Shown here one piece after another: positions 1 to 64,000 of a stretch of DNA of 64,000 nt. The stretch spans positions 15,940 to 79,939 of the forward strand of contig JAZRLA010000002.1 in NCBI GenBank assembly GCA_045646605.1. Reading direction: 5' to 3'. The notes below the pieces were generated by a model that saw nothing but the letters and a program-made list of their open reading frames with translations, had not been told where the DNA came from and searched no databases. Position 1 is the stretch's first letter; each line of letters opens with the position of its first letter. The stretch comes from Candidatus Enterousia sp. (lineage in GTDB: Bacteria; Pseudomonadota; Alphaproteobacteria; Rs-D84). The translations under genes were made by a program, and so were the position numbers.

Positions 1-2
1 AT

Positions 3-389
3 TTGATTGAAAAAGTCGCGGCCGGCAACATTGATTTTGACCGTGTTATCGCAACACCGGAAATGATGCCGAAAATGTCAAAGATTGCACGTGTTTTGGG
101 GCCAAAGGGCTTAATGCCGAACCCAAAATTGGGAACGGTAACGAACGATGTCGCGGCGGCGGTCGCAAGTGCCAAGGCCGGACAAATCGAATATCGTGCC
201 GAAAAGAACGGTATTATTCATGCCGGTATTGGTAAAATGTCGTTTGCAACCGATAAATTGGTCGAAAATGCAAATGCGTTGATCGAACAATTGAAAAAGG
301 TTAAACCGGCATCGGTCAAGGGTCAATATATTGTTGGAATTGCGGTTTCAACAACCCAAGGTCCGGGCCTGCACGTGGATGCAAAATAA
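3..389 (+). CDS. rplA: 50S ribosomal protein L1, C-terminal part (5' end outside window)
   Basis: Translation (…[15 protein letters not shown]…[23 protein letters not shown]…) has the characteristic L1 motifs. Synteny rplA-rplJ-rplL-rpoB-rpoC. Confidence 0.9.
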
Positions 390-588
390 TTATTGCGGTT
401 TGGTGCGCATGTATCAAACCGCAAACAGAGATTTCTGTCCAAGACTGATGGTGCGGTAACGCTTAATTCCCATCATAGACAAAGAAAGTTTCTTTGGGAC
501 AGGAAGTGGTCCCATCCCGGGGAAACCCGGATGGAAAGTTGAATTGGTTCGTGCGATTATCAATCGAACCAGAAGTAAGGGTAAAAAG
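390..588 (+). promoter_or_regulatory. rplJ 5' leader (probable L10(L12)4 autoregulatory leader region)
   Basis: A ~200-nt untranslated gap between rplA and rplJ at the conserved position of the L10 leader. The structure was not folded here. Confidence 0.35.
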
Positions 589-1068
589 ATGAAACGCGAA
601 GAAAAGTCAAACTTGATTTCTGCGTTGCAATCGTCCTTGGGCGAAGCGAACGGCGTTTTCGTCGTTGAAAATCACGGCCTTAGTGTAAAAGAAATGGAAG
701 TGTTGCGCAATGAATTGCGTCCACTTGTTTCCGTTTTCAAGGTTGTGAAAAATCGCCTTATGAAGTTGGCGTTAAAAGACACCGATTTCGAACCTGTATC
801 AGACCTTATGAAACGTCCGACCGCCGTTGCTGTTGCAACCGACGCGTTGGCCGTGACCAAGGTTTTGGTAAAATTTGTCGAAGAACATCCAAACCTTACC
901 ATCGTTGGGGGTAAAATGGATGCCGGCATTTTGGGTATGGACGATATTGTGCAATTATCCAAGCTTCCTTCTCTGCTCGAAGTTCGTGGCACAATTGCGC
1001 GTATCTTGGTGGAACCGGGGTCGCGTCTTGCGCGTGTTTCGGCGGAGTATGGAAAAAAGAATCAGTAA
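589..1068 (+). CDS. rplJ: 50S ribosomal protein L10
   Basis: L10-like sequence. Start chosen at ATG 589 (MKREEK…) after an AAGG RBS; the ORF extends to an upstream TTG at 544. Confidence 0.85.
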   Translation: MKREEKSNLISALQSSLGEANGVFVVENHGLSVKEMEVLRNELRPLVSVFKVVKNRLMKLALKDTDFEPVSDLMKRPTAVAVATDALAVTKVLVKFVEEHPNLTIVGGKMDAGILGMDDIVQLSKLPSLLEVRGTIARILVEPGSRLARVSAEYGKKNQ

Positions 1069-1110
1069 TTATTGGAATAACTTTCCAGTAAGAATCGAAG
1101 GAGCAAAAAA

Positions 1111-1479
1111 ATGGCAGACATTCAAAAATTAGTTGAAGAATTGTCAAAATTGACCGTTTTGGAAGCCGTAGAGTTGTCCAAAGCGTTGGAAGAAACATGG
1201 GGCGTTAGTGCCGCCGCCGCGGTTGCAGTTGCCGCAGGTCCGGCCGCAGGTCCAGCCGCCGAAGAAAAGTCCGAATTTGATGTTGTGTTGACGGATATTG
1301 GCGCAAACAAATTGGCGGTCATCAAGGCTGTGAAAGAAATCACAGGTCTTGGATTGACAGAAGCCAAGGCGTTGGTTGAATCTGCACCAAAGACGGTGAA
1401 AGAAGCTGTTGCCAAAGACGAAGCCGAAAAGATGAAGGCATCGATTGAGGCCGCAGGCGCCAAAGTTGAATTGAAATAA
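1111..1479 (+). CDS. rplL: 50S ribosomal protein L7/L12
   Basis: N-terminal dimerisation helix, Ala/Pro hinge ([10 protein letters not shown]) and C-terminal domain (…LKEAKDLVE-like, …KAVKE…GLGL…EAK). Confidence 0.92.
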
Positions 1480-1489
1480 TTCAATTCAT

Positions 1490-1512
1490 ACGAACCGAAA
1501 GGTTCAAAAAAA
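1490..1512 (+). terminator. Hairpin (GAACCGAAAGGTTC) between rplL and rpoB; possible partial attenuator
   Basis: Perfect 5-bp stem with GAAA loop, followed by an A-run rather than a U-run. Partial termination at this position is well known in other bacteria. Confidence 0.3.
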
Positions 1513-1619
1513 TAGGGTCCACGCCCGCGCGGATGAACGTTTGTCTGTGCGGGCGATGGGCAAAAAAGGTATATGCAATAGTTTCGTTTGCAAAACGCAT
1601 AAAAAAAGGATTGATACCC

Positions 1620-4600
1620 ATGGCAGTTATCCAAAAATTAAGAAAATCTTTTGGTAAAAGTTTTTTGCAAACTCCGCTTCCTGATTTAATAGAAATTCAA
1701 TACAATTCCTACAAGGAATTCTTGCAGGGCGATGTTGCACCCCAAAATCGTAAAAACAAGGGGTTGCAAAGTGTATTTACTTCTATGTTCCCAATCAAGG
1801 ATTATGCGGGGGCCGCCGAATTGGAATTTGTTGAATACAATTTGGAAAAACCGGCGTATAACGTCAAAGAATGCCTTGCGCGGAAAATGACGTATTCAAG
1901 CAAGTTAAAACTTAAATTAAAACTGATTTTGTGGGATGTCGCCGAAGATGGCAAAAAGTCATTGCGCGATATCAAAGAACAAGAAATCTTTATGGGCGAA
2001 GTGCCACTTATGACCGAACGGGGCAGTTTTATTGCATCGGGCGTAGAGCGCGTCATTGTTTCGCAAATGCATCGTGCCCAAGGTGTTGTTTTCGCAACCA
2101 CCAAAGAGGCCAAAATTGCCGGAAATCCTATTACATATACCGCGCGTATAATTCCGGAACACGGTTCTTGGATTGATTTCGAAGAATCCAAGGGGGTTAT
2201 ATATGTTCGTATCGACCGTCGTCGTAAAATTCCGGCAACGGTTTTATTACGTTGCTTACCGTGTGCCGAAGACGAAAAGAAATGGGTGGCGGAACCGCGC
2301 AAACCGACAATTCGCGGAATGTCTGATACTGAAATTTTATCGGTGTTCTACAAACGTATCGCGCTTAATAACAACGGTAAATTGTGGGTTGGTGACACAT
2401 CCGTGTTCGAAGGTTTGGATAAATATCGTTTAAATTACGATTTGATAAACCCCAAGGATAAAAAAGAATTGGCGGCCAAGGGTGATCGTTTGAACGCAAA
2501 GCGCTTAGGCAAGATTATGACCGCATCAAAACAATTCGGTATTTTGCCGGATGCGTTGGTGGGTGAATATTTGTTTGACCCGATTATGTCCGCGGGCGAA
2601 GTGATTTACCCGTCGGGTACCGAAATCACCGAAGAGGTTTTGGCCGATATCGAAAAACTTGGTATCAAAGATATTTCTTTGATTTCGATTGATAACACAA
2701 CGATAACCGCACACATGCGTAACACATTAGTTGCGGATAAAACGACAAATCGTGAAGATGCGTTAATCGAAATTTATAATATCATCAGACCGGGTGAACG
2801 TCCAACATTAGAGGCGGCAATTAACTTGTTCATGCGTCAAGGATTCGAAGCGGCATATTATGATCTTTCGCCAGTTGGTCGATTCAAAATGAACAAACGT
2901 TTGAAAATTGATTCTGGGAAAAAGCCCGAAGACGAACGTTTGCTGACCAAAAACGATTTTCTTGCGGTGTTAAAAACTTTGACGAACATCATCGACCACA
3001 AAGACACGATTGATGATATTGATAACCTTTCAAATCGTCGTGTTCGTACTGTTGGTGAATTGTTGGAACAAAATTTCCGTACCGGTATGGTTCGTATTGA
3101 ACGTCTTGTGCGCGAAAGTTTGTCTTCGCCGAATATTGCAACAATGCAACCCCAAGATGTTGTCAATGTCAATCCGTTGATGTCATTGGTTGCGGAATTC
3201 CTTGGGACAAGTCAATTGTCACAGTTTATGGATGCATACAATCCTCTTTCGGAATTGGAACACAAACGTCGTATATCTGCGTTGGGGCCTGGGGGACTTA
3301 ATCGCGAACGTGCTGGTATTGATGTACGCGACGTTCATCCAACACACTATGGACGTCTTTGCCCAATTAACACACCCGAAGGTGCAAACATTGGCTTGAT
3401 TAACCACCTTGCGTCTTATGCGCGTGTGAATCCATACGGATTTATTGAAACACCGTATTATGTTGTAGAAAACAGTAAGATTACAGACAAGATGGTCTAT
3501 CTTACCGCGGACGAAGAACTGGGACACAAAATTGCCCAAGGTAATACCCCAACAAATGACAAGGGTGTTTTGACCGAAGAAATGGTTACCGCGCGTGTTG
3601 ACGGTGAATTTACACGTGTACCACGTGGCGAAATCGATTTAATCGACGTTGAACCGCGCCAGGTGGTGTCCATTTCGACCGGACTTATTCCATTTGTTGA
3701 AAACGACGACGCGAACCGTGCATTGATGGGTTCAAACATGCAGCGTCAGGCCGTGCCACTCATGCGGGTGCAAACACCACTTGTTGGAACGGGGATTGAG
3801 CGTGAGGTTGCACGCGATTCTCGTACGGGCAAGGTCGCAAAGCACAGTGGTATCGTTGAATCTGCGGACGCAAATCGTATTGTTGTAAAATGTATGAACA
3901 GCCGCAATGTTGTGACGGGTGTGGACATTTACAATTTGGAAAAATACGAACGTTCAAACAATGATACGATTTTACATCAAAAGCCATTGGTTCATGCGGG
4001 TGACCGTATATCCGCGGGCGATATCATTGCGGACGGTTCGTCAATGAACTATGGTGAATTGGCGTTGGGTCGCAATGTCTTGGTTGCGTTCGTGCCATGG
4101 CGCGGATATAACTATGAAGATTCCATTGTGATTTCCGAACGTATTTCGCGTGATGATGTTTTCACATCGGTCAAAATTGTGGAAAAAGAAATCAAGGTTC
4201 GCGATACACAATTGGGGCCTGAAAGCTTAACGCGCGACATTCCGAACGTTAGTGAAGAAGCGTTAAAGAATTTGGACGAATCCGGTATTATCTATATCGG
4301 TGCACGTGTGAAACAGGGTGATATTTTGGTTGGCCATGTATCGCCGAAATCTGAAACATTGCTTACCCCCGAAGAAGCGTTGTTGCGTAACATCTTTGGT
4401 GAAAAGGCATTGAATGTAAAGGATACATCACTGCGTGTTGGTCCGAACGAAGAAGGAACGGTTATCGGTGTGAACGTCCTGACCAGACATGGGGTCAAGA
4501 AAGATGAACGTACCCAAATGATTGAATTGGAAAAAATCGCCAAGATAAATAAAGATCGTGACGAAGAAATCCAAATCATGGAAAAAGGTTTCGCCGACCA

Positions 4601-5756
4601 AATCTTCCAAATTGCCGAAGGTCACACTATCGAAGCCGGTACGGGTAGTTTGAAACCGTTCATCGGTAAAAAATTAAACCAGGAAGTGTTCGAAGGTATA
4701 AGACCGGCCGATTTCAAAAAGTTGGTCATATCTAACAAGGAAGCCCAGGCGAAAATCGAAGAAATTCGTGATGTGCACATCTTGACTTTGAAACAGTTGA
4801 ATGAAAATGCCGATCGCGAAATCGAAAAGGCGACCGAGAGCAATTCGCTGAATGCCGGTGTTTTGAAAGAAGTCAAGGTTTACATCGCACATAAAATGAA
4901 ATTGCAACCGGGTGACAAAATGGCGGGGCGTCACGGAAACAAGGGTATCGTTTCACGCGTTGTTCCAATCGAAGATATGCCACATATGGAAGATGGAACA
5001 CCGGTCGATATTGTTCTGAATCCGCTTGGCGTGCCAAGTCGTATGAACTTTGGCCAGATTTTGGAAACCCACCTTGGTATGGCGGCGCGCACGCTTGGTG
5101 AACAGATTGGGGCTGTTTTGGACGAAGTTAAACAAAAACGTGCGGTGACCGACGACCTGCGCGCGATAATGGGCAAGATTTATGGCAAAGACATGGCGGA
5201 AAAATTGGCCAAGATGACCGATACGGATGTTCGTGCCAATGCCGCGTTGTTGCGTGATGGTGTGCCGATGGCAACACCGACATTTGACGGTGCGAATGCC
5301 GAAGATATTCGTCGCATGTTAAAATTGGCAAAATTGCCTGAAACAGGTCAGTTCACATTGTATGACGGTGTAACCGGTGAAAAGTTTGCGCGTCCGGTGA
5401 CCGTTGGTGTGATGTATATGTTGAAACTGCATCATTTTGTGGACGAAAAGATTCACGCACGTTCAACCGCAAGTTATTCACTGGTAACGCAACAACCATT
5501 GTCCGGTAAGGCACACATGGGTGGCCAGCGTTTGGGTGAAATGGAGGTCTGGGCACTGGAGGCACATGGTGCCGCGCACTTGCTGCGTGAAATGCTAACG
5601 GTGAAGTCGGACGATATTGTTGGCCGTAACAAGATGTATGAATCCATCATTTCTGGCAGTGACGATATTCAAACCGGCACCCCAGAGGCGTTTAACGTGT
5701 TCGTTCGCGAATTGCGTGGATTAGGCCTGGCAATGACACCAAAAAAAATTGACTAA
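1620..5756 (+). CDS. rpoB: DNA-directed RNA polymerase subunit beta
   Basis: 1378 aa with unmistakable RpoB motifs throughout. Start at ATG 1620 (MAVIQKLRKSFGK…); the ORF-track extension from 1533 is probably not translated. Confidence 0.95.
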   Translation: MAVIQKLRKSFGKSFLQTPLPDLIEIQYNSYKEFLQGDVAPQNRKNKGLQSVFTSMFPIKDYAGAAELEFVEYNLEKPAYNVKECLARKMTYSSKLKLKLKLILWDVAEDGKKSLRDIKEQEIFMGEVPLMTERGSFIASGVERVIVSQMHRAQGVVFATTKEAKIAGNPITYTARIIPEHGSWIDFEESKGVIYVRIDRRRKIPATVLLRCLPCAEDEKKWVAEPRKPTIRGMSDTEILSVFYKRIALNNNGKLWVGDTSVFEGLDKYRLNYDLINPKDKKELAAKGDRLNAKRLGKIMTASKQFGILPDALVGEYLFDPIMSAGEVIYPSGTEITEEVLADIEKLGIKDISLISIDNTTITAHMRNTLVADKTTNREDALIEIYNIIRPGERPTLEAAINLFMRQGFEAAYYDLSPVGRFKMNKRLKIDSGKKPEDERLLTKNDFLAVLKTLTNIIDHKDTIDDIDNLSNRRVRTVGELLEQNFRTGMVRIERLVRESLSSPNIATMQPQDVVNVNPLMSLVAEFLGTSQLSQFMDAYNPLSELEHKRRISALGPGGLNRERAGIDVRDVHPTHYGRLCPINTPEGANIGLINHLASYARVNPYGFIETPYYVVENSKITDKMVYLTADEELGHKIAQGNTPTNDKGVLTEEMVTARVDGEFTRVPRGEIDLIDVEPRQVVSISTGLIPFVENDDANRALMGSNMQRQAVPLMRVQTPLVGTGIEREVARDSRTGKVAKHSGIVESADANRIVVKCMNSRNVVTGVDIYNLEKYERSNNDTILHQKPLVHAGDRISAGDIIADGSSMNYGELALGRNVLVAFVPWRGYNYEDSIVISERISRDDVFTSVKIVEKEIKVRDTQLGPESLTRDIPNVSEEALKNLDESGIIYIGARVKQGDILVGHVSPKSETLLTPEEALLRNIFGEKALNVKDTSLRVGPNEEGTVIGVNVLTRHGVKKDERTQMIELEKIAKINKDRDEEIQIMEKGFADQIFQIAEGHTIEAGTGSLKPFIGKKLNQEVFEGIRPADFKKLVISNKEAQAKIEEIRDVHILTLKQLNENADREIEKATESNSLNAGVLKEVKVYIAHKMKLQPGDKMAGRHGNKGIVSRVVPIEDMPHMEDGTPVDIVLNPLGVPSRMNFGQILETHLGMAARTLGEQIGAVLDEVKQKRAVTDDLRAIMGKIYGKDMAEKLAKMTDTDVRANAALLRDGVPMATPTFDGANAEDIRRMLKLAKLPETGQFTLYDGVTGEKFARPVTVGVMYMLKLHHFVDEKIHARSTASYSLVTQQPLSGKAHMGGQRLGEMEVWALEAHGAAHLLREMLTVKSDDIVGRNKMYESIISGSDDIQTGTPEAFNVFVRELRGLGLAMTPKKID

Positions 5757-5852
5757 AGTGTTAGTGTAAGTGGTTAGTGGTTAGTAAAGAAATGCTAGCC
5801 GTCACTAACCACTAACACCGACCACTAACCACTAAGTAAGGAGCTTAGAAAA
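5757..5852. repeat. rpoB-rpoC intergenic inverted repeat built from GTGGTTAGTG/CACTAACCAC units
   Basis: …GTGTAAGTGGTTAGTGGTTAGT…GTCACTAACCACTAACACCGACCACTAACCACTAAG…. Imperfect long hairpin; the same unit recurs elsewhere in the window. Confidence 0.55.
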
Positions 5853-8800
5853 ATGGCAAATATGTTGCAAAAGATATTTGGACAAATCGAAACAAGGGAA
5901 CAATTTGATGCGTTGCGTGTGACAATTGCATCGCCGGAAGAAATCCTTTCTTGGTCCCATGGCGAAGTTACAAAGCCAGAAACGATAAACTATCATTCGT
6001 TGAAACCGGAACCGGATGGATTGTTCTGTCAAAAGATTTTTGGCCCCGTCAAAGACTATGAATGTGCATGCGGAAAATATAAAAGAATTAAATTCCGTGG
6101 CGTTATCTGTGAACGTTGTGGGGTCGAAGTTGGATCTGCATCTGTTCGTCGTGAACGTATGGGACATATCAAATTGGCGATGCCGGTTGCGCACACTTGG
6201 TTCCTGCGTGAAGGTAAGATTGCGACCCTGTTGAATAACCTGTCGCAAAAGAAATTGGAACAGGTTGTATCCTATGATGCATATATCGTTATTGAACCAG
6301 GGCTTACAAATCTTAAACAATACGATGTCATAAGCGAAGATGAATATCGTGCCGCGGTTGAAGAATATGGTCCGGATGCGTTCCGCGTTGGTATCGGTGC
6401 CGAAGGTGTACGCAGTATTATCGCAAACCTTGATATGGGCGATGAAAGAACACGTCTGCGCGCGGAATTGGCGGAAACAAAATCCGAAGCAAAGCGCAAA
6501 TCCATTATGAAGCAACTTAAATTAGTCGAAGCGTTCCTGGATTCAAAAACCGAACCGCAATGGATGTTGCCGGATATTATTCCGGTTATCCCACCGGATA
6601 TGCGACCACTTGTCACATTGGATGCGGGACATGTTGCGGCATCTGATTTGAACGATTTGTATCGTCGTGTGATTATTCGTAACAATCGTTTGAAACGGTT
6701 TATGGAAATGCATGCACCTGAAATTATCGTTCGCAATGAAAAGCGCATGTTACAAGAAGCCGTTGATTCATTGTTTGATAACGAACACAAAACGCGTCCG
6801 ATGGTTTCGCAAAATCGCCGTCCGCTTAAATCATTGTCTGGGTCATTGCGCGGTAAATCCGGTCGTTTCCGTATGAATTTGTTGGGTAAACGTGTGGATT
6901 ATTCCGGGCGCAGCGTGATTGTGTCTGGGCCATCATTAAAGATGCACCAGGTCGGTTTGCCAAAAGCGATGGCATTGGAATTATTTAAACCGTTCGTATT
7001 TGCACGTTTGATGGCGGGTGATTATGCCAATACATTAAAGACTGCACGTAAAATGGTTGAAAATGGTGAACCGGTGGTGTGGGATATTTTGGAAAAGGTC
7101 ATCCATGAACATCCGGTTTTGCTGAATCGTGCGCCATCTTTGCACCGTTTGTCGTTGTTGGCGTTTGAACCGGTTTTGATTGAAGGCAAGGCAATTCGTT
7201 TGCATCCGTTGGTTTGCAAGGGATTCAATGCGGACTTTGACGGTGACCAAATGGCCGTGCATGTTCCAATTTCATTAGAAGCCCAGTTAGAGGCACGCAC
7301 ATTGATGTTATCTACCAATAACATTTTGTCGCCGGCAAATGGTGAACCTATGACCGTTCCGTCACAAGACATGGTTTTGGGTATTTACTATATTTCGTTA
7401 ATGGATGGTGAACATACCGACAAATCTCCACGGTTTAGTGGTATGGACGAAGTTGAAATGGCATTGGAAAACAAGACAATTACACTGCATACCCCAATTG
7501 TTGCGCGTATCAATGGTAAAACATATAAAACAACCGCGGGTCGTATGATTATCGGGCAATTGTTACCAAAATCTGAAAATATGCCGTTTGATTTGGTGAA
7601 CAAGGTTATGGGTGAACCTGATATTCGTGCGTTACTTGCGACCACATACGAACGTTGCGGTGATAAAGCAATGATTCTGCTTGCCGATGCGTTAAAGAAT
7701 ACCGGGTTTGAACAGGCGGCGCGCAGTGGTATTTCAATTGGTTATGATGACGTTGTTATTCCCGAAGAAAAAGAAACAATGATTGCCGACACCGAAGAAG
7801 CCGCAAAGGATATCGAAGATCAATATCAAAACGGTTTGCTATCGGGTGGTGAACGTTATAACAAACTGATTGATTTATGGCAAAAAACAACCGATCGTCT
7901 TGGTGATTTGTCTTTCGCTGCGCTGGGTCGAAATCACGGTAACGATTGGAACTCTATCTATATGATGGCGGATTCCAAGGCACGTGGTTCGAAACGCCAG
8001 ATTCAACAGCTTGCCGGTATGCGTGGTATGATGTCAAAGCCGGACGGTTCGATTATCGAAGTTCCAATTATTTCGAACTTTAAAGAAGGCCTTACTATGG
8101 CGGAATACTTTACATCAACCCACGGTGCGCGCAAAGGTTTGTCCGATACCGCGTTGAAAACAGCGCAAGCGGGTTATTTGACGCGTCGTTTGGTTGATTT
8201 GGCATTAAACACCGTTATTACCGAACATGATTGTGGAACCAAGGAATATATTACCGCAAAGCCTGTATACCAAGGCAGCACACTTTCCGTTCCGCTTGGT
8301 AACGTTGTTTTGGGTCGCACCGCGGCACATGATATTGTCCATCCAATCACCAAGGAAGTTATCGTTCCGGCCGGCGAACTGGTAACCAAGGCCGCTGCAC
8401 GCAAGATAAACGAATCTGGTTTGCCAAGTGTTGATGTGCGCAGTGTTCTAACGTGTTGCAGTGATGGTTTGTGCGCAAAGTGCTATGGTATGGATTTATC
8501 GCGTCAATCACTGGTTCATGTTGGCGAAGCCGTCGGCGTTGTCGCAGGTCAATCCATTGGTGAACCGGGAACCCAATTGACATTGCGTACCTTCCACATT
8601 GGTGGTATCGCGTCCGGTGGAACCGAAAGTCATTATATAGAGGTTCCAGTCGCCGGTAAAATAAAGTTAATTGGTGTTAACACAATTAAAAATTCTGCGG
8701 GCCGCGTTGTTGTCCTTTCCCGTAATGGCAAGGTCGTGGTTGAATCACCATCTGGTGAAGAATTATTTAGTTGCGGTTTGCCGTATGCATCTATGTTGAT

Positions 8801-9962
8801 TGTGAATGAAGGTGACACGGTCGAAAAAGGTGCCAAGGTCGCAGAATGGGATCCATATTCCAACACAATCATTGCGGAAAAAGATGGTATCGTAAACTTT
8901 AACGATTTGGTTGAAAACGTTTCGTTCCAAGAAGAAGTTGACCCAACAACCGGCATAATTTCGCGCAAAGTTATCAATTGGAAATTAAACACGAAAAAGG
9001 CGATGCAACCGGCAATCCGTTTGGTAAATGAAAAAGGTGATATCCTTTCGCTTGGTGGAAAAAAGGTCGCGGAATATCTGTTGCCGATTCATTCGGTTTT
9101 GAACGTCGCGAACGGCGCAACGGTTGCAGCGGGTGATGTTTTGGCACGCATACCGGTTCAGGCAAAGCGTACGGGCGATATTACCGGTGGTTTGCCACGC
9201 GTCGAAGAATTGTTAGAGGTTCGTCGTCCGTCCAACCCGGCATTACTTGCGGAAATTGATGGAACGGTCGAATTGGAAGATGCAAAATCGAAAATCATCA
9301 TTCGCATTGAACCAAATGATGGAACTGCGCCGGTGGAATATGCGGTACCAAAGGGAACAAATCTGTTGGTACGCAGTGGTGATGTCGTCAGAAAGGCGGA
9401 TAAATTGGTTGATGGTGATCCCGTCCCCCAAGATATATTACGTATCTTGGGTCAAAAGGCACTTGCAACCTTTATGGTCGAACAAATTCAACAGGTTTAC
9501 CGGCTTCAGGGCGTGTCCATCAACGATAAACACATTGAAATTTTGATTCGTGAAATGACACGCCGTGTGGAAATCACCGATCCTGGTGATACCGGATTCC
9601 TGACTGGACATGTTGTTGACCGTGTCGATTTCGAAGAAGAAAATGCACGTGTTATTCACGATGGTGGTCGTCCGGCGGTCGCGTCCCAGGTTTTGGTTGG
9701 ACTTACACGCGCGTCGCTTACCACACGTTCGTTCATATCAAACGCATCGTTCCAACAAACGACCAAGGTTTTGGTGGATGCGGCAATCAATGGTTCAACC
9801 GATAAATTGGTTGGTATAAATGAAAACTTGATTGTTGGTCGTCTTATTCCAATTGGAACGGGCGCGTATGTCCGTCGCGTTCGCGAAATAGCAAAGGCCG
9901 AAGAAAAGGCCGAACGCATCGCGCGTGAAGGTGGCGAAAACCAACAATTGCTGGATTTATAG
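5853..9962 (+). CDS. rpoC: DNA-directed RNA polymerase subunit beta'
   Basis: 1369 aa. Zn-binding CxxC…CxxC N-terminus and the NADFDGD catalytic motif (…GFNADFDGDQMAVH…). Confidence 0.95.
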   Translation: MANMLQKIFGQIETREQFDALRVTIASPEEILSWSHGEVTKPETINYHSLKPEPDGLFCQKIFGPVKDYECACGKYKRIKFRGVICERCGVEVGSASVRRERMGHIKLAMPVAHTWFLREGKIATLLNNLSQKKLEQVVSYDAYIVIEPGLTNLKQYDVISEDEYRAAVEEYGPDAFRVGIGAEGVRSIIANLDMGDERTRLRAELAETKSEAKRKSIMKQLKLVEAFLDSKTEPQWMLPDIIPVIPPDMRPLVTLDAGHVAASDLNDLYRRVIIRNNRLKRFMEMHAPEIIVRNEKRMLQEAVDSLFDNEHKTRPMVSQNRRPLKSLSGSLRGKSGRFRMNLLGKRVDYSGRSVIVSGPSLKMHQVGLPKAMALELFKPFVFARLMAGDYANTLKTARKMVENGEPVVWDILEKVIHEHPVLLNRAPSLHRLSLLAFEPVLIEGKAIRLHPLVCKGFNADFDGDQMAVHVPISLEAQLEARTLMLSTNNILSPANGEPMTVPSQDMVLGIYYISLMDGEHTDKSPRFSGMDEVEMALENKTITLHTPIVARINGKTYKTTAGRMIIGQLLPKSENMPFDLVNKVMGEPDIRALLATTYERCGDKAMILLADALKNTGFEQAARSGISIGYDDVVIPEEKETMIADTEEAAKDIEDQYQNGLLSGGERYNKLIDLWQKTTDRLGDLSFAALGRNHGNDWNSIYMMADSKARGSKRQIQQLAGMRGMMSKPDGSIIEVPIISNFKEGLTMAEYFTSTHGARKGLSDTALKTAQAGYLTRRLVDLALNTVITEHDCGTKEYITAKPVYQGSTLSVPLGNVVLGRTAAHDIVHPITKEVIVPAGELVTKAAARKINESGLPSVDVRSVLTCCSDGLCAKCYGMDLSRQSLVHVGEAVGVVAGQSIGEPGTQLTLRTFHIGGIASGGTESHYIEVPVAGKIKLIGVNTIKNSAGRVVVLSRNGKVVVESPSGEELFSCGLPYASMLIVNEGDTVEKGAKVAEWDPYSNTIIAEKDGIVNFNDLVENVSFQEEVDPTTGIISRKVINWKLNTKKAMQPAIRLVNEKGDILSLGGKKVAEYLLPIHSVLNVANGATVAAGDVLARIPVQAKRTGDITGGLPRVEELLEVRRPSNPALLAEIDGTVELEDAKSKIIIRIEPNDGTAPVEYAVPKGTNLLVRSGDVVRKADKLVDGDPVPQDILRILGQKALATFMVEQIQQVYRLQGVSINDKHIEILIREMTRRVEITDPGDTGFLTGHVVDRVDFEEENARVIHDGGRPAVASQVLVGLTRASLTTRSFISNASFQQTTKVLVDAAINGSTDKLVGINENLIVGRLIPIGTGAYVRRVREIAKAEEKAERIAREGGENQQLLDL

Positions 9963-10020
9963 GGGAACGCAAAAGTTCCCCTCTGGCTAGAGGGGTGCCC
10001 GAAGGGCGGGGTGGTCTTTT
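9963..10020 (+). terminator. rpoC terminator region with overlapping alternative hairpins
   Basis: AGGGGAAC-GCAAAA-GTTCCCCT and CCCCTCT-GGCT-AGAGGGG share the CCCCT segment, then a GCCC-GAAG-GGCGGG hairpin. Weak U tract. Confidence 0.4.
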
Positions 10021-10099
10021 CACCAAGCCAGGGCAAAGCCCTGGCGCAGTCTCGGCGTAGTCGCGTCACCGCTGTGCGGTGACGGACAAAGACGGATAA
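10021..10099. repeat. 79-bp GC-rich two-hairpin repeat, copy 1
   Basis: CACCAAGCCAGGGCAAAGCCCTGGCGCAGTCTCGGCGTAGTCGCGTCACCGCTGTGCGGTGACGGAC(A/G)AAGACGGATAA. Identical except for 1 nt to the copy at 10570-10648. Internal hairpins CCAGGG-CAAAG-CCCTGG and GTCACCG-CTGTG-CGGTGAC. Confidence 0.75.
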
Positions 10100-10111
10100 C
10101 CACTAACACTA

Positions 10112-10510
10112 ATGACTTCCAAACCTGCAATTTTTTGTGATATCGACGGTGTGGTGTCCAAGAAATGGGCTATTGCCGACTATGATCGCTTTGGTGAACC
10201 GAACGCGAATATGATACGTGTACTCGAAACATTGGGTCGGGATTTTACAATCGTCTTTATAACGGGGCGTTGGGCGATGGGCCAGGCCAAGGTGGACGCA
10301 TTTATCGACGGATTGCTGCCGAATATTAAAAAAATCGTATTCTGCAAGCCGCACGATTACCCCGGTACAACGGCGGAATATAAATTGGCCAAGATTATGG
10401 AATTGGAATCAGATGGCTATCAATTCTATCTTGGGCTTGACGACCATAGTGCGGTAATTGGATTGATGCACAACCACGGCATGTTCGTCGCCAAGGTGAT
10501 AAGTGACTAG
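10112..10510 (+). CDS. Minimal HAD-superfamily phosphatase (132 aa)
   Basis: HAD motif I FCDIDGV, motif II (T in VFITGR), Lys, and motif IV-like GLDDHS. Bracketed by the 79-bp direct repeats. Confidence 0.55.
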   Translation: MTSKPAIFCDIDGVVSKKWAIADYDRFGEPNANMIRVLETLGRDFTIVFITGRWAMGQAKVDAFIDGLLPNIKKIVFCKPHDYPGTTAEYKLAKIMELESDGYQFYLGLDDHSAVIGLMHNHGMFVAKVISD

Positions 10511-10569
10511 AAATAATTGGGGTGGAGTGTGTCGTTGTAACACACTAACCCGCTAGCCATTTACACTAA

Positions 10570-10648
10570 CACCAAGCCAGGGCAAAGCCCTGGCGCAGTC
10601 TCGGCGTAGTCGCGTCACCGCTGTGCGGTGACGGACGAAGACGGATAA
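10570..10648. repeat. 79-bp GC-rich two-hairpin repeat, copy 2
   Basis: Direct repeat of 10021-10099 with one mismatch; preceded by CACTAAC-type motifs. Confidence 0.75.
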
Positions 10649-10719
10649 ATCACAATTTTTTTCTTGCAAATGGGCAAGAATTGGATAGAATTAATAACTG
10701 TCGAATAAAAGGATAGAAA

Positions 10720-10869
10720 ATGGCAACGCCAAGAAGTAAAACAAGTAAAGCACGCAGCGCACAACGTCGTTCACATGATGCATTATCTGTGATGCCGTGT
10801 GGTGTATGCAAAACATGTGGCGAAAAGAAACGTCCACATCATGTTTGCCCGGCTTGCGGTGCAAAATAA
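10720..10869 (+). CDS. rpmF: 50S ribosomal protein L32
   Basis: 49-aa ORF MATPRSKTSKARSAQRRSHDALSVMPCGVCKTCGEKKRPHHVCPACGAK, absent from the ORF track because it is <60 aa. L32 signature RRSHDAL and CxxC…CxxC; located upstream of plsX (rpmF-plsX synteny); GGATAG RBS. Confidence 0.8.
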   Translation: MATPRSKTSKARSAQRRSHDALSVMPCGVCKTCGEKKRPHHVCPACGAK

Positions 10870-10927
10870 TAAAAAATGTATTTTGGATTGGGCGCATTCG
10901 TGTGCCCGTCTGTATTTTTAGTGCGCT

Positions 10928-11995
10928 ATGACCGACGAAACAAAGAAAATTATTGCGATTGATGCGATGGGCGGCGACCGTGGACCGGCCGCGGTCTTGG
11001 GGGGTATAAATCAGTTTTTATACCAACACGGTGAATCACACACTTTTTTCCGTATATTTGGTGATGAAAAATTGTTGCGCAAATTACTTGCAAAATATCC
11101 GCGCGTTGCGCGCAATTCTACGGTAATCGATGCACCCGATATAATCCGTGGCACGGACAAGATTCGCGATGTAATTCGCCATGCGCAAAACACTTCGATG
11201 TATATGGCGATAAAGGATGTGCGCGAAGGACAGTCCGCCGCGGTGGTCAGTTCCGGGAACACCGGTGTTTTGATGTCGCTTTCGAAACTTGCGTTAAAGA
11301 CGGTTGATGGAATTTCGCGGCCGGCGATTACGACAATGTTGCCGTCGGGTGCGGGCGATTCCCGTGTGGTTGTTTTGGATTTGGGTGCAAATGTGCAATG
11401 CGATGCCGGAAACCTGTTTGACTTTGCCATTTTGGGCAGTGTTTATGCCGAAATCATCGGTAAAATGCAACGACCGAAACTGGGCGTTTTAAATATCGGC
11501 GAAGAAGAAACCAAGGGCAACGAAACATTGCAACATGTGAATAAATTGCTGACGACGCATCGCGCGGAATTGCCGTTCGAATACCTTGGGTTTGTAGAAC
11601 CCACGGACATCAGTGCCGGCCGGGTCCAGGTTGTTGTGACCGACGGATTCACCGGCAACATCGTTTTAAAAACTGTCGAAGGCACCGCGAAACTTATCAA
11701 GCGCGTTATTTCCGAAAATATGAAACGTTCGTGGCTTGCGATAATCGGCGCGTTCTTTTTGGTGCATGTGTTCAAACGGTTAAAGCATAAAATTGATCCG
11801 CGTTCTTATGCTGGCGCAACATTTTTGGGATTGAATGGGTTTGTGGTTAAAACGCACGGAAATTCAGATGCGCTGGCCTTCGCAAACGCGATACAATACG
11901 CATCTGAATTTGCCAAGAAAGATTTAAACGATATAATCGGCGGCCGTGTTGCAAACCTTGCCCACATCCGCGCCGAATTGCAATCTGCAGAATAA
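10928..11995 (+). CDS. plsX: Phosphate acyltransferase PlsX
   Basis: 355 aa, PlsX-like throughout (…IAIDAMGGD…, …GFTGNIVLKT…); follows rpmF. Confidence 0.9.
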   Translation: MTDETKKIIAIDAMGGDRGPAAVLGGINQFLYQHGESHTFFRIFGDEKLLRKLLAKYPRVARNSTVIDAPDIIRGTDKIRDVIRHAQNTSMYMAIKDVREGQSAAVVSSGNTGVLMSLSKLALKTVDGISRPAITTMLPSGAGDSRVVVLDLGANVQCDAGNLFDFAILGSVYAEIIGKMQRPKLGVLNIGEEETKGNETLQHVNKLLTTHRAELPFEYLGFVEPTDISAGRVQVVVTDGFTGNIVLKTVEGTAKLIKRVISENMKRSWLAIIGAFFLVHVFKRLKHKIDPRSYAGATFLGLNGFVVKTHGNSDALAFANAIQYASEFAKKDLNDIIGGRVANLAHIRAELQSAE

Positions 11996-12026
11996 TTTTT
12001 AATAAACATAATGTTATAAAAAACAT

Positions 12027-12048
12027 CGTCGGCGATTACTCGCCGACG
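12027..12048. terminator. Hairpin terminator, mainly for the minus-strand gene ending at 12087
   Basis: CGTCGGCG-ATTACT-CGCCGACG, an 8-bp perfect stem with an A-run on the plus side (a U-run for the minus transcript). Confidence 0.45.
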
Positions 12049-12086
12049 TGCTCTCCTTCCTTCCGGAAACCGGAAACTTTTTTGGG

Positions 12087-12425
12087 CTACGCCACCATTG
12101 CGACTGTGTCCATCGATTTACCTTCGTCCGCATCCATAATGCGCTTTGCTTCGGCAAAAACCATTTCTTTGACACGTAATGCCAAATCCCGTGTTTCAAG
12201 GGCTTCGGCGGCGACATCAAAGTTGTCTGTTCGAATTTGCAAAGACACATATGCACCAATCAATGATGGGCGCGGCAAATCTTCAATTGAACGTGGCGAA
12301 TTGTTATGACCGATTTGCAATTCATCGCTAAGCGAAATAATCTGTCGGTCGGCGTTTACCCACACGGTTGTGCTTAACACTTTGTGCAGCGCAATCATGA
12401 TTTCTTTTATATTTTTCTGTTGCAT
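12087..12425 (-). CDS. Hypothetical protein (112 aa)
   Basis: Clean ORF, no recognisable family; A/T homopolymer-rich upstream region. Confidence 0.45.
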   Translation of the reverse strand: MQQKNIKEIMIALHKVLSTTVWVNADRQIISLSDELQIGHNNSPRSIEDLPRPSLIGAYVSLQIRTDNFDVAAEALETRDLALRVKEMVFAEAKRIMDADEGKSMDTVAMVA

Positions 12426-12685
12426 GTGTGTGTCCCTCCTTTCTGGGTGTTTTGTTTGAAATTTAGCCAGATTTTGTATTTACACCGTGTATTTACATTT
12501 TGCCGACTAAAATTTCCAAATTGTTTGTTGTTTTGCCCGAAAATCTGCGGTTTTTGCAAAGTTTCGAACGATTTTCCTCTGGTCCCTTTGTCTATACAGT
12601 GATGATAGAATAAAAACGAATCGCGGGTCAAGTGAAAAAATAAAAAAAATGAAAAAAAAATTAAAAAATTTTTAACCAATTGTAT

Positions 12686-14266
12686 TTAGACAAATTTTTC
12701 CGGAATAATTTTTGCAATCGTCTTAAAAATGCGTCTAAAAATTGTCGTGTCGGGGTCGTGATGATGAATTCGTGGTGTGCTATCGCCACTTCGAAACCCC
12801 ATCCAAGTTGTGCGGTTATCTTCAATTGTTACATGCCACGATGTTTTTGTGTCGTCAATAATCATATTGCGCAGTTTTTCCGCAAATTCCGCACTTTCAA
12901 AGATTGCTACATTTTCGGTGTTGTAATACGCGCTGCGCGGGTCCAGGTTAAAACTGCCTATCCATGAAATTTTATCATCGAACACAATTGTCTTGCTGTG
13001 CATGACGGAAAAACTTGATTGCTTGCGCATGCGGTCGTGCAGTTTTCCGCGCCTATTTTCCGCCGAAGACATAAATTCATACACATCGATTCCATCACGA
13101 ATAAGTTTTCGCCGATATTTTTCCCATTTGCCAAAAACGGTCGGTGCATTTGTTGATGCAAGTGAATTTGTGACAATCGTGACATGAACGCCGGACTTTT
13201 CACCGCGTTGCATCATCTGCATGCCGCCACGCCCGGGAACAAAGTATGCGGCGGACACATAGGCGGATTTTTTTGTCGCATTCCAAAGTTTATTAAGTGT
13301 GCGCATAATTTGCCCCGGCAATCGTTCTTTTCGTGACATCGGCATTTGCACCTTGGTCGGCGCATCGGCCAAGAATTGCCCGTGTCCCCACGAAAAATCA
13401 AAATTCTTGCGCCCATATTCCCGCACAACCAATGAAATAATCGTATTGTATCGTTTAAGGTTTTTTGTTCCCATTTGCTCTTGACGCCGAAATTGCCGAT
13501 TAAGTTTTTGCATCGCATGCGCGGAACATGCCTTTGGAATCACGGCCGCCGGCACCGACAATTCATAGTTCCAATATTCATTAAAACTTTTTGTTGCGTC
13601 ATGCGTGATGTTTCCAATAAATAAAACATCGGTATCGGAAAAATTCGCCGCGGTTTCCGGCATGAAATAATTACTGCCTATATTTCGGCCACCGGTAATC
13701 AGCGCAACATTATCAACAATAAAAAGTTTGTTATGCATGCGCGAATTTAATCGATTAAAATCTAACAGCATTTGCGGATAATACAGTAATCGTGAACGAT
13801 GTTTTACCGCATTAAAAATTTTCACTTCGATATTTGGATGTTGATTAAGTACGATAACATCGGCAATATCGGAATTTGTTCCATAGTCATCAATAAGGAT
13901 TCGCACCTTTACCCCCCTATCGGCGGCGTTTTTAAGTTCGCTAATTAAAACATGTGCGGAAAAATCGTTGCTATATATATATGTCTGTAAATCGATTGTT
14001 TTGGTTGCCATACGTGCAAATGCGGCGCGAATGATAAACGCGGAAAGCCCATCATCAATCAGTGTTGCGCCACTTGTATCTGTGCCATGGGTCAGTTCCT
14101 TTTTGTAAACCTTTGCGATTGGTGTTGTGTTCGGATTGTATTCAAAATCTTGTTCCGTTATCTTTGATTGGTAATTACGCAGCTGTTCGTCTTTCATGCT
14201 GGTTGGAATTGCGCAACCAAAAAAAGAAAACTTTGTCCATGGCAAAATTTTTTTTGTCTTTTTCAT
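12686..14266 (-). CDS. cls: Cardiolipin synthase / phospholipase D family lipoprotein
   Basis: Two HKD motifs (HNKLFIVD…GGRN and HSKTIVFDD…GSFNLDPRS). N-terminal signal with a probable lipobox (FFGCA). Confidence 0.85.
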   Translation of the reverse strand: MKKTKKILPWTKFSFFGCAIPTSMKDEQLRNYQSKITEQDFEYNPNTTPIAKVYKKELTHGTDTSGATLIDDGLSAFIIRAAFARMATKTIDLQTYIYSNDFSAHVLISELKNAADRGVKVRILIDDYGTNSDIADVIVLNQHPNIEVKIFNAVKHRSRLLYYPQMLLDFNRLNSRMHNKLFIVDNVALITGGRNIGSNYFMPETAANFSDTDVLFIGNITHDATKSFNEYWNYELSVPAAVIPKACSAHAMQKLNRQFRRQEQMGTKNLKRYNTIISLVVREYGRKNFDFSWGHGQFLADAPTKVQMPMSRKERLPGQIMRTLNKLWNATKKSAYVSAAYFVPGRGGMQMMQRGEKSGVHVTIVTNSLASTNAPTVFGKWEKYRRKLIRDGIDVYEFMSSAENRRGKLHDRMRKQSSFSVMHSKTIVFDDKISWIGSFNLDPRSAYYNTENVAIFESAEFAEKLRNMIIDDTKTSWHVTIEDNRTTWMGFRSGDSTPRIHHHDPDTTIFRRIFKTIAKIIPEKFV

Positions 14267-14420
14267 GTGTTGATTATATCAATTTGCATTTTTCGTCGCA
14301 AGCTAAAATAGGAAAAGACATAATTCCCAAAAAGTTTTTTTTAGAATGTGTATGCATTTTTCACTTGCCTTAAATTTTGATTAAATGGTAAACTTTCCGT
14401 AAAGGAAGGAAGAATTTACC

Positions 14421-17400
14421 ATGAAACGACTTGCTATATTTATTGGTGGCCTGTTTGTGTTGCCCGCATTTGCTGAGGTTGCGCCCGTTTTCGTTACGGA
14501 TGAAGGCGCACTTGAATATGCGGATTTGATGTACGATGAAAATGGGTTTTTGATAATTCCTGATACAGAAATTGTTGAAGAAACGGACGAAGTGGACGAA
14601 CAAAAATCGCAAACGCCCGTAAAAATTTCGCGTGTGCCAACCGGTGCAACGCCGACCGCGAATCGTTCAACGGCATCGCGTGCGGTGCCTGCGTCGGGCC
14701 GAACGAATAATACATCGGGTCGTGGTTCAAATGCGGGCAATTCATCGCGTGTTGTTTCGGCACGTACGACAACCGCCACGCCGCGTGCAAATGCATCGCG
14801 CACGGTTGCATCACGTGGAACGGTTGCGTCGCCACGTACGGGAACGGCCGCGACGACATCAACGCGTACGACATCGAATACCGCGGCAACAAACGCGGCG
14901 GCGGCACGTGCAACGGGTGGTTCGGCCCGGTCGACCGCAACAACTGGTGCAAATGTTGCACGAACCGGAACAGTTGCGCGGACGGCAACGACGACGCGTG
15001 CGGGAACTGCGCGTGCGGCGACGGCAAAATCATCGACTGTTTCGCGTGCGGCAACAACGGACACATCGCGTCCATCGGTGCGTGGAAATATTGATGTTGG
15101 TGCGGGGGTAAAGGCCGGTGCAACAATCACGGCATCGAACGGAACTGTCACATTAGTGGATTCGAATAGAAGTCTTTATAACGCATCTGCGGTTCGTCGC
15201 GCGCCAACTGTTCGCATGTCTGCGTTAAAGGATACGACTGAATCAACAATAACCATGTCGATGGAGGATATGGATGATTTGGCGGAAATGACCGATTACT
15301 GCAAGGCACAATACGCATCATGTATGGATAATTATTGTAATGTCTTGGACGATAACCAGGGCCGGTGCAGTTGCAGTGCGAATTTAAAGAATTATGCCAA
15401 GGCCGAACAGGCGTTAAAAACCGCAACCGAAGAATTACAGGACGTTGCGCAAAAAATCCAATACATCGGTCTTACCACGCGTGAGGTTGAAACCCTGTTC
15501 ACCCAGACCGAGGCTGAATTGGCAATGCAATCCAAAACGGATACCAGCCAACTTCAGGCGAGTCTTGATAAAATCAAGGACATGATAATCGATGTTAAAA
15601 CCGGCAACACGACCAGCAGTGGCAACACCGACCTTTTTGGTCTGAATTTTGATTTGTCGGGCCTTTTGGAATTTTCGTTCGACAGTACTGGTTTTGACCT
15701 TGGGTCGCTTTTTGGTATGTCCAACACGAACAGTGTTAGCAACCAACGCGGCGAAGAACTGTTCAAAACCGCAACGGCGCGTTGCAAAACATCGGTGTTA
15801 AAGGCATGCACGGCGCGTGGTGTTGATGCGTCACTTGTCACAAACGCATACGATTTGGAAATTGATCGTGAATGCATCGCGTACGAGCGCAGTTTGAATG
15901 ATTCCAACGACCAAATGATTGCGACGGTTCGTAATGCAAAGAACGTTTTGCAAAAGGCGCGCCTTATGGTTGCGCAACAGAAAAACGCCTATGACCTGCG
16001 CGGATGTATCAACGCCCTGGACGAATGTATGCAGGATGAATTTGTCTGCGGTTCGGAATATGAAAATTGCCTTGACCCGACGGGCCGTTATATCGTGAAC
16101 GGTGAAATCGTGGTGGGCAGTCAACCCGGCCACGCCATTGACCCAGATTTACCGCAAAATGTCGCAAGTGTGATGACCAGTGACGTTTGCCGCGTGAACC
16201 TGTATCGGACATGGGACGTTGAACCCGGTGTATGCACACCGCACACCGTGGATGATGCATACAGCACATATGTTCAATATCCAACCGCGGACCAAGGCAA
16301 CGCCTGGGGCAGTGGTAATGAAAACGACAACCTTGTATATTATATTGAACAAACGGTAAAAACCGGCGCCGCGCACACGGCAAGTGAAAATATGTCGAAA
16401 TACTTGCAAAACAAAATCGGCTATATCGACAAAAAGGACGGCCGCGCGCACGGTATGTGCATATCGGTCCTTAACAAATGCCAAGATTATAGTTACGATG
16501 GCAAGGGCACATCCGCCAGTTACAAGGAAGACAACGACGTCATCAAACAATACCTTGGGCGCGTTTTGGTCCAGATCAAGGCGAAACAGGATGAAATCCT
16601 TGCAAACTATGCCGAAACATGTGTAACGGACGTCACATCGTGCCTGTCACAGAACGGGTACCCGACCGAGGATCCAACGGAATGGGGCGACGGCGACCCA
16701 AACTCACTTGAATACACGCAAAACATTGTAAAACAAAACATTGCGGTAAACGCCTGCCGGGCGCAGGTTGTAACCTGTATGTCCGTGAACGGCTATTCAA
16801 TCAGCACCCCAACCCCAACGGAAATGAATTGCTGGGTCCAAGGTTTGCTGTATAACTACACAACCGAAGATTGCATGTTTGAAACCAACACCACACATTC
16901 GTGCAGTTCTAGTACGCCTGGGTGGTGTTATAATAAGACCGCCTGTGAGGATGTCGGTGCCAACTGGTGCGGCAGTTCATGTCAACAACAGGAATGTTCC
17001 TGTTCGACACAAAACCCGGGCTCTTGCACCGAAACGGAATGCAAGGCAAAGACCGGCTTGTTCTGGTGCACGAATAATGGCGGTTCTTGTATGACCAGTA
17101 ATTCGCAATGCAGATATACTGTGAACATTGCGTGTGGAAGTGGTTCGACCGCTGCAAGTAGCAACCCCACCAGTAGCAACGTAATGCACGGCAATTCTGT
17201 GCAACTAAATAATGCATGGTGTAATGCAAGCAGCGATTACACATTTATTGGGTGGACTTGTACTGGTGGTTCGGTTGATAGCAGTGGAAAGTATTACCCA
17301 ACACACACTGGAACCACATGTACAGCAAACTTTAGATATGTATCCCCCGACACACCAAAATATTCCGTAACCCTTAACTGTGGCAATTCTTGTACCTATA

Positions 17401-18578
17401 ATTCGCGTGGATATAGTGGTACTTCGTTACCTCAGGGTACATCGCTTACTGTTCCAACTTGCAACAATGCTGTAAACGAGACGGTAGAATGGTCCTGTCA
17501 ATCGGATTCTACAATCACTGCTGGTCAGATTAATGGTGGAAATAGCCTATCTGTAACCGGGAAAGTCAACTGTACCGCACAATGTTCAACCCCTGGTACT
17601 GGCGATGAAATTAGTGTATGCATCGATTGTGGAATTAACACTTTTGTGAGCGACAAGATTAACACTATATCTGTTGGCTCCAAAGCATCCGCCTCGTTGC
17701 CATATACAGAAACTAGTAGTTCGGTTACTTTGTCATCATTTACATCTGGTGATGGGATTGAATTTGATAAAGGAATATGCAAATGCAGTGATGGTAGCAG
17801 CCCAACGGGATGGTGGGCAAACGACAGTACCCAAGGCATATCGGTGGGTAGTGACGGTAAGATTACAATGTCAAATATAACCGCAGACACAACCTTTACC
17901 CCAATATGCTCCACCGGCACCACGGACGGCACCACAATTGTGCAGATTTCATGCCCCGCCTCTTCTTGGGCAACACTTAACACTAATTTCTTCAGCAATT
18001 ATCCTGGAGATATAATAGCAGGCAATGTATATAAACAAGAAAACGTGACATCTTCAACGTTCGCGTTGGATAAGGATATGTGCGCTTGTAAGTCAGGGGA
18101 TACTATTAAAAATTGGATAAATAGTAACGGTGGTTTAGTCGGGGGTGTTAGCGGTGATTATGGCACGACAAATGCTATCTTAAAAACAGGCCAACTCAAT
18201 ACATTTATGCCGTATTGTCCGTCGGATTGGGTAACGTTGAATTTGAACTATAACAACGGTTCAACATCGCAAGGGCATCTTTACATTGATAGAAATCGTA
18301 CATGTCCAAATTTCTATACAAGTAATAGCATAACCCAATTACAATATTGCCCGTCTATAGTTCCCGACAGCAAAATCACCGTTCCAACCAAAGATAATTG
18401 CACGTTTGGTGGGTTCAAGGATAGCAGTAACAATACGTGGATAAATACCGAAGGTAAAATACAATTATCTGTTCTAAACTATGCTATTCCATCGACGGGC
18501 AACAGTATAACATTAACCGCACAGTGGGATTGCGGGTCCAGGCCGGTTTATATCCCCGTTGACGTTGAAGGTGACTAA
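14421..18578 (+). CDS. Giant secreted Cys-rich surface protein (1385 aa)
   Basis: Signal peptide MKRLAIFIGGLFVLPAFA. A ~180-aa Arg/Thr/Ala/Ser low-complexity tract, then an acidic segment, then a long Cys/Asn/Thr/Gly-rich region. AAGGAAGG RBS. Confidence 0.8.
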   Translation: MKRLAIFIGGLFVLPAFAEVAPVFVTDEGALEYADLMYDENGFLIIPDTEIVEETDEVDEQKSQTPVKISRVPTGATPTANRSTASRAVPASGRTNNTSGRGSNAGNSSRVVSARTTTATPRANASRTVASRGTVASPRTGTAATTSTRTTSNTAATNAAAARATGGSARSTATTGANVARTGTVARTATTTRAGTARAATAKSSTVSRAATTDTSRPSVRGNIDVGAGVKAGATITASNGTVTLVDSNRSLYNASAVRRAPTVRMSALKDTTESTITMSMEDMDDLAEMTDYCKAQYASCMDNYCNVLDDNQGRCSCSANLKNYAKAEQALKTATEELQDVAQKIQYIGLTTREVETLFTQTEAELAMQSKTDTSQLQASLDKIKDMIIDVKTGNTTSSGNTDLFGLNFDLSGLLEFSFDSTGFDLGSLFGMSNTNSVSNQRGEELFKTATARCKTSVLKACTARGVDASLVTNAYDLEIDRECIAYERSLNDSNDQMIATVRNAKNVLQKARLMVAQQKNAYDLRGCINALDECMQDEFVCGSEYENCLDPTGRYIVNGEIVVGSQPGHAIDPDLPQNVASVMTSDVCRVNLYRTWDVEPGVCTPHTVDDAYSTYVQYPTADQGNAWGSGNENDNLVYYIEQTVKTGAAHTASENMSKYLQNKIGYIDKKDGRAHGMCISVLNKCQDYSYDGKGTSASYKEDNDVIKQYLGRVLVQIKAKQDEILANYAETCVTDVTSCLSQNGYPTEDPTEWGDGDPNSLEYTQNIVKQNIAVNACRAQVVTCMSVNGYSISTPTPTEMNCWVQGLLYNYTTEDCMFETNTTHSCSSSTPGWCYNKTACEDVGANWCGSSCQQQECSCSTQNPGSCTETECKAKTGLFWCTNNGGSCMTSNSQCRYTVNIACGSGSTAASSNPTSSNVMHGNSVQLNNAWCNASSDYTFIGWTCTGGSVDSSGKYYPTHTGTTCTANFRYVSPDTPKYSVTLNCGNSCTYNSRGYSGTSLPQGTSLTVPTCNNAVNETVEWSCQSDSTITAGQINGGNSLSVTGKVNCTAQCSTPGTGDEISVCIDCGINTFVSDKINTISVGSKASASLPYTETSSSVTLSSFTSGDGIEFDKGICKCSDGSSPTGWWANDSTQGISVGSDGKITMSNITADTTFTPICSTGTTDGTTIVQISCPASSWATLNTNFFSNYPGDIIAGNVYKQENVTSSTFALDKDMCACKSGDTIKNWINSNGGLVGGVSGDYGTTNAILKTGQLNTFMPYCPSDWVTLNLNYNNGSTSQGHLYIDRNRTCPNFYTSNSITQLQYCPSIVPDSKITVPTKDNCTFGGFKDSSNNTWINTEGKIQLSVLNYAIPSTGNSITLTAQWDCGSRPVYIPVDVEGD

Positions 18579-18600
18579 AATTTTATAAACCTAAGGAAAC

Positions 18601-21600
18601 ATGAACATGAAAAAGACTTTTATTTATTCAATCTGTGGATGTTTTGTAACCGGTGTGGCGACCGCGACCACATATTGGCTAAACATTATTCCAAATACAT
18701 GTACGGGGCACACAATATGCCTTACCCAGCCCACGGATGGTTCATGTTGTTCCGCAAACGATACCATTGAAAAATTTCCTGTTGCCTCTGGATCCAAAGG
18801 CGGCACCATTTCCCTGGGGTCCCGCAATATTGCAATATTTGATGCGACCGGTACGCCAACAACGTTTACCAACGAAAATATTCGTAATTCATTGATAAAC
18901 GCCACATCAAATGGAAGTCACCTTAGTGTTACAAAAATTCCCGCGGACACAACATTGGTATCCGTCACGGTTAATATGCAGGGCGGTTCATTACCCCTTG
19001 GGTTTACGGGTAACACGATGGCGATGGAACCGGGCGATGTAATCCTGTCTGCGGGCGTTACGCGTGCCGATGGTGCCAATTTGGCCGGATTTTATAAATC
19101 GGGTCAATCGCCGTCCACCGCAACATCAATTATAACCGTTGATAGCACACCAAGCCAAACATATATCGCAAAGTGGGAATGTGGCGAAGGTTTGGAAATG
19201 AATTCAAAGGGAACATGTATAAGTTCGAATACCGTTTATATGAAATCGGATGGTACGGTAATGGACCCCAATGAAATCGATATTAAATCCGGCGGTTCCA
19301 ATGGTTGCACTTTGTTGACCAAGGGCAAGGTTCATTTGTACGATTATAACCCAACTGCCCCCGATGATTTAAAGAATAATATGTATTATTATATGTATCG
19401 TGATGGTCCCAATGGTTCCTATGATAATAATATAATATATCGGCCATATTCGGACAGTGATCATAATCCATATATGGGAACTATTGTTACGTTAAACAAT
19501 ATATCCCAGGTTCAAAACTACAATTATTTACATACCGGAAGTCCGAACAATGGTGTAACACTGTATTGTCGTAGTAATGGATGCTGGTGGTCCGAACAGG
19601 GTGCCGAGTTACCCATGGTGGTATATCACACCAGTTCACAAAATGATTGTACGTGGTGCGGGTCCGATTGTACAATGTATACATATCCAAATAACGGCCA
19701 AACAATCTACTATTGGCAATGCCCTTGCATAAAGGCCTATGACGTCCCGGGCGAGGGCGAATGCGTCCCCGCATATCTTGGATGTACATATTTACCCCAG
19801 GTAACAGAAGATGGAACCACAGAAATGGTATGTGTACCACAAGGACAATATTCGGCCGCACATACCGAAGATTTAGTATGGGGATTACGTCAGCCAAAGG
19901 CAATCGGGTGGACTTTCCGCGGCTATTATCTTTCAAATACTGATGCAGACCTGTATACAACCGAAAATACAAATGTGGGCGCACCCGTAAATGGTTTCGG
20001 CACAGGAAACCCGAACAATCGGGAAAAAGTAATAAACATTACATCTCCAATCGCTGTATGTGGTACAAGTGGGCAAACGGCATATGAAATCACTCTTTAT
20101 GGTGCGTGGGCCAAAAACTGTAATCCTAGCGATCATGCGACATGTAATATGTCAATTAATGGCGTGGGCGCAAGTCCGTCATCTTATGGAACCGGCGACG
20201 TGTATTACAGCGCGTCATGCCAAAACGGGTACAATATAGAAAGCGGATCCGGAACGTATAATCCGGTGTGCAGTACGGATGTATCGGGTTCTGTGGACCT
20301 TAATTACAAATTTATAAATCAATACGGAAATTATATCAAGAAAAACAACAGCATGTACACTGTTGAGAACAGCTGTTCGTACGGGCAAGGATACACACTT
20401 TTAAGTGCGACCAGTTTCACCAACGCCCTTGGCACCGGGTATAGTTTGCGTTATTTAAAGATTGGTACTGGCAGTAATGGTTCATATTTTACCCAAAATT
20501 ATGGCCTTGGCTGTAGTACAAACGTGTTTGGCGCCGATGTAAATTCGGTCGATGTTACCGGGTACGTTTGCGACGAATGTGTGCCAGAGAACGGAACCTG
20601 TGTTGATGTCGATTACAGCCCATCTATACAATATCCCACCAGTGGTTCCGCACATCAAACCGCCACGTTGTGGGGTGCAAACACTAATAAAGGCTATACG
20701 GCATGCAAGAAATTAAGTTGTGCAGAGGGATACACCCTGCGGCAAAATGAAGCCACCGGTCACATGTATTGTGCACAAGAATGTGAACCCGGTAAAACGT
20801 TTCTTGATGGTGAATGTCGTACACCTTATGAGGCTTGCATATATAATTGTCAGCAAAACCAAGACCCGTCTAAGTGCGGCAGCAATTTAACAGATTTTTC
20901 AAGCTATTGCAGCACCGAAACATTTGTGTGTCCACCTTTAAACGCTCCAACGGGTCTTAGTATTACAAATGTGGCCAAGACAAACAGCCCCAAAGAATGC
21001 AAATATACGGTTGATTGCGCCAATGGTATCGGTACAGTATACGAAGGGGGACAGATGATCCATACCCAAGATAATGAGCTACATATATGGACAAGCAATA
21101 CTACGTCTGATTATATCCATTATAATGATGATGGCTCGGTTACGGTTACCTGTACTGATACAGACTGCAAACAAGAAAAGCTGAGTAATTTAAAGTGTCT
21201 GATTTGTCCGGCTTATAACGGGTCAGATACTACTGTAACTGTTCATAACCCGACGCGGAGCGATAAAAATCGCACCTGTTCATATAACATTAGCTGTAAA
21301 GCTACAGTGGTCCCAAGAATATTATTGAAAAAACGCGCAAGAAATGATAGCTGTTATGTGTGGAATGAGACTGATGAACCCAACTACTGTGCAATCGACA
21401 ATATTGACGCTGATTCTACGGATACTTTTACACCGACGGATACGGTTACATGCACGGCCAACCAATGTACGGCCGGTTATATGAGCACTCCTTACCACTT
21501 CTTGTCCACCGAATTTGCGAAATATAAATGTATACATACCAGCGCCTTCAGTTGCCCAACAATTAGTGGAAACAGCGGGGTAGCCGTCACAAAACGGCTA

Positions 21601-21900
21601 GGAACAGGCGAACAATGCACATACACATTGTCGTGCAATAATACTTCTCAAGTTCCGTATAGTGGTGGAGCACGCCCCAGTAGCAACTCTCCCACTGCAG
21701 TGACAATTTCTTGCGATGGGGTGGATGGATACAGCAATGCACCTTGCGTGGCGAGTTATTTAACCAGTAAGATACAAGCGTATATCTGTGGAGATACTCC
21801 GGGCTCTGGTGGTTCTGGGGATTCTGGTGATTCCGGCGGTACGGGTAGTGATGAAGGCGATATAGGTTCTGGTACCTCCGGTGGCACCCAAAGCAATTAA
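18601..21900 (+). CDS. Giant secreted Cys-rich surface protein (1099 aa), tandem to the previous one
   Basis: N-terminal hydrophobic signal. Cys/Asn/Thr/Gly/Tyr-rich throughout. C-terminal Gly/Ser/Asp tail (GSGGSGDSGDSGGTGSDEGDIGSGTSGG). 22 bp after the upstream gene. Confidence 0.8.
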   Translation: MNMKKTFIYSICGCFVTGVATATTYWLNIIPNTCTGHTICLTQPTDGSCCSANDTIEKFPVASGSKGGTISLGSRNIAIFDATGTPTTFTNENIRNSLINATSNGSHLSVTKIPADTTLVSVTVNMQGGSLPLGFTGNTMAMEPGDVILSAGVTRADGANLAGFYKSGQSPSTATSIITVDSTPSQTYIAKWECGEGLEMNSKGTCISSNTVYMKSDGTVMDPNEIDIKSGGSNGCTLLTKGKVHLYDYNPTAPDDLKNNMYYYMYRDGPNGSYDNNIIYRPYSDSDHNPYMGTIVTLNNISQVQNYNYLHTGSPNNGVTLYCRSNGCWWSEQGAELPMVVYHTSSQNDCTWCGSDCTMYTYPNNGQTIYYWQCPCIKAYDVPGEGECVPAYLGCTYLPQVTEDGTTEMVCVPQGQYSAAHTEDLVWGLRQPKAIGWTFRGYYLSNTDADLYTTENTNVGAPVNGFGTGNPNNREKVINITSPIAVCGTSGQTAYEITLYGAWAKNCNPSDHATCNMSINGVGASPSSYGTGDVYYSASCQNGYNIESGSGTYNPVCSTDVSGSVDLNYKFINQYGNYIKKNNSMYTVENSCSYGQGYTLLSATSFTNALGTGYSLRYLKIGTGSNGSYFTQNYGLGCSTNVFGADVNSVDVTGYVCDECVPENGTCVDVDYSPSIQYPTSGSAHQTATLWGANTNKGYTACKKLSCAEGYTLRQNEATGHMYCAQECEPGKTFLDGECRTPYEACIYNCQQNQDPSKCGSNLTDFSSYCSTETFVCPPLNAPTGLSITNVAKTNSPKECKYTVDCANGIGTVYEGGQMIHTQDNELHIWTSNTTSDYIHYNDDGSVTVTCTDTDCKQEKLSNLKCLICPAYNGSDTTVTVHNPTRSDKNRTCSYNISCKATVVPRILLKKRARNDSCYVWNETDEPNYCAIDNIDADSTDTFTPTDTVTCTANQCTAGYMSTPYHFLSTEFAKYKCIHTSAFSCPTISGNSGVAVTKRLGTGEQCTYTLSCNNTSQVPYSGGARPSSNSPTAVTISCDGVDGYSNAPCVASYLTSKIQAYICGDTPGSGGSGDSGDSGGTGSDEGDIGSGTSGGTQSN

Positions 21901-21977
21901 CCCGATCCGCGGGTGGCGGATGTTCAAATTCACATTAACCGGCAAAGGGGAAACAAAAACGCGGTATCTGCATCGGG

Positions 21978-22200
21978 TTGCAGAGAATCGTCACCCCGCC
22001 GAAGGGCGGGGCCCAGGCCGAGCGTAGCGAGGACTTGCTCCGCAGGATTCTGAAACAAGTTCGAAATGACGATTTACTTGATGTCTGCGACGCAAGTTTT
22101 TACTTTCGCAAAAACTGGATCCCGGCCTTTGCCGGGATGACGGCGTTCTGGGAATTTGGCATAAAACACGGGCGCGAACGCGCCCGCACTAACCACTCAC
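21978..22200. repeat. Mosaic GC-rich hairpin repeat, instance B1
   Basis: Modules GTCACCCCGCCGAAGGGCGGGG, CCAGGCCGAGCGTAGCGAGGAC, GTCTGCGACGCAAGTTTTTAC…, GATCCCGGCCTTTGCCGGGATGACGGCGTTCTGG, then a GGGCGCGAACGCGCCC hairpin and CACTAACCACTAAC units. Shares modules with B2, B3 and B4. Confidence 0.6.
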
Positions 22201-22208
22201 ACTAACCA

Positions 22209-22499
22209 CTAACACTTGCGTGATACCCTTTCACGAAACTCTGCGCATGGCCGGAAAGAAACAACCCGTCGCGCCGTTACAATTGCCACCTCTCCGGTTT
22301 TTGGGTTGCGACCCACGCGTGCCGATTTATCCAAAATCTTGAATGTGCCGAAACCGGCAAACTTTACTTCTTCGCCATTTATTAATGATTCACATATTTC
22401 ATCAAATATTAAATCAATCAGTTTTCCTGACTGCGACGCCGTAAAGCCAAACTTGTCGCGCAATGTTAACGCCAAATCATTCCTTGTTATCGTTGCCAT
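22209..22499 (-). CDS. hup: HU/IHF-family DNA-binding protein
   Basis: 96 aa. …GFGTFKILDKSARVGRNPKTGEVAIVTARRVVSFRP… is the typical HU arm. Confidence 0.85.
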   Translation of the reverse strand: MATITRNDLALTLRDKFGFTASQSGKLIDLIFDEICESLINGEEVKFAGFGTFKILDKSARVGRNPKTGEVAIVTARRVVSFRPCAEFRERVSRKC

Positions 22500-22592
22500 T
22501 TTTTACATCCCCCGGTTATGTTTTGTATCTAAATACTGTGTCCAGATATTATACAGATTTTAATATAACTTGCAATATCAAAATCAAAGATT

Positions 22593-22824
22593 GTTAAAGC
22601 GCGATTAAGGTACGAAATGGTGATAATTCCAGAACACCGTCATCCCGGCGCAGGCCGGGATCCAGGCCGAGCACAGCGAGGACCCGCGTCGCAGACAGTT
22701 TGTCGTCGCTGTGCGACGATAAATCCCCTGCGGGGCAAGTTTTTGCATTTGCAAAAACTAGATACCGCCCTTCGGCGGTATGACAATTCTTTGGAATTTT
22801 AAGTGTCGTTAATTGCACATTGAC
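22593..22824. repeat. Mosaic GC-rich hairpin repeat, instance B2, flanked by an 18-bp direct repeat
   Basis: CCAGAACACCGTCATCCCGGCGCAGGCCGGGATCCAGGCCGAGCACAGCGAGGAC…GATACCGCCCTTCGGCGGTATGAC. Flanked by ATATCAAAATCAAAGATT at 22575-22592 and 22825-22842. Confidence 0.6.
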
Positions 22825-22857
22825 ATATCAAAATCAAAGATTAAAATATACCTGCGT

Positions 22858-22933
22858 GTCCCCATAGTTCAATCGGATAGAACAAGTTCCTCCTAAGAAT
22901 TAGATGTCGGTTCGATTCCGGCTGGGGATACCA
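22858..22933 (+). tRNA. tRNA-Arg (anticodon CCT)
   Basis: Manual fold: acceptor GTCCCCA/TGGGGAT; D stem GTTC/GAAC; anticodon stem AGTTC/GAATT with loop CTCCTAA; T arm GTCGG-TTCGATT-CCGGC; encoded CCA. Confidence 0.85.
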
Positions 22934-22938
22934 AAGAA

Positions 22939-23280
22939 ATGGATTTTATTATGAAAAATCGCGCTGTGAAAATTGGAATTATTGCCGGAATTTTGCCACA
23001 CATGTTTTGCTGTGTGTTGCCGGTTGTGTTGGGATTGGTGGGATTGGTTGCGCCAGGCGTATTGGATCATGACTTTATACCACACGATGCGGAAAAATGG
23101 CTGTTTGTGTTTTCCGGATTAATGTTGTGTTTGTCTTGGATTATGTATTTTTCAAATCGTGAATGTAATTGCGAACACTGTGACGCGACGCATCATCACC
23201 GCGTGCAAATGATAATTTTGGTTTGTATAACGATTTTGACGGTCGGCGGAATTGTTGCGCATTTGTTTTTGCACCACTAA
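22939..23280 (+). CDS. Small Cys/His-rich integral membrane protein (113 aa)
   Basis: Three or four predicted TM segments with CC, CNCEHC and HHH motifs. Immediately 3' of the tRNA-Arg. Confidence 0.5.
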   Translation: MDFIMKNRAVKIGIIAGILPHMFCCVLPVVLGLVGLVAPGVLDHDFIPHDAEKWLFVFSGLMLCLSWIMYFSNRECNCEHCDATHHHRVQMIILVCITILTVGGIVAHLFLHH

Positions 23281-23286
23281 AAAATT

Positions 23287-25275
23287 TTACCACAAACGCG
23301 TGCGTTCTTCGGGACGCAGGTACATTTTGTTGCCGGGTTTAACATTGAACACATCATACCATGCGTCAATATGCGGCAAAATTCCGTTCACGCGCCAACG
23401 ATTCAGCGAATGTTCGTTCGTTTTCGTTTGAACCAAAACCTGTTCATCGCGAATATTCCCCGCCCATGCGCCCGCGTACGCAATAAAGAACCGCATGTCC
23501 GGGGTAAGGTTTTGAACCGTTTCGGTTTTTTTACCAAAATTCTTATACGCCGTATACGCAATTGTCACACCGCCATAGTCCGCCAAATTTTCGCCCAGTG
23601 TAAATTCGCCATTCGCATGTGTGTCGGGCGCAACGACTATATTATCAAAATATTTCCGCATAACATTCGCGCGCGCGGTGAATGCGTTCGAATCCGCATC
23701 CGTCCACCAATCGCGCATATTGCCGTATTCATCAAAATGCCGGCCCGAATCATCAAACCCATGCGTCATTTCATGTCCAATTATCGCACCAATCGCGCCA
23801 TAGTTAAATGCATCATCCGCATTCATATCAAAAAACGGCGGTTGCAAAATTCCCGCGGGAAAGCAAATCTCATTCGTTGTCGGATCATAATACGCATTAA
23901 TTTCGTGCGCATTCATATACCAAAGCGTTGGGTCTTTTTCTTTGCCGATTTTTGCCAACCAAAATTCATCTTCGAATTTCGCAACACGCATCATATTTTC
24001 AAATAAACTTTCATTTTTATCCAAATGCAAATTTGAATAATCGCGCCATTTATCCGGATAACCGATTTTCGCCCGGAAAGCATTTAATTTCCGCAACGCG
24101 TTTGCACGTGTGTTATCCGACATCCAATCAAGTTTTTGAATGCGGGCGGTATATGCACGACGCAGATTTTCAACCAATTCTTGCATACGAATTTTTGCCG
24201 CGGCCGGAAAATATTTCGATACATAAAGTCGCCCGATTTCTTCGCCAATCGATCCATTCAACATACCAATTGCGCGTTTCCAACGGGGCTTTTGTTCACG
24301 TTGTCCCGACATTTCACGATTAAAGAAATCAAATGATATTTCGTATGTTTCATCGTCTAGTAACGAATCGGCCGCCAAAATAACATGATACTTTAAATAT
24401 GATTTTATTAAACTAAGGTCAGTATCGTTTATGATTTTTATCGATTCCTTTATCGCCTCTGGCTGACCCACATCGATAAATTTCGCGGCATTTGCGCCAC
24501 GTATATCGAAATACGTTTTCCAATCAAACCCACCATATTCACGAATAAAATCATCGCGTGAAATTTTATGATAGTTTGCATGCGGGTCGCGCAGTTTTTC
24601 TTTTGTATAAAAAGATTTTGCCATGCGCTCTTCTAAATCATAAATCTTTTGCGCATCCGCATTTACACCAAAATTTTTTAATTGTTTTACGATAAAATCC
24701 ACATACTTTTTACGAATTTCTTTTGTTCGTGCATCGTCATCAAAATAGTAATCACGTGGCAAACCGATGCCCGATTGATGCAAACCGTAAATAAAATGTT
24801 CACTGTCACCCGCATCAATTCCAACCGTGTCGCCCCAAAATCCAGAAAAATAGGCATGATGTTCACCCAAATATTTTGGTAAATCCGATTTCGATTTTAT
24901 TTTGTCAATTTTTTCAAAATACGGCTTAACAGGCTGTGTCTTATCGGTGTTCAATTTTTTTTCATCCATTGCGACACCGTAAAGCAGGCCGATCTTTCCA
25001 TTGTCATTTTCGGCGATTTCACGCACCCGATTAAGGTTTGTTTCATTTAATACCTCAAACACACCATATCGAACATAATCATCGGGAATCGGGTTTGCAT
25101 TTCGCCACCGCAACGTCACAAAGTCAAAAAAATCATCAGCCGGATTTATCGCAAAATCCAAATTGTTAATGTTGAAACCCGTATCCATTTTTTTACCCCC
25201 TTTGATTTGTATTGCAAACATTATTGCCAACACAACGGCAACAATTCCAAAAATGTTTAATAAAGTATGTCGCAT
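23287..25275 (-). CDS. pepO: M13-family zinc metallopeptidase (neprilysin/PepO-like)
   Basis: HEMTHGFDD zinc motif, NAYY, GENLADYGG. N-terminal membrane anchor. Confidence 0.9.
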   Translation of the reverse strand: MRHTLLNIFGIVAVVLAIMFAIQIKGGKKMDTGFNINNLDFAINPADDFFDFVTLRWRNANPIPDDYVRYGVFEVLNETNLNRVREIAENDNGKIGLLYGVAMDEKKLNTDKTQPVKPYFEKIDKIKSKSDLPKYLGEHHAYFSGFWGDTVGIDAGDSEHFIYGLHQSGIGLPRDYYFDDDARTKEIRKKYVDFIVKQLKNFGVNADAQKIYDLEERMAKSFYTKEKLRDPHANYHKISRDDFIREYGGFDWKTYFDIRGANAAKFIDVGQPEAIKESIKIINDTDLSLIKSYLKYHVILAADSLLDDETYEISFDFFNREMSGQREQKPRWKRAIGMLNGSIGEEIGRLYVSKYFPAAAKIRMQELVENLRRAYTARIQKLDWMSDNTRANALRKLNAFRAKIGYPDKWRDYSNLHLDKNESLFENMMRVAKFEDEFWLAKIGKEKDPTLWYMNAHEINAYYDPTTNEICFPAGILQPPFFDMNADDAFNYGAIGAIIGHEMTHGFDDSGRHFDEYGNMRDWWTDADSNAFTARANVMRKYFDNIVVAPDTHANGEFTLGENLADYGGVTIAYTAYKNFGKKTETVQNLTPDMRFFIAYAGAWAGNIRDEQVLVQTKTNEHSLNRWRVNGILPHIDAWYDVFNVKPGNKMYLRPEERTRLW

Positions 25276-25276
25276 T

Positions 25277-26335
25277 TTATTTCACCAACCTTTGAATTAA
25301 ATTATCAAGAATCAAAATTCCCGCATCTGTTGCGCGAATTCGATTGTCAGATTTGAACTCTATCACATCGGGATTCGATTTTGCAAATTCTATATTAATT
25401 ACTTTTTTTATTGTGTCGTCAATTTTTACACCGCATTGTGTTCGCATACCAGTTATAACACGTTCAATTGCACGTTCCGAATCGGCCAGTTTTTGAAATA
25501 ATTTTCCGCCACCCATTTCTTCGTACCAAACGTTATCAATCAAAATTCGACCTGCGGCCCCGTCACCAATTCCAATATACGGTGCGCCATCCCAAACATT
25601 TTGATTATGTCGGCATTCAAATCCATTTTTTGCATAGTTTGAAACTTCATATCTATTTAGTTCTAATGTTTTTGCAATTGCCGTGTACATTTCCGCCATA
25701 ACCTCATTAGACGGCATTTGTAAATTCATTTTTCCAAATGGTGTGTTTGGTTCAATTGTCAATTCATACATCGAACAGTGCGACAATCCAATTTTATTTA
25801 TTTCATTGCAAGTTTTTATTACATCATCAACAGAATCTTTTGGCAAACCATATATAAAATCAGCTGAAACATTTTTTATTTGTGTCATTGCAATATCAAT
25901 CAAACGACGCGCATCATCGGCATTGTGCGCACGCCCAAGAAATTTCAATTTTTCATCATTAAAAGATTGCACGCCAATCGAAATTCGATTTACACCCGCA
26001 TCAAAAAAATCATGTAAACGATTTGCGTCAATTGTTTTTGGATTTGCCTCTATCGTAATTTCTGCACCATTCGATAATTCAAAATTTTTATGAATTGTAT
26101 TCATTATTTTTGCAAAAATTTGTATTGGCAAAAGCGAAGGTGTTCCACCACCAAAAAAAATTGTTGGCACCGAAATACGCCCCAACAAATCATGCCAGTG
26201 TTTTATTTCATTAACAATTTTTTCGGCATATGAATCCCAATCAGGCTTTGCACAGGCACGTGAAAAAAAAGCGCAATAATTGCATTTTGACATACAAAAC
26301 GGAACGTGGATGTAAATGTTATGCGGCGTTTTCAT
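25277..26335 (-). CDS. hemW: Radical-SAM heme chaperone HemW (HemN-like)
   Basis: CxxxCxxC (CMSKCNYC) near the N-terminus and HemN-family conservation; 352 aa. Confidence 0.85.
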   Translation of the reverse strand: MKTPHNIYIHVPFCMSKCNYCAFFSRACAKPDWDSYAEKIVNEIKHWHDLLGRISVPTIFFGGGTPSLLPIQIFAKIMNTIHKNFELSNGAEITIEANPKTIDANRLHDFFDAGVNRISIGVQSFNDEKLKFLGRAHNADDARRLIDIAMTQIKNVSADFIYGLPKDSVDDVIKTCNEINKIGLSHCSMYELTIEPNTPFGKMNLQMPSNEVMAEMYTAIAKTLELNRYEVSNYAKNGFECRHNQNVWDGAPYIGIGDGAAGRILIDNVWYEEMGGGKLFQKLADSERAIERVITGMRTQCGVKIDDTIKKVINIEFAKSNPDVIEFKSDNRIRATDAGILILDNLIQRLVK

Positions 26336-26444
26336 AACCCCGATATTACAACGGGGATAAAAATCTGCAATAAAAAATGTTAAAACTATTAAAATAGTTG
26401 TTTACAAAATATTGTCGATGTTATAATATCACATTGAAAGTGAG

Positions 26445-27977
26445 ATGATGAAAAGGGGAATAATATCTTTTTTACCGGCGTTGTGGGCCAGTTTTGCTGC
26501 ATTGGCGGCGAATGAAGGTGTGCCGGTTTATTACCAAGATGCGCCGGCAACTAACGCAAATCAGTCGAGTTATGGTGCGTATGCTGATAACGGTTATACA
26601 AAGTATGTTGGAAAGTCTGGTGAAAAACAGGTTGTGGGTACCCGTACGTATTCTTATACAACTGAAAAACGAAATCGTCCAACCCCAAGTATTGAAGAAT
26701 ATGCCGAAAATATCGGCTATGTTGGTGCTGGAACCATGACGGTAAATGGTGTCGGTTTGGCACCGGAACAGGAACGTTCAACACACTTTTATGCCGGATA
26801 TACACGTCGCTTTGCAAATTTTGAATTTAAGTCGGGTGTGAATTCAATACTTGAATGGGATGACATGATTTTTAATGAAATAAATGTTGGTGCCCGTCAT
26901 GTGTTTTCCTTTGGTAATTTTGATATGTTCGGTTTTGCCGATTATGCGTACGGTAAAATGTCAAATGGTGGGCTTTCCATGGATTACGATTTGGAACCAT
27001 ATGATTGGTCGGATCCAGAGTACGGAATTTTCACAATTTCAATGGGGGGACAATCCGGTGATTCGCATCATTTACGCCTTGGAATCGGGGCAAAGCATAT
27101 TTGGAACGTTGGTGGATGGAAATTTTCACCGGTGATTGGATACGAAATTTTCAAACACAATTTGGAAATGTCTGACCATTTATATCCAAACCAGGGAATT
27201 TATTTACCGCTTATGACAAATCTTGGTGAATATGTTTATGGAAATACAGAAGGGGAGTATTATTCATTACCAATTGACGTGTTGCCACCCGATGATTGGT
27301 ACCAGGTTTGTATGGGCCCCGAAGATATAAAAGTTGTGACACAAAGCGGAACATCAATGGGATATGCAACGTATCTTGGTGATGTTTTGCATACAATGGA
27401 TTATGACGAAGAAACGATGGGATACTTGCCTTGGGGTGTTTATGGTGGTGATTGTGTTATTATTGGGGGCGACGGACCGATAAAGGTTGGCGGACTTACG
27501 CACATATATAACACAACATGGAGTGGTTTCTATTTTGGTCTAGAAATAGAAAAACAAATGACACTTGCGGATAAATTGCGTCTGTATTTTCAAGTTGGTA
27601 TGCCAAAGTATTCATCCGAAGGTATATGGCCGAATCGTACGGATTGGCAACAAAACCCAAGTTTTTTGGATGAAGGAACAAATGGTTCCTATACATACGC
27701 GGCGGAATTGGAATATGATGTTCGTATCGCACCGCGGTTACAGTTGGCCTTAAAAGTTGATACGAATTTCTTTCATATTGGAAAGATACCTGGAAAACTT
27801 TACGTTGCCGAATATACTGAATTTGTAATGGATGAAAACGGTCAATATGTACTTGACGGAAATGGGTTACCATATCTACAAACGGTTCCCGCACATACCG
27901 AAGACGTGCAAGAATCATTAAAGTATGCAGATTGGCAATCGTTTGGCGTGCACCTAGGGTTTAAATATTCATTCTAG
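26445..27977 (+). CDS. Outer-membrane beta-barrel protein (510 aa)
   Basis: Signal peptide (…ASFAALAANE). Alternating amphipathic strands rich in Gly/Tyr. C-terminal …GFKYSF. Confidence 0.6.
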   Translation: MMKRGIISFLPALWASFAALAANEGVPVYYQDAPATNANQSSYGAYADNGYTKYVGKSGEKQVVGTRTYSYTTEKRNRPTPSIEEYAENIGYVGAGTMTVNGVGLAPEQERSTHFYAGYTRRFANFEFKSGVNSILEWDDMIFNEINVGARHVFSFGNFDMFGFADYAYGKMSNGGLSMDYDLEPYDWSDPEYGIFTISMGGQSGDSHHLRLGIGAKHIWNVGGWKFSPVIGYEIFKHNLEMSDHLYPNQGIYLPLMTNLGEYVYGNTEGEYYSLPIDVLPPDDWYQVCMGPEDIKVVTQSGTSMGYATYLGDVLHTMDYDEETMGYLPWGVYGGDCVIIGGDGPIKVGGLTHIYNTTWSGFYFGLEIEKQMTLADKLRLYFQVGMPKYSSEGIWPNRTDWQQNPSFLDEGTNGSYTYAAELEYDVRIAPRLQLALKVDTNFFHIGKIPGKLYVAEYTEFVMDENGQYVLDGNGLPYLQTVPAHTEDVQESLKYADWQSFGVHLGFKYSF

Positions 27978-27979
27978 TT

Positions 27980-29014
27980 ATGATGAACATAGTATATAGA
28001 ATGGTTTCGTTGTTTGTTGTATCATTTGCTATCTCGGCTTTGGCTGATAGTGGTGAATTTGATATGTCGCGCTGGACATCAATAATGGATGATGTGCGGT
28101 CGCGGGCGGTGGCCCAGAATATATCTGAATCGACAATAAATGACACGTTACGTTCGCCTGCATTTATTCCGTCAATTGTAAAAAGTGATAAAAATCAGTC
28201 TGAATTCAAATTAACATTGGACGAATATTTGAAACGCACGGTTAATACAACCCGAATTTCGCGTGGTCACCAAATGCGTGCAAAATACCCAACCTTGCTT
28301 TCGCGTGTTGAAGATATTTATGGGTTGCCACCACATGTTATTCTTGCGTTTTGGGGTATGGAATCAAACTATGGCGAAGTAAAGGCGCGACACAGGTTGA
28401 TAGACGCGTTCTTTACATTAATTTATGACGGCCGTCGTGAAAAATTTTTCAGTGACCAATTATTGGCGCTGATGAAAATAGCGGATAAAAATTCATTGGA
28501 TATAAATAAAATAAGGGGCAGCTGGGCCGGCGCAATGGGGCATTTCCAATTTATTCCAACAACGCTTGCATCGTATGGTGTGGACGGAAACGGCGACGGT
28601 CGTGTCGATATTATCGAAAGTGTTGGCGATGCAATGGCCAGTGCGGGAAATTACCTTAGTAAACTTGGGTGGAATAAAAACGAACGTATTGTTCGACGCG
28701 TTATTTTACCGGCGGATTTTGATACATCCTTGCTTGACGGTAAAACAAAGAAAACATTAAACGATTGGGCGCGTATGGGTGTGTTGAACCCCGATGGAAC
28801 CCCGATCCCGAGTGGTGAAATGGTCGCGGGTTTGGTCGCGGACACATCAAATTTGCCGGAACCAACATTGGATGAAAATCCGGATTCCGACATCGCACCG
28901 CGTCCGGTAATAACGGCTTATTTAACCTATCCAAATTTTTACCGCATAAAAAAATGGAATAATTCAAATTGGTATGCAATCGCGATTGCCGAATTGGCAG
29001 ATAAATTAAAGTAA
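27980..29014 (+). CDS. mltB: Lytic murein transglycosylase, MltB/Slt35 family
   Basis: …FWGMESNYG… (catalytic Glu context) and …SWAGAMGHFQFIPTT…DGNGDGRVD…ASAGNYL… typical of the SLT_2 family; signal peptide. Confidence 0.8.
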   Translation: MMNIVYRMVSLFVVSFAISALADSGEFDMSRWTSIMDDVRSRAVAQNISESTINDTLRSPAFIPSIVKSDKNQSEFKLTLDEYLKRTVNTTRISRGHQMRAKYPTLLSRVEDIYGLPPHVILAFWGMESNYGEVKARHRLIDAFFTLIYDGRREKFFSDQLLALMKIADKNSLDINKIRGSWAGAMGHFQFIPTTLASYGVDGNGDGRVDIIESVGDAMASAGNYLSKLGWNKNERIVRRVILPADFDTSLLDGKTKKTLNDWARMGVLNPDGTPIPSGEMVAGLVADTSNLPEPTLDENPDSDIAPRPVITAYLTYPNFYRIKKWNNSNWYAIAIAELADKLK

Positions 29015-29102
29015 ATTCCCATCAAAAAACCCAAAATAAAAAGATTGCACCGGCGGCTTTTGTTTGCTATCCTTATGATAGTTTTTAAACCAAGGATTTA
29101 TT

Positions 29103-30059
29103 ATGGCTATTAAGGTTCGCGATTTTGAAGTTAGACTAACACACACCAAAGAAGAACGTCGTATGGTGCGTCAATTGCGTTATGACGTTTTTGTCGCCGA
29201 AGAAGGTGCATCCGCCACCGACGAACAAAAAGAATTACACGAAGAATTTGACGAATTTGATAAATATGCCGAATATATGGCGGTATTTCATAACGGTAAA
29301 ATTGTCGGTACCTATCGTATTATTGATAAAAAGGCCGCGGACAAAATGGGCGGTTTCTATACCGAAACAGAATTTAATCTTTCAAAAATAAAAAAGGCAT
29401 CGGATAACATCGCGGAAATGTCGCGTGCATGTGTGGCGCGCGAATATCGTGAAAATGCACTTGTTATGCGTATGCTTTGGGCGGGACTTAGTGAATACGT
29501 TTTACGCCGGCGCATTGCGGTTTTGTTTGGTGTTGCATCATGGGTTGGCCAAAAACCGGTGGAATCGGCCCAGGCGATATCATACCTGTATTACAATTAC
29601 CTTTCGCCGTTGCGCCTGCGCGCGCGCGTGATACCGGAAAATTTTGCCGACGGCGTGGATCAACGCATGGCCCAAATGAATATTTTGCCACGCGCCTTTG
29701 TGGACGAAGAAATTGCAAAAAAACAAATGACACCACTTATAAAGGGTTACTTGCGCATGGGTGCAACCTTTGGCCAGGGTGTATTTATTGATAAACCGTT
29801 TAATACATACGATGTTTTTGTTATGTTGCAAACGAAAAATATGGATGCCGCGTATCAAAAGCATTTCTATGGTCGTGAAAATGCATTGGAACATTTGGAT
29901 GTTAAACGTCGCCCGATTCAAACATTGGGCAAAATAATGTTGTTGCCAATAACGGGGTCGTTGAATATGCTTGGTGCTTTTTTCGAATTTTTATTGCGTG
30001 AAGATGCGGCGGACGCGGAATTCATCGACGAATCACAGGTAACAGACGAAGAACAATAA
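29103..30059 (+). CDS. olsB: Ornithine-acyl-ACP N-acyltransferase (OlsB-like GNAT)
   Basis: Family resemblance (hemolysin-like acyltransferase fold, …RACVAREYRE…). Directly precedes a PlsC-type acyltransferase; olsB-olsA synteny. Confidence 0.65.
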   Translation: MAIKVRDFEVRLTHTKEERRMVRQLRYDVFVAEEGASATDEQKELHEEFDEFDKYAEYMAVFHNGKIVGTYRIIDKKAADKMGGFYTETEFNLSKIKKASDNIAEMSRACVAREYRENALVMRMLWAGLSEYVLRRRIAVLFGVASWVGQKPVESAQAISYLYYNYLSPLRLRARVIPENFADGVDQRMAQMNILPRAFVDEEIAKKQMTPLIKGYLRMGATFGQGVFIDKPFNTYDVFVMLQTKNMDAAYQKHFYGRENALEHLDVKRRPIQTLGKIMLLPITGSLNMLGAFFEFLLREDAADAEFIDESQVTDEEQ

Positions 30060-30060
30060 A

Positions 30061-30894
30061 ATGTCGGGTACACGGAAACAGAATTTTTTTAATACGATAA
30101 CCGGCGCACTGCGTTTTACGGCGTTTTGGATAATGGTTTTGTTACAGTTGCCTATATTGTTTGTATTGCCGGCGCGCAAAAAGATAACAGTAAAATATAT
30201 GTCGGTGTTTATGCGGATTTTTCTTTGGATTGCAAATGTTAAAATTGTAAAGCATGGCACAATGTCGACGCGGCGGCCATTGCTGGTTGCGGGCAATCAT
30301 ATTTCCGTGTTTGAAATTGCAACTTTTCCGGTTATGTTCGGGGGCAGTTTTATTTCCAAAAACGATGTCCGCAATTGGCCGCTTGTCGGGTGGGTTGCGA
30401 ATAAGTTTGGGGTCGTCTTTATCGATCGCCGTCCGTCACATGCGATGGAGGTATTAAAACAAGTGCAACATGAAATCGCAACCATCGATTGGCCACTTTA
30501 TGTTTTCCCCGAAGGCACCACAACCAACGGCGCGTATGTCAAGGAGTTCAAAAGTCCGCTTTTCAATGTCGCAGAAGGCGCGGATTTGACGGTTCAACCG
30601 GTTGTTATTCAATATTGCCACCATGATGGCACACCAATAAACGATGCGGACTTGGCGGAACATTATGCGTATTTCGATAATGCAAAACAAACCGCTGGTC
30701 CCAAATGTTCCCGCGAACGCAGCGCATTCGGCCAGGTTTTTCACATCATGGTTTTGGGCGGATTCCGTGTGAATGTTTATATGTTGCCGCCACCGCCACT
30801 GGCGGGAAAAGACAGAAAACAAATCGCAGAAACAATGTATGAAATAATTTCAAATAAATATATGGAACTTAAAGGTAATAAAAATGAGAATTGA
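30061..30894 (+). CDS. olsA: Lyso-ornithine lipid O-acyltransferase (PlsC family, OlsA-like)
   Basis: H(x)4E/D-type box (AGNHISVFE) and FPEGTTTNG motif of the lysophospholipid acyltransferase family. Confidence 0.6.
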   Translation: MSGTRKQNFFNTITGALRFTAFWIMVLLQLPILFVLPARKKITVKYMSVFMRIFLWIANVKIVKHGTMSTRRPLLVAGNHISVFEIATFPVMFGGSFISKNDVRNWPLVGWVANKFGVVFIDRRPSHAMEVLKQVQHEIATIDWPLYVFPEGTTTNGAYVKEFKSPLFNVAEGADLTVQPVVIQYCHHDGTPINDADLAEHYAYFDNAKQTAGPKCSRERSAFGQVFHIMVLGGFRVNVYMLPPPPLAGKDRKQIAETMYEIISNKYMELKGNKNEN

Positions 30895-32176
30895 AAATTT
30901 ATGTGTAAAACGGCAAATCGGTGATGTCGCGGGTGCAACCACGCGTGGCCACAAAATGGCGATCAGGGGCGGATATATCTATCAAACTTTTCAGGGCGGA
31001 TACACACTGACCCCGACGGGTTGGCGCGTTGTTCATAAAATTGAAAATATTATTCGCGACGAAATGGATAAAATTGATGGCCAGGAAATTTTAATGCCGG
31101 TCGTATGCACCGCGGATTTGTGGCGTGAAACCGGTCGTTACGATGCGATGGCGGTCCTTGCAAAGTTCAAAGGTTCGTCCGGCGCGGACTATGTAATATG
31201 TCCCACGCATGAGGAAGTTGTAACGGACTATGCGCGTTCGGTAATTGGTTCGTATCGTCAGTTGCCGTTTATGCTGTATCAAATTCAAACAAAGTTCCGT
31301 GATGAATTGCGCGTGCGTGCGGGTTTAATTCGAACACGCGAATTTATCATGAAGGACGGTTATTCTTTCCATGAAACCCAAGAAGACCTGGAACGGTATT
31401 ATAAACTTTGCTTTGATGCGTATTATCGCATATTCCGGCGCTGTGGATTAAAGAATATCGTCGATGTTATGTCATCCACGGGCGATATGGGCGGCGCGGT
31501 CGCGCATGAATTCCAACTGGTCAACGAAATGGGCGAAGATACACTTTATATCTGTGATTGTGGTTTTCGCGCGAACAAGGAACTGGAAGACCACCAGGGC
31601 GGGGGCGAAAACGCCGTTTGCCCAAAGTGTGGTAAACCAATGCAAAAGGTTCGCGGCATTGAAATCGGAAACATTTTCCAACTTGGGAAAAAATATACCG
31701 ATTCAATGCACATGACATATACTGCGGCGGACGGCACGGAAAAAACGCCAATCATGGGTTGTTATGGCATCGGTGTTGGGCGCACTATGGCGGCAATTTT
31801 GGAAGAAAGCGCGGACGACAACGGTCCGATTTGGAACATGGAAACCGCACCTTTCGCGGTACAGGTTATCGGCCTTGTGGACAAAGAAAACAAAACTTTG
31901 CCGATGGCGGAAAAAATCTATAACGAATTAAAAAATGCGGGTGTCGATGTTTTGTTGGATTCGCGTGATATTCGCGCCGGCGAAAAGTTTGCGGATGCGG
32001 ATTTAATCGCGGCGCCAATTCGCTTGATTGTGTCGGAAAAAAATCTTTCGCGTAATGTGATTGAGGTTAAGTACCGCGTGAACGATTTTGATATATCAAA
32101 ATTGTCAACGGAATTCAAAATCGAAACTTGTGTTGCGGACACTTTGACCACAATACAAAAGTTGCTACATAAATAA
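30884..32176 (+). CDS. proS: Prolyl-tRNA synthetase, short form without an editing insertion
   Basis: Class II motifs; the N-terminus aligns to the ProRS start (…RGGYIYQ…TPTGWRVVHKIENIIRDEM); 430 aa. Overlaps the olsA stop by 11 nt. Confidence 0.85.
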   Translation: MRIENLCVKRQIGDVAGATTRGHKMAIRGGYIYQTFQGGYTLTPTGWRVVHKIENIIRDEMDKIDGQEILMPVVCTADLWRETGRYDAMAVLAKFKGSSGADYVICPTHEEVVTDYARSVIGSYRQLPFMLYQIQTKFRDELRVRAGLIRTREFIMKDGYSFHETQEDLERYYKLCFDAYYRIFRRCGLKNIVDVMSSTGDMGGAVAHEFQLVNEMGEDTLYICDCGFRANKELEDHQGGGENAVCPKCGKPMQKVRGIEIGNIFQLGKKYTDSMHMTYTAADGTEKTPIMGCYGIGVGRTMAAILEESADDNGPIWNMETAPFAVQVIGLVDKENKTLPMAEKIYNELKNAGVDVLLDSRDIRAGEKFADADLIAAPIRLIVSEKNLSRNVIEVKYRVNDFDISKLSTEFKIETCVADTLTTIQKLLHK

Positions 32177-32193
32177 AAAACAAAAATCAAAAC

Positions 32194-32209
32194 GGGCGCG
32201 GACGCGCCC
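32194..32209. terminator. Bidirectional hairpin terminator GGGCGCG-GAC-GCGCCC
   Basis: Sits between convergent proS (+) and 32252..32746 (-), with an A-run upstream and T-rich downstream. The same hairpin recurs at 22161-22176. Confidence 0.5.
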
Positions 32210-32251
32210 ACTTTGGTTGTATGGATTTATAATATTTTTATCACAATATCA

Positions 32252-32746
32252 TCATTTAACTTCATTCAATATCAAGTAGAAATCTGCGATATGTTCTGGG
32301 CTCATACCATTTAGTAAACTAACCGATGCGACAGAACCGAACGGGGCATAAAAATTGTTATCGAAGTTATAGTATTTACGGATACTATCGTTTATCTTAT
32401 TTTCCAGTGCGGACATTTGCATATGAATCATCATATTCCAAACTTTTTCTTGGATTTCATCATATTTGTAATCATCAAACCTGTAATTGTCCCAAAAATA
32501 ATTCAATATCTGTTCTGCTTGCGATGCTTCTAATTCTTTTATGCTTTCTGGAAAATTGTAACGCGGATGCGAATTACGGTATATATCCAGCTTTTCTTGA
32601 TTTACACCATACGCATTTATTCGTGCGGTATTATTGTCGGTTTGTGTGTTTTCATATTCAAGTATTTTATTAACAAAATCACTACGCCTATCGGCAACAG
32701 CAACCATTGGGACCAGCAATAATAATACAAACACTAACTTTTTCAT
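32252..32746 (-). CDS. Secreted hypothetical protein (possible periplasmic partner or immunity protein for the upstream GH108 protein)
   Basis: Signal peptide MKKLVFVLLLLVPMVAVA. AT-rich codon usage. Start overlaps the stop of the 32779..33636 gene by 4 nt. No known domain. Confidence 0.55.
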   Translation of the reverse strand: MKKLVFVLLLLVPMVAVADRRSDFVNKILEYENTQTDNNTARINAYGVNQEKLDIYRNSHPRYNFPESIKELEASQAEQILNYFWDNYRFDDYKYDEIQEKVWNMMIHMQMSALENKINDSIRKYYNFDNNFYAPFGSVASVSLLNGMSPEHIADFYLILNEVK

Positions 32747-32778
32747 ACACTTATTATTGCAGGATATATACAAGAAAA

Positions 32779-33636
32779 TCAATATCTATTTGTACGATTT
32801 GTCCATCCGTTGCCATATTTATCCCATCCGGGTAAATCCTTTAAGTATTCTATTCTGTTATCTTTTAAATCTTGCATAAAATCATCGATTTTATCGGTTG
32901 GAATACTGTTTAGTGCATCTATGGTTTTATCACCAATTTTCCCATCAACTTTTAAATTTTCGCCCATTGAATCATTTAGTATTTCTTGGACAAGTTTACC
33001 AACGTTTCTGAAATTACTCATAACACCCATATCAAATATAGCATTTGCAATACGGTCATCTTCTATATCACTAATACGACGGTCATCGTAGAAATTTTCC
33101 CCGTATATTTGTCTTGCCTGATTATTTGTTAAATCTTTTACCGCGTCCGGAAAGTTAAAGTCAGGGTGTTCCGTGTTATATTTATTTAGTGTCGGTTGGG
33201 TTATGCCAGAATTTGTGGGTTGGTCTATCTTATTTGGGTTATCAACATATCCGCCTTCTTCCGCCATAGTTTTACGAATTATATTTTGCTTTCGTTTATC
33301 AACGATCGGGTCATCATTATCATCCAGTTCTAGTTCTTCTATCCAACAACGGCAATTTAGATGATGTGGATGTTCCGGGATATCTTCTTCAGTTTCATAA
33401 ATAGTGCCGGAAAAACTTAGGCAATCATCACAAGTTTTTTCATCTTTTTCTGTATGCCAACACCACGCTCTTCTTATTGTTATACTGCGTCCGGTTGCAT
33501 CAATCGTGCTGTTGCCATATTTATTTTCGAAATAATTTTGAACTCGTCTTGTAACATTTTGGTGTTCTGGATTGCTAGAATTTGCATACGCATCACTTTG
33601 CATAAGGTTTAATATATTTTCTGGTATTTTGTTCAT
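32779..33636 (-). CDS. Mu F-like N-terminal segment fused to GH108 lysozyme and a PG_binding_3 peptidoglycan-binding domain
   Basis: N-terminus …TCDDCLSFSGTIYETEEDIPEHPHHLNCRCWIE… (HPxxNCRC signature of the Phage_Mu_F/SPP1 gp7 family). Middle …EEGGYVDNPNKIDQPTNSGIT…LTNNQARQIYGENFY… (GH108). C-terminus …DGKIGDKTIDAL…GWDKYGNGWTNR (PG_binding_3). Confidence 0.7.
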   Translation of the reverse strand: MNKIPENILNLMQSDAYANSSNPEHQNVTRRVQNYFENKYGNSTIDATGRSITIRRAWCWHTEKDEKTCDDCLSFSGTIYETEEDIPEHPHHLNCRCWIEELELDDNDDPIVDKRKQNIIRKTMAEEGGYVDNPNKIDQPTNSGITQPTLNKYNTEHPDFNFPDAVKDLTNNQARQIYGENFYDDRRISDIEDDRIANAIFDMGVMSNFRNVGKLVQEILNDSMGENLKVDGKIGDKTIDALNSIPTDKIDDFMQDLKDNRIEYLKDLPGWDKYGNGWTNRTNRY

Positions 33637-33779
33637 AATTTATCCTTTTGTTAAATAAAAAATCCGCTAAAAAGCGGACAAAAAAATGACACAAATGTGT
33701 CTTAAAACCAAGAGACATTTTATCATAAAAAACCAAAAAAATCAAGATGATATGTTATATCTCCCACGCCCGTTTTATA

Positions 33780-34349
33780 TCAATCTTTAAACAATATATC
33801 CATTATCGTATCAAATCTTTCTTTCAATTCTTTTTGCGATTCGGGACTTAGTTTTCGATAATCGCGCGCCAATTTGTTTTTAACAAATCCTTTTCCTTCC
33901 GGTATCGACAAATTCATTTTGTTATACGCCAAACTAAACAAAGATGGGATGTTATCAAAATGTGCAATAGCATCCGCATCGGCAAGAATTTGTTCTTCCG
34001 CCGTGTTGCGTGCGTCACTTTTACTGCCCCGATGGTGTAAAACGCATTTTTCAACCAAATCAATTTTTTCGGCCGGATATCCAAGTTCGGATAGTATCGA
34101 ACGTGTCATTTTCGCACCGTATATTTCATGTTCTTCGCGTGGACCAAATTCCGCGGCCATTGCCATATCGTGGAACAGTGCCCCCAGTTCGCAAACTTCA
34201 ACATCCGCACCGCGTTTAACCGCCAAATCATGCGCGTTTTGAAAGACATATTTTATATGCTCGTTCCAAAAATCATATCCGTCTTTTTCAAAAGATTTCT
34301 GGGTATATTCCAATAATTTGGCTTTTACGATTTCAACAATGTTTTGCAT
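33780..34349 (-). CDS. HD-domain phosphohydrolase
   Basis: H…HD motif (…ALFHDMA…), later His/Asp residues (…HH…DADAIAH…); 189 aa. Confidence 0.65.
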   Translation of the reverse strand: MQNIVEIVKAKLLEYTQKSFEKDGYDFWNEHIKYVFQNAHDLAVKRGADVEVCELGALFHDMAMAAEFGPREEHEIYGAKMTRSILSELGYPAEKIDLVEKCVLHHRGSKSDARNTAEEQILADADAIAHFDNIPSLFSLAYNKMNLSIPEGKGFVKNKLARDYRKLSPESQKELKERFDTIMDILFKD

Positions 34350-34351
34350 GA

Positions 34352-35104
34352 TTAATATTTCCTTTGATTTCCAAAAACAGGCATAGATACATTTTTTACA
34401 ATGTTTATAAAATTAGTTGTGGTATATTCAATCCCTGGATCGATTTGTTTGTTCTGACCTTTATTAAAAATATACCAAGGTCTTGTTCCAACAATTTTTA
34501 CTACCTTGCCATCGGTATATAAACTATCTTCTTCTGGTAATGCAATTACCGGCTCATGCATGGAATATTGTGTTAAATATTCTGTGGCTTTTTTGTGATG
34601 TTCCGCGTCTTGATTTGTGTAATGTGCGGTAAGTGAAAAACCAAATAATGAATTAAAACCGCGTGTATCTTTTAATTCAACATTGTTTGTATCCATATAG
34701 CTAATTGCTTCAATATCTTTGCCGAATATTGCCGCCCCAGCACTTCCACCATAAACCAACCCGCCGTTAGCTGTATATTCTTTTATTCGTTCAAACGCAC
34801 CACTGTCTTTTAACAGTTTTAATAGTTTATAAGTGTTTCCACCACCAATAAATATAGAAGAATAATTTGATAAATTTTTTTCTGAAATTTCGTCGGCGGA
34901 TTGTATAACTTCGATTTCGCCATGTTTAATATTTTTAAATTCACGAACCAAAAATTTTTTACAATTTTCATAGCCGGCATCATAATGATTCCAAGCCAAA
35001 GGAATGTATAAAATTGGTTTTTGCGAATCAATCAAACTTTCGAACAATTTATTTGTTATAGTGGTTTTATCTGCGCTGCCACCACCACCCAGTATAATAG
35101 CCAT
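34352..35104 (-). CDS. Peptidase S51 family (dipeptidase E / cyanophycinase-like)
   Basis: …ILGGGGS… N-terminus, GGGNTYKLL and the nucleophile elbow GGSAGAAIFG. Start taken at MAIILGGGG; the ORF-track extension overlaps parC. Confidence 0.7.
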   Translation of the reverse strand: MAIILGGGGSADKTTITNKLFESLIDSQKPILYIPLAWNHYDAGYENCKKFLVREFKNIKHGEIEVIQSADEISEKNLSNYSSIFIGGGNTYKLLKLLKDSGAFERIKEYTANGGLVYGGSAGAAIFGKDIEAISYMDTNNVELKDTRGFNSLFGFSLTAHYTNQDAEHHKKATEYLTQYSMHEPVIALPEEDSLYTDGKVVKIVGTRPWYIFNKGQNKQIDPGIEYTTTNFINIVKNVSMPVFGNQRKY

Positions 35105-35133
35105 AATTACACCCTTTTTAGAATTGTAAAAAA

Positions 35134-37404
35134 TTATTTTCCAAACTTCCCGCTTCGTGGAAAACCGACGGGGATTGTGCGGCCCTGGGTTGCGCGCCGG
35201 CCGACCCACGGCGTCCAATCGTCAAGTTTCGTTGTTCCGCGCCCAGTTGTCCAACCGAACCCGTCCGCCGCGTTAAAGAACATCACGTCCAAAACATACG
35301 TCCGTTCGGCATTGTATTTCTGTAAAATCACACCCTTGCCACGAACCATTTCCGGGATTTCGGTTGCCGGAAAAATCAAAATCTTGTCATTTGAACCGGA
35401 CATCGCAACCGTGTCACCCGTGACCCGAACACAGAACGTTGCGGGATTCGCATCATCGACATTCATAACCTGTTTCCCAGTGCGCGTTTGCGCCAAACAG
35501 TTTTCACCCGCAACAATAAATCCGTTTCCATGCCGCGACACCAACAAATATTTCGCGGACATATCCAAAACGAATGCGTTCACAATTGCTTCTTCGGCGC
35601 CGATATCAACCATCATACGCACCGATTCACCAAACCCGCGCGCCGACGGCAAATCATTTGCGGCCAACGTGAACATGCGCCCTGACGCACCAAACAGGTT
35701 TATTTTATCGGTGGACATCGCGTGAAATGCAAATTGCAATTCATCGCCCTCTTTGAATTTCAAATCAAGTGCATTCAAATCCATATGCCCCTTGGCCGCG
35801 CGAATCCAACCCATTGTGGACAAGATTATGGTCAACGGTTCTTTTTCGATAAATTCTTCGGCATTTACGGTGATTTCTTCGGTCTGTGCCGCCCAAGTTG
35901 TGCGCCGCCGCCCAAGTGCGGTCTTTTTATCATATTGCTTTTTAATATCCGCGAACCAGGCCTTTATCTGATTGTTCTGAATTTCTTCATCTTGCAACAA
36001 CGCAACCAATTGTTCGCGTTCCGCACGCAGGTTTTTATCTTCGCGCCGAATTTCCATTTCTTCCAATTTACGCAACGCGCGCAGGCGGGTGTTCAAAATC
36101 GCCTCTACCTGAACCTCGGTCAATTTAAATTCCGCCATAAGCACGGCCTTTGGATCATCTTCGGTCCGGATAATTTCAATCACGCGGTCAAGGTTCAGAT
36201 ATACAATCAGCAATCCGCCCAAAATTTCAAGCCGTTTATCGATGTTGGTCAACCGCCACCGCGACCGCCGGCAAAGAACATTTTTCTGATGCCGAATAAA
36301 TTCGGTCAGCACATCGCGAATCCCCATCACACGTGGCGCGCCGTTTGAATCGATAACATTAAAGTTCATATTAAACCGATATTCCAAATCGGTCAGGGCG
36401 AACAAATGCGCCATCATTTTATCCGCGGGCACATTGCGACTTTTTGGTGTAATGACAATGCGAACATCGGTCGTCGATTCATCGACGATATCATCAACCA
36501 GTGGCAATTTCTTTGCGTCAATCATTTCGCCGATTTGCTCAACCAACTTTGATTTAATAATGCCGTACGGGATTTCGGTAATTACAACCTGGTATCCACC
36601 GCGGTCAAGTTCTTCGATTTCATAGCGCGCGCGAATACGGAATGCACCCTTGCCGGTTTCATAGTTTTTAACAATCGTGTCGAAATCGTCAACAAGGATG
36701 CCACCGGTTGGAAAATCCGGCCCAATCATCTTTTTCATAATTTGCGCGGTTGTGGATTCCGGTTTATCAACCATAAGGGTCAGAGCATCGCAAACCTCCG
36801 CCACATTATGCGTCGGGATATTCGTCGCCATACCGACCGCAATACCCATGCCACCGTTCGCAAGCAAATTTGGAAACGCACCCGGCATAACCACCGGTTC
36901 AACCGTTGTGCCGTCAAAGTTCGGCATCATATCGACACTGTCTTCGTCAATGCCGTCCATAATCAGCATTGCCGCCTCGGTCATCTTGGATTCAGTATAA
37001 CGATATGCCGCCTGGGGGTCGCCGTCGATATTTCCAAAATTCCCTTGGCCATCAATCAGCGGATAACGCACGGAAAAATCCTGCGCAAGTCGCACCATCG
37101 CGTCATAGACCGACGAATCGCCGTGCGGGTGATAGTGCCCAAGCACATCACCAACAACGGTCGCACATTTGCGAAACGCCGCGGCGGGCGATAATTTTTG
37201 CCGCAACATAGAATACAAAATGCGCCGATGCACGGGCTTTAAACCATCGCGCACATCGGGCAGGGCGCGCGACACAATCGTGCTGACCGCGTACGACAAA
37301 TACCGCGTGGACAGCGCGTCCGCCAATTGTTGTGAATCAATTCTTTCGATTATTTCTTTACTCATAACGACATGAAACATAGAACATTTAGAAAAAAATA
37401 ACAA
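35134..37404 (-). CDS. parC: DNA topoisomerase IV subunit A
   Basis: GyrA/ParC N-terminal domain with the catalytic Tyr context (…[10 protein letters not shown]…) and …HPHGDSS… 743-756 aa without a GyrA box. The true start is probably an internal Met (MFHVVM/MSKEII, 37365-37380). Confidence 0.85.
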
Positions 37405-37419
37405 CCAAAAAAACGCGAA

Positions 37420-37698
37420 TTATTCGGCAATTTTATTTTTTATTTCGCGGATTCGGGCCAAAATTTCCCGCAAATCGGCATCAGTTACACTTGGTGCGGG
37501 GCGATTGCGGATTTCGTCGGCCAAAACGATGCACACGGTGGCAAGTAACGAACTTTCCGGCAACGGTCCGATTTTATCCAAAATTTGCCGCGCACGCGCA
37601 TCCACCATTTGCCCCAGTTCCACAAGACGACCTTCCTGGCCATCTTCACAGCCCATGGGATAATTTTTATTCACAATTGGGATTGAAACAACACTCAT
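37420..37698 (-). CDS. zapA: Cell division protein ZapA
   Basis: 92 aa; ZapA-like pattern (…RLVELGQMVDARARQILDK…SSLLATVCIVLADEI…). Confidence 0.65.
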   Translation of the reverse strand: MSVVSIPIVNKNYPMGCEDGQEGRLVELGQMVDARARQILDKIGPLPESSLLATVCIVLADEIRNRPAPSVTDADLREILARIREIKNKIAE

Positions 37699-37904
37699 TT
37701 CAACCCCCCAAGAATTTCAATGGATTGGTCAATAAGTTCGGTTGCCCGCGCATTTTTTGCACGCAAGTTTCGCACTTGCTGGGTCAAAATTGCAACCTCA
37801 AGGTCGGTTTGTTTGTTCGCACTAATTGCCGTCGCCCGCAGGCGCGCGGTCGCTTCTTCAAGTTTTGATAGTTCCTGAAAAATCTGTTCCCTTATATCTG
37901 ACAT
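37695..37904 (-). CDS. Small coiled-coil protein upstream of zapA (ZapB-like)
   Basis: 69 aa, heptad-rich, translationally coupled (4-nt overlap) to zapA. Confidence 0.45.
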   Translation of the reverse strand: MSDIREQIFQELSKLEEATARLRATAISANKQTDLEVAILTQQVRNLRAKNARATELIDQSIEILGGLK

Positions 37905-37983
37905 GTTGTCATTTTAAGACATTTTTTATATGCGTTCAACCTTAAAATGTGATATAATCGTTTCGAAAGATTTAAAAAATGCG

Positions 37984-38784
37984 ATGGTGATGCAAATGAA
38001 AAAAAAGATAATTTATATTTCTGGGGCCGATTCTTTTGATGCGAACGAAGTGCACGCCGCTTTTGACGAAGTTCGTTCCACGCTTGGGCTTGACCCCGAT
38101 ACCATATTATTCGGTGTTCCGGTGGATGATTTGATTGCGGTAGAAAGTGTTTCAAAAACGACTGATTCGGTGGAAACCGCCACGCCGGAAATAATCAAAG
38201 AACCAACTATGCCAAAGGCTGAAAAATCGATAAAAGCCAAGAAAGAAAAACATGTAGATACGCCTGTGGTACCGATTTTGTCAGTGTTGGATTCCAAAAC
38301 CGATGAAAAACCCGTCATTGTCGAAGAAACAGCGGTCCAAGAAGAAATTACGGAAACAATTGCCAATCCGGGTATTGCCGATATTGAAGAAATGCTAAAA
38401 GACGAAGCGCCAATTGAAAATCATGAAAAAACACTTGAAGAATTATTGGAAACGATGACGCCTTTACGTGAAGATATACATGTAGATGAACCGGTTGTTG
38501 AAATGTCGGAACCGACCCCAAATGACGATTCTTTGGAAAAATCGGATGCAACACTTGAAAGTTTGGCCACAGAGTTTGCAGATATTCAAGATAAAATGCC
38601 GACATTCAAAAAAGGGTCAGAACGTGGCAAAATAAGTAAACTAAAAAATATATTGCCTTTCAAAAAGATGAAACGTGACGATACCGGAATTATGGGTGAT
38701 TTATTCGGTTGGGCGGGTGTCGCCGCGAATGACGAGGAATTTTCTATCCCGGGATTCTTTACGAATGTTGCATCGAAAAAATAA
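37984..38784 (+). CDS. Acidic hypothetical protein
   Basis: Glu/Asp/Thr/Pro-rich, no TM segments. Start ambiguous (ATG at 37984, 37990 or 37996). Confidence 0.5.
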   Translation: MVMQMKKKIIYISGADSFDANEVHAAFDEVRSTLGLDPDTILFGVPVDDLIAVESVSKTTDSVETATPEIIKEPTMPKAEKSIKAKKEKHVDTPVVPILSVLDSKTDEKPVIVEETAVQEEITETIANPGIADIEEMLKDEAPIENHEKTLEELLETMTPLREDIHVDEPVVEMSEPTPNDDSLEKSDATLESLATEFADIQDKMPTFKKGSERGKISKLKNILPFKKMKRDDTGIMGDLFGWAGVAANDEEFSIPGFFTNVASKK

Positions 38785-38790
38785 AAGCCA

Positions 38791-39960
38791 ATGAATAACA
38801 TTGATACAATCAGAACAATGTTGAAAAACGTGGGTCTGCACGTGCGTGGGGTTGATACAAATTTTATTTATATCGAAGACCCGGCATGTATATTGCGTGG
38901 CTTTGAAAATTTTTTGAACTATGCTTGGATGGTGTTGGGTTTGTTTACGGCCGGCCTTGTTATCGGATGGGGCATATCAATGATACGCGGTGCCAAAAAT
39001 GATATCAAAGAGAATTTCAAAACATTGGTTTTAATTTTTGGAATTCTGACCGCTGTGTGGCCAATTTTAAACGTTATTTATGGTGGCGACCTTTTGGGTA
39101 TGGGTTGTAAAACAACGCGAATTTCAATTAATGGTGTTAATGAAATATTGGCGGCCAAAGTGGCGGCCCGTGGCAGCAACGCAATGCTTTACGAAGATAT
39201 TGATATCTATGACTCAGGCAGTGGAATTTTACCAACATATGAGATGCCAGAATTAGACGACTTCCCAGATTTATCAGATTTGATGAATTGGACACCCGAT
39301 GAAACAGACGGTGGTTATAATATAACAAGTGAAATCAATCGTACGACCAATGCCGCTTCAAATTATACAAATGCACTTGGTGAATTTTCCAATCATACAA
39401 ATTCAAGAAATATAAACAGTAACCAATTTGGCAACGGGACTATCAATGGAAATGAATATAGAACAAATAGTGCCTCAAATTATACAAATATATCAATGAA
39501 CGGAAATACAGCAATTGCCGCGGTCAGTTCGAATGTCGGTGAAATTACATATACTGCACAAAACGGATCAAAGTATACACACCTTGGGGGAAGTTTAACA
39601 TGGCGTGCAAACAATCCGGGGGCGTTGCGGAATTCTGATTTTACGCGACGTATGGGTGCAATAGGTGTAACCACGAATGGATTCGCAATTTTTCCAACCC
39701 CAGAGGTTGGACGCAGGGCAAATGTTGCGTTGTTAAAAACCGATAAATATCAAAAGAAAACCTTGGCCGAAACAATACATGCCTATGCACCATCATCGGA
39801 TGGTAATAATCCCGCATCTTATGCGGCGCGCCTTGCACGGGCAATTGGTGTTTCGGTGAATACATACCTGCATGATATGTCTGATATACAAATAGAACGC
39901 ATGGTCGAAGGTATTCGCCGAATCGAAGGTTGGCGCGCGGGCGATGTTCGTAATCATTAG
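38791..39960 (+). CDS. Membrane protein with an Asn/Thr-rich linker and a conserved C-terminal domain of unknown function
   Basis: Two or three N-terminal TM helices. N/S/T-rich repeats (NYTN…). C-terminus …GGSLTWRANNPGALRNSDFTRRMGAIGVTTNGFAIFPTPEVGRRANVALL…. Confidence 0.55.
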   Translation: MNNIDTIRTMLKNVGLHVRGVDTNFIYIEDPACILRGFENFLNYAWMVLGLFTAGLVIGWGISMIRGAKNDIKENFKTLVLIFGILTAVWPILNVIYGGDLLGMGCKTTRISINGVNEILAAKVAARGSNAMLYEDIDIYDSGSGILPTYEMPELDDFPDLSDLMNWTPDETDGGYNITSEINRTTNAASNYTNALGEFSNHTNSRNINSNQFGNGTINGNEYRTNSASNYTNISMNGNTAIAAVSSNVGEITYTAQNGSKYTHLGGSLTWRANNPGALRNSDFTRRMGAIGVTTNGFAIFPTPEVGRRANVALLKTDKYQKKTLAETIHAYAPSSDGNNPASYAARLARAIGVSVNTYLHDMSDIQIERMVEGIRRIEGWRAGDVRNH

Positions 39961-39975
39961 AAAAAGGAACAAGAT

Positions 39976-40569
39976 ATGCAAAAAAATAATGGATGGATAA
40001 AAATAGTAATAATTATTGTATCGATTATGATCGGTATATTCATATTTTATAAACTTAATAAACCACGTACAGAAATTACATCAACCAATGAAGGGGAACA
40101 TGTTATTGAAACCGTCGAAGGCGCGGATTTTACAGATGGGTTGGAAAACCCCGTGTCGATGCATAATTTTCAACCAGATGAATTTGGTGAAGGTGTTGTT
40201 GAAGTCGCAACATTTTCATATGACATTGATGGCGATGGGCGACCCGATAGAATTTCACGCGCGCGCCGCGAAACCGGGACCGCACATTTTCAATATATAT
40301 ACAAGGTTGAATTAAACAACGGTGAAAAAATGTTAAATATAACACCAAAAGATTTGTTTACGGTCGAAGGTACGGAATGTGCACATCAAAAAATCCAATT
40401 TTCTTTTAAACCAGATTTTTCCATAACAAAGATTTCAAGGCCCATGGGCGAAGATTGGGATACACCAACACAATCAACCAAAACAATCTATACGTTGTGG
40501 AATAATAAATTACACATTGCAGAAACGTCCGAATATAAAACTGTATGTGATGTTGCGGAATTATTTTAA
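39976..40569 (+). CDS. Membrane-anchored hypothetical protein (197 aa)
   Basis: Single N-terminal TM segment, then a soluble domain; AGGAAC RBS. Confidence 0.5.
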   Translation: MQKNNGWIKIVIIIVSIMIGIFIFYKLNKPRTEITSTNEGEHVIETVEGADFTDGLENPVSMHNFQPDEFGEGVVEVATFSYDIDGDGRPDRISRARRETGTAHFQYIYKVELNNGEKMLNITPKDLFTVEGTECAHQKIQFSFKPDFSITKISRPMGEDWDTPTQSTKTIYTLWNNKLHIAETSEYKTVCDVAELF

Positions 40570-41247
40570 CCAACATTGTTCTTTCATGGAATATACAACC
40601 CCACCCGACACAACAAAGTGGTCATAAAGTTGTATGCGAACATTTAGCAACGCATTTTTTAATTGTTCGGTAATATCTATGTCTTCTTGTGAAAATCCCA
40701 AACCAGGAACCGGATGATTGTGAATAAGCGCAACAAACTTAGCATCCATGCTAAGGGCGTTTTTTACGATTTCTCTATCATATAAAACTGTGCAATCAAC
40801 TGTTCCGGTGCTGTGTTTTTCGTCTTTTAACAAATGTAAATTGTTATCCAGGTATAAAACATGCATTTCTTCGGTCGGTCGCCCACCAAGCATAAGTCGT
40901 ACATAATTATAAAATTGTTCCCTGTTGTGTAAAATTGGTTTTTCTTCGGCCTCTGACCTGTATCCATCGATGATTATTTGTTGCATCGCCTTGATAAAAA
41001 TTGCGGTGTTATGTCCAAGACCAGGGATTTTTTCAAGTTCTTCAATCGGTGCGCAAAGAATCGGAAATGTTCCACCAAATTTTTTATACAACATCCGCGC
41101 CAATGGCCGAACATCTTTGCGTGGAATAGCATAACTTAAAACCAATTCCATAATTTCATATTTTGCAAGTTCGCCATCCAAGAATTTTTGGCGCAATCTG
41201 TCGCGATGACCGGCACGCAAAGATATTTCCAACGATTTATCTTTCAT
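40561..41247 (-). CDS. radC: RadC-family JAB/MPN domain protein
   Basis: C-terminal JAMM-like motif …ALIHNHPVPGLGFSQEDIDIT… and an N-terminal helix-hairpin-helix-like region. Start at MKDKSLEI. Confidence 0.8.
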   Translation of the reverse strand: MKDKSLEISLRAGHRDRLRQKFLDGELAKYEIMELVLSYAIPRKDVRPLARMLYKKFGGTFPILCAPIEELEKIPGLGHNTAIFIKAMQQIIIDGYRSEAEEKPILHNREQFYNYVRLMLGGRPTEEMHVLYLDNNLHLLKDEKHSTGTVDCTVLYDREIVKNALSMDAKFVALIHNHPVPGLGFSQEDIDITEQLKNALLNVRIQLYDHFVVSGGVVYSMKEQCWLK

Positions 41248-42011
41248 GCATTTATCATTTTTTCCGTAAATATTATGACACCGTCTTCGGTAATTCCCAA
41301 TGTGTGTTCCCACTGGGCCGAAAGACCACCATCAACCGTGCGCGCCGTCCAACCATCTGCATCAATTTTGCATTCGGGTCGTCCCGTATTTATCATTGGT
41401 TCAATTGTAAATACCAAGCCCGGAACCATTTTTACGCGATCCCACATTTTATCATAAAAATGAAAAATTTGCGGATCGTCGTGCATAACCTTGCCAATGC
41501 CGTGTCCAACAAAATCGCGCGATATTGAAAAACCATGTGGTTTAACAACCGATTCAATGGTTTTTCCAATTTCGGAAAGTGGCACACCCGGGGCGCATAC
41601 TGCAATCGCCGCATTCAGCGCATCTTGGCACGTTTGCACCAATTCACGCGCACGTGGTGCAACATTTCCAATCATAAACATGCGCGACGCATCACCATGA
41701 AAACCTTTGTATTCTGCGGTTAAATCAACATTCACGATGTCACCGTCACGCAGAATAACATCATCACTTGGAATTCCATGCACAATAACATCATTTACCG
41801 ATGTACAAATACTTTTCGGATAACCTTGGTACCCTAAATCAGACGAACGGGCACCGTTTTCATGCAAGAAACCGGCAACAAGACGATCAATTTCGCCGGT
41901 TGAAATTCCGGCTTTGACGTGCGGTGTAATATAATCAAAACAGCGTGCAACCAAATCACCAACCACACGCAATCTTTTGAAATCCTTGGGTGCATACACA
42001 GATGACAACAT
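41244..42011 (-). CDS. map: Methionine aminopeptidase type I
   Basis: Metal ligands and pita-bread fold motifs (…VNDVIVHGIP…DIVNVDLT…GFHGD…HGIGK…EPMIN…EHT…). Confidence 0.9.
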   Translation of the reverse strand: MLSSVYAPKDFKRLRVVGDLVARCFDYITPHVKAGISTGEIDRLVAGFLHENGARSSDLGYQGYPKSICTSVNDVIVHGIPSDDVILRDGDIVNVDLTAEYKGFHGDASRMFMIGNVAPRARELVQTCQDALNAAIAVCAPGVPLSEIGKTIESVVKPHGFSISRDFVGHGIGKVMHDDPQIFHFYDKMWDRVKMVPGLVFTIEPMINTGRPECKIDADGWTARTVDGGLSAQWEHTLGITEDGVIIFTEKMINA

Positions 42012-42013
42012 AA

Positions 42014-43003
42014 TTAATTCCTTCGTTTAATAGACATTTTATAAGTTTTTAATACCAATTTTAACGCAAAATCACGCAATAAAATTTCCGCCGGCATTCC
42101 GGTCGTACGCATTTGCGATTCAAGCTCGTTTAACCGAACCAAAACCGCGGTTATGTCGTCACCACGCCATATTTTGGTGGCAATGTTAAATTTATCCGCA
42201 ACCTTCCAAAAAAGTCGTGGCAATTGACCATCAACCACCGCGGTTAATAACGATTTGAAATGCCGATCCAGCATCCTTAGCAACATATTGGGTTCCGCAT
42301 TGTCGTACAGCAATCGATCAAGCGCGAGCATAGTTTGCTGGATATGCCCCGCGGTCAATGAATACAAAAAATCATCAGTATTTGCCGCACCAGTATCCGG
42401 CAGACATTTTTCGACATCTTCCAATTCAATTGTTTTTTTATCATCGACATATATTGCAATTTTATTCAAGAATCCGCGCGTAATTCCACGGTCACCCCCA
42501 AGGTGCGTTGTCATATAAACCATCGCATCGGGTGAAATCTGTTTGATTCCGGCATTTGTAAAAAGTTCATTTCGAATAAGGTTTTCAAGTGTTTTTGCAT
42601 CGTCACTATAACACGCAAGTGCCGCGATATTTGCGCCACCTTCAAACAGGGTGCGTAAAGAACCGCCCGAACGTAAATCACCCGCTGTCACGATAACCAT
42701 TGCATCAAGTGATGGATGTTCAACCAAATCGCGGATTGTTTTTGCATCGGAATCACCGGCGTTTGAAATAATAACCATTTTTCGTCCACCGAACATTGAT
42801 GGGGTGCATGCTTCGGCAAACAATGAATCTTGCTTGTCACGCAACTCATCAGAATCAAGTGCAAAAATATTATCTTTTTCAATGGATAAAATATTTATAG
42901 ATTTATCGCACAGTTCATCGACAAGTCCCGCATCCGGCCCATAAATTAATACACCGCGAATTGTAGAGATTCCCTTGGAAAAATCGGTTTCTTTCCATTT
43001 CAT
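42014..43003 (-). CDS. holA: DNA polymerase III delta subunit
   Basis: 329 aa, HolA-like; lptE-holA synteny. Confidence 0.75.
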   Translation of the reverse strand: MKWKETDFSKGISTIRGVLIYGPDAGLVDELCDKSINILSIEKDNIFALDSDELRDKQDSLFAEACTPSMFGGRKMVIISNAGDSDAKTIRDLVEHPSLDAMVIVTAGDLRSGGSLRTLFEGGANIAALACYSDDAKTLENLIRNELFTNAGIKQISPDAMVYMTTHLGGDRGITRGFLNKIAIYVDDKKTIELEDVEKCLPDTGAANTDDFLYSLTAGHIQQTMLALDRLLYDNAEPNMLLRMLDRHFKSLLTAVVDGQLPRLFWKVADKFNIATKIWRGDDITAVLVRLNELESQMRTTGMPAEILLRDFALKLVLKTYKMSIKRRN

Positions 43004-43470
43004 TTTTTTGCCATTTCGCGTTCGTGTTTTGAAACATCGGCAATCGCACGTGTTCCAATTTTGTCGGCCAAAACCGTAATGGTATTTGCAACCGCATCAT
43101 TGTATGACGCATTTGCCGCCACCAAATAGCGCACAAATGTATACGATTCTGATGCAGATTCGGTTCCGGTGGAAATAGTTTTGCCATTGTTGGTCAAAAC
43201 GTAACTTGCCGTAAGTTTTATTTCTTGCCACGTTGCGGCCCCCGTCGGTTCCAAAGCTTTGTACTTTGTTTGTGGTTCATTTAGTGTTATAGCTAGTTTA
43301 TATGGGGCGTTGCTTTCCTTTTGCCCCCCAAATTTTGTATTCAACGCATTGCGCAGTTCGATTCCGTTTATACCACTGATTACCGGAACATATATGTCGG
43401 TGTTTGATTCAGAAAACATCGGTGTAAACCCGCAACCGCAAAGAAGTAACAAACATAAATATTTTTTCAT
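43000..43470 (-). CDS. lptE: LPS-assembly lipoprotein LptE (probable)
   Basis: Lipobox LLLCGCGF. Size and position immediately upstream of holA. Confidence 0.55.
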   Translation of the reverse strand: MKKYLCLLLLCGCGFTPMFSESNTDIYVPVISGINGIELRNALNTKFGGQKESNAPYKLAITLNEPQTKYKALEPTGAATWQEIKLTASYVLTNNGKTISTGTESASESYTFVRYLVAANASYNDAVANTITVLADKIGTRAIADVSKHEREMAKK

Positions 43471-43563
43471 AGCGATATCACCATATTTAGAAAATAGACA
43501 GTTTTTTTTCTTGAATTTCATCCATATAATACCTAGACTTTTATTAAATCGCAAGAGGGAATC

Positions 43564-44838
43564 ATGAATATTTTTCTTATAATGCTTATATCTCTATTCA
43601 TGGCGGGGTATTACATGTTTTTTGCCCCAAATACACGCGTTTTGGAACATGAAACCGATAGGGCTATAATTGTTTCTGATTTGCGTTCAATTGCCGAATG
43701 TGCATTGGCCGTGCATAATGCGGAAATCACCGGAAACACATTTGACGATATATGTGTCGAGCAAAATCAAATAAAAACCGAACGGATGTGCTTTGATTCC
43801 CGACTTTCTATTGCGGATTGTTCTTCGAATGGCACACGTCGCCCAAGTTACAGTTTTATTGTAACAACAACCGGCGCATTGGATATATCGGATTATAACG
43901 CAATGATGGAAATTTTGGAAAAGAATTTTTCTACTACTGGGACTTTTGGAATCTATCAAAACGGTATGGTTATGGTTGCCGGAACCAATGCCAAAGAAGT
44001 TTTACCGAAATCAATGGTTGATAAATTATCATTGGGAAACGGTCAACTTGTTTATATGACCAATTACGATGTTCCTGACCCGGATCGTGTGTTCAGTGAA
44101 CCTGGGGTTGAAAATGTTACGTGCCCATCGGGAACGCAAAAGGTTTTTCGTTTTGGACGTTGGCAATGTGCAAATTACAATATAAAGACAAGTTGTGGCG
44201 GTGATCAGGTATGGGATTCTTCGATTATGGAATGTGTCCCTGACGAATCGCGTCGGCCTTTGTGTGCCGGTGTACAAACCGCGGTTATGGTTGATGGGGT
44301 TTGGGAATGTGTTGCACCGTTTGGTGAATATAAATGCCCCGGAAATCAACTTGCACGTATGAATTACGAAACATTGCAATGGGAATGTGTCGATAATTCG
44401 ACCAAGACTGATATGACTAAACGTGGAAAATGCACAATGCCACCCCCCCAGGTCGTTCGTGGACGCGGTGGTGCATCGTTGCGCGTTGTTGCAAACGATT
44501 GTACGGATTGTGAAAAGGCAATTACAAATGAAGAAAATTGCACTGTTACATGTGTTCCGGATCCGGCAAAATTATCCCTAAGTGCGTGTTATCACGGGCG
44601 GGTAAACGATTGTCGTGGATCGTCCAAGGCTTTTTATTTCGGCTTTCCTGATGAGGATTATGCTGAAAAGGCTGGGGTCGTTTCGGTAAAATCAATTCCT
44701 TTTGATAAAACACATTCGCGCAACAGAAGATTTAATTGTCTTGATTGTGGCAAGGAAGATATAGATCTTTCGCTTTCTGTGTATCCCTATGTTGCTGTGT
44801 GTAAACATCATGGGGACACCAAGATGGATGAATATTAA
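43564..44838 (+). CDS. Membrane-anchored Cys-rich hypothetical protein (424 aa)
   Basis: N-terminal TM helix (IFLIMLISLFMAGYYMFF). About 30 Cys in the extracytoplasmic part. Confidence 0.5.
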   Translation: MNIFLIMLISLFMAGYYMFFAPNTRVLEHETDRAIIVSDLRSIAECALAVHNAEITGNTFDDICVEQNQIKTERMCFDSRLSIADCSSNGTRRPSYSFIVTTTGALDISDYNAMMEILEKNFSTTGTFGIYQNGMVMVAGTNAKEVLPKSMVDKLSLGNGQLVYMTNYDVPDPDRVFSEPGVENVTCPSGTQKVFRFGRWQCANYNIKTSCGGDQVWDSSIMECVPDESRRPLCAGVQTAVMVDGVWECVAPFGEYKCPGNQLARMNYETLQWECVDNSTKTDMTKRGKCTMPPPQVVRGRGGASLRVVANDCTDCEKAITNEENCTVTCVPDPAKLSLSACYHGRVNDCRGSSKAFYFGFPDEDYAEKAGVVSVKSIPFDKTHSRNRRFNCLDCGKEDIDLSLSVYPYVAVCKHHGDTKMDEY

Positions 44839-44909
44839 TCACATAGTTCTTTGATTTAATTCATGAAAAAGCAACCGGTTGTTTTTTGACGGTGTGTATT
44901 TTCTATATA

Positions 44910-45175
44910 TAGATGCTTTTGTGTGTTTTGCGACTATATTTTGTATTTTTGTAAAAATACGAATCGATTTCGAATCGTTTTTGTTTATTTTCTTGACACA
45001 AAACATGCTTTGGTGTTCAAATTGTGTTATGATATTGTTCCTGAACACCGCAGAAAACCCGCATTTTTAAATGTCCAGTAAAAAAATAAAAAAAATTTCA
45101 TTTTATTGGTTGTATTAAAATCGAAAAAACTATATATTGATGCTGAAACAACGTAAACGACACAAGATATTGTGT
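44910..45175 (+). promoter_or_regulatory. nrdD upstream region with NrdR-box-like palindromes
   Basis: ACACAAGATATTGTGT at 45160-45175 matches the NrdR box consensus (acaCwAtATaTwGtgt). A TATATAT-centred partial box lies about 31 bp upstream, and TCTATATATAGA at ~44912. Confidence 0.4.
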
Positions 45176-45200
45176 TTTTTGACAAAATTGGAGTTTAATA

Positions 45201-47243
45201 ATGTCTGGGACCAAAAAAGAGGTTAAAATGCAGATTGCGCCGACATTTATATGCAATGTCATGAGTGTGAAAAAGCGCTCTGGCGAAACGGTTGCGTTTG
45301 AATCAAAAAAAATTTACAACGCTATTAAAAAGGCGGCAATGGCCACAAATGAAATTTCTGATGAAACGGTTGTCCAAATCACAAATGAAGTTTTGAAAGA
45401 TTTGGACAATAATTTTATGGCGCGCACCCCATCGGTCGAAGAAATCCAAGATACGGTGATTCGCAAACTGATGGATGCACACGCGTACAAAACCGCAGAG
45501 GCATATATTATATATCGCCAAAAACATTCTGAAATTCGCAACGCTAATGTTGATGCGATTGATATAATTGAAAGTTATGTCGGCGGTTCGAATTGGCGTA
45601 TCAAGGAAAATGCAAATATTGGTTATTCCATTGGCGGACTTATCTTGCGGACCAGTGAACGCGTAACGGCCGAATATTGGTTGAATATGTTTCCGGCGGA
45701 AATTGCCGATGCACATCGCAGTGCGGCAATTCATATCCACGACCTTGGGTGGTTGACGGGATATTGCGCTGGTTGGTCGCTTCGCGAATTATTGTACGAA
45801 GGTTTCAACGGTGTTCCGGGTTATCTGCAATGTGAACCGGCCAAACATATGGCCACCGCAATTTCACATATGGTAAATTTCCTTGGCACGTTGCAAAACG
45901 AATTTGCCGGGGCCCAGGCATTTTCCTCGGTTGATACATATCTTGCACCGTATGTCCGTGTGGACAATATGTCCTATGCCGATGTAAAAAACGCGATGCA
46001 GACATTGGTATTCAATTGCGCCGTGCCGTGCCGTTGGGGAACACAAACGCCGTTTATCAACTTTACATTTGATTGGACATGCCCCGAAGACCTGAAACCG
46101 CAACGTCCGTTTATTGGTAAAAAGCAAGTTGACTTTACATACGGCGATTTGCAAAACGAAATGGACATGATAAACCGCGCATTTATAGAGGTCATGACCG
46201 AAGGCGATGCCCAGGGGCGTCCGTTTACTTTCCCGATTCCGACATACAATATCACGAACGATTTTCCGTGGGATCATCCAAACGTTAAACCTCTGTTTGA
46301 TTTGGCGGCAAAATACGGAATTCCGAATTTTCAGAATTTCTTGAATTCTGATTTGAACCCAACGGACGTTCGTTCTATGTGCTGTCGCTTGCGCCTTGAT
46401 GTGCGTGAATTGCTGAAACGTGGTGGGGGCCTGTTCGGTTCCGCGGAAAAGACCGGATCAATCGGCGTCGTCACAATGAACCTTGCACGGCTTGGGTATA
46501 TGCACAAGGGCGACCGTGATGGATTGTTCCGCGACCTTGAACGGCTAATGAATATGGGACGTGAAGTTTTGGAAATCAAACGCCGTGTCATCACAAAGCA
46601 CATGGAAAATGGGCTCTATCCATTTACGCGTCGTTACCTTGGCAATTGGAATCATCACTTTTCCACAATTGGTGTGAACGGTGCGAACGAAATGGTTTTA
46701 AACTTTACGGATGGCAAAGAAAACATCGCAACCCCGTATGGTAAAAAATTGGTTTTGGACTTGATGGACTTTATGCGCGAAAAACTCGTAAAGTTCCAAG
46801 AAGAAACCGGAAACCTTTATAATTTGGAGGCTACGCCGGCCGAAGGTTGTTCGTATCGTTTCGCAAAGACCGATGTCAAAAATTTCCCGGATATCATTAC
46901 CGCCGGCACGCGTGAGGCACCGTATTACACAAACTCCACACAATTACCAGTGAACTTTACCGATGACCCGTTTGTCGCATTGGAACACCAGGAAGAATTG
47001 CAACGCAAATATACCGGTGGCACAATGTTACACCTTTATATGGGCGAACCGGTATCCAGTGGTGAAGCGGCACAGAAAATCGTGCGCACGATATTCGAAA
47101 ACTACAAGATTCCGTACATGACACTTACCCCGACATTTTCAATATGTCCAAAACACGGGTATCTGCCTGGCCGGCATGAATTTTGCCCAAAGTGCGACGC
47201 CGAACTTGGCATAACGCCAGACGACGTGTCGAACAAGGCATAA
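45201..47243 (+). CDS. nrdD: Anaerobic ribonucleoside-triphosphate reductase catalytic subunit, lacking the C-terminal glycyl-radical segment
   Basis: N-terminal ATP-cone (…KIYNAIKKAAMA…). NrdD core. C-terminal Cys-x2-His…Cys-x2-Cys zinc site (SICPKH…FCPKCD). The ORF stops 9 codons after the zinc site without an RxxGY motif. Confidence 0.85.
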   Translation: MSGTKKEVKMQIAPTFICNVMSVKKRSGETVAFESKKIYNAIKKAAMATNEISDETVVQITNEVLKDLDNNFMARTPSVEEIQDTVIRKLMDAHAYKTAEAYIIYRQKHSEIRNANVDAIDIIESYVGGSNWRIKENANIGYSIGGLILRTSERVTAEYWLNMFPAEIADAHRSAAIHIHDLGWLTGYCAGWSLRELLYEGFNGVPGYLQCEPAKHMATAISHMVNFLGTLQNEFAGAQAFSSVDTYLAPYVRVDNMSYADVKNAMQTLVFNCAVPCRWGTQTPFINFTFDWTCPEDLKPQRPFIGKKQVDFTYGDLQNEMDMINRAFIEVMTEGDAQGRPFTFPIPTYNITNDFPWDHPNVKPLFDLAAKYGIPNFQNFLNSDLNPTDVRSMCCRLRLDVRELLKRGGGLFGSAEKTGSIGVVTMNLARLGYMHKGDRDGLFRDLERLMNMGREVLEIKRRVITKHMENGLYPFTRRYLGNWNHHFSTIGVNGANEMVLNFTDGKENIATPYGKKLVLDLMDFMREKLVKFQEETGNLYNLEATPAEGCSYRFAKTDVKNFPDIITAGTREAPYYTNSTQLPVNFTDDPFVALEHQEELQRKYTGGTMLHLYMGEPVSSGEAAQKIVRTIFENYKIPYMTLTPTFSICPKHGYLPGRHEFCPKCDAELGITPDDVSNKA

Positions 47244-47288
47244 AAACAAGAACTAACAAAAGCAATACAAAAAAGAAAGGAGAGAAAC

Positions 47289-47474
47289 ATGATTGCTAAC
47301 CAACAACAAAGAACACCTTGCGAAGTATTTTCACGCAGCATGGGATTTATTCGCCCGACAAAAAATTTCAACATCGGGAAATATTCTGAATTCTGCGAAC
47401 GCAAGACGTTCACCGAATGCAATTGTTTGACGACCGGCGCACGGCACGTCGAATTGATGAAGAAAGCCGCGTAA
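47289..47474 (+). CDS. Stand-alone NrdD-type glycyl-radical domain protein (61 aa)
   Basis: …SRSMGFIRPTKNFNIGKYSEFCERKTF… matches the NrdD C-terminal glycyl-radical region (RxxGY…NxGKxxExxER). Own RBS (AAAGGAGAG) 45 nt after the nrdD stop. Ends 2 nt before nrdG. Confidence 0.6.
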   Translation: MIANQQQRTPCEVFSRSMGFIRPTKNFNIGKYSEFCERKTFTECNCLTTGARHVELMKKAA

Positions 47475-47476
47475 AG

Positions 47477-48178
47477 ATGAATACTGTTCAGATTGGCGGG
47501 TTGGTATCGTTCACAACGATTGACTTCCCGGGCAAATTGGCGGCGGTTTTGTTCTTGGTCGGTTGCCCATTGCGTTGTGCGTATTGTTCCAACCCGCATC
47601 TGATTGATGTCGCCCCCGGTGAATACGATGCGGATAAAGTTTTGGATTGGTTGCGGTCCCGCGTCGGAAAGCTGGAGGGCGTCGTTTTTTCCGGTGGCGA
47701 AGCATTGATGCAGGGCGACGCCACAATCGACTATATGCGGCGCGTGCGCGATTTGGGGTTTGCAATCGGCCTGCACACAAATGGGTTTTATCCCGAAAGA
47801 TTGGCCGCGGCCGCGGATTTAATTGATTGGATTGGTATTGATTACAAGGCAACCAAAACAAATTACGAAAAACTTACCGGCATAAATATCGCATACGACC
47901 GGTTGCTGCAAAGTTTGGACGTGTGGTCGAAAACCGGCAAACCGGCGGAGGTTCGCGTCACTTGTGACCCGCGATATGTCACGCCGGACGATTTGTTAGA
48001 AATTGCGCGTGATGTGTCGGCGCGCGGATTCAAAAACTTTGCGGTGCAAAAATATATTCCACACTTTGAAGATGACGAACATAAGACAACGCCCGCAATG
48101 CGTGGCGCATTTTTTACCGACGACAAATTACGTAATGAAATAAATTCCATGTTCGAAACCGTCATTTGGCGGGAATAG
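47477..48178 (+). CDS. nrdG: Anaerobic ribonucleotide reductase activating protein (radical SAM)
   Basis: GCPLRCAYCSNP CxxxCxxC motif; 233 aa from the ATG at 47477. Confidence 0.8.
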   Translation: MNTVQIGGLVSFTTIDFPGKLAAVLFLVGCPLRCAYCSNPHLIDVAPGEYDADKVLDWLRSRVGKLEGVVFSGGEALMQGDATIDYMRRVRDLGFAIGLHTNGFYPERLAAAADLIDWIGIDYKATKTNYEKLTGINIAYDRLLQSLDVWSKTGKPAEVRVTCDPRYVTPDDLLEIARDVSARGFKNFAVQKYIPHFEDDEHKTTPAMRGAFFTDDKLRNEINSMFETVIWRE

Positions 48179-48312
48179 GGCAAATAGTGGTTAGTCCGTC
48201 ACGACCGCGACGCGGCGTGCCGCGACGGGTGTAAGTGGTTAATGATTAGTGGGAAGTAAACCCCGCCCTTGCGGCGGGGTCGATGCGACCGAGCGTATGC
48301 AACGGTCAAATC

Positions 48313-48350
48313 GGGGGCGGGTTGATTATATTATTTTTTTACCCGCCCCC
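48313..48350. terminator. Bidirectional terminator hairpin
   Basis: GGGGGCGGGT…TTATTTTTTT…ACCCGCCCCC. A 10-bp GC stem with an A/T-rich loop, between convergent nrdG (+) and 48376..49185 (-). Preceded by a CCCCGCC-CTTGC-GGCGGGG hairpin and GTGGTTAGT motifs. Confidence 0.55.
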
Positions 48351-48375
48351 GCATCCAAAAAAAGATATTGTTAAA

Positions 48376-49185
48376 CTAAAAACATTTACTATGGCAACTG
48401 TAAAGTGTCATCGGTGGCAATGTGGCAAGGACGGTTGTTGCAAAAAGTTTTCCTTGTTCGGGATTGTCTTTCAAACATTTCTGTAAAGCCGGGTTTTCGT
48501 ATAATACATTGGCGGTCACTGCAACCGTAAATGTTTCTTTGGCATCTTTACCGGGAATTGTTTCCAATGTTCCGTCGCAACATAATTCTTTACAACGTTT
48601 GCGTATATCAGCGGTTGTAAAGATATTTTGCGAACCGGTTTCACTTAAAACCGGGATAAGGTAATTTTTATCACAATTGCCCAATGCGGAATACCCGTCT
48701 TTTTGTTTTTCCAATATCGCGCCTTCCCAATTAAAATTATATAAATTATGCAGGACAAAGCAATCTGTATCCTTGGTCCAACATTTACCTTCGTGAAAGT
48801 TTTTATCCGTATCGATGCATACGCAACTTTTGCCATCCCATTTTGCAATATCTTTGTGCTTTTCGCAATCTGCTTGGACCTCGGCAAGTGTTTTTACTTT
48901 TTCTTGTCGCCGCAAAAGTTCATTTTTTGCCGACGTGATTTGTGCATCCATTTCATTATTTTTATTTTTTAATGCAATGTTCCCAACGACACCTGCCGCG
49001 GTAAGTCCAAGTGTTGAAATTCCCGCAACTTTGAATCCGGTGACTTTTTTTGTACATTGCTCTAATGTTGCAAGTTTTTGATTTTTTTCATCCACCAATT
49101 GCCTAATCAGTGTTTCATCGCTAACCGCATTTACATTATCAATCATACCAAACATCGCAATTATAATATAAGAAATTTTCCGCAT
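48376..49185 (-). CDS. Secreted protein with a C-terminal Cys-rich domain (269 aa)
   Basis: Signal peptide. N-terminal module paralogous to 49197..49568 (coiled segment, then the Gly-rich hydrophobic stretch VAGISTLGLTAAGVVGNIAL). About 16 Cys in the C-terminal half. Confidence 0.55.
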   Translation of the reverse strand: MRKISYIIIAMFGMIDNVNAVSDETLIRQLVDEKNQKLATLEQCTKKVTGFKVAGISTLGLTAAGVVGNIALKNKNNEMDAQITSAKNELLRRQEKVKTLAEVQADCEKHKDIAKWDGKSCVCIDTDKNFHEGKCWTKDTDCFVLHNLYNFNWEGAILEKQKDGYSALGNCDKNYLIPVLSETGSQNIFTTADIRKRCKELCCDGTLETIPGKDAKETFTVAVTANVLYENPALQKCLKDNPEQGKLFATTVLATLPPMTLYSCHSKCF

Positions 49186-49196
49186 GTTTATATCCC

Positions 49197-49568
49197 TTAT
49201 TTTGAAATGTGTTCGGCCGCATCCGTCGCCGTGGTTGTGGCATTGACTTGGTTTTTTAATTCGTTGAATTCCGCCTTTTTATCAGACAAAGTATTCGCCT
49301 GTTTTATTGCGGCGACACCGGTTCCAACGATTCCAATACCGCCAATGACCGTGGCGGCAATCCAAGATTTGCGTTGCTGTTCACAAAGGGCGATATCATT
49401 GTCAATCGTTGCAATGTCTTCGCGCAGTGTCGCGATAATTTCGCTGGGGCTCATGCCGGCGGCATTTGTTACATAATTATCAACCGCTTTTGGATTATGA
49501 TGCTTAACGGCGGCGGTGGCCCCATTACAAACCATCACCATAAATAAAATAAATAAAGTTTTTTTCAT
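49197..49568 (-). CDS. Secreted hypothetical protein (123 aa), paralogous to the N-terminus of 48376..49185
   Basis: Signal peptide MKKTLFILFMVMVCNGATA; …IAATVIGGIGIVGTGVAAIKQ… segment. Confidence 0.55.
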   Translation of the reverse strand: MKKTLFILFMVMVCNGATAAVKHHNPKAVDNYVTNAAGMSPSEIIATLREDIATIDNDIALCEQQRKSWIAATVIGGIGIVGTGVAAIKQANTLSDKKAEFNELKNQVNATTTATDAAEHISK

Positions 49569-49934
49569 GATTTTTCCTTTGCTATAAAAATACCGCCTGG
49601 GAAATCAAGCGGTCAGGGTGTTCGTAAATCAAATCCGTAATGATTCCTGTGGCCTTTTTTTATATACGCCCCAGGCACCCCGACCAACAACCGGGGTAAA
49701 TCAGAATGACGGCACAAAATATCGGAAATTTTGCGGATTACGACATAATGTGCCGACGGATTTAGGCCTACGACAGCCCAGAGCCAGGTTCCCACCTGAT
49801 TCAAGTATAATTATACCAAAAAACAGATTAAATGTAAAGCAACATATACCCAAACAATAAAAATGCGGGGCATTGCCCCGCGCACTAACCCTTGTCCCAC
49901 GAAGCCTTGGCGAAGTGGGAACGCCTTACCACTT

Positions 49935-50108
49935 TTAGTGTGGCATTTTCGCCTCGGTCATTTTGACATGCTTGCGCAATTTCGGGTCGTATTTACGACG
50001 GCTAACCTTGCCCGTGGCGGTTTTGGTGTTTTTTACCACCGTATAGAAATAACCGGTTTCCTTGTTTTCCAGTTTGATGATTTCTTTGCTACCTTTTTTA
50101 GATGCCAT
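49935..50108 (-). CDS. rpmG: 50S ribosomal protein L33
   Basis: 57-aa ORF MASKKGSKEIIKLENKETGYFYTVVKNTKTATGKVSRRKYDPKLRKHVKMTEAKMPH, absent from the ORF track because it is <60 aa. L33 pattern (GxxYxTxKN…Kxxxx(K/R)KYDP…RKHV…E(A/T)K). Confidence 0.8.
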   Translation of the reverse strand: MASKKGSKEIIKLENKETGYFYTVVKNTKTATGKVSRRKYDPKLRKHVKMTEAKMPH

Positions 50109-50196
50109 TTTATTCGCCTTTTATTTACGTTGCGTCAAATCATAGGTTATTTTTTACTGGAAATCAAGTATTTTTTATCATAACATATTTTGCGCG

Positions 50197-50281
<85 letters not shown>

Positions 50282-50374
50282 CCAAATTTTCAAGCGCGCT
50301 TTGCAAGCGTTGAAAATTTGAGTGCCGCGGCGGAGTTCGCAAAGCGAACGAAGACGAGCAAAATTCCAGATACT

Positions 50375-50485
50375 TTAATACATCGGATAATCGCGCAGCG
50401 GCCCATTCGGCCGTGACAGGTCAGATTTAACCCCGCACGCACACAGCACAAACGCACACAACAAAATTAAAACAATTTTTTTCAT
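50375..50485 (-). CDS. Very small hydrophobic ORF (36 aa), possible secreted peptide or lipoprotein
   Basis: MKKIVLILLCAFVLCACGVKSDLSRPNGPLRDYPMY. Signal-like N-terminus with a weak lipobox. Low confidence. Confidence 0.2.
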   Translation of the reverse strand: MKKIVLILLCAFVLCACGVKSDLSRPNGPLRDYPMY

Positions 50486-50589
50486 AATTCACCATTAAAC
50501 GACACTTTATAATACATAAAAAACACCGAAATGTCTATTGTTTTATGTTGTCTACTTTTGGGATACACTTCATTGTGTGTTAAGGACAA

Positions 50590-50712
50590 GTCTCGCTGCA
50601 GCGTAAGCGAAAGTGGATGGCAGGGCCACTCAAGCAATTCACGAGTTGATTTTATTCGTGAATTGTTAATATTCGGAAAAGATATTAAAGTGTTTTTGAA
50701 TAACTATATTTA
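50590..50712. repeat. Island structured repeat, copy C1 (variant 5' hairpin, att-like core and module 2)
   Basis: …TCGCTGCAGCGTAAGCGA…TGGCAGGGCCACTCAAGCAATTCACGAGTTGATTTTATTCGTGAATTGTTAATATTCGGAAAAGATATTAAAGTGTTTTTGAATA. Confidence 0.6.
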
Positions 50713-50738
50713 ACCACCTGTTATGTAATAACTTTGTT

Positions 50739-51428
50739 TTATAAGTGTAATTGGTTATCCTTGTATTTTTCTTTTATTAATTGTGCGTATCTTAATGCAG
50801 CACATTTTATCAGGGATTCGCATTTTGTATAACCATCTTTTAACATTTGTTGTGCAGGACATACATCAGGTGTTGAAACTTGGCATTTTTCACAAGAAAT
50901 ATTTTGTTTTGGCATACAATCGTGCGTATCCCATGGTTTGTGCCACTTACATCCAGCACAAGCACCAAGAACACTCATCGAATCAAAAATATATAATTGA
51001 TCCAAGCGTTGTGATTGTATATTAACTTCCACGCAAGAACCAACAAGAAACGAGGGACCGTAAAATGTTAAAACATATGGGACAGAATATTTTTGCAACC
51101 TTTTAAGCATTTCGCATTCTTGCACTTCGTTCGCTGTACGATCTATCAATTTCTTGCAACATGTATTTCCACGCATACCATCAATAGAAATGAATCTTAT
51201 TTCCGTAAAATGTTGCAATTGTTCACGAAAACAATATTCGTTTTTCCATCCCAATACAGGTTTTTGTAAATTTTCTTTCGAAACATGAATACTTTCTGTA
51301 TCTGTCGAGCGATTATATTGTGCTGTGTATACCATATCTTTTAATGCAGGACATTGCTGTGATTCTATATAACACCCATAGCATTGAAAGGCGATACAAT
51401 TATCTTTTGTATAAAATATTCTTTTCAT
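50739..51428 (-). CDS. Cys-rich hypothetical protein (229 aa), possible Fe-S or Zn protein
   Basis: About 24 Cys, including CIAFQCYGC (Cx4Cx2C) near the N-terminus, CC, CAGC and CEKC. No signal peptide. AT-rich codons. Confidence 0.5.
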   Translation of the reverse strand: MKRIFYTKDNCIAFQCYGCYIESQQCPALKDMVYTAQYNRSTDTESIHVSKENLQKPVLGWKNEYCFREQLQHFTEIRFISIDGMRGNTCCKKLIDRTANEVQECEMLKRLQKYSVPYVLTFYGPSFLVGSCVEVNIQSQRLDQLYIFDSMSVLGACAGCKWHKPWDTHDCMPKQNISCEKCQVSTPDVCPAQQMLKDGYTKCESLIKCAALRYAQLIKEKYKDNQLHL

Positions 51429-51484
51429 ATTAAAAACTTTTACATGATTATAATGTATGTGTTCCCAATATCAATATAAAAAAA

Positions 51485-51690
51485 GTTCGTAAATCAGCAA
51501 AACGGTCTCTGTTTTCAACACCTAACTTTCGAACTCACAGAACTATTGGAAATCCAATCAAAAAACCACCCGTTTGGGTGGTTTGAATTTTTGGCAGGGC
51601 CATCTGTGCAATTCACGAGTTGATTTGATTCATGAATTGTTGTTGTTTGGAAAAGAAATTAAGATTTTTTTGAATAAATACTATCATATC
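51485..51690. repeat. Island structured repeat, copy C2 (module 1 + TGGCAGGGCC + module 2)
   Basis: AGTTCGTAAATCAGCAAAACGG…CTTTCGAACTCACAGAACTATTGGAAATCCAATCAAAAAACCACCCGTTTGGGTGGTTTGAATTTTTGGCAGGGCCATCTGTGCAATTCACGAGTTGATTTGATTCATGAATTGTTGTTGTTTGGAAAAGAAATTAAGATTTTTTTGAATA. Confidence 0.65.
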
Positions 51691-51727
51691 TGAACTATGT
51701 TATGCAAATTATTGACATTTATATATT

Positions 51728-52603
51728 TTGTATTATATTATAAACGACAATAAGAGAAAAAACAAATTGGCAATTCAAATAGATTTTGACCGAGCCTTGC
51801 ATGATATGGAATATCATGATTCAACAACACGGGTAACCTTTGGGCCGTATTCGCCGACATATCTTATCGCAACAGATGAAGATGCAAACCAAGATATCAA
51901 ACGTTATATGTATAACGGAAAAGATAAAAAATACTGCGAAAAAGTTCTGACCGTATCGGCATCTGGCGACCATCCATTATTTTGTAAAATGTATGGTGCT
52001 AAACAAATTACTACTTTTGATATAACATATGCATCCAAAATAATTATGGATATTAAAACACTGGCTATAAAAAAGCTTACTTTTGACAACTATTGGCAAT
52101 TATTAAAAGATTTATGGAACAATCCGAACATTACATCTGTGTCAAATTTTGAGAGTATTATGCAAAAATTAGATTCAAACGAACAAAAATATATTCATAC
52201 AATGGATAGAAAATTCGCATTATTTAACTTTGGAACACCGCCAGGTTATTATCATGTTTCGGATACAAATAACCAAAAATCACTTTACGAAGGATTACAT
52301 CTGGCTGATTTGCCAACATTTCCTTTTATTTGGACTGATATTGAAGACCTGGACGCAAAATTGGGTGATAATACATATGATTTTATACATTTATCCAATA
52401 TCTTAGATTTTGTAAATGATGACATCAAAGTATCTGTTTTAAAACAATTGACGCAAAGATTGAATTATGGTGGTCGTATATTAATGCGCAGAATAAATGG
52501 CAATTATCAATTAGTCGACATATGTCAAAACATAGAAAAACAATCAGATGATTTAGGCTTTGTTAATCGTTGGGAACAAATGATTTTATTAAAATGCAGA
52601 TAA
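51728..52603 (+). CDS. Hypothetical protein (291 aa); weak resemblance to the DUF3419/BtaA-like SAM-binding family
   Basis: …VLTVSASGDHPLF… and …IHLSNILDFV… resemble DUF3419 signatures. AT-rich. The assignment is tentative. Confidence 0.5.
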   Translation: MYYIINDNKRKNKLAIQIDFDRALHDMEYHDSTTRVTFGPYSPTYLIATDEDANQDIKRYMYNGKDKKYCEKVLTVSASGDHPLFCKMYGAKQITTFDITYASKIIMDIKTLAIKKLTFDNYWQLLKDLWNNPNITSVSNFESIMQKLDSNEQKYIHTMDRKFALFNFGTPPGYYHVSDTNNQKSLYEGLHLADLPTFPFIWTDIEDLDAKLGDNTYDFIHLSNILDFVNDDIKVSVLKQLTQRLNYGGRILMRRINGNYQLVDICQNIEKQSDDLGFVNRWEQMILLKCR

Positions 52604-52620
52604 TCAAAACAATTTAATAG

Positions 52621-52815
52621 TTCGTAAATGTATGAAACGGCGGCGGTTTTTGATATCCGACTTACGAACTCACAGAACTATTGGAAATCCAATCAAAAAA
52701 ACACCCAAACGGGTGTTTTTGATTCTTGGCAGGGCCATCTGTGCAATTCACGAGTTGATTTGATTCATGAATTGTTGTTGTTTGGAAAAGATGTTAAGGT
52801 GTTTTTGAATACTAC
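52621..52815. repeat. Island structured repeat, copy C3
   Basis: Same two-module architecture as C2. The module-1 terminator hairpin reads CACCCAAACGGGTG here, against CACCCGTTTGGGTG in C2 (same stem, loop reverse-complemented). Confidence 0.65.
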
Positions 52816-52868
52816 CAACTTGACTTTGTAACGATTTTTGCTACTTTCTCAAATGAAAAGAGATATAT

Positions 52869-53273
52869 ATGTCAGATATTTCAAATAAAGAATACATCAC
52901 TATAAATAAAGATGGGGTTTTTGTTGGTGGAGAACCCGCAATTTATTATCGTGGCAAAAAAATGCATTCACAAAGTTTGACACAAACATATTTCCTTTAT
53001 ATACAAGAGAAATTTCCAGTAATTGAAGAAGTTCACGTCTTATCATCAAAAACCGAAGCCAAACTATACAATATAAATGAAAAGCCATCACAACAAGATG
53101 GAAAACATACATGGTGTCGTGTAAAATTTACTAACGGTAAAATGGGATATTGGACACCAAATTTAACGTGGAATAATGCGGTAGAAACCTATTGCTATTG
53201 TGTTGCTGATATTGGTTGGGATGCTGAATTTACCAAAAAATTATTCTTACCAAAAAACGAGAATGAAAGATGA
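52869..53273 (+). CDS. Hypothetical protein (134 aa)
   Basis: Clean ORF. Sigma70-like promoter (TTGACT-17-TACTTT) and RBS upstream. No recognisable domain. Confidence 0.5.
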   Translation: MSDISNKEYITINKDGVFVGGEPAIYYRGKKMHSQSLTQTYFLYIQEKFPVIEEVHVLSSKTEAKLYNINEKPSQQDGKHTWCRVKFTNGKMGYWTPNLTWNNAVETYCYCVADIGWDAEFTKKLFLPKNENER

Positions 53274-53277
53274 TAAA

Positions 53278-53412
53278 TTAAAAAGTTTGTAAATTGGCAA
53301 AACGGTGGCTATTTTTACTACACAACTTACGAACTCGTGAAAGTGTTGGAAAACAAAGAAAAATCGGGTATAAAACCCGATTTGTTTATTTTGGCAGGCC
53401 TACTCGGATTTG
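53278..53412. repeat. Island structured repeat, copy C4 (module 1 only) ending in a 21-nt copy of the tRNA-Glu 3' end
   Basis: GTTTGTAAATTGGCAAAACGG…ACTTACGAACTCGTGAAAGTGTTGGAAAACAAAGAAAAATCGGGTATAAAACCCGATTTGTTTATTTTGGCAGGCCTACTCGGATTTG. The final 21 nt match the 3' end of the tRNA-Glu gene (20 of 21 identical). Confidence 0.65.
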
Positions 53413-53554
53413 TTTGCATACGCTCACCACTCGTAAGACTCGAACTTCGCTATGCTCGTTCTCGTCAACTATCGTGTGAACCGCAGTTCAAATTCGCCAA
53501 GGTAAACCAAAAGGATAAAAAACAACACCCAAAGCGGGTGTTGTTCCTTATCCT

Positions 53555-53629
53555 TGGCAGCCCTACTCGGATTTGAACCGGGATTCTCGCCTTGAAAGGG
53601 CGGTGTCCTAACCATTAGACGATAGGGCC
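53555..53629 (-). tRNA. tRNA-Glu (anticodon TTC)
   Basis: Reverse complement GGCCCTATCGTCTAATGGTTAGGACACCGCCCTTTCAAGGCGAGAATCCCGGTTCAAATCCGAGTAGGGCTGCCA is close to E. coli tRNA-Glu. Anticodon loop CTTTCAA. Confidence 0.85.
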
Positions 53630-53650
53630 AAAACGAAAGCACAAAAAAAC

Positions 53651-53728
53651 TGGCGGGATTGACGGGGCTCGAACCCGCGACCTTCTGCGTGACAGGCAGA
53701 CGCTCTAAACCAGCTGAGCTACAACCCC
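53651..53728 (-). tRNA. tRNA-Asp (anticodon GTC)
   Basis: Reverse complement GGGGTTGTAGCTCAGCTGGTTTAGAGCGTCTGCCTGTCACGCAGAAGGTCGCGGGTTCGAGCCCCGTCAATCCCGCCA. Anticodon stem TCTGC/GCAGA with loop CTGTCAC. Confidence 0.85.
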
Positions 53729-53859
53729 AATGCCGTGACGGTATAATATAATTCTTTTCCGACAAAATCAAGCATTTTTTACAAAAAATTTACGACCGGT
53801 TTTTATAATTATTTTAAACCTATTGATTTTTGATAATTTGATGCTAGGATACAAATGAC

Positions 53860-54025
53860 AGGTGGGTGTCCCATCTGTTGGGCTTAAACAACCCATGTAG
53901 TTGTCCCAAATGGGATGTGTTTTCCAACCATTGGTTGGAGTGTGCGAATATATTGAATAAGCACAGCAAAACTACATTGTTGTTTAGCTCCAACCACTTG
54001 AAATTATTTCGGTGGTTTTTTTAAC
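53860..54025 (+). ncRNA. Candidate small RNA in the tRNA-Asp/lgt intergenic region
   Basis: Sigma70-like promoter TTGATT-17-TAGGAT (~53825-53853). About 165 nt with internal complementary segments (GTCCCAT…ATGGGAT, CCAACCATTGGTTGG palindrome). Ends in an intrinsic terminator AACCAC-N14-GTGGTT-TTTTT (~53995-54025). No ORF >30 codons. Confidence 0.25.
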
Positions 54026-54175
54026 AAAAAGGAATACACAATGTCGCAAATGCTGTTGCTGAACAACATACGAAATTTTTTCAAAAAAAATCCCGCATAT
54101 GAACCAGAATTGGTCGAAATAACCGCCGCGATATATGTCTTGTCATGTCGGGCAATGTATGAAAAACCAAATCCA

Positions 54176-54976
54176 TCATTTCTTGCGATGGTGCAAGGCA
54201 AATGTAAAAAACACCGCACCGGCAATGAACAGGATTCCGGACAACAATTGCCCCATGGTCAATCCCCAACTGGTTAAAAATCCAATTTGCGCATCGGGTG
54301 CGCGGAAAAATTCGCAAATGATTCTAAACACCGCATAGAACATCGCCATTGCCCCACATAGTGCGCCAGGATATTTCCGCAAATTCGTAAATCGATACAA
54401 GCAACACATAATGCCGAACAAAAGCACGCCTTCGGTTGTGGCTTCGAACAAAGGACTTGGGTAACGGGGAACATCGGAAACCCCATTGAAATAAACACCC
54501 AACGCGGAATCCGTGGGTCGCCCCATAATTTCAATGTTTATGAAATTTGCAATTCGGCCAAAGAAAAATCCAATCGGCGCGACCAGTGCGATTAAATCCA
54601 AAACCTGTAACGCGCGCCGCCATTTTTTCGCAAATATAATCGCCGCAACGATTACCCCCAACAGACCGCCATGAAAACTCATCCCACCGTGCCACACGGC
54701 AAAAATATCCAACGGATGTGCCAAGAAATAGGGCAGGTTATAGAACAACACATAACCCATCCGACCCCCGATAATCACGCCCAATATCACGGCGGTCAAT
54801 AAATCATCAAGTTCTTTTTTTGAAAGTTGCAATTCAGCGTTTTTCGACCGCCCAATCCGGCGCAATATAAGATACCCCGATATAAATGCGATGATATACG
54901 CAATCGCATACCATCGCACCGGAAACCCAGCAACCGAAAAAGCAACAGGTGAAATTGGGTCGATGGTAATCGCCAT
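54176..54976 (-). CDS. lgt: Prolipoprotein diacylglyceryl transferase
   Basis: Polytopic membrane protein with Lgt family conservation (…RWYAIAYIIAF…GGRMGYVLFYN…H…GGLLG…). Confidence 0.85.
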   Translation of the reverse strand: MAITIDPISPVAFSVAGFPVRWYAIAYIIAFISGYLILRRIGRSKNAELQLSKKELDDLLTAVILGVIIGGRMGYVLFYNLPYFLAHPLDIFAVWHGGMSFHGGLLGVIVAAIIFAKKWRRALQVLDLIALVAPIGFFFGRIANFINIEIMGRPTDSALGVYFNGVSDVPRYPSPLFEATTEGVLLFGIMCCLYRFTNLRKYPGALCGAMAMFYAVFRIICEFFRAPDAQIGFLTSWGLTMGQLLSGILFIAGAVFFTFALHHRKK

Positions 54977-55225
54977 TTAGTGCCCCAGATCCTTTTCTAA
55001 TTGTGCAACTATTACACGCAAACGCTTCACAATACGTTCAAGACGCTCGTATTCGGCCGTTTCCTTATATGCCGGCGTAGCCCTATCGTATTTTGCCTTT
55101 TGTTCTTCGTACTTGTTACGCAAAATACGATAGGTTGCTTCTTTTTGGATTCTGGGGTTTATATCGGGTGTAATACTCCTTCCCGCGAATGACGTGCTAA
55201 ATTCATAACCTTTGTATATAGGCAT
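54977..55225 (-). CDS. Small coiled-coil protein upstream of lgt (UbiK/BMFP-like?)
   Basis: 82 aa, charged heptads. Functional label from position and size only. Confidence 0.35.
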   Translation of the reverse strand: MPIYKGYEFSTSFAGRSITPDINPRIQKEATYRILRNKYEEQKAKYDRATPAYKETAEYERLERIVKRLRVIVAQLEKDLGH

Positions 55226-55247
55226 TTTTTATCCTTTTTTTTGGAGA

Positions 55248-55613
55248 TTATTTTTGATACGGTTCAAGTCGTTTTTGCAAATCTGCGACGGTAACGGTTA
55301 CAACTTTTTTCTTTTTCTTTTCTTCTATAACAACCTTAATCGAACCATTTTTGGGTCCACCATTTTTGAAATAATCACCAAGGTTACGTGTGGCAATTTC
55401 AATCAATCTCGCCTTTTTCTTGGGATCTGATTCGCCGGCCTCTAATTTGGTAACCTTGTCATAAACGTTATTCAAAAATATAGTATTGGTGTTATCCGTT
55501 TGCATCGAAGAATCCAATGTGCTGTCAACATAGAAACCATCCTGTCCACGGACCGGCAATCTATCGTTTGTGCCATACGGATTATTTTTTCCTGTTCTTA
55601 TCTCTCGTATCAT
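55248..55613 (-). CDS. Hypothetical protein (121 aa)
   Basis: Clean ORF with a Lys-rich C-terminal region; no known domain. Confidence 0.45.
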   Translation of the reverse strand: MIREIRTGKNNPYGTNDRLPVRGQDGFYVDSTLDSSMQTDNTNTIFLNNVYDKVTKLEAGESDPKKKARLIEIATRNLGDYFKNGGPKNGSIKVVIEEKKKKKVVTVTVADLQKRLEPYQK

Positions 55614-55696
55614 TTCGTCATCCTTTTTATTTTTTTATTCTTGAAACTTTTTTCTTATTGTATTATATATTTTCTGAATAACAAGGAGAAAAAATT

Positions 55697-56422
55697 ATGC
55701 CCACAAAAAAAACACCTGTGCGTAAAGTTGCCGCGGTTACCCAGAAAACCGGCGGTATTGACATGTATCTTAAAAAGATATTCACATTAATGTTTGGTGC
55801 CGTTGGCGTTACCGCAATCACAACATTTATCACAATTTACCTTGGGGGAATACGGTTGCTGGTTTCCACCGGCGGAATGACACCGTTCTTTTATATCATG
55901 GTGTTCGGCGGACTTGCGCTGTCCATCTGGGCCCAGGCACGGGCGTTTTCCATGCGGCCGGCGGTTGCGGCGGTTTTACTGTTTACCTATGCGGTGATGA
56001 TTGGTTTTGCACTTACGCCGATTGTTTGGGGCGGGCTGTCGGTCAATCCGGCATCAATCCTTTGGGCATTTATAATCGCCGCGATAATGTTTGCATGTAT
56101 GGCGATGTTCGGGTACAAAACCGTTAAAAACCTGTCGTTTTTGGGGATATTCCTGATGATGGGTATGATTGGTTTGGTGTTGGTTGGTATTGTTTCAATG
56201 ATATGGACACTTGGCGGCACGTTTTCAACAATCGTCTGTGCGGTTGGCGTTTTGGTGTTCGCACTGTTCACCGCGTATGATATGCAGAATTTGAAAAACG
56301 CGTACAACACACTCAGCGATGATACGCAAAAGGATCAACTTGCGGTCCTTGGTGCGTTGCACCTGTATATATCGTTTATTGCAATGTTCCAATATGTGTT
56401 GGGATTGCTGAATCGGGATTAA
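55697..56422 (+). CDS. Bax inhibitor-1/YccA family membrane protein
   Basis: Seven predicted TM helices and the family hallmark near the C-terminus (…FTAYDMQNLK…). Start possibly at the internal Met 55763. Confidence 0.7.
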   Translation: MPTKKTPVRKVAAVTQKTGGIDMYLKKIFTLMFGAVGVTAITTFITIYLGGIRLLVSTGGMTPFFYIMVFGGLALSIWAQARAFSMRPAVAAVLLFTYAVMIGFALTPIVWGGLSVNPASILWAFIIAAIMFACMAMFGYKTVKNLSFLGIFLMMGMIGLVLVGIVSMIWTLGGTFSTIVCAVGVLVFALFTAYDMQNLKNAYNTLSDDTQKDQLAVLGALHLYISFIAMFQYVLGLLNRD

Positions 56423-56443
56423 TAAAAAGCATAGGAGTAAAAA

Positions 56444-56623
56444 ATGGCATATAAAATCGACAAGACTAAATGCATCGGGTGCCATACATGTATGGGTGTA
56501 TGTCCAATGGGCGCAATCAGTGTTGATTCCGACGGTAAATGCGTAATTGACCCGGCAAAGTGCGTTTCTTGTGGCGCATGTGCATCGGTTTGCCCCGTCA
56601 CGGCAATTGCCCCCGCACAGTAA
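56444..56623 (+). CDS. fdx: 2x[4Fe-4S] ferredoxin (59 aa)
   Basis: MAYKIDKTKCIGCHTCMGVCPMGAISVDSDGKCVIDPAKCVSCGACASVCPVTAIAP. Two CxxCxxCxxxCP motifs; below the ORF-track size cutoff; GGAG RBS. Confidence 0.75.
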   Translation: MAYKIDKTKCIGCHTCMGVCPMGAISVDSDGKCVIDPAKCVSCGACASVCPVTAIAPAQ

Positions 56624-56741
56624 ATGTTGGTTTTTATGTTTCTTTGGGGGCGTCGCCCCCATTTTTATACCAAAAACTGTTGCAAAATGCGGAATAAAGG
56701 ATAATACTTAATACGCAAATTAAACAAAAGGGGTTTGAATT

Positions 56742-58106
56742 ATGCCGGCAAAAAGTGTTAATGATATTGTTGCCCTGTGCAAGCGTCGCGGGTTTATATT
56801 TACCGGGTCAGAGATTTACGGCGGACTGGGGGGGACATATGATTACGGCCCGTACGGCGTGGAATTGATGAAGAATATTCGCGCCGCATGGTGGAATGCG
56901 ATGATATATTCGCGCAACGATATCGAAGGTTTGGACGCATCACTGATTGGCAACCGGCTTATGTGGAAATATTCCGGACACGAAGGCGGTTTTTCCGACC
57001 CGTTGGTTGAATGCAAAAAATGTGGCGCCCGCATGCGCCAAGATAAAATGCGCGACCAAACAAAGTGCGACAATTGCGGTTCAACCGATTTAATGCCGCC
57101 GCGTGAATATCAATTAATGATGGGCCTTTCGATTGGTGCGGTTGCGGACGGCGAAGTCAACGCGTATCTGCGCCCGGAAACGGCGACAACAACATATATA
57201 AATTTCAAAAACGTGCTTGATTCCACACCGCACAAGTTGCCTTTTGGAATCGCCCAGATTGGCAAGGCGTTTCGTAACGAAATTTCCCCGCGTGGCTTTG
57301 TGTTCCGTATGCGCGAATTTGAACAGGCGGAAATGCAATACTTTGTCCGCCCGGGCGAAGATGAAAAATACTTTAACCAATGGCGCGAAACGCGTATCGC
57401 GTGGTGGACAAACGTCCTTGGGATACCGGCGAATAAATTGCGTTTCACACCGCACGAAAAATTGGCGCACTATGCCAAGGCCGCGGGCGACATCGAATAT
57501 GAATTCCCTGATGGATTTGATGAGGTCGAAGGTGTCCATAATCGTCAAGATTTCGACCTGGGGTCACATACGAAATCGCAAAATGAGTTCAAGATTGCGG
57601 CGCACGTTATGGAAAATAACGACAGCACGATAAAACTGTGCTATTCCGACCCGCAAACGGGCGAAAGTTTTATTCCGTATGTCATCGAAACCGCGATGGG
57701 TGTGAACCGCGCGATGATGGCACTAATGATAGAGGCGTATACCGAAGAGCAGTTACCCGACGGCAAATCACGCACGGTGTTAAAATTAAAACCGGCATTG
57801 GCACCGGTCAAGGCGGCGGTTATACCATTGGCACGCAATGTTCCCGAATTGGTGGGTTTGGCGGAAAATATCGAAAACGATTTACGGAAACTTGCCATCG
57901 GCCGTATCGAATTGGAAAATTCCGGTAATATCGGTAAAAACTATCGCCGGCACGATGAAATTGGCACGCCGGTTTGTATCACCGTTGACCACCAAACATT
58001 GGAAGATGGTATGGTGACAATGCGTTTCCGCGATACAATGGAACAGGTTCGTGTTGCGATTGCCGATGTGCCAGGGCGGGTGATGGAAATAGTCAGAGAG
58101 TGTTAG
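56742..58106 (+). CDS. glyQS: Glycyl-tRNA synthetase, single-chain alpha2 type
   Basis: …FTGSEIYGGLGGTYDYGPYG…, a class II core and a C-terminal anticodon-binding domain; 454 aa. Confidence 0.85.
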   Translation: MPAKSVNDIVALCKRRGFIFTGSEIYGGLGGTYDYGPYGVELMKNIRAAWWNAMIYSRNDIEGLDASLIGNRLMWKYSGHEGGFSDPLVECKKCGARMRQDKMRDQTKCDNCGSTDLMPPREYQLMMGLSIGAVADGEVNAYLRPETATTTYINFKNVLDSTPHKLPFGIAQIGKAFRNEISPRGFVFRMREFEQAEMQYFVRPGEDEKYFNQWRETRIAWWTNVLGIPANKLRFTPHEKLAHYAKAAGDIEYEFPDGFDEVEGVHNRQDFDLGSHTKSQNEFKIAAHVMENNDSTIKLCYSDPQTGESFIPYVIETAMGVNRAMMALMIEAYTEEQLPDGKSRTVLKLKPALAPVKAAVIPLARNVPELVGLAENIENDLRKLAIGRIELENSGNIGKNYRRHDEIGTPVCITVDHQTLEDGMVTMRFRDTMEQVRVAIADVPGRVMEIVREC

Positions 58107-58107
58107 T

Positions 58108-58240
58108 GGTAAATACGTCATCCCGCGGTATCGGGCCCCGCAAAATTTGAAAAATTTTGTGGGTGATGACAGGCGGGATCTTGTGGTTTCAACTATAATA
58201 ACAAGATACCGCCTTTCGGCGGTATGACGTTTTACTCTTT
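58108..58240. repeat. Mosaic GC-rich hairpin repeat, instance B3
   Basis: CGTCATCCCGCGGTATCGGGCC…GGGTGATGACAGGCGGGATC…GATACCGCCTTTCGGCGGTATGACG shares modules with B2. Between convergent glyQS and 58232..59917. Confidence 0.5.
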
Positions 58241-59917
58241 TACCGTGGGCAACGATACAACATCGTTATAGAATGTCAGGAATTTTTTGCCTGTGCCGCA
58301 ATATATCTTTTCAAGTGAATCATTATATTCGCGTGTGGCTTCGACAAAGCGGGCCTCGATATCGGCCTGGGCACCTTGGTATCCGGAAAATCCGCCAAGC
58401 GCACCACCGACGCCTGCGCCTTTTAGTGTTGAACCCAAACGTGCCTTGTTCGAAAAATCAACCACGCCGCCATCATCAGCATCCATCGTCAACGGGTTAA
58501 AATCTTCAATTGTGTACGGGTTTTTATCGGCATCCACTAACTTGCAATCACCAGTTGGGTTACCGTATCCGTCGCGCTGGCACATTCTTACGCCCGTTTT
58601 ATGCGCAGCCTTCCATTGTGTCCAATCGGCAAGTTTTTGTCCAAATGCCCCCGTATCTTGGAAATCAACAATAACCGCCGATATTGGTGCGCCCGCCCGT
58701 TTTTCAACATACGCATCATAGCAATACGCGTCGTCGAATCCCGGATTCGGTTTTATATCATTATTTTCATATTTATATTCGGTTGCTTTATCGGCAAGAA
58801 AACGGGCAAAATCGCCGTTCTTATTAAATTCTTCGGGACGATAGGTTTTACCGTCTTTGTTACCTTTTATATGTTTTACAACCAAGCTGTTATCTATTGT
58901 GCACGGCTTATCCGTCTTTGTAGTGTCGCAAACAATCACATTACTATCCTTTGGACAGTAATAATAGTTTTTGCTTGGGTCTTTTAATTGTTCTGTTTTT
59001 GTAATGTTTCCCCAAAGGCATGTTGTTTCACGCCCCCCGTCATTACACTTTTGTACACGCAATACCGCATCACCCGTTGCCATCATATTTCCAACAACAC
59101 TGCCCGCCGCCGCGTTCACACCCGCGTGTAAAATCGTATCACCGGCGACTTTCCCGGAATATGTGCTTGCGGTCATCAATGCTGCACCAAGCAACGCGCC
59201 ACCAAGTGTGGTTTTCATTTTTTCCGAATTTGTTCCAAACAAACCGTCTTTGCCCGGTTCTTGTCGCCCGACCATATTTCCCGCAACACCCGCCGCAACC
59301 GTCGCCGCCGCGATTTTAAGCCCCGCTTTGTTCTTTTGTTCTTCGTTCAAAACGCGAATAACATCATCGTGTGTCGGTGCATTGTCCGCCGGGAAAGTCA
59401 CACGCATCGCGTCCGGCAAATATGACGAAGATGGAAAGTCCGATATATTGCAATTCACCGCATCACCCGCCGCCAATTTTCCACGTGCCACGGTTGTATA
59501 TTCATATGCACCGTTCGCGCCCAAGACGCGCATTTCAACGACCGCGACACATGTTGGCTTGCCACCGGCGCCTTGCCCCATTGTAGGCACATCCCAAACA
59601 AATTCGCCGTCGGGATAAATCATTGCACAGTTGTTCAGTGTATTGTAATCTGCGCCTGCATCTTTATCGCCACTTTTTATCTTGTCCGCAATATTTTTAT
59701 CGGCCACACGAACCGGTAAATCTACGTCAACCGGCGCATCTTGGACGGCGGCAACAGAATCATAGTATTGCTGTTCCAATGCGGTAACATTTTTATACGA
59801 ATTTGCATAGTTTCGTGAAATATTCCCAACGCGTATTCCACCAAACACATCACCTGCGGATAAAACCGCAACCCCGGCCAACAACGAACAAAACAATATA
59901 CAATAATTCTTTTTCAT
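58232..59917 (-). CDS. Secreted hypothetical protein (561 aa)
   Basis: Signal peptide MKKNYCILFCSLLAGVAVLSA. Gly/Ala-rich with scattered Cys. No known domain. Confidence 0.55.
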   Translation of the reverse strand: MKKNYCILFCSLLAGVAVLSAGDVFGGIRVGNISRNYANSYKNVTALEQQYYDSVAAVQDAPVDVDLPVRVADKNIADKIKSGDKDAGADYNTLNNCAMIYPDGEFVWDVPTMGQGAGGKPTCVAVVEMRVLGANGAYEYTTVARGKLAAGDAVNCNISDFPSSSYLPDAMRVTFPADNAPTHDDVIRVLNEEQKNKAGLKIAAATVAAGVAGNMVGRQEPGKDGLFGTNSEKMKTTLGGALLGAALMTASTYSGKVAGDTILHAGVNAAAGSVVGNMMATGDAVLRVQKCNDGGRETTCLWGNITKTEQLKDPSKNYYYCPKDSNVIVCDTTKTDKPCTIDNSLVVKHIKGNKDGKTYRPEEFNKNGDFARFLADKATEYKYENNDIKPNPGFDDAYCYDAYVEKRAGAPISAVIVDFQDTGAFGQKLADWTQWKAAHKTGVRMCQRDGYGNPTGDCKLVDADKNPYTIEDFNPLTMDADDGGVVDFSNKARLGSTLKGAGVGGALGGFSGYQGAQADIEARFVEATREYNDSLEKIYCGTGKKFLTFYNDVVSLPTVKE

Positions 59918-59950
59918 TTGGCCCCCCAATCAGACCACATGGTTAAATCC

Positions 59951-61075
59951 CTAGAATTGCAACCGCAGGCGCATACCAACATCAATCAGTGCCAAACGCC
60001 CGCTTTCATACCAATTTGTATAATGGAACACACTGTCGTAATCTGCCTGAACTTCTTCACCGGCGCCATCAGACAACCATTCGATTTGTGATAAAACAAT
60101 ACTGCCCGACGTTTTTACATTTCCAAGATTCGCATACCGTGCAAAAAAGTCTATCTTTATCCCGCCACCAAGATCCGTTGTTATACCGGCTTCGGCCATA
60201 AATGCCAATTGTTCACTTGTCCCGCCATTGTGATACGCATATATATCAGAAATCCCGGTAAGTAATCCTGCCTTGCCAATAGTGGTATTCAAATCTTCAA
60301 TAATTGTATAATACGTATCGTCATATATAACATAATCCGCAATCGTATTCAACGACAAACCAACACCCACACCAATATATGGGCGCAGCGACCCACCCGC
60401 CAAATACCCAGTATAAGAATCAAGGTTATAGTATATATTCAACATAGTTGTGTTTGCGGTAATTGCACCACCTTCGACGGCGGTCTGAACCGTGGCGGCA
60501 CCGGTGTATTCCGCGGTGTAAACATGGTCTGGATAACTTAACCCCGAATAACGCGTATACGAAAAGTCAACGCGAATATCATTATTTAACGCCGAACCAA
60601 CCGAAACCTGAAGTGGTATAACGGTATCCGTCTGAAAATCTGCATCTGCAAATGCGCCTGGTACGACATAGGCATCTTTTTCACCCGTATAATCCGCGTG
60701 CATAGATCCCATAACACTCGCGGCGTATGCAACCGAAAGACCAACATACAAACCACTATCCGCAAGTCTATCGTAATCGGATGGTAAATAATATTTCCGC
60801 CCCGCCGCCGTTGCCGCAGACCCAACCTGGGGCAAAGCGCCCGTCACACGCGTTGCCGGTACCGCAACACCGGAATTGGCGACCAAAACCGCGCCACCGG
60901 CCGTTGGTAATTGAACCGTACCCGTTTGTACCGGATACGCGGCCTGCACCTGCATCTGTTGTTGATATTGTTGTTGATAAAGTGGAATATTCTGCGATGG
61001 ATACGCCGCACCCGCAATGCGCGATGCACCAAAACAAAATCCCAGCAAAGTGGCAGAAAACCCGAACTTCCTCAT
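59951..61075 (-). CDS. Outer-membrane beta-barrel protein (374 aa)
   Basis: Signal peptide. Gln/Pro/Tyr-rich linker, then amphipathic strands. C-terminal …RLRLQF. Confidence 0.55.
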   Translation of the reverse strand: MRKFGFSATLLGFCFGASRIAGAAYPSQNIPLYQQQYQQQMQVQAAYPVQTGTVQLPTAGGAVLVANSGVAVPATRVTGALPQVGSAATAAGRKYYLPSDYDRLADSGLYVGLSVAYAASVMGSMHADYTGEKDAYVVPGAFADADFQTDTVIPLQVSVGSALNNDIRVDFSYTRYSGLSYPDHVYTAEYTGAATVQTAVEGGAITANTTMLNIYYNLDSYTGYLAGGSLRPYIGVGVGLSLNTIADYVIYDDTYYTIIEDLNTTIGKAGLLTGISDIYAYHNGGTSEQLAFMAEAGITTDLGGGIKIDFFARYANLGNVKTSGSIVLSQIEWLSDGAGEEVQADYDSVFHYTNWYESGRLALIDVGMRLRLQF

Positions 61076-61194
61076 ACTTTTTTCTTTTCTCTCTTGGGGG
61101 TATTATATCATAAAATCGACATTAAAAAAAGCACTTTAATATGAAAACTGTTCTAAAAACAGGATTCTTATATACATCATTGATTTTGATGACG

Positions 61195-61345
61195 GGAATT
61201 CTTTTCCAGAGAGTCGTCACACCGCTGAAGAGCGGTGCCCAGTCGTCGCGATAGCGATGACTTGCCCCGCAGGGAATTTTTTATCGCTTTGCGATGAAAA
61301 ACATAAATGTCTGCGACGCAAATTTTTGCATTCGCCGGGATGACA
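61195..61345. repeat. Mosaic GC-rich hairpin repeat, instance B4
   Basis: GTCGTCACACCGCTGAAGAGCGGTGCCCAGTCGTCG…GTCTGCGACGCAAATTTTTGCATTCGCCGGGATGACATCGTTCTAG. Modules are shared with B1 (GTCTGCGACGCAAGTTTTTAC… CCGGGATGAC…GTTCTGG). Confidence 0.5.
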
Positions 61346-61477
61346 TCGTTCTAGAAATTGTCGCATTATCGCAGTATTTCTATTATAGAAATTAGCAACA
61401 TATACAAACGTAACGATAATACAAAAACGGACCCAATCGGATCCGTTTTTTATCTGTGCCTGGGTTCGGTTTTTTCT

Positions 61478-62485
61478 TTAGAACATAAAGTTAAACCGGA
61501 AACCACTTTCAACCTTTACATTTGTCGTGTTTGCCGACAAACGCGCACCGGTATCATATGTGTCTTCGATATACCACGCAAGTTGTGTGCCCGGCGTGAA
61601 CTGATACGCAATCGTGAAACTAAGCGCATATTCATCGAAACGATCGTTCATATCTTTGAACCCGTTGACCAACCCATTGACTTGGGCTTGAACCGCCGGG
61701 GCAAGGTTTGATAAATCGGTATAGATGCCGGTTAACCCATTTGTCGCATGATGTTTATAATTAAATCCGATACCACCCGAAAGTTCATCGGATATTTGAT
61801 AGAACACATTTGCGCCGGCGTTGATTTCCCATGTGGATTTAAGGTTTACGGACAAATCCCTTGGCAATCCAGGCAACATAGCGGACAATACCGACACATC
61901 AATTTCATTATTATGATTACCCCATGTCCGTAAAACCTCTACAAACGCACTTGTGGTAAGGTTCGTCCAACGATAACCAAGTTTTGTTCCCAAATGCGCA
62001 CCCCAACGGCCGTTTGAATAGTTTTCATAATTAAAAACCGGTTTTCCTGGTTCTATGGTTGAAAGGCTAAGTTTCCCTTTCATCCTTTCCATCCCGCCAA
62101 GGTGGAAATCGCCATACATATCCCACACGAAATTTGTTTCGTTACCAAATATGCGATATGTCGTCCCCAATCGCCCAAGGTGGAAACCCTTGCGATTTAT
62201 ATCCGGGTCATACGTATATCCCGCAATTAAATGCGCCGCCCAACGGTCACTTATACCAACACCAAATTCTTGCATCGGGCGCCAGATTGGGAATTCCGTA
62301 CTGCCACTGTGTCCACGCAAAATCTGATTTTCCGTGGAATCGGTGATTTTATACATCAATCCCAATGTAGTTTTCGAATAAACATCCAATGCGCCCGGCA
62401 AGAACAATGGATTTTCCATGTTTGCCGCCATCGCCGAAGTTGTCATGGCCGCCGTAGCCGCCGCAATACCAAGTATTTTTTTCAT
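61478..62485 (-). CDS. Outer-membrane beta-barrel protein (335 aa)
   Basis: Signal peptide MKKILGIAAATAAMTTSAMA. C-terminal …FRFNFMF. Confidence 0.55.
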   Translation of the reverse strand: MKKILGIAAATAAMTTSAMAANMENPLFLPGALDVYSKTTLGLMYKITDSTENQILRGHSGSTEFPIWRPMQEFGVGISDRWAAHLIAGYTYDPDINRKGFHLGRLGTTYRIFGNETNFVWDMYGDFHLGGMERMKGKLSLSTIEPGKPVFNYENYSNGRWGAHLGTKLGYRWTNLTTSAFVEVLRTWGNHNNEIDVSVLSAMLPGLPRDLSVNLKSTWEINAGANVFYQISDELSGGIGFNYKHHATNGLTGIYTDLSNLAPAVQAQVNGLVNGFKDMNDRFDEYALSFTIAYQFTPGTQLAWYIEDTYDTGARLSANTTNVKVESGFRFNFMF

Positions 62486-62689
62486 TTTGATTTTCCTTTC
62501 GTTAAAAGTTTTTTCACCAACCCCCATTATTGGCAAGATTGGTATCATACCCCCGCACCACCCATTATTGGCAACAGTGCCTTATTCGGAATATGACCCG
62601 TATATGATTGCCCAAGTAAAAAATAAAGTCAAAGATTTTGTGATAACCCTTGAAATCCGTGGCAAAAAACACTATTATATAGTAATAAG

Positions 62690-63232
62690 GTGTATGAAAA
62701 GATTCAAATGGAAACGAACCTAAATAAACTTATTGCCATGGCTGCGGGTCAAAATCGCGATTGTTTCGATGAAAATTCCATTTCATCAGAGGTGCGCGGT
62801 AAGGTTGATGGTGCTCTGGATTCTATATTCCGTGGCAAAAGTATATTGATTTGGACACGTGGTGGAAAACTTTGCGACGCATGGAAGGCGGCTATGGATG
62901 AATTGCGTGACGAAATTTTTGCGATAAAAAATACCGCGCCAATTATTGAATACTTGCGTATCGCGGTTTTTGCCTTGCGCGAAAAATGGGAAATAAAAAT
63001 TACGCAAAGCAATGAAAGAAATTCTACGGTAAACGGTGCATCTGATACGGAATTGAATGATTTGAAAAATTATGCAAAATCCCTCATAGAAACGGGCACT
63101 CAGGTAATAAAAGATTTAATATCCGTTGGCGCATTTGCATGTTCCGAACGCGGGGTACAAAAAAACCGACCTATGAATATGGAACGTGTAAGGGGGCACG
63201 AACGCGAATACGAACATACACGAAAACGATAA
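62690..63232 (+). CDS. Hypothetical cytoplasmic protein (180 aa)
   Basis: AT-rich ORF. No signal or TM segment. No known domain. Confidence 0.45.
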   Translation: MYEKIQMETNLNKLIAMAAGQNRDCFDENSISSEVRGKVDGALDSIFRGKSILIWTRGGKLCDAWKAAMDELRDEIFAIKNTAPIIEYLRIAVFALREKWEIKITQSNERNSTVNGASDTELNDLKNYAKSLIETGTQVIKDLISVGAFACSERGVQKNRPMNMERVRGHEREYEHTRKR

Positions 63233-63250
63233 TAACTGGGACACAAAAAA

Positions 63251-63802
63251 ATGAAAACAGAACACATTTCCAATGCAACAAAAGACTTACTGGCTCATGC
63301 ATACCAGAATACGTATGACGCCTTTGTAAAGGCGTATCTGGCCAAAGGGAAAACCCAAGGCGAATCGCGCTTTAATGCAAGTTGCAGAATGAAACAACTT
63401 ATAAGCGCGCATGAAAACGAAAAAGATAACCCGGTAATCATGTATTTAAGAAGTTTTAATGATTCTCATTATTCGGCCGAGGCAAAAAAACTTATGGACC
63501 CAAAACGGAATATGGACCAGATTGACCCTGCATCGTTGGACGTTGACATGACGGATGCAATCATAGATGCAATAAATAATTTTGAAAGGGTTATTACTGC
63601 GGTGTCACCAAATGTTTTGTGTGTGCTTAGGAAAACTGGTGCACCAGATACGAATCCGCAAAATATGCAAAAAATGAGATCGGACTTTTCTTCGTGGTTG
63701 GATAATACAATTAATGACAACGAATTCGCAAAATTGGAAAAAGATCCACGGTATTTTGAAAAACTTTACCGCCGTTATGTTATGCGCCAATCGCATCGGT
63801 AA
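63251..63802 (+). CDS. Hypothetical cytoplasmic protein (183 aa)
   Basis: AT-rich ORF, tandem to the previous one. No known domain. Confidence 0.45.
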   Translation: MKTEHISNATKDLLAHAYQNTYDAFVKAYLAKGKTQGESRFNASCRMKQLISAHENEKDNPVIMYLRSFNDSHYSAEAKKLMDPKRNMDQIDPASLDVDMTDAIIDAINNFERVITAVSPNVLCVLRKTGAPDTNPQNMQKMRSDFSSWLDNTINDNEFAKLEKDPRYFEKLYRRYVMRQSHR

Positions 63803-64000
63803 AATCACTTATGCTTATATGCCAAGACAAGTGGCACCAATTTATCGAAAACATCCGCGACCCAATCGCGCGGAATTTTTATCGCGCCATGTTGGCCCGC
63901 GGACATCTTTGGTAAAATGGAATTATCACGCGCATTAATGATTTGTTTAAGTTTGACACGCACACCGCACACATCATGCGGAATAACAAATGTAATTTCG

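Follow-up and report, generated by a model that had tools for sequence, protein, structure and literature searches.

In Dehalococcoides, the units called ssrA-GIs are stacked downstream of the tmRNA gene, with direct repeats of ~20 bp of the 3′ end of this gene (PMC3146451). Many ssrA-GI and CIME units are devoid of any integration module, and their mobilisation is presumed to occur in cis or in trans (PMC3146451). We analyzed a stretch of 64,000 nucleotides of DNA from Candidatus Enterousia sp. (hereafter, the window), in which an array of gene cassettes lies behind the tRNA-Glu gene. Like ssrA-GIs and ICESt1/CIME, the array consists of units in tandem behind one small RNA gene and, as in CIMEs, these units have the same att core and do not possess a recombination module. 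However, ssrA-GIs are multi-gene islands, many of which possess a CcrB-like serine integrase, whereas the units of the present array are single-gene cassettes of 0.5-2.5 kb. Moreover, unlike in ssrA-GIs, ~200 bp of junction sequence is conserved here, and the shared core is just CTGCCA, except in an ORF-less unit termed module S.

Tycheposons of Prochlorococcus insert at specific tRNA genes, where newcomers push older elements further and partial tRNA repeats separate the successive elements (bioRxiv 10.1101/2020.12.28.424599). The present array is similar in its tRNA-specific integration and in the tRNA-derived repeats between its units. Tycheposons, however, possess their own tyrosine or large serine recombinase, replication genes and att sites of ~40 nt, whereas the units described here have neither gene set and carry uniform conserved end modules. 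In composite islands of the staphylococcal cassette chromosome (SCC), one conserved gene carries a tandem row of elements and recombinase-less pseudo-elements at its 3′ end (PMC3146451). The tandem accumulation at the 3′ end of one gene and the short direct repeats between units are common to SCC composites and the present array. SCC differs in its target, which is the protein gene rlmH/orfX, in its units of tens of kb and in its known recombinases, the Ccr large serine recombinases.

The array shares with integrons and CALINs a single reserved site and cassettes that are similar in size (222-2395 nt), mostly contain one ORF and are separated by conserved structured sites. The cargo is very diverse, most of it being either of no known function or of the GNAT, methyltransferase or transporter type, ORF-less units occur and, as in CALINs, many arrays have no adjacent integrase. 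In contrast to integrons, no IntI-type tyrosine recombinase was found beside the array, and the anchor is a tRNA 3′ end, not attI. The consensus of 40 junction copies is CTGCCA followed by AAA, with the junction between them, and not the integron cores RYYYAAC and GTTRRRY with crossover between G and TT; neither of these core consensuses fits the arms of the M repeat, AGTTCGTAAG and ATTTACGAACT. Furthermore, the cassettes are not promoterless and co-oriented. They have their own promoter-like sites, the units end in terminators, and most of the genes point towards the anchor, 68 of 94 ORFs being antisense to the tRNA. The similarity to integrons and CALINs is one of organisation only. Integrons have been reported to be entirely absent from Alphaproteobacteria (PMC9668308). 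Full-text searches on Enterousia and on cassette arrays beside tRNA genes gave no description of the present array, and an integrase-less cassette array at tRNA-Glu is apparently undescribed so far.

Anatomy of the array in the window

The gene for tRNA-Glu(UUC) is located at 53555-53629 on the minus strand (ARAGORN; Rfam, 55.8 bits), and its upstream partner, tRNA-Asp(GUC), at 53651-53728 on the same strand (ARAGORN and Rfam). The same tRNA-Asp/tRNA-Glu pair was found in L001, L002, L003, L005 and L006. The 3′ end of tRNA-Glu (53555-53575) reads TGGCAGCCCTACTCGGATTTG on the plus strand, which corresponds to ...GAGTAGGGCTGCCA in the tRNA sense. This end is the attB/attI-like anchor of the array. 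A 21-nt duplicate of it, TGGCAGGCCTACTCGGATTTG on the plus strand and CAAATCCGAGTAGGCCTGCCA on the tRNA (minus) strand, is located at 53392-53412. As had been claimed in the original prediction, the duplicate has the same orientation and a single mismatch (20 of 21 positions); in the repeat search (family D5), the match stretches to 22 nt at 95%. When up to three mismatches were allowed, the tRNA-Glu end and the duplicate were the only two sites in 64 kb, and 100 dinucleotide-preserving shuffles gave 0 matches, which rules out chance or artefact. As in tRNA-integrating islands, the inserted DNA is bounded by a direct repeat taken from the 3′ end of the tRNA. The two copies are separated by 142 nt (53413-53554).

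The 3.3-kb stretch between tRNA-Leu(UAG) (50197-50281, plus strand; ARAGORN), which is the conserved outer boundary of the variable region, and tRNA-Glu has a GC content of 30-39% vs ~45% for the window. Beyond the array, the conserved flank contains a gene for a 36-aa lipoprotein (50375-50485, minus strand), which is also present in L002 and L009. The distal flank, TCCACTTTCGCTTACGCTGCAGCGAGAC on the tRNA strand (50590-50617), matches the sequence directly after tRNA-Glu(CUC) in L120 at 25 of 28 positions. The AT-rich array portion (50618-53554) contains three single-gene cassettes, each of which is bounded by a conserved C repeat ending GGCCCTGCCA and by a terminator/M repeat. On the plus strand, the order in each unit is C repeat, one ORF, M repeat and terminator hairpin, and the G+C-rich terminator hairpin of each unit abuts the next TGGCAG. 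The C repeats (89 nt, 81-82% identity) begin with TGGCAGGGCC at 50618, 51592 and 52727, and the M ("module-1") repeats (84 nt, 74-79% identity) begin at 51480, 52615 and 53280.

Cassette 1, at the far end of the array, begins with C1 (50618-50706; core, 50618-50627) and carries a gene for a Cys-rich protein of 229 aa with no family match (50739-51428, minus strand), which is inverted relative to the genes of cassettes 2 and 3. It ends with M1 (51480-51563) and a terminator hairpin (51563-51584; together 51480-51591). Cassette 2 begins with C2 (51592-51680; core, 51592-51601). Its gene (51728-52603, plus strand) encodes a DUF3419/SAM-methyltransferase-like protein of 291 aa, a strong promoter-like site, TTGACA-16-TATATT, lies at 51712-51739, and M2 (52615-52698) and its hairpin (52698-52720) occupy 52615-52726. 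Cassette 3 consists of C3 (52727-52815; core TGGCAGGGCC, 52727-52736), a gene for a protein of 134 aa with no family match (52869-53273, plus strand) and, at the tRNA-proximal end, M3 (53280-53363) with a bidirectional terminator hairpin (53361-53383; together 53280-53391). The stem of M3 is AGTTTGTAA...TTACGAACT, and that of M repeats in general is AGTTCGTAA...TTACGAACT. A copy of the whole cassette 3 unit with 94% identity is present in L124.

Past M3 and its terminator follow the 21-nt duplicate, the 142-nt segment and tRNA-Glu. The junction of cassette 3 lies directly after the CTGCCA of the duplicate, and all of the tested island junctions lie directly after CTGCCA, the tRNA 3′ end. The prediction that the cores of the C repeats continue the series leftwards was borne out, in that all of them share the CTGCCA end of tRNA-Glu. 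No further copies of C, M or the 142-nt segment were found in the 64-kb window, and no Rfam family matched them. Terminator-like hairpins were enriched in the island region (11 found vs 2.7 expected).

Arrays and junctions in relatives and metagenomes

The array architecture at tRNA-Glu (UUC or CUC) was found in seven related genomes and in 76 rumen or gut metagenome contigs. All of the relatives are metagenome assemblies. The metagenome scan gave 97 loci, of which 76 had arrays and 21 were chance matches in an unrelated human-gut gene. The Lgt gene, which adjoins the tRNAs, relates the organism of the window to Candidatus Enterousia, an uncultured alphaproteobacterium of the gut. In the two closest genomes, this gene is 94% (L001) and 92% (L002) identical to that of the window. 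In these genomes, tRNA-Glu is followed directly by the terminator and M, with no S between, and the M sequence after the tRNA is that found after the duplicate in the window. L002 has a single-cassette array, L006 and L009 possess several C and M repeats each, L003 has tRNA-Glu with a short module and zero cassettes, and arrays reach five or more units (L130 and L169). The cassettes differ in every relative, so that presence/absence polymorphism is seen at the same tRNA. Successive insertions stacked at this tRNA had been proposed, and across the relatives the locus is indeed a variable stack of units joined exactly after CTGCCA.

The arrays are restricted to tRNA-Glu. In 28 of 28 metagenome loci and seven of seven genome loci having both repeats and a tRNA-Glu, the array was located 3′ of the tRNA in the same orientation, and no anchor tRNA other than tRNA-Glu(UUC) or tRNA-Glu(CUC) was found among these loci. 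The 94 cassettes that we extracted are 222-2395 nt in inner length and mostly have one ORF apiece, and 76 cassette ORFs fell into 51 protein families. The cargo includes GNAT, methyltransferase, ABC, MFS, HAD, PNP_UDP, S51 and S66 peptidase and NERD proteins, together with many of no known function. Two scans of viral contigs gave chance matches or nothing for the array sequences, and plasmid and phage collections gave no match. Thus, an origin from a phage or plasmid was rejected. No isogenic empty and occupied (insertion/deletion) pairs were found among the array loci; apparent pairs were derived from the unrelated human-gut gene that fits the search pattern by chance. L003 was considered as a clean empty site relative to L188 and L172, and this was rejected since merely a 44-nt module is common to them and the flanks differ. 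Among the 97 loci, there were no circular cassette contigs, and no terminal overlap or circular permutation was detected.

At the 3′ end of every tRNA-Glu examined (UUC and CUC) stands [G/A]CTGCCA, and an A-rich stretch and a terminator come next. The left partners at the junctions were of five kinds, namely tRNA-Glu(UUC), tRNA-Glu(CUC), C, an X-like variant of C and the end of S. The right partners were of at least four kinds, including terminator plus M, terminator plus S and an 80-nt filler (F). Across all combinations of left and right partners, the junction was invariably directly after CTGCCA; the counts include 40 of C with M, 10 of C with S, 12 of C with F, 13 of tRNA with M, seven of tRNA with S and two of the S end with M. 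The left partners have only ~6-10 nt in common, little more than the core and TGG two bases upstream of it. This is too little for homologous recombination to have made the junctions. Thus, the fixed junction and the minimal shared sequence argue for recombination at a core that is short and fixed.

The last 28 nt of C, TCGTGAATTGCACAGATGGCCCTGCCA, are near-invariant in the 40 junctions; since the metagenome loci were retrieved by a pattern from the C end, this conservation is partly ascertained, but the invariance holds also at eight pattern-free positions and in copies not chosen by the pattern. The stem of M is kept by sequence, essentially with no compensatory change, and RNA covariation in this stem was rejected on this ground. 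The near-invariant C end and the M stem would fit the protein-binding arms of an attP-like site. Hairpins are present in C, M, the terminator and S. Pairing between C and M across the core was also considered and was rejected, because it is not conserved in the alignment. Across genomes with Lgt identities of 62-67%, C and M are better conserved than protein genes.

A separate observation concerns the plus strand of C, which has a clear coding signature in the frame starting from the TGG of the core. The deduced peptide is WQGHLCNSR[VT][DN][FL][IM][HR][ED]LL.FGK[DE][IV]K[VT]FL plus a few residues. Entropies at the three codon positions are 0.61, 0.41 and 0.99. Of the single-base differences between codons, a share of 0.43 is synonymous vs 0.12-0.16 in the other two frames of the same strand, and there are two stops vs 16 and 100 in those frames. 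No conserved start was found for this frame, and no longer protein ending in the C peptide was found among 5.8 billion sequences. A long "master" protein with this end was rejected, since the databases gave only ORFs of 43-104 aa with unrelated N-termini. A conserved ORF across M, terminator, core and C was likewise rejected, the frame being open in only ~5 of the 40 junctions. The C peptide may be what is left of a gene that once extended across the attachment site of a master element, or else a small, unusually initiated peptide.

For cassette 2, L189 has a copy with 95.5% identity over 1141 nt. The core genes of L189 are just 79-85% identical to those of the window, and the neighbouring cassettes in L189 differ. 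This identity supports transfer of the cassette between species. The comparison also revealed a mosaic, with ~99% identity between mid-C and the first M arm and only ~75% in the remainder of M and the terminator. When the breakpoints of near-identity were collected from all loci, those on the C side clustered at the core, and those on the M side fell into three clusters. The L189 mosaic and the M-side breakpoints indicate that homologous exchange within the repeats also operates, and the pattern between the window and L189 looks like such an exchange rather than core-to-core transfer.

No recombinase family (Pfam and PHROGs) was detected in the three island ORFs or in 55 other ORFs of the window, and no integrase remnant was detectable in the island. 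All loci were also searched by motif and phmmer scans. Apart from L107 and L115, no array had a tyrosine, serine or HUH recombinase next to it in the ~0.5 Mb of loci, and the motif scans gave only these two loci and an unrelated Xer in L070. L107 and L115 have small resolvase-type genes beside X-like cores, and L107 has also a tyrosine-recombinase-like ORF of 194 aa. Two loci do not make an association. The original prediction had described the duplicate as an att-like scar. An att-type repeat does bound extra DNA at this tRNA, but the integrase found in tRNA-integrating islands is lacking from the island and the window, and generally from the vicinity of the arrays.

Module S and the duplicate

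The 142-nt segment had been taken for a degenerate module-1 copy. This assignment was rejected, since the M profile gave no match and a separate nhmmer profile, built from three copies, matched it. With the duplicate, the segment makes up a conserved module of its own, module S. In the body of S (53413-53554, minus strand), which has no ORF, the terminator hairpin of the tRNA operon (53511-53555) is accompanied by the 5′ arm and centre of an imperfect palindrome (~115 nt; 53392-53510). The 5′ arm, CCCC.GGGTTTGAACCGCGGTTCACACG, includes an inverted T-arm-like motif and pairs with a 3′ arm ending in the duplicate. The duplicate is thus the 3′ arm of a conserved palindrome, and not simply a scar of the present island genes.

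The S profile matched ~20 loci. tRNA-Glu is immediately followed by S in the window, L005, L099, L103, L104, L150 and L187. After a C core, S was found within arrays or at their end in L002, L115, L145, L147, L155 and L160 and further in L165, L167, L182, L184 and L192; in L002 and L160, it stands at the far end of the array. S accompanies quite different cassettes, with up to three copies in one array. It had been stated that presence of the duplicate at this tRNA-Glu in all relatives, including those that lack the island genes, would speak against a scar; we found the duplicate in many relatives lacking the island genes, and it is absent from others, including the closest.

S invariably starts just past a core, with a terminator, and invariably ends with the tRNA-Glu-like CAAATCCGAGT[A/G]GGG. 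Two forms of the end were observed. In L099, L103 and L150, a perfect copy of the tRNA end (20-24 nt) runs through CTGCCA and is followed by the terminator and M. In at least 12 loci, CTGCCA is lacking and S is continued by a conserved AATTAAGAAAATCTTAAAAAATCGACA module. The rare A in GAGTAGG of the tRNA-Glu of the window is also present in the S end of the window, and likewise in L005, whereas it is absent from the distal S of L002. The sharing of this A suggests exchange between the tRNA and the adjacent S. Like MITE or REP elements, S is an imperfect palindrome with conserved ends, but many dispersed copies were not found. S is single copy in the 64-kb window and, in 80 genome loci, it occurs only behind tRNA-Glu.

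Explanations of the array and their significance

On balance, we favour site-specific tandem accretion of cassettes at the CTGCCA(A) of tRNA-Glu by a recombinase acting in trans, with S as a second landing site, as the likeliest explanation, and by the same reading the duplicate is probably one junction of a cassette array anchored at tRNA-Glu. The crossover would fall at CTGCCA(A), a core of 6-7 bp formed by the CCA end of tRNA-Glu. In the tRNA sense, a cassette comprises the terminator hairpin, M, usually one gene with its own promoter, and C ending GGCCCTGCCA. A free cassette would carry C, core, terminator and M (~205 bp) as an attP/attC-like site, and recombination with the tRNA end or any resident core would insert the cassette and push older units outward. 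The process would thus be a tandem accretion of cis-mobilizable units. S would be an ORF-less unit of the array (142 nt plus the 21-nt duplicate), starting just past a core, and its 3′ arm, as a copy of the last 21 nt of tRNA-Glu, would recreate the landing site 163 nt downstream of the gene. The three cassettes of the window would then hang on the S copy and not on the tRNA itself. Against accretion speak the lack of a recombinase near most arrays, the lack of circular cassette contigs and of isogenic pairs among the loci, and the mosaic of the window and L189. Movement of S alone is argued against by its length, since 163 bp is too small for a double-stranded circle. Homologous recombination in the conserved C and M repeats additionally reshuffles the units. 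The anatomy, the exact place of the junctions, the confinement to tRNA-Glu, the variation among relatives and the movement of one cassette between species were observed directly; the joining of the units by a recombinase encoded elsewhere, the identity of this enzyme and the use of S as a secondary site are inferred.

The absence of a recombinase near the arrays would follow directly if there were no dedicated system. In such a case, C and M would be portable homology (promoter, leader and terminator modules) by which cassettes are swapped between strains after DNA uptake through transformation or gene-transfer-agent particles, and the tRNA-like cores and the duplicate would be inert remnants. 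The window/L189 mosaic, whose breakpoints lie inside C and M, and the spread of M-side breakpoints over three positions agree with this, as do the cassettes' own promoter-like sites and terminators. The coding-type substitution pattern in C agrees with it as well, because C is then constrained for something other than recombination. However, homology leaves unexplained the fixed-position joints between partners sharing just CTGCCA(AAA), the growth of arrays exclusively at tRNA-Glu, and a conservation of C and M above that of protein genes at Lgt identities of 62-67%. We therefore regard homologous swapping as the sole process as unlikely, though not negligible. A classical view of tRNA-borne repeats would make the duplicate the displaced original tRNA end (attR), left when an integrase-carrying prophage or island was deleted to a functionless stub of 142 nt. 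The 21-nt direct repeat does flank DNA that is missing beside the tRNA in L001 and L002, the perfect 20-24-nt copies in L099, L103 and L150 are of the expected kind, and partial tRNA or tmRNA repeats remain after integration of tycheposons and Dehalococcoides ssrA islands. Deletion to a stub is nevertheless improbable, since ~20 loci of different species retain S with a conserved hairpin and compensatory changes, S occurs up to three times per array and at different positions, and no integrase remnant is detectable.

The palindrome of S also raises the possibility that S is a structured RNA gene or RNA signal, a rod-like hairpin with a tRNA-like acceptor/CCA tail, whose tRNA similarity serves an RNA function, for example in the processing or stability of the transcripts of the tRNA operon or of the cassettes. 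The consensus fold (alifold) has -31.8 kcal/mol and 33 pairs, six of which are changed on both sides, and 94.9% of the cells of the alignment are paired vs 20-43% when the partners are slid; this test comprises six sequences, so that the covariation is limited. In the tRNA-sense strand, two G.U pairs never vary, and their counterparts in the opposite strand would be A.C mismatches; the z-score of the S fold is -1.9 with RNA parameters vs +0.9 with DNA parameters. On the other hand, single-sequence folds are only moderately better than those of shuffles, both strands of other S copies fold about equally well, and S sits between two terminators with no recognisable promoter. An inverted T-arm-like motif in S (15 of 19) was equalled by 80 of 2000 shuffles. 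With ARAGORN and Rfam, the latter also at E<=10, nothing was detected in 53392-53554, and S as a tRNA, tmRNA or known RNA family was rejected. A role as RNA would also leave unexplained why S always starts and ends at a core, and we consider it very improbable. Accretion at the core of tRNA-Glu by a recombinase in trans, with S as an array unit, therefore remains our preferred explanation.

A further-reaching and rather doubtful proposal is that the array constitutes a self-standing, integron-like gene-capture system of gut Alphaproteobacteria, with the CCA end of tRNA-Glu as its reserved insertion site, the C-M junctions of ~200 bp or the S hairpin as cassette sites, and a recombinase in trans, which possibly acts on folded sites. 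The short conserved reading frame that C opens at the core would then either have a function in this system or be left over from a gene split by the attachment site.

A partial tRNA repeat alone is routine, but its array context here is not. The conserved junctions, namely the tRNA-Glu end and the 205-bp C-M site, provide concrete test substrates for the few candidate enzymes, and with the C, M and S profiles further cassettes can be sought in rumen and gut metagenomes. Uniform integrase-less arrays recur across a clade of uncultured gut alphaproteobacteria with small genomes, the relatives of Candidatus Enterousia. If a dedicated recombinase does act on them, it would be a second independent solution to the role of the integron, in a class reportedly without integrons, and it would also explain the flexible gene pool of these reduced genomes.

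Modules joined at the core and the tRNA-Glu(CUC) loci

The cassettes of the array are bounded by the C and M repeats, and the junctions lie directly after the core CTGCCA. A module of 38 nt, AAGTTCAAAATCCYGATTTTTTACGAACAAACTAAGCG, was detected after the tRNA-Glu gene in a related locus without cassettes (L003, positions 6084-6121) and after C cores in two other loci (L188, 11494-11537; L172, 1402-1442). This module is a further interchangeable right-hand module at the core.

Immediately past the window's last C core, a stretch of 28 nt (50590-50617) matched positions 5381-5410 of locus L120 at 25 of 28 nucleotides, and the L120 sequence directly follows tRNA-Glu(CUC). The match hints that a tRNA-Glu(CUC) locus was the source of part of the window array, or of its end. 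In another locus, L102, positions 1-122 and 1022-1143 (122 nt, CTGCCA included) were 100% identical; one copy lies after tRNA-Glu(CUC), and the other, some 900 nt distant, follows a C core. The stretch itself is a long hairpin (CTCCGTCGCGA...TCGCGACGGAG). It could represent a palindromic module, similar to S, that belongs to the CUC arrays; alternatively, it could be a repeat due to assembly.

Reading frames in the repeats

The substitution pattern in the C repeats (window 50618-50713, 51592-51694 and 52727-52831, plus strand) was of the protein-coding type, with the frame beginning at the TGG of the core. The encoded peptide, WQGHLCNSR...FGK..K.FL, runs for about 31-35 aa to a stop codon. No conserved start codon was found for this frame, and no longer homologue was found in the protein database. 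An ORF of 67 aa (window 52628-52831, plus strand) starts with ATG in the M2 loop, crosses both the terminator and the core, and extends into C3. Of 40 junctions elsewhere, only about 5 had a comparable frame open, so this ORF is probably not a conserved gene.

Recombinase genes and other segments

Small serine recombinases (Resolvase and HTH_7) adjoin the arrays in two loci, L115 (features at 529-1152, plus strand; 4910-5479 and 5659-7574, minus strand) and L107 (features at 6811-7413 and 6031-6615, minus strand). One of them has as neighbours a pair of defence-type genes (RloB/AAA_21) and a degenerate core resembling that of tRNA-Glu(CUC) (ATTGAGACTGCCA). An ORF of 194 aa in L107 additionally shows motifs of tyrosine recombinases (HMGRH...HRSIQTTQRYY). 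These genes are candidate enzymes, yet they were seen in only 2 of the 76 loci.

Just outside the window array, between nrdG and rpmG, are two signal-peptide-like proteins (48376-49185 and 49197-49568, minus strand), one of them Cys-rich; neither gave a family match. A second AT-rich block (32200-35200; 34-36% GC) carries minus-strand ORFs and may be another acquired segment. One of the ORFs encodes a protein of 285 aa that combines GH108 lysozyme and PG_binding_3 with a fragment of Phage_Mu_F.

The search pattern also caught, by chance, 21 loci of a human-gut bacterium. Among these, a clean 4.2-kb insertion polymorphism, unrelated to the tRNA-Glu array, was observed near a tRNA-Met (L116, 1845-6101, compared with L112, L119, L135, L140, L153, L163, L181 and L185).

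The tRNA-Glu gene and the neighbouring S module

The acceptor region of tRNA-Glu contains an uncommon A in GAGTAGG (window 53560-53575). The S end next to the tRNA carries this A too, both in the window (53397-53412) and in locus L005, but the distal S of L002 does not. The comparison suggests sequence exchange between tRNA-Glu and a neighbouring S copy.
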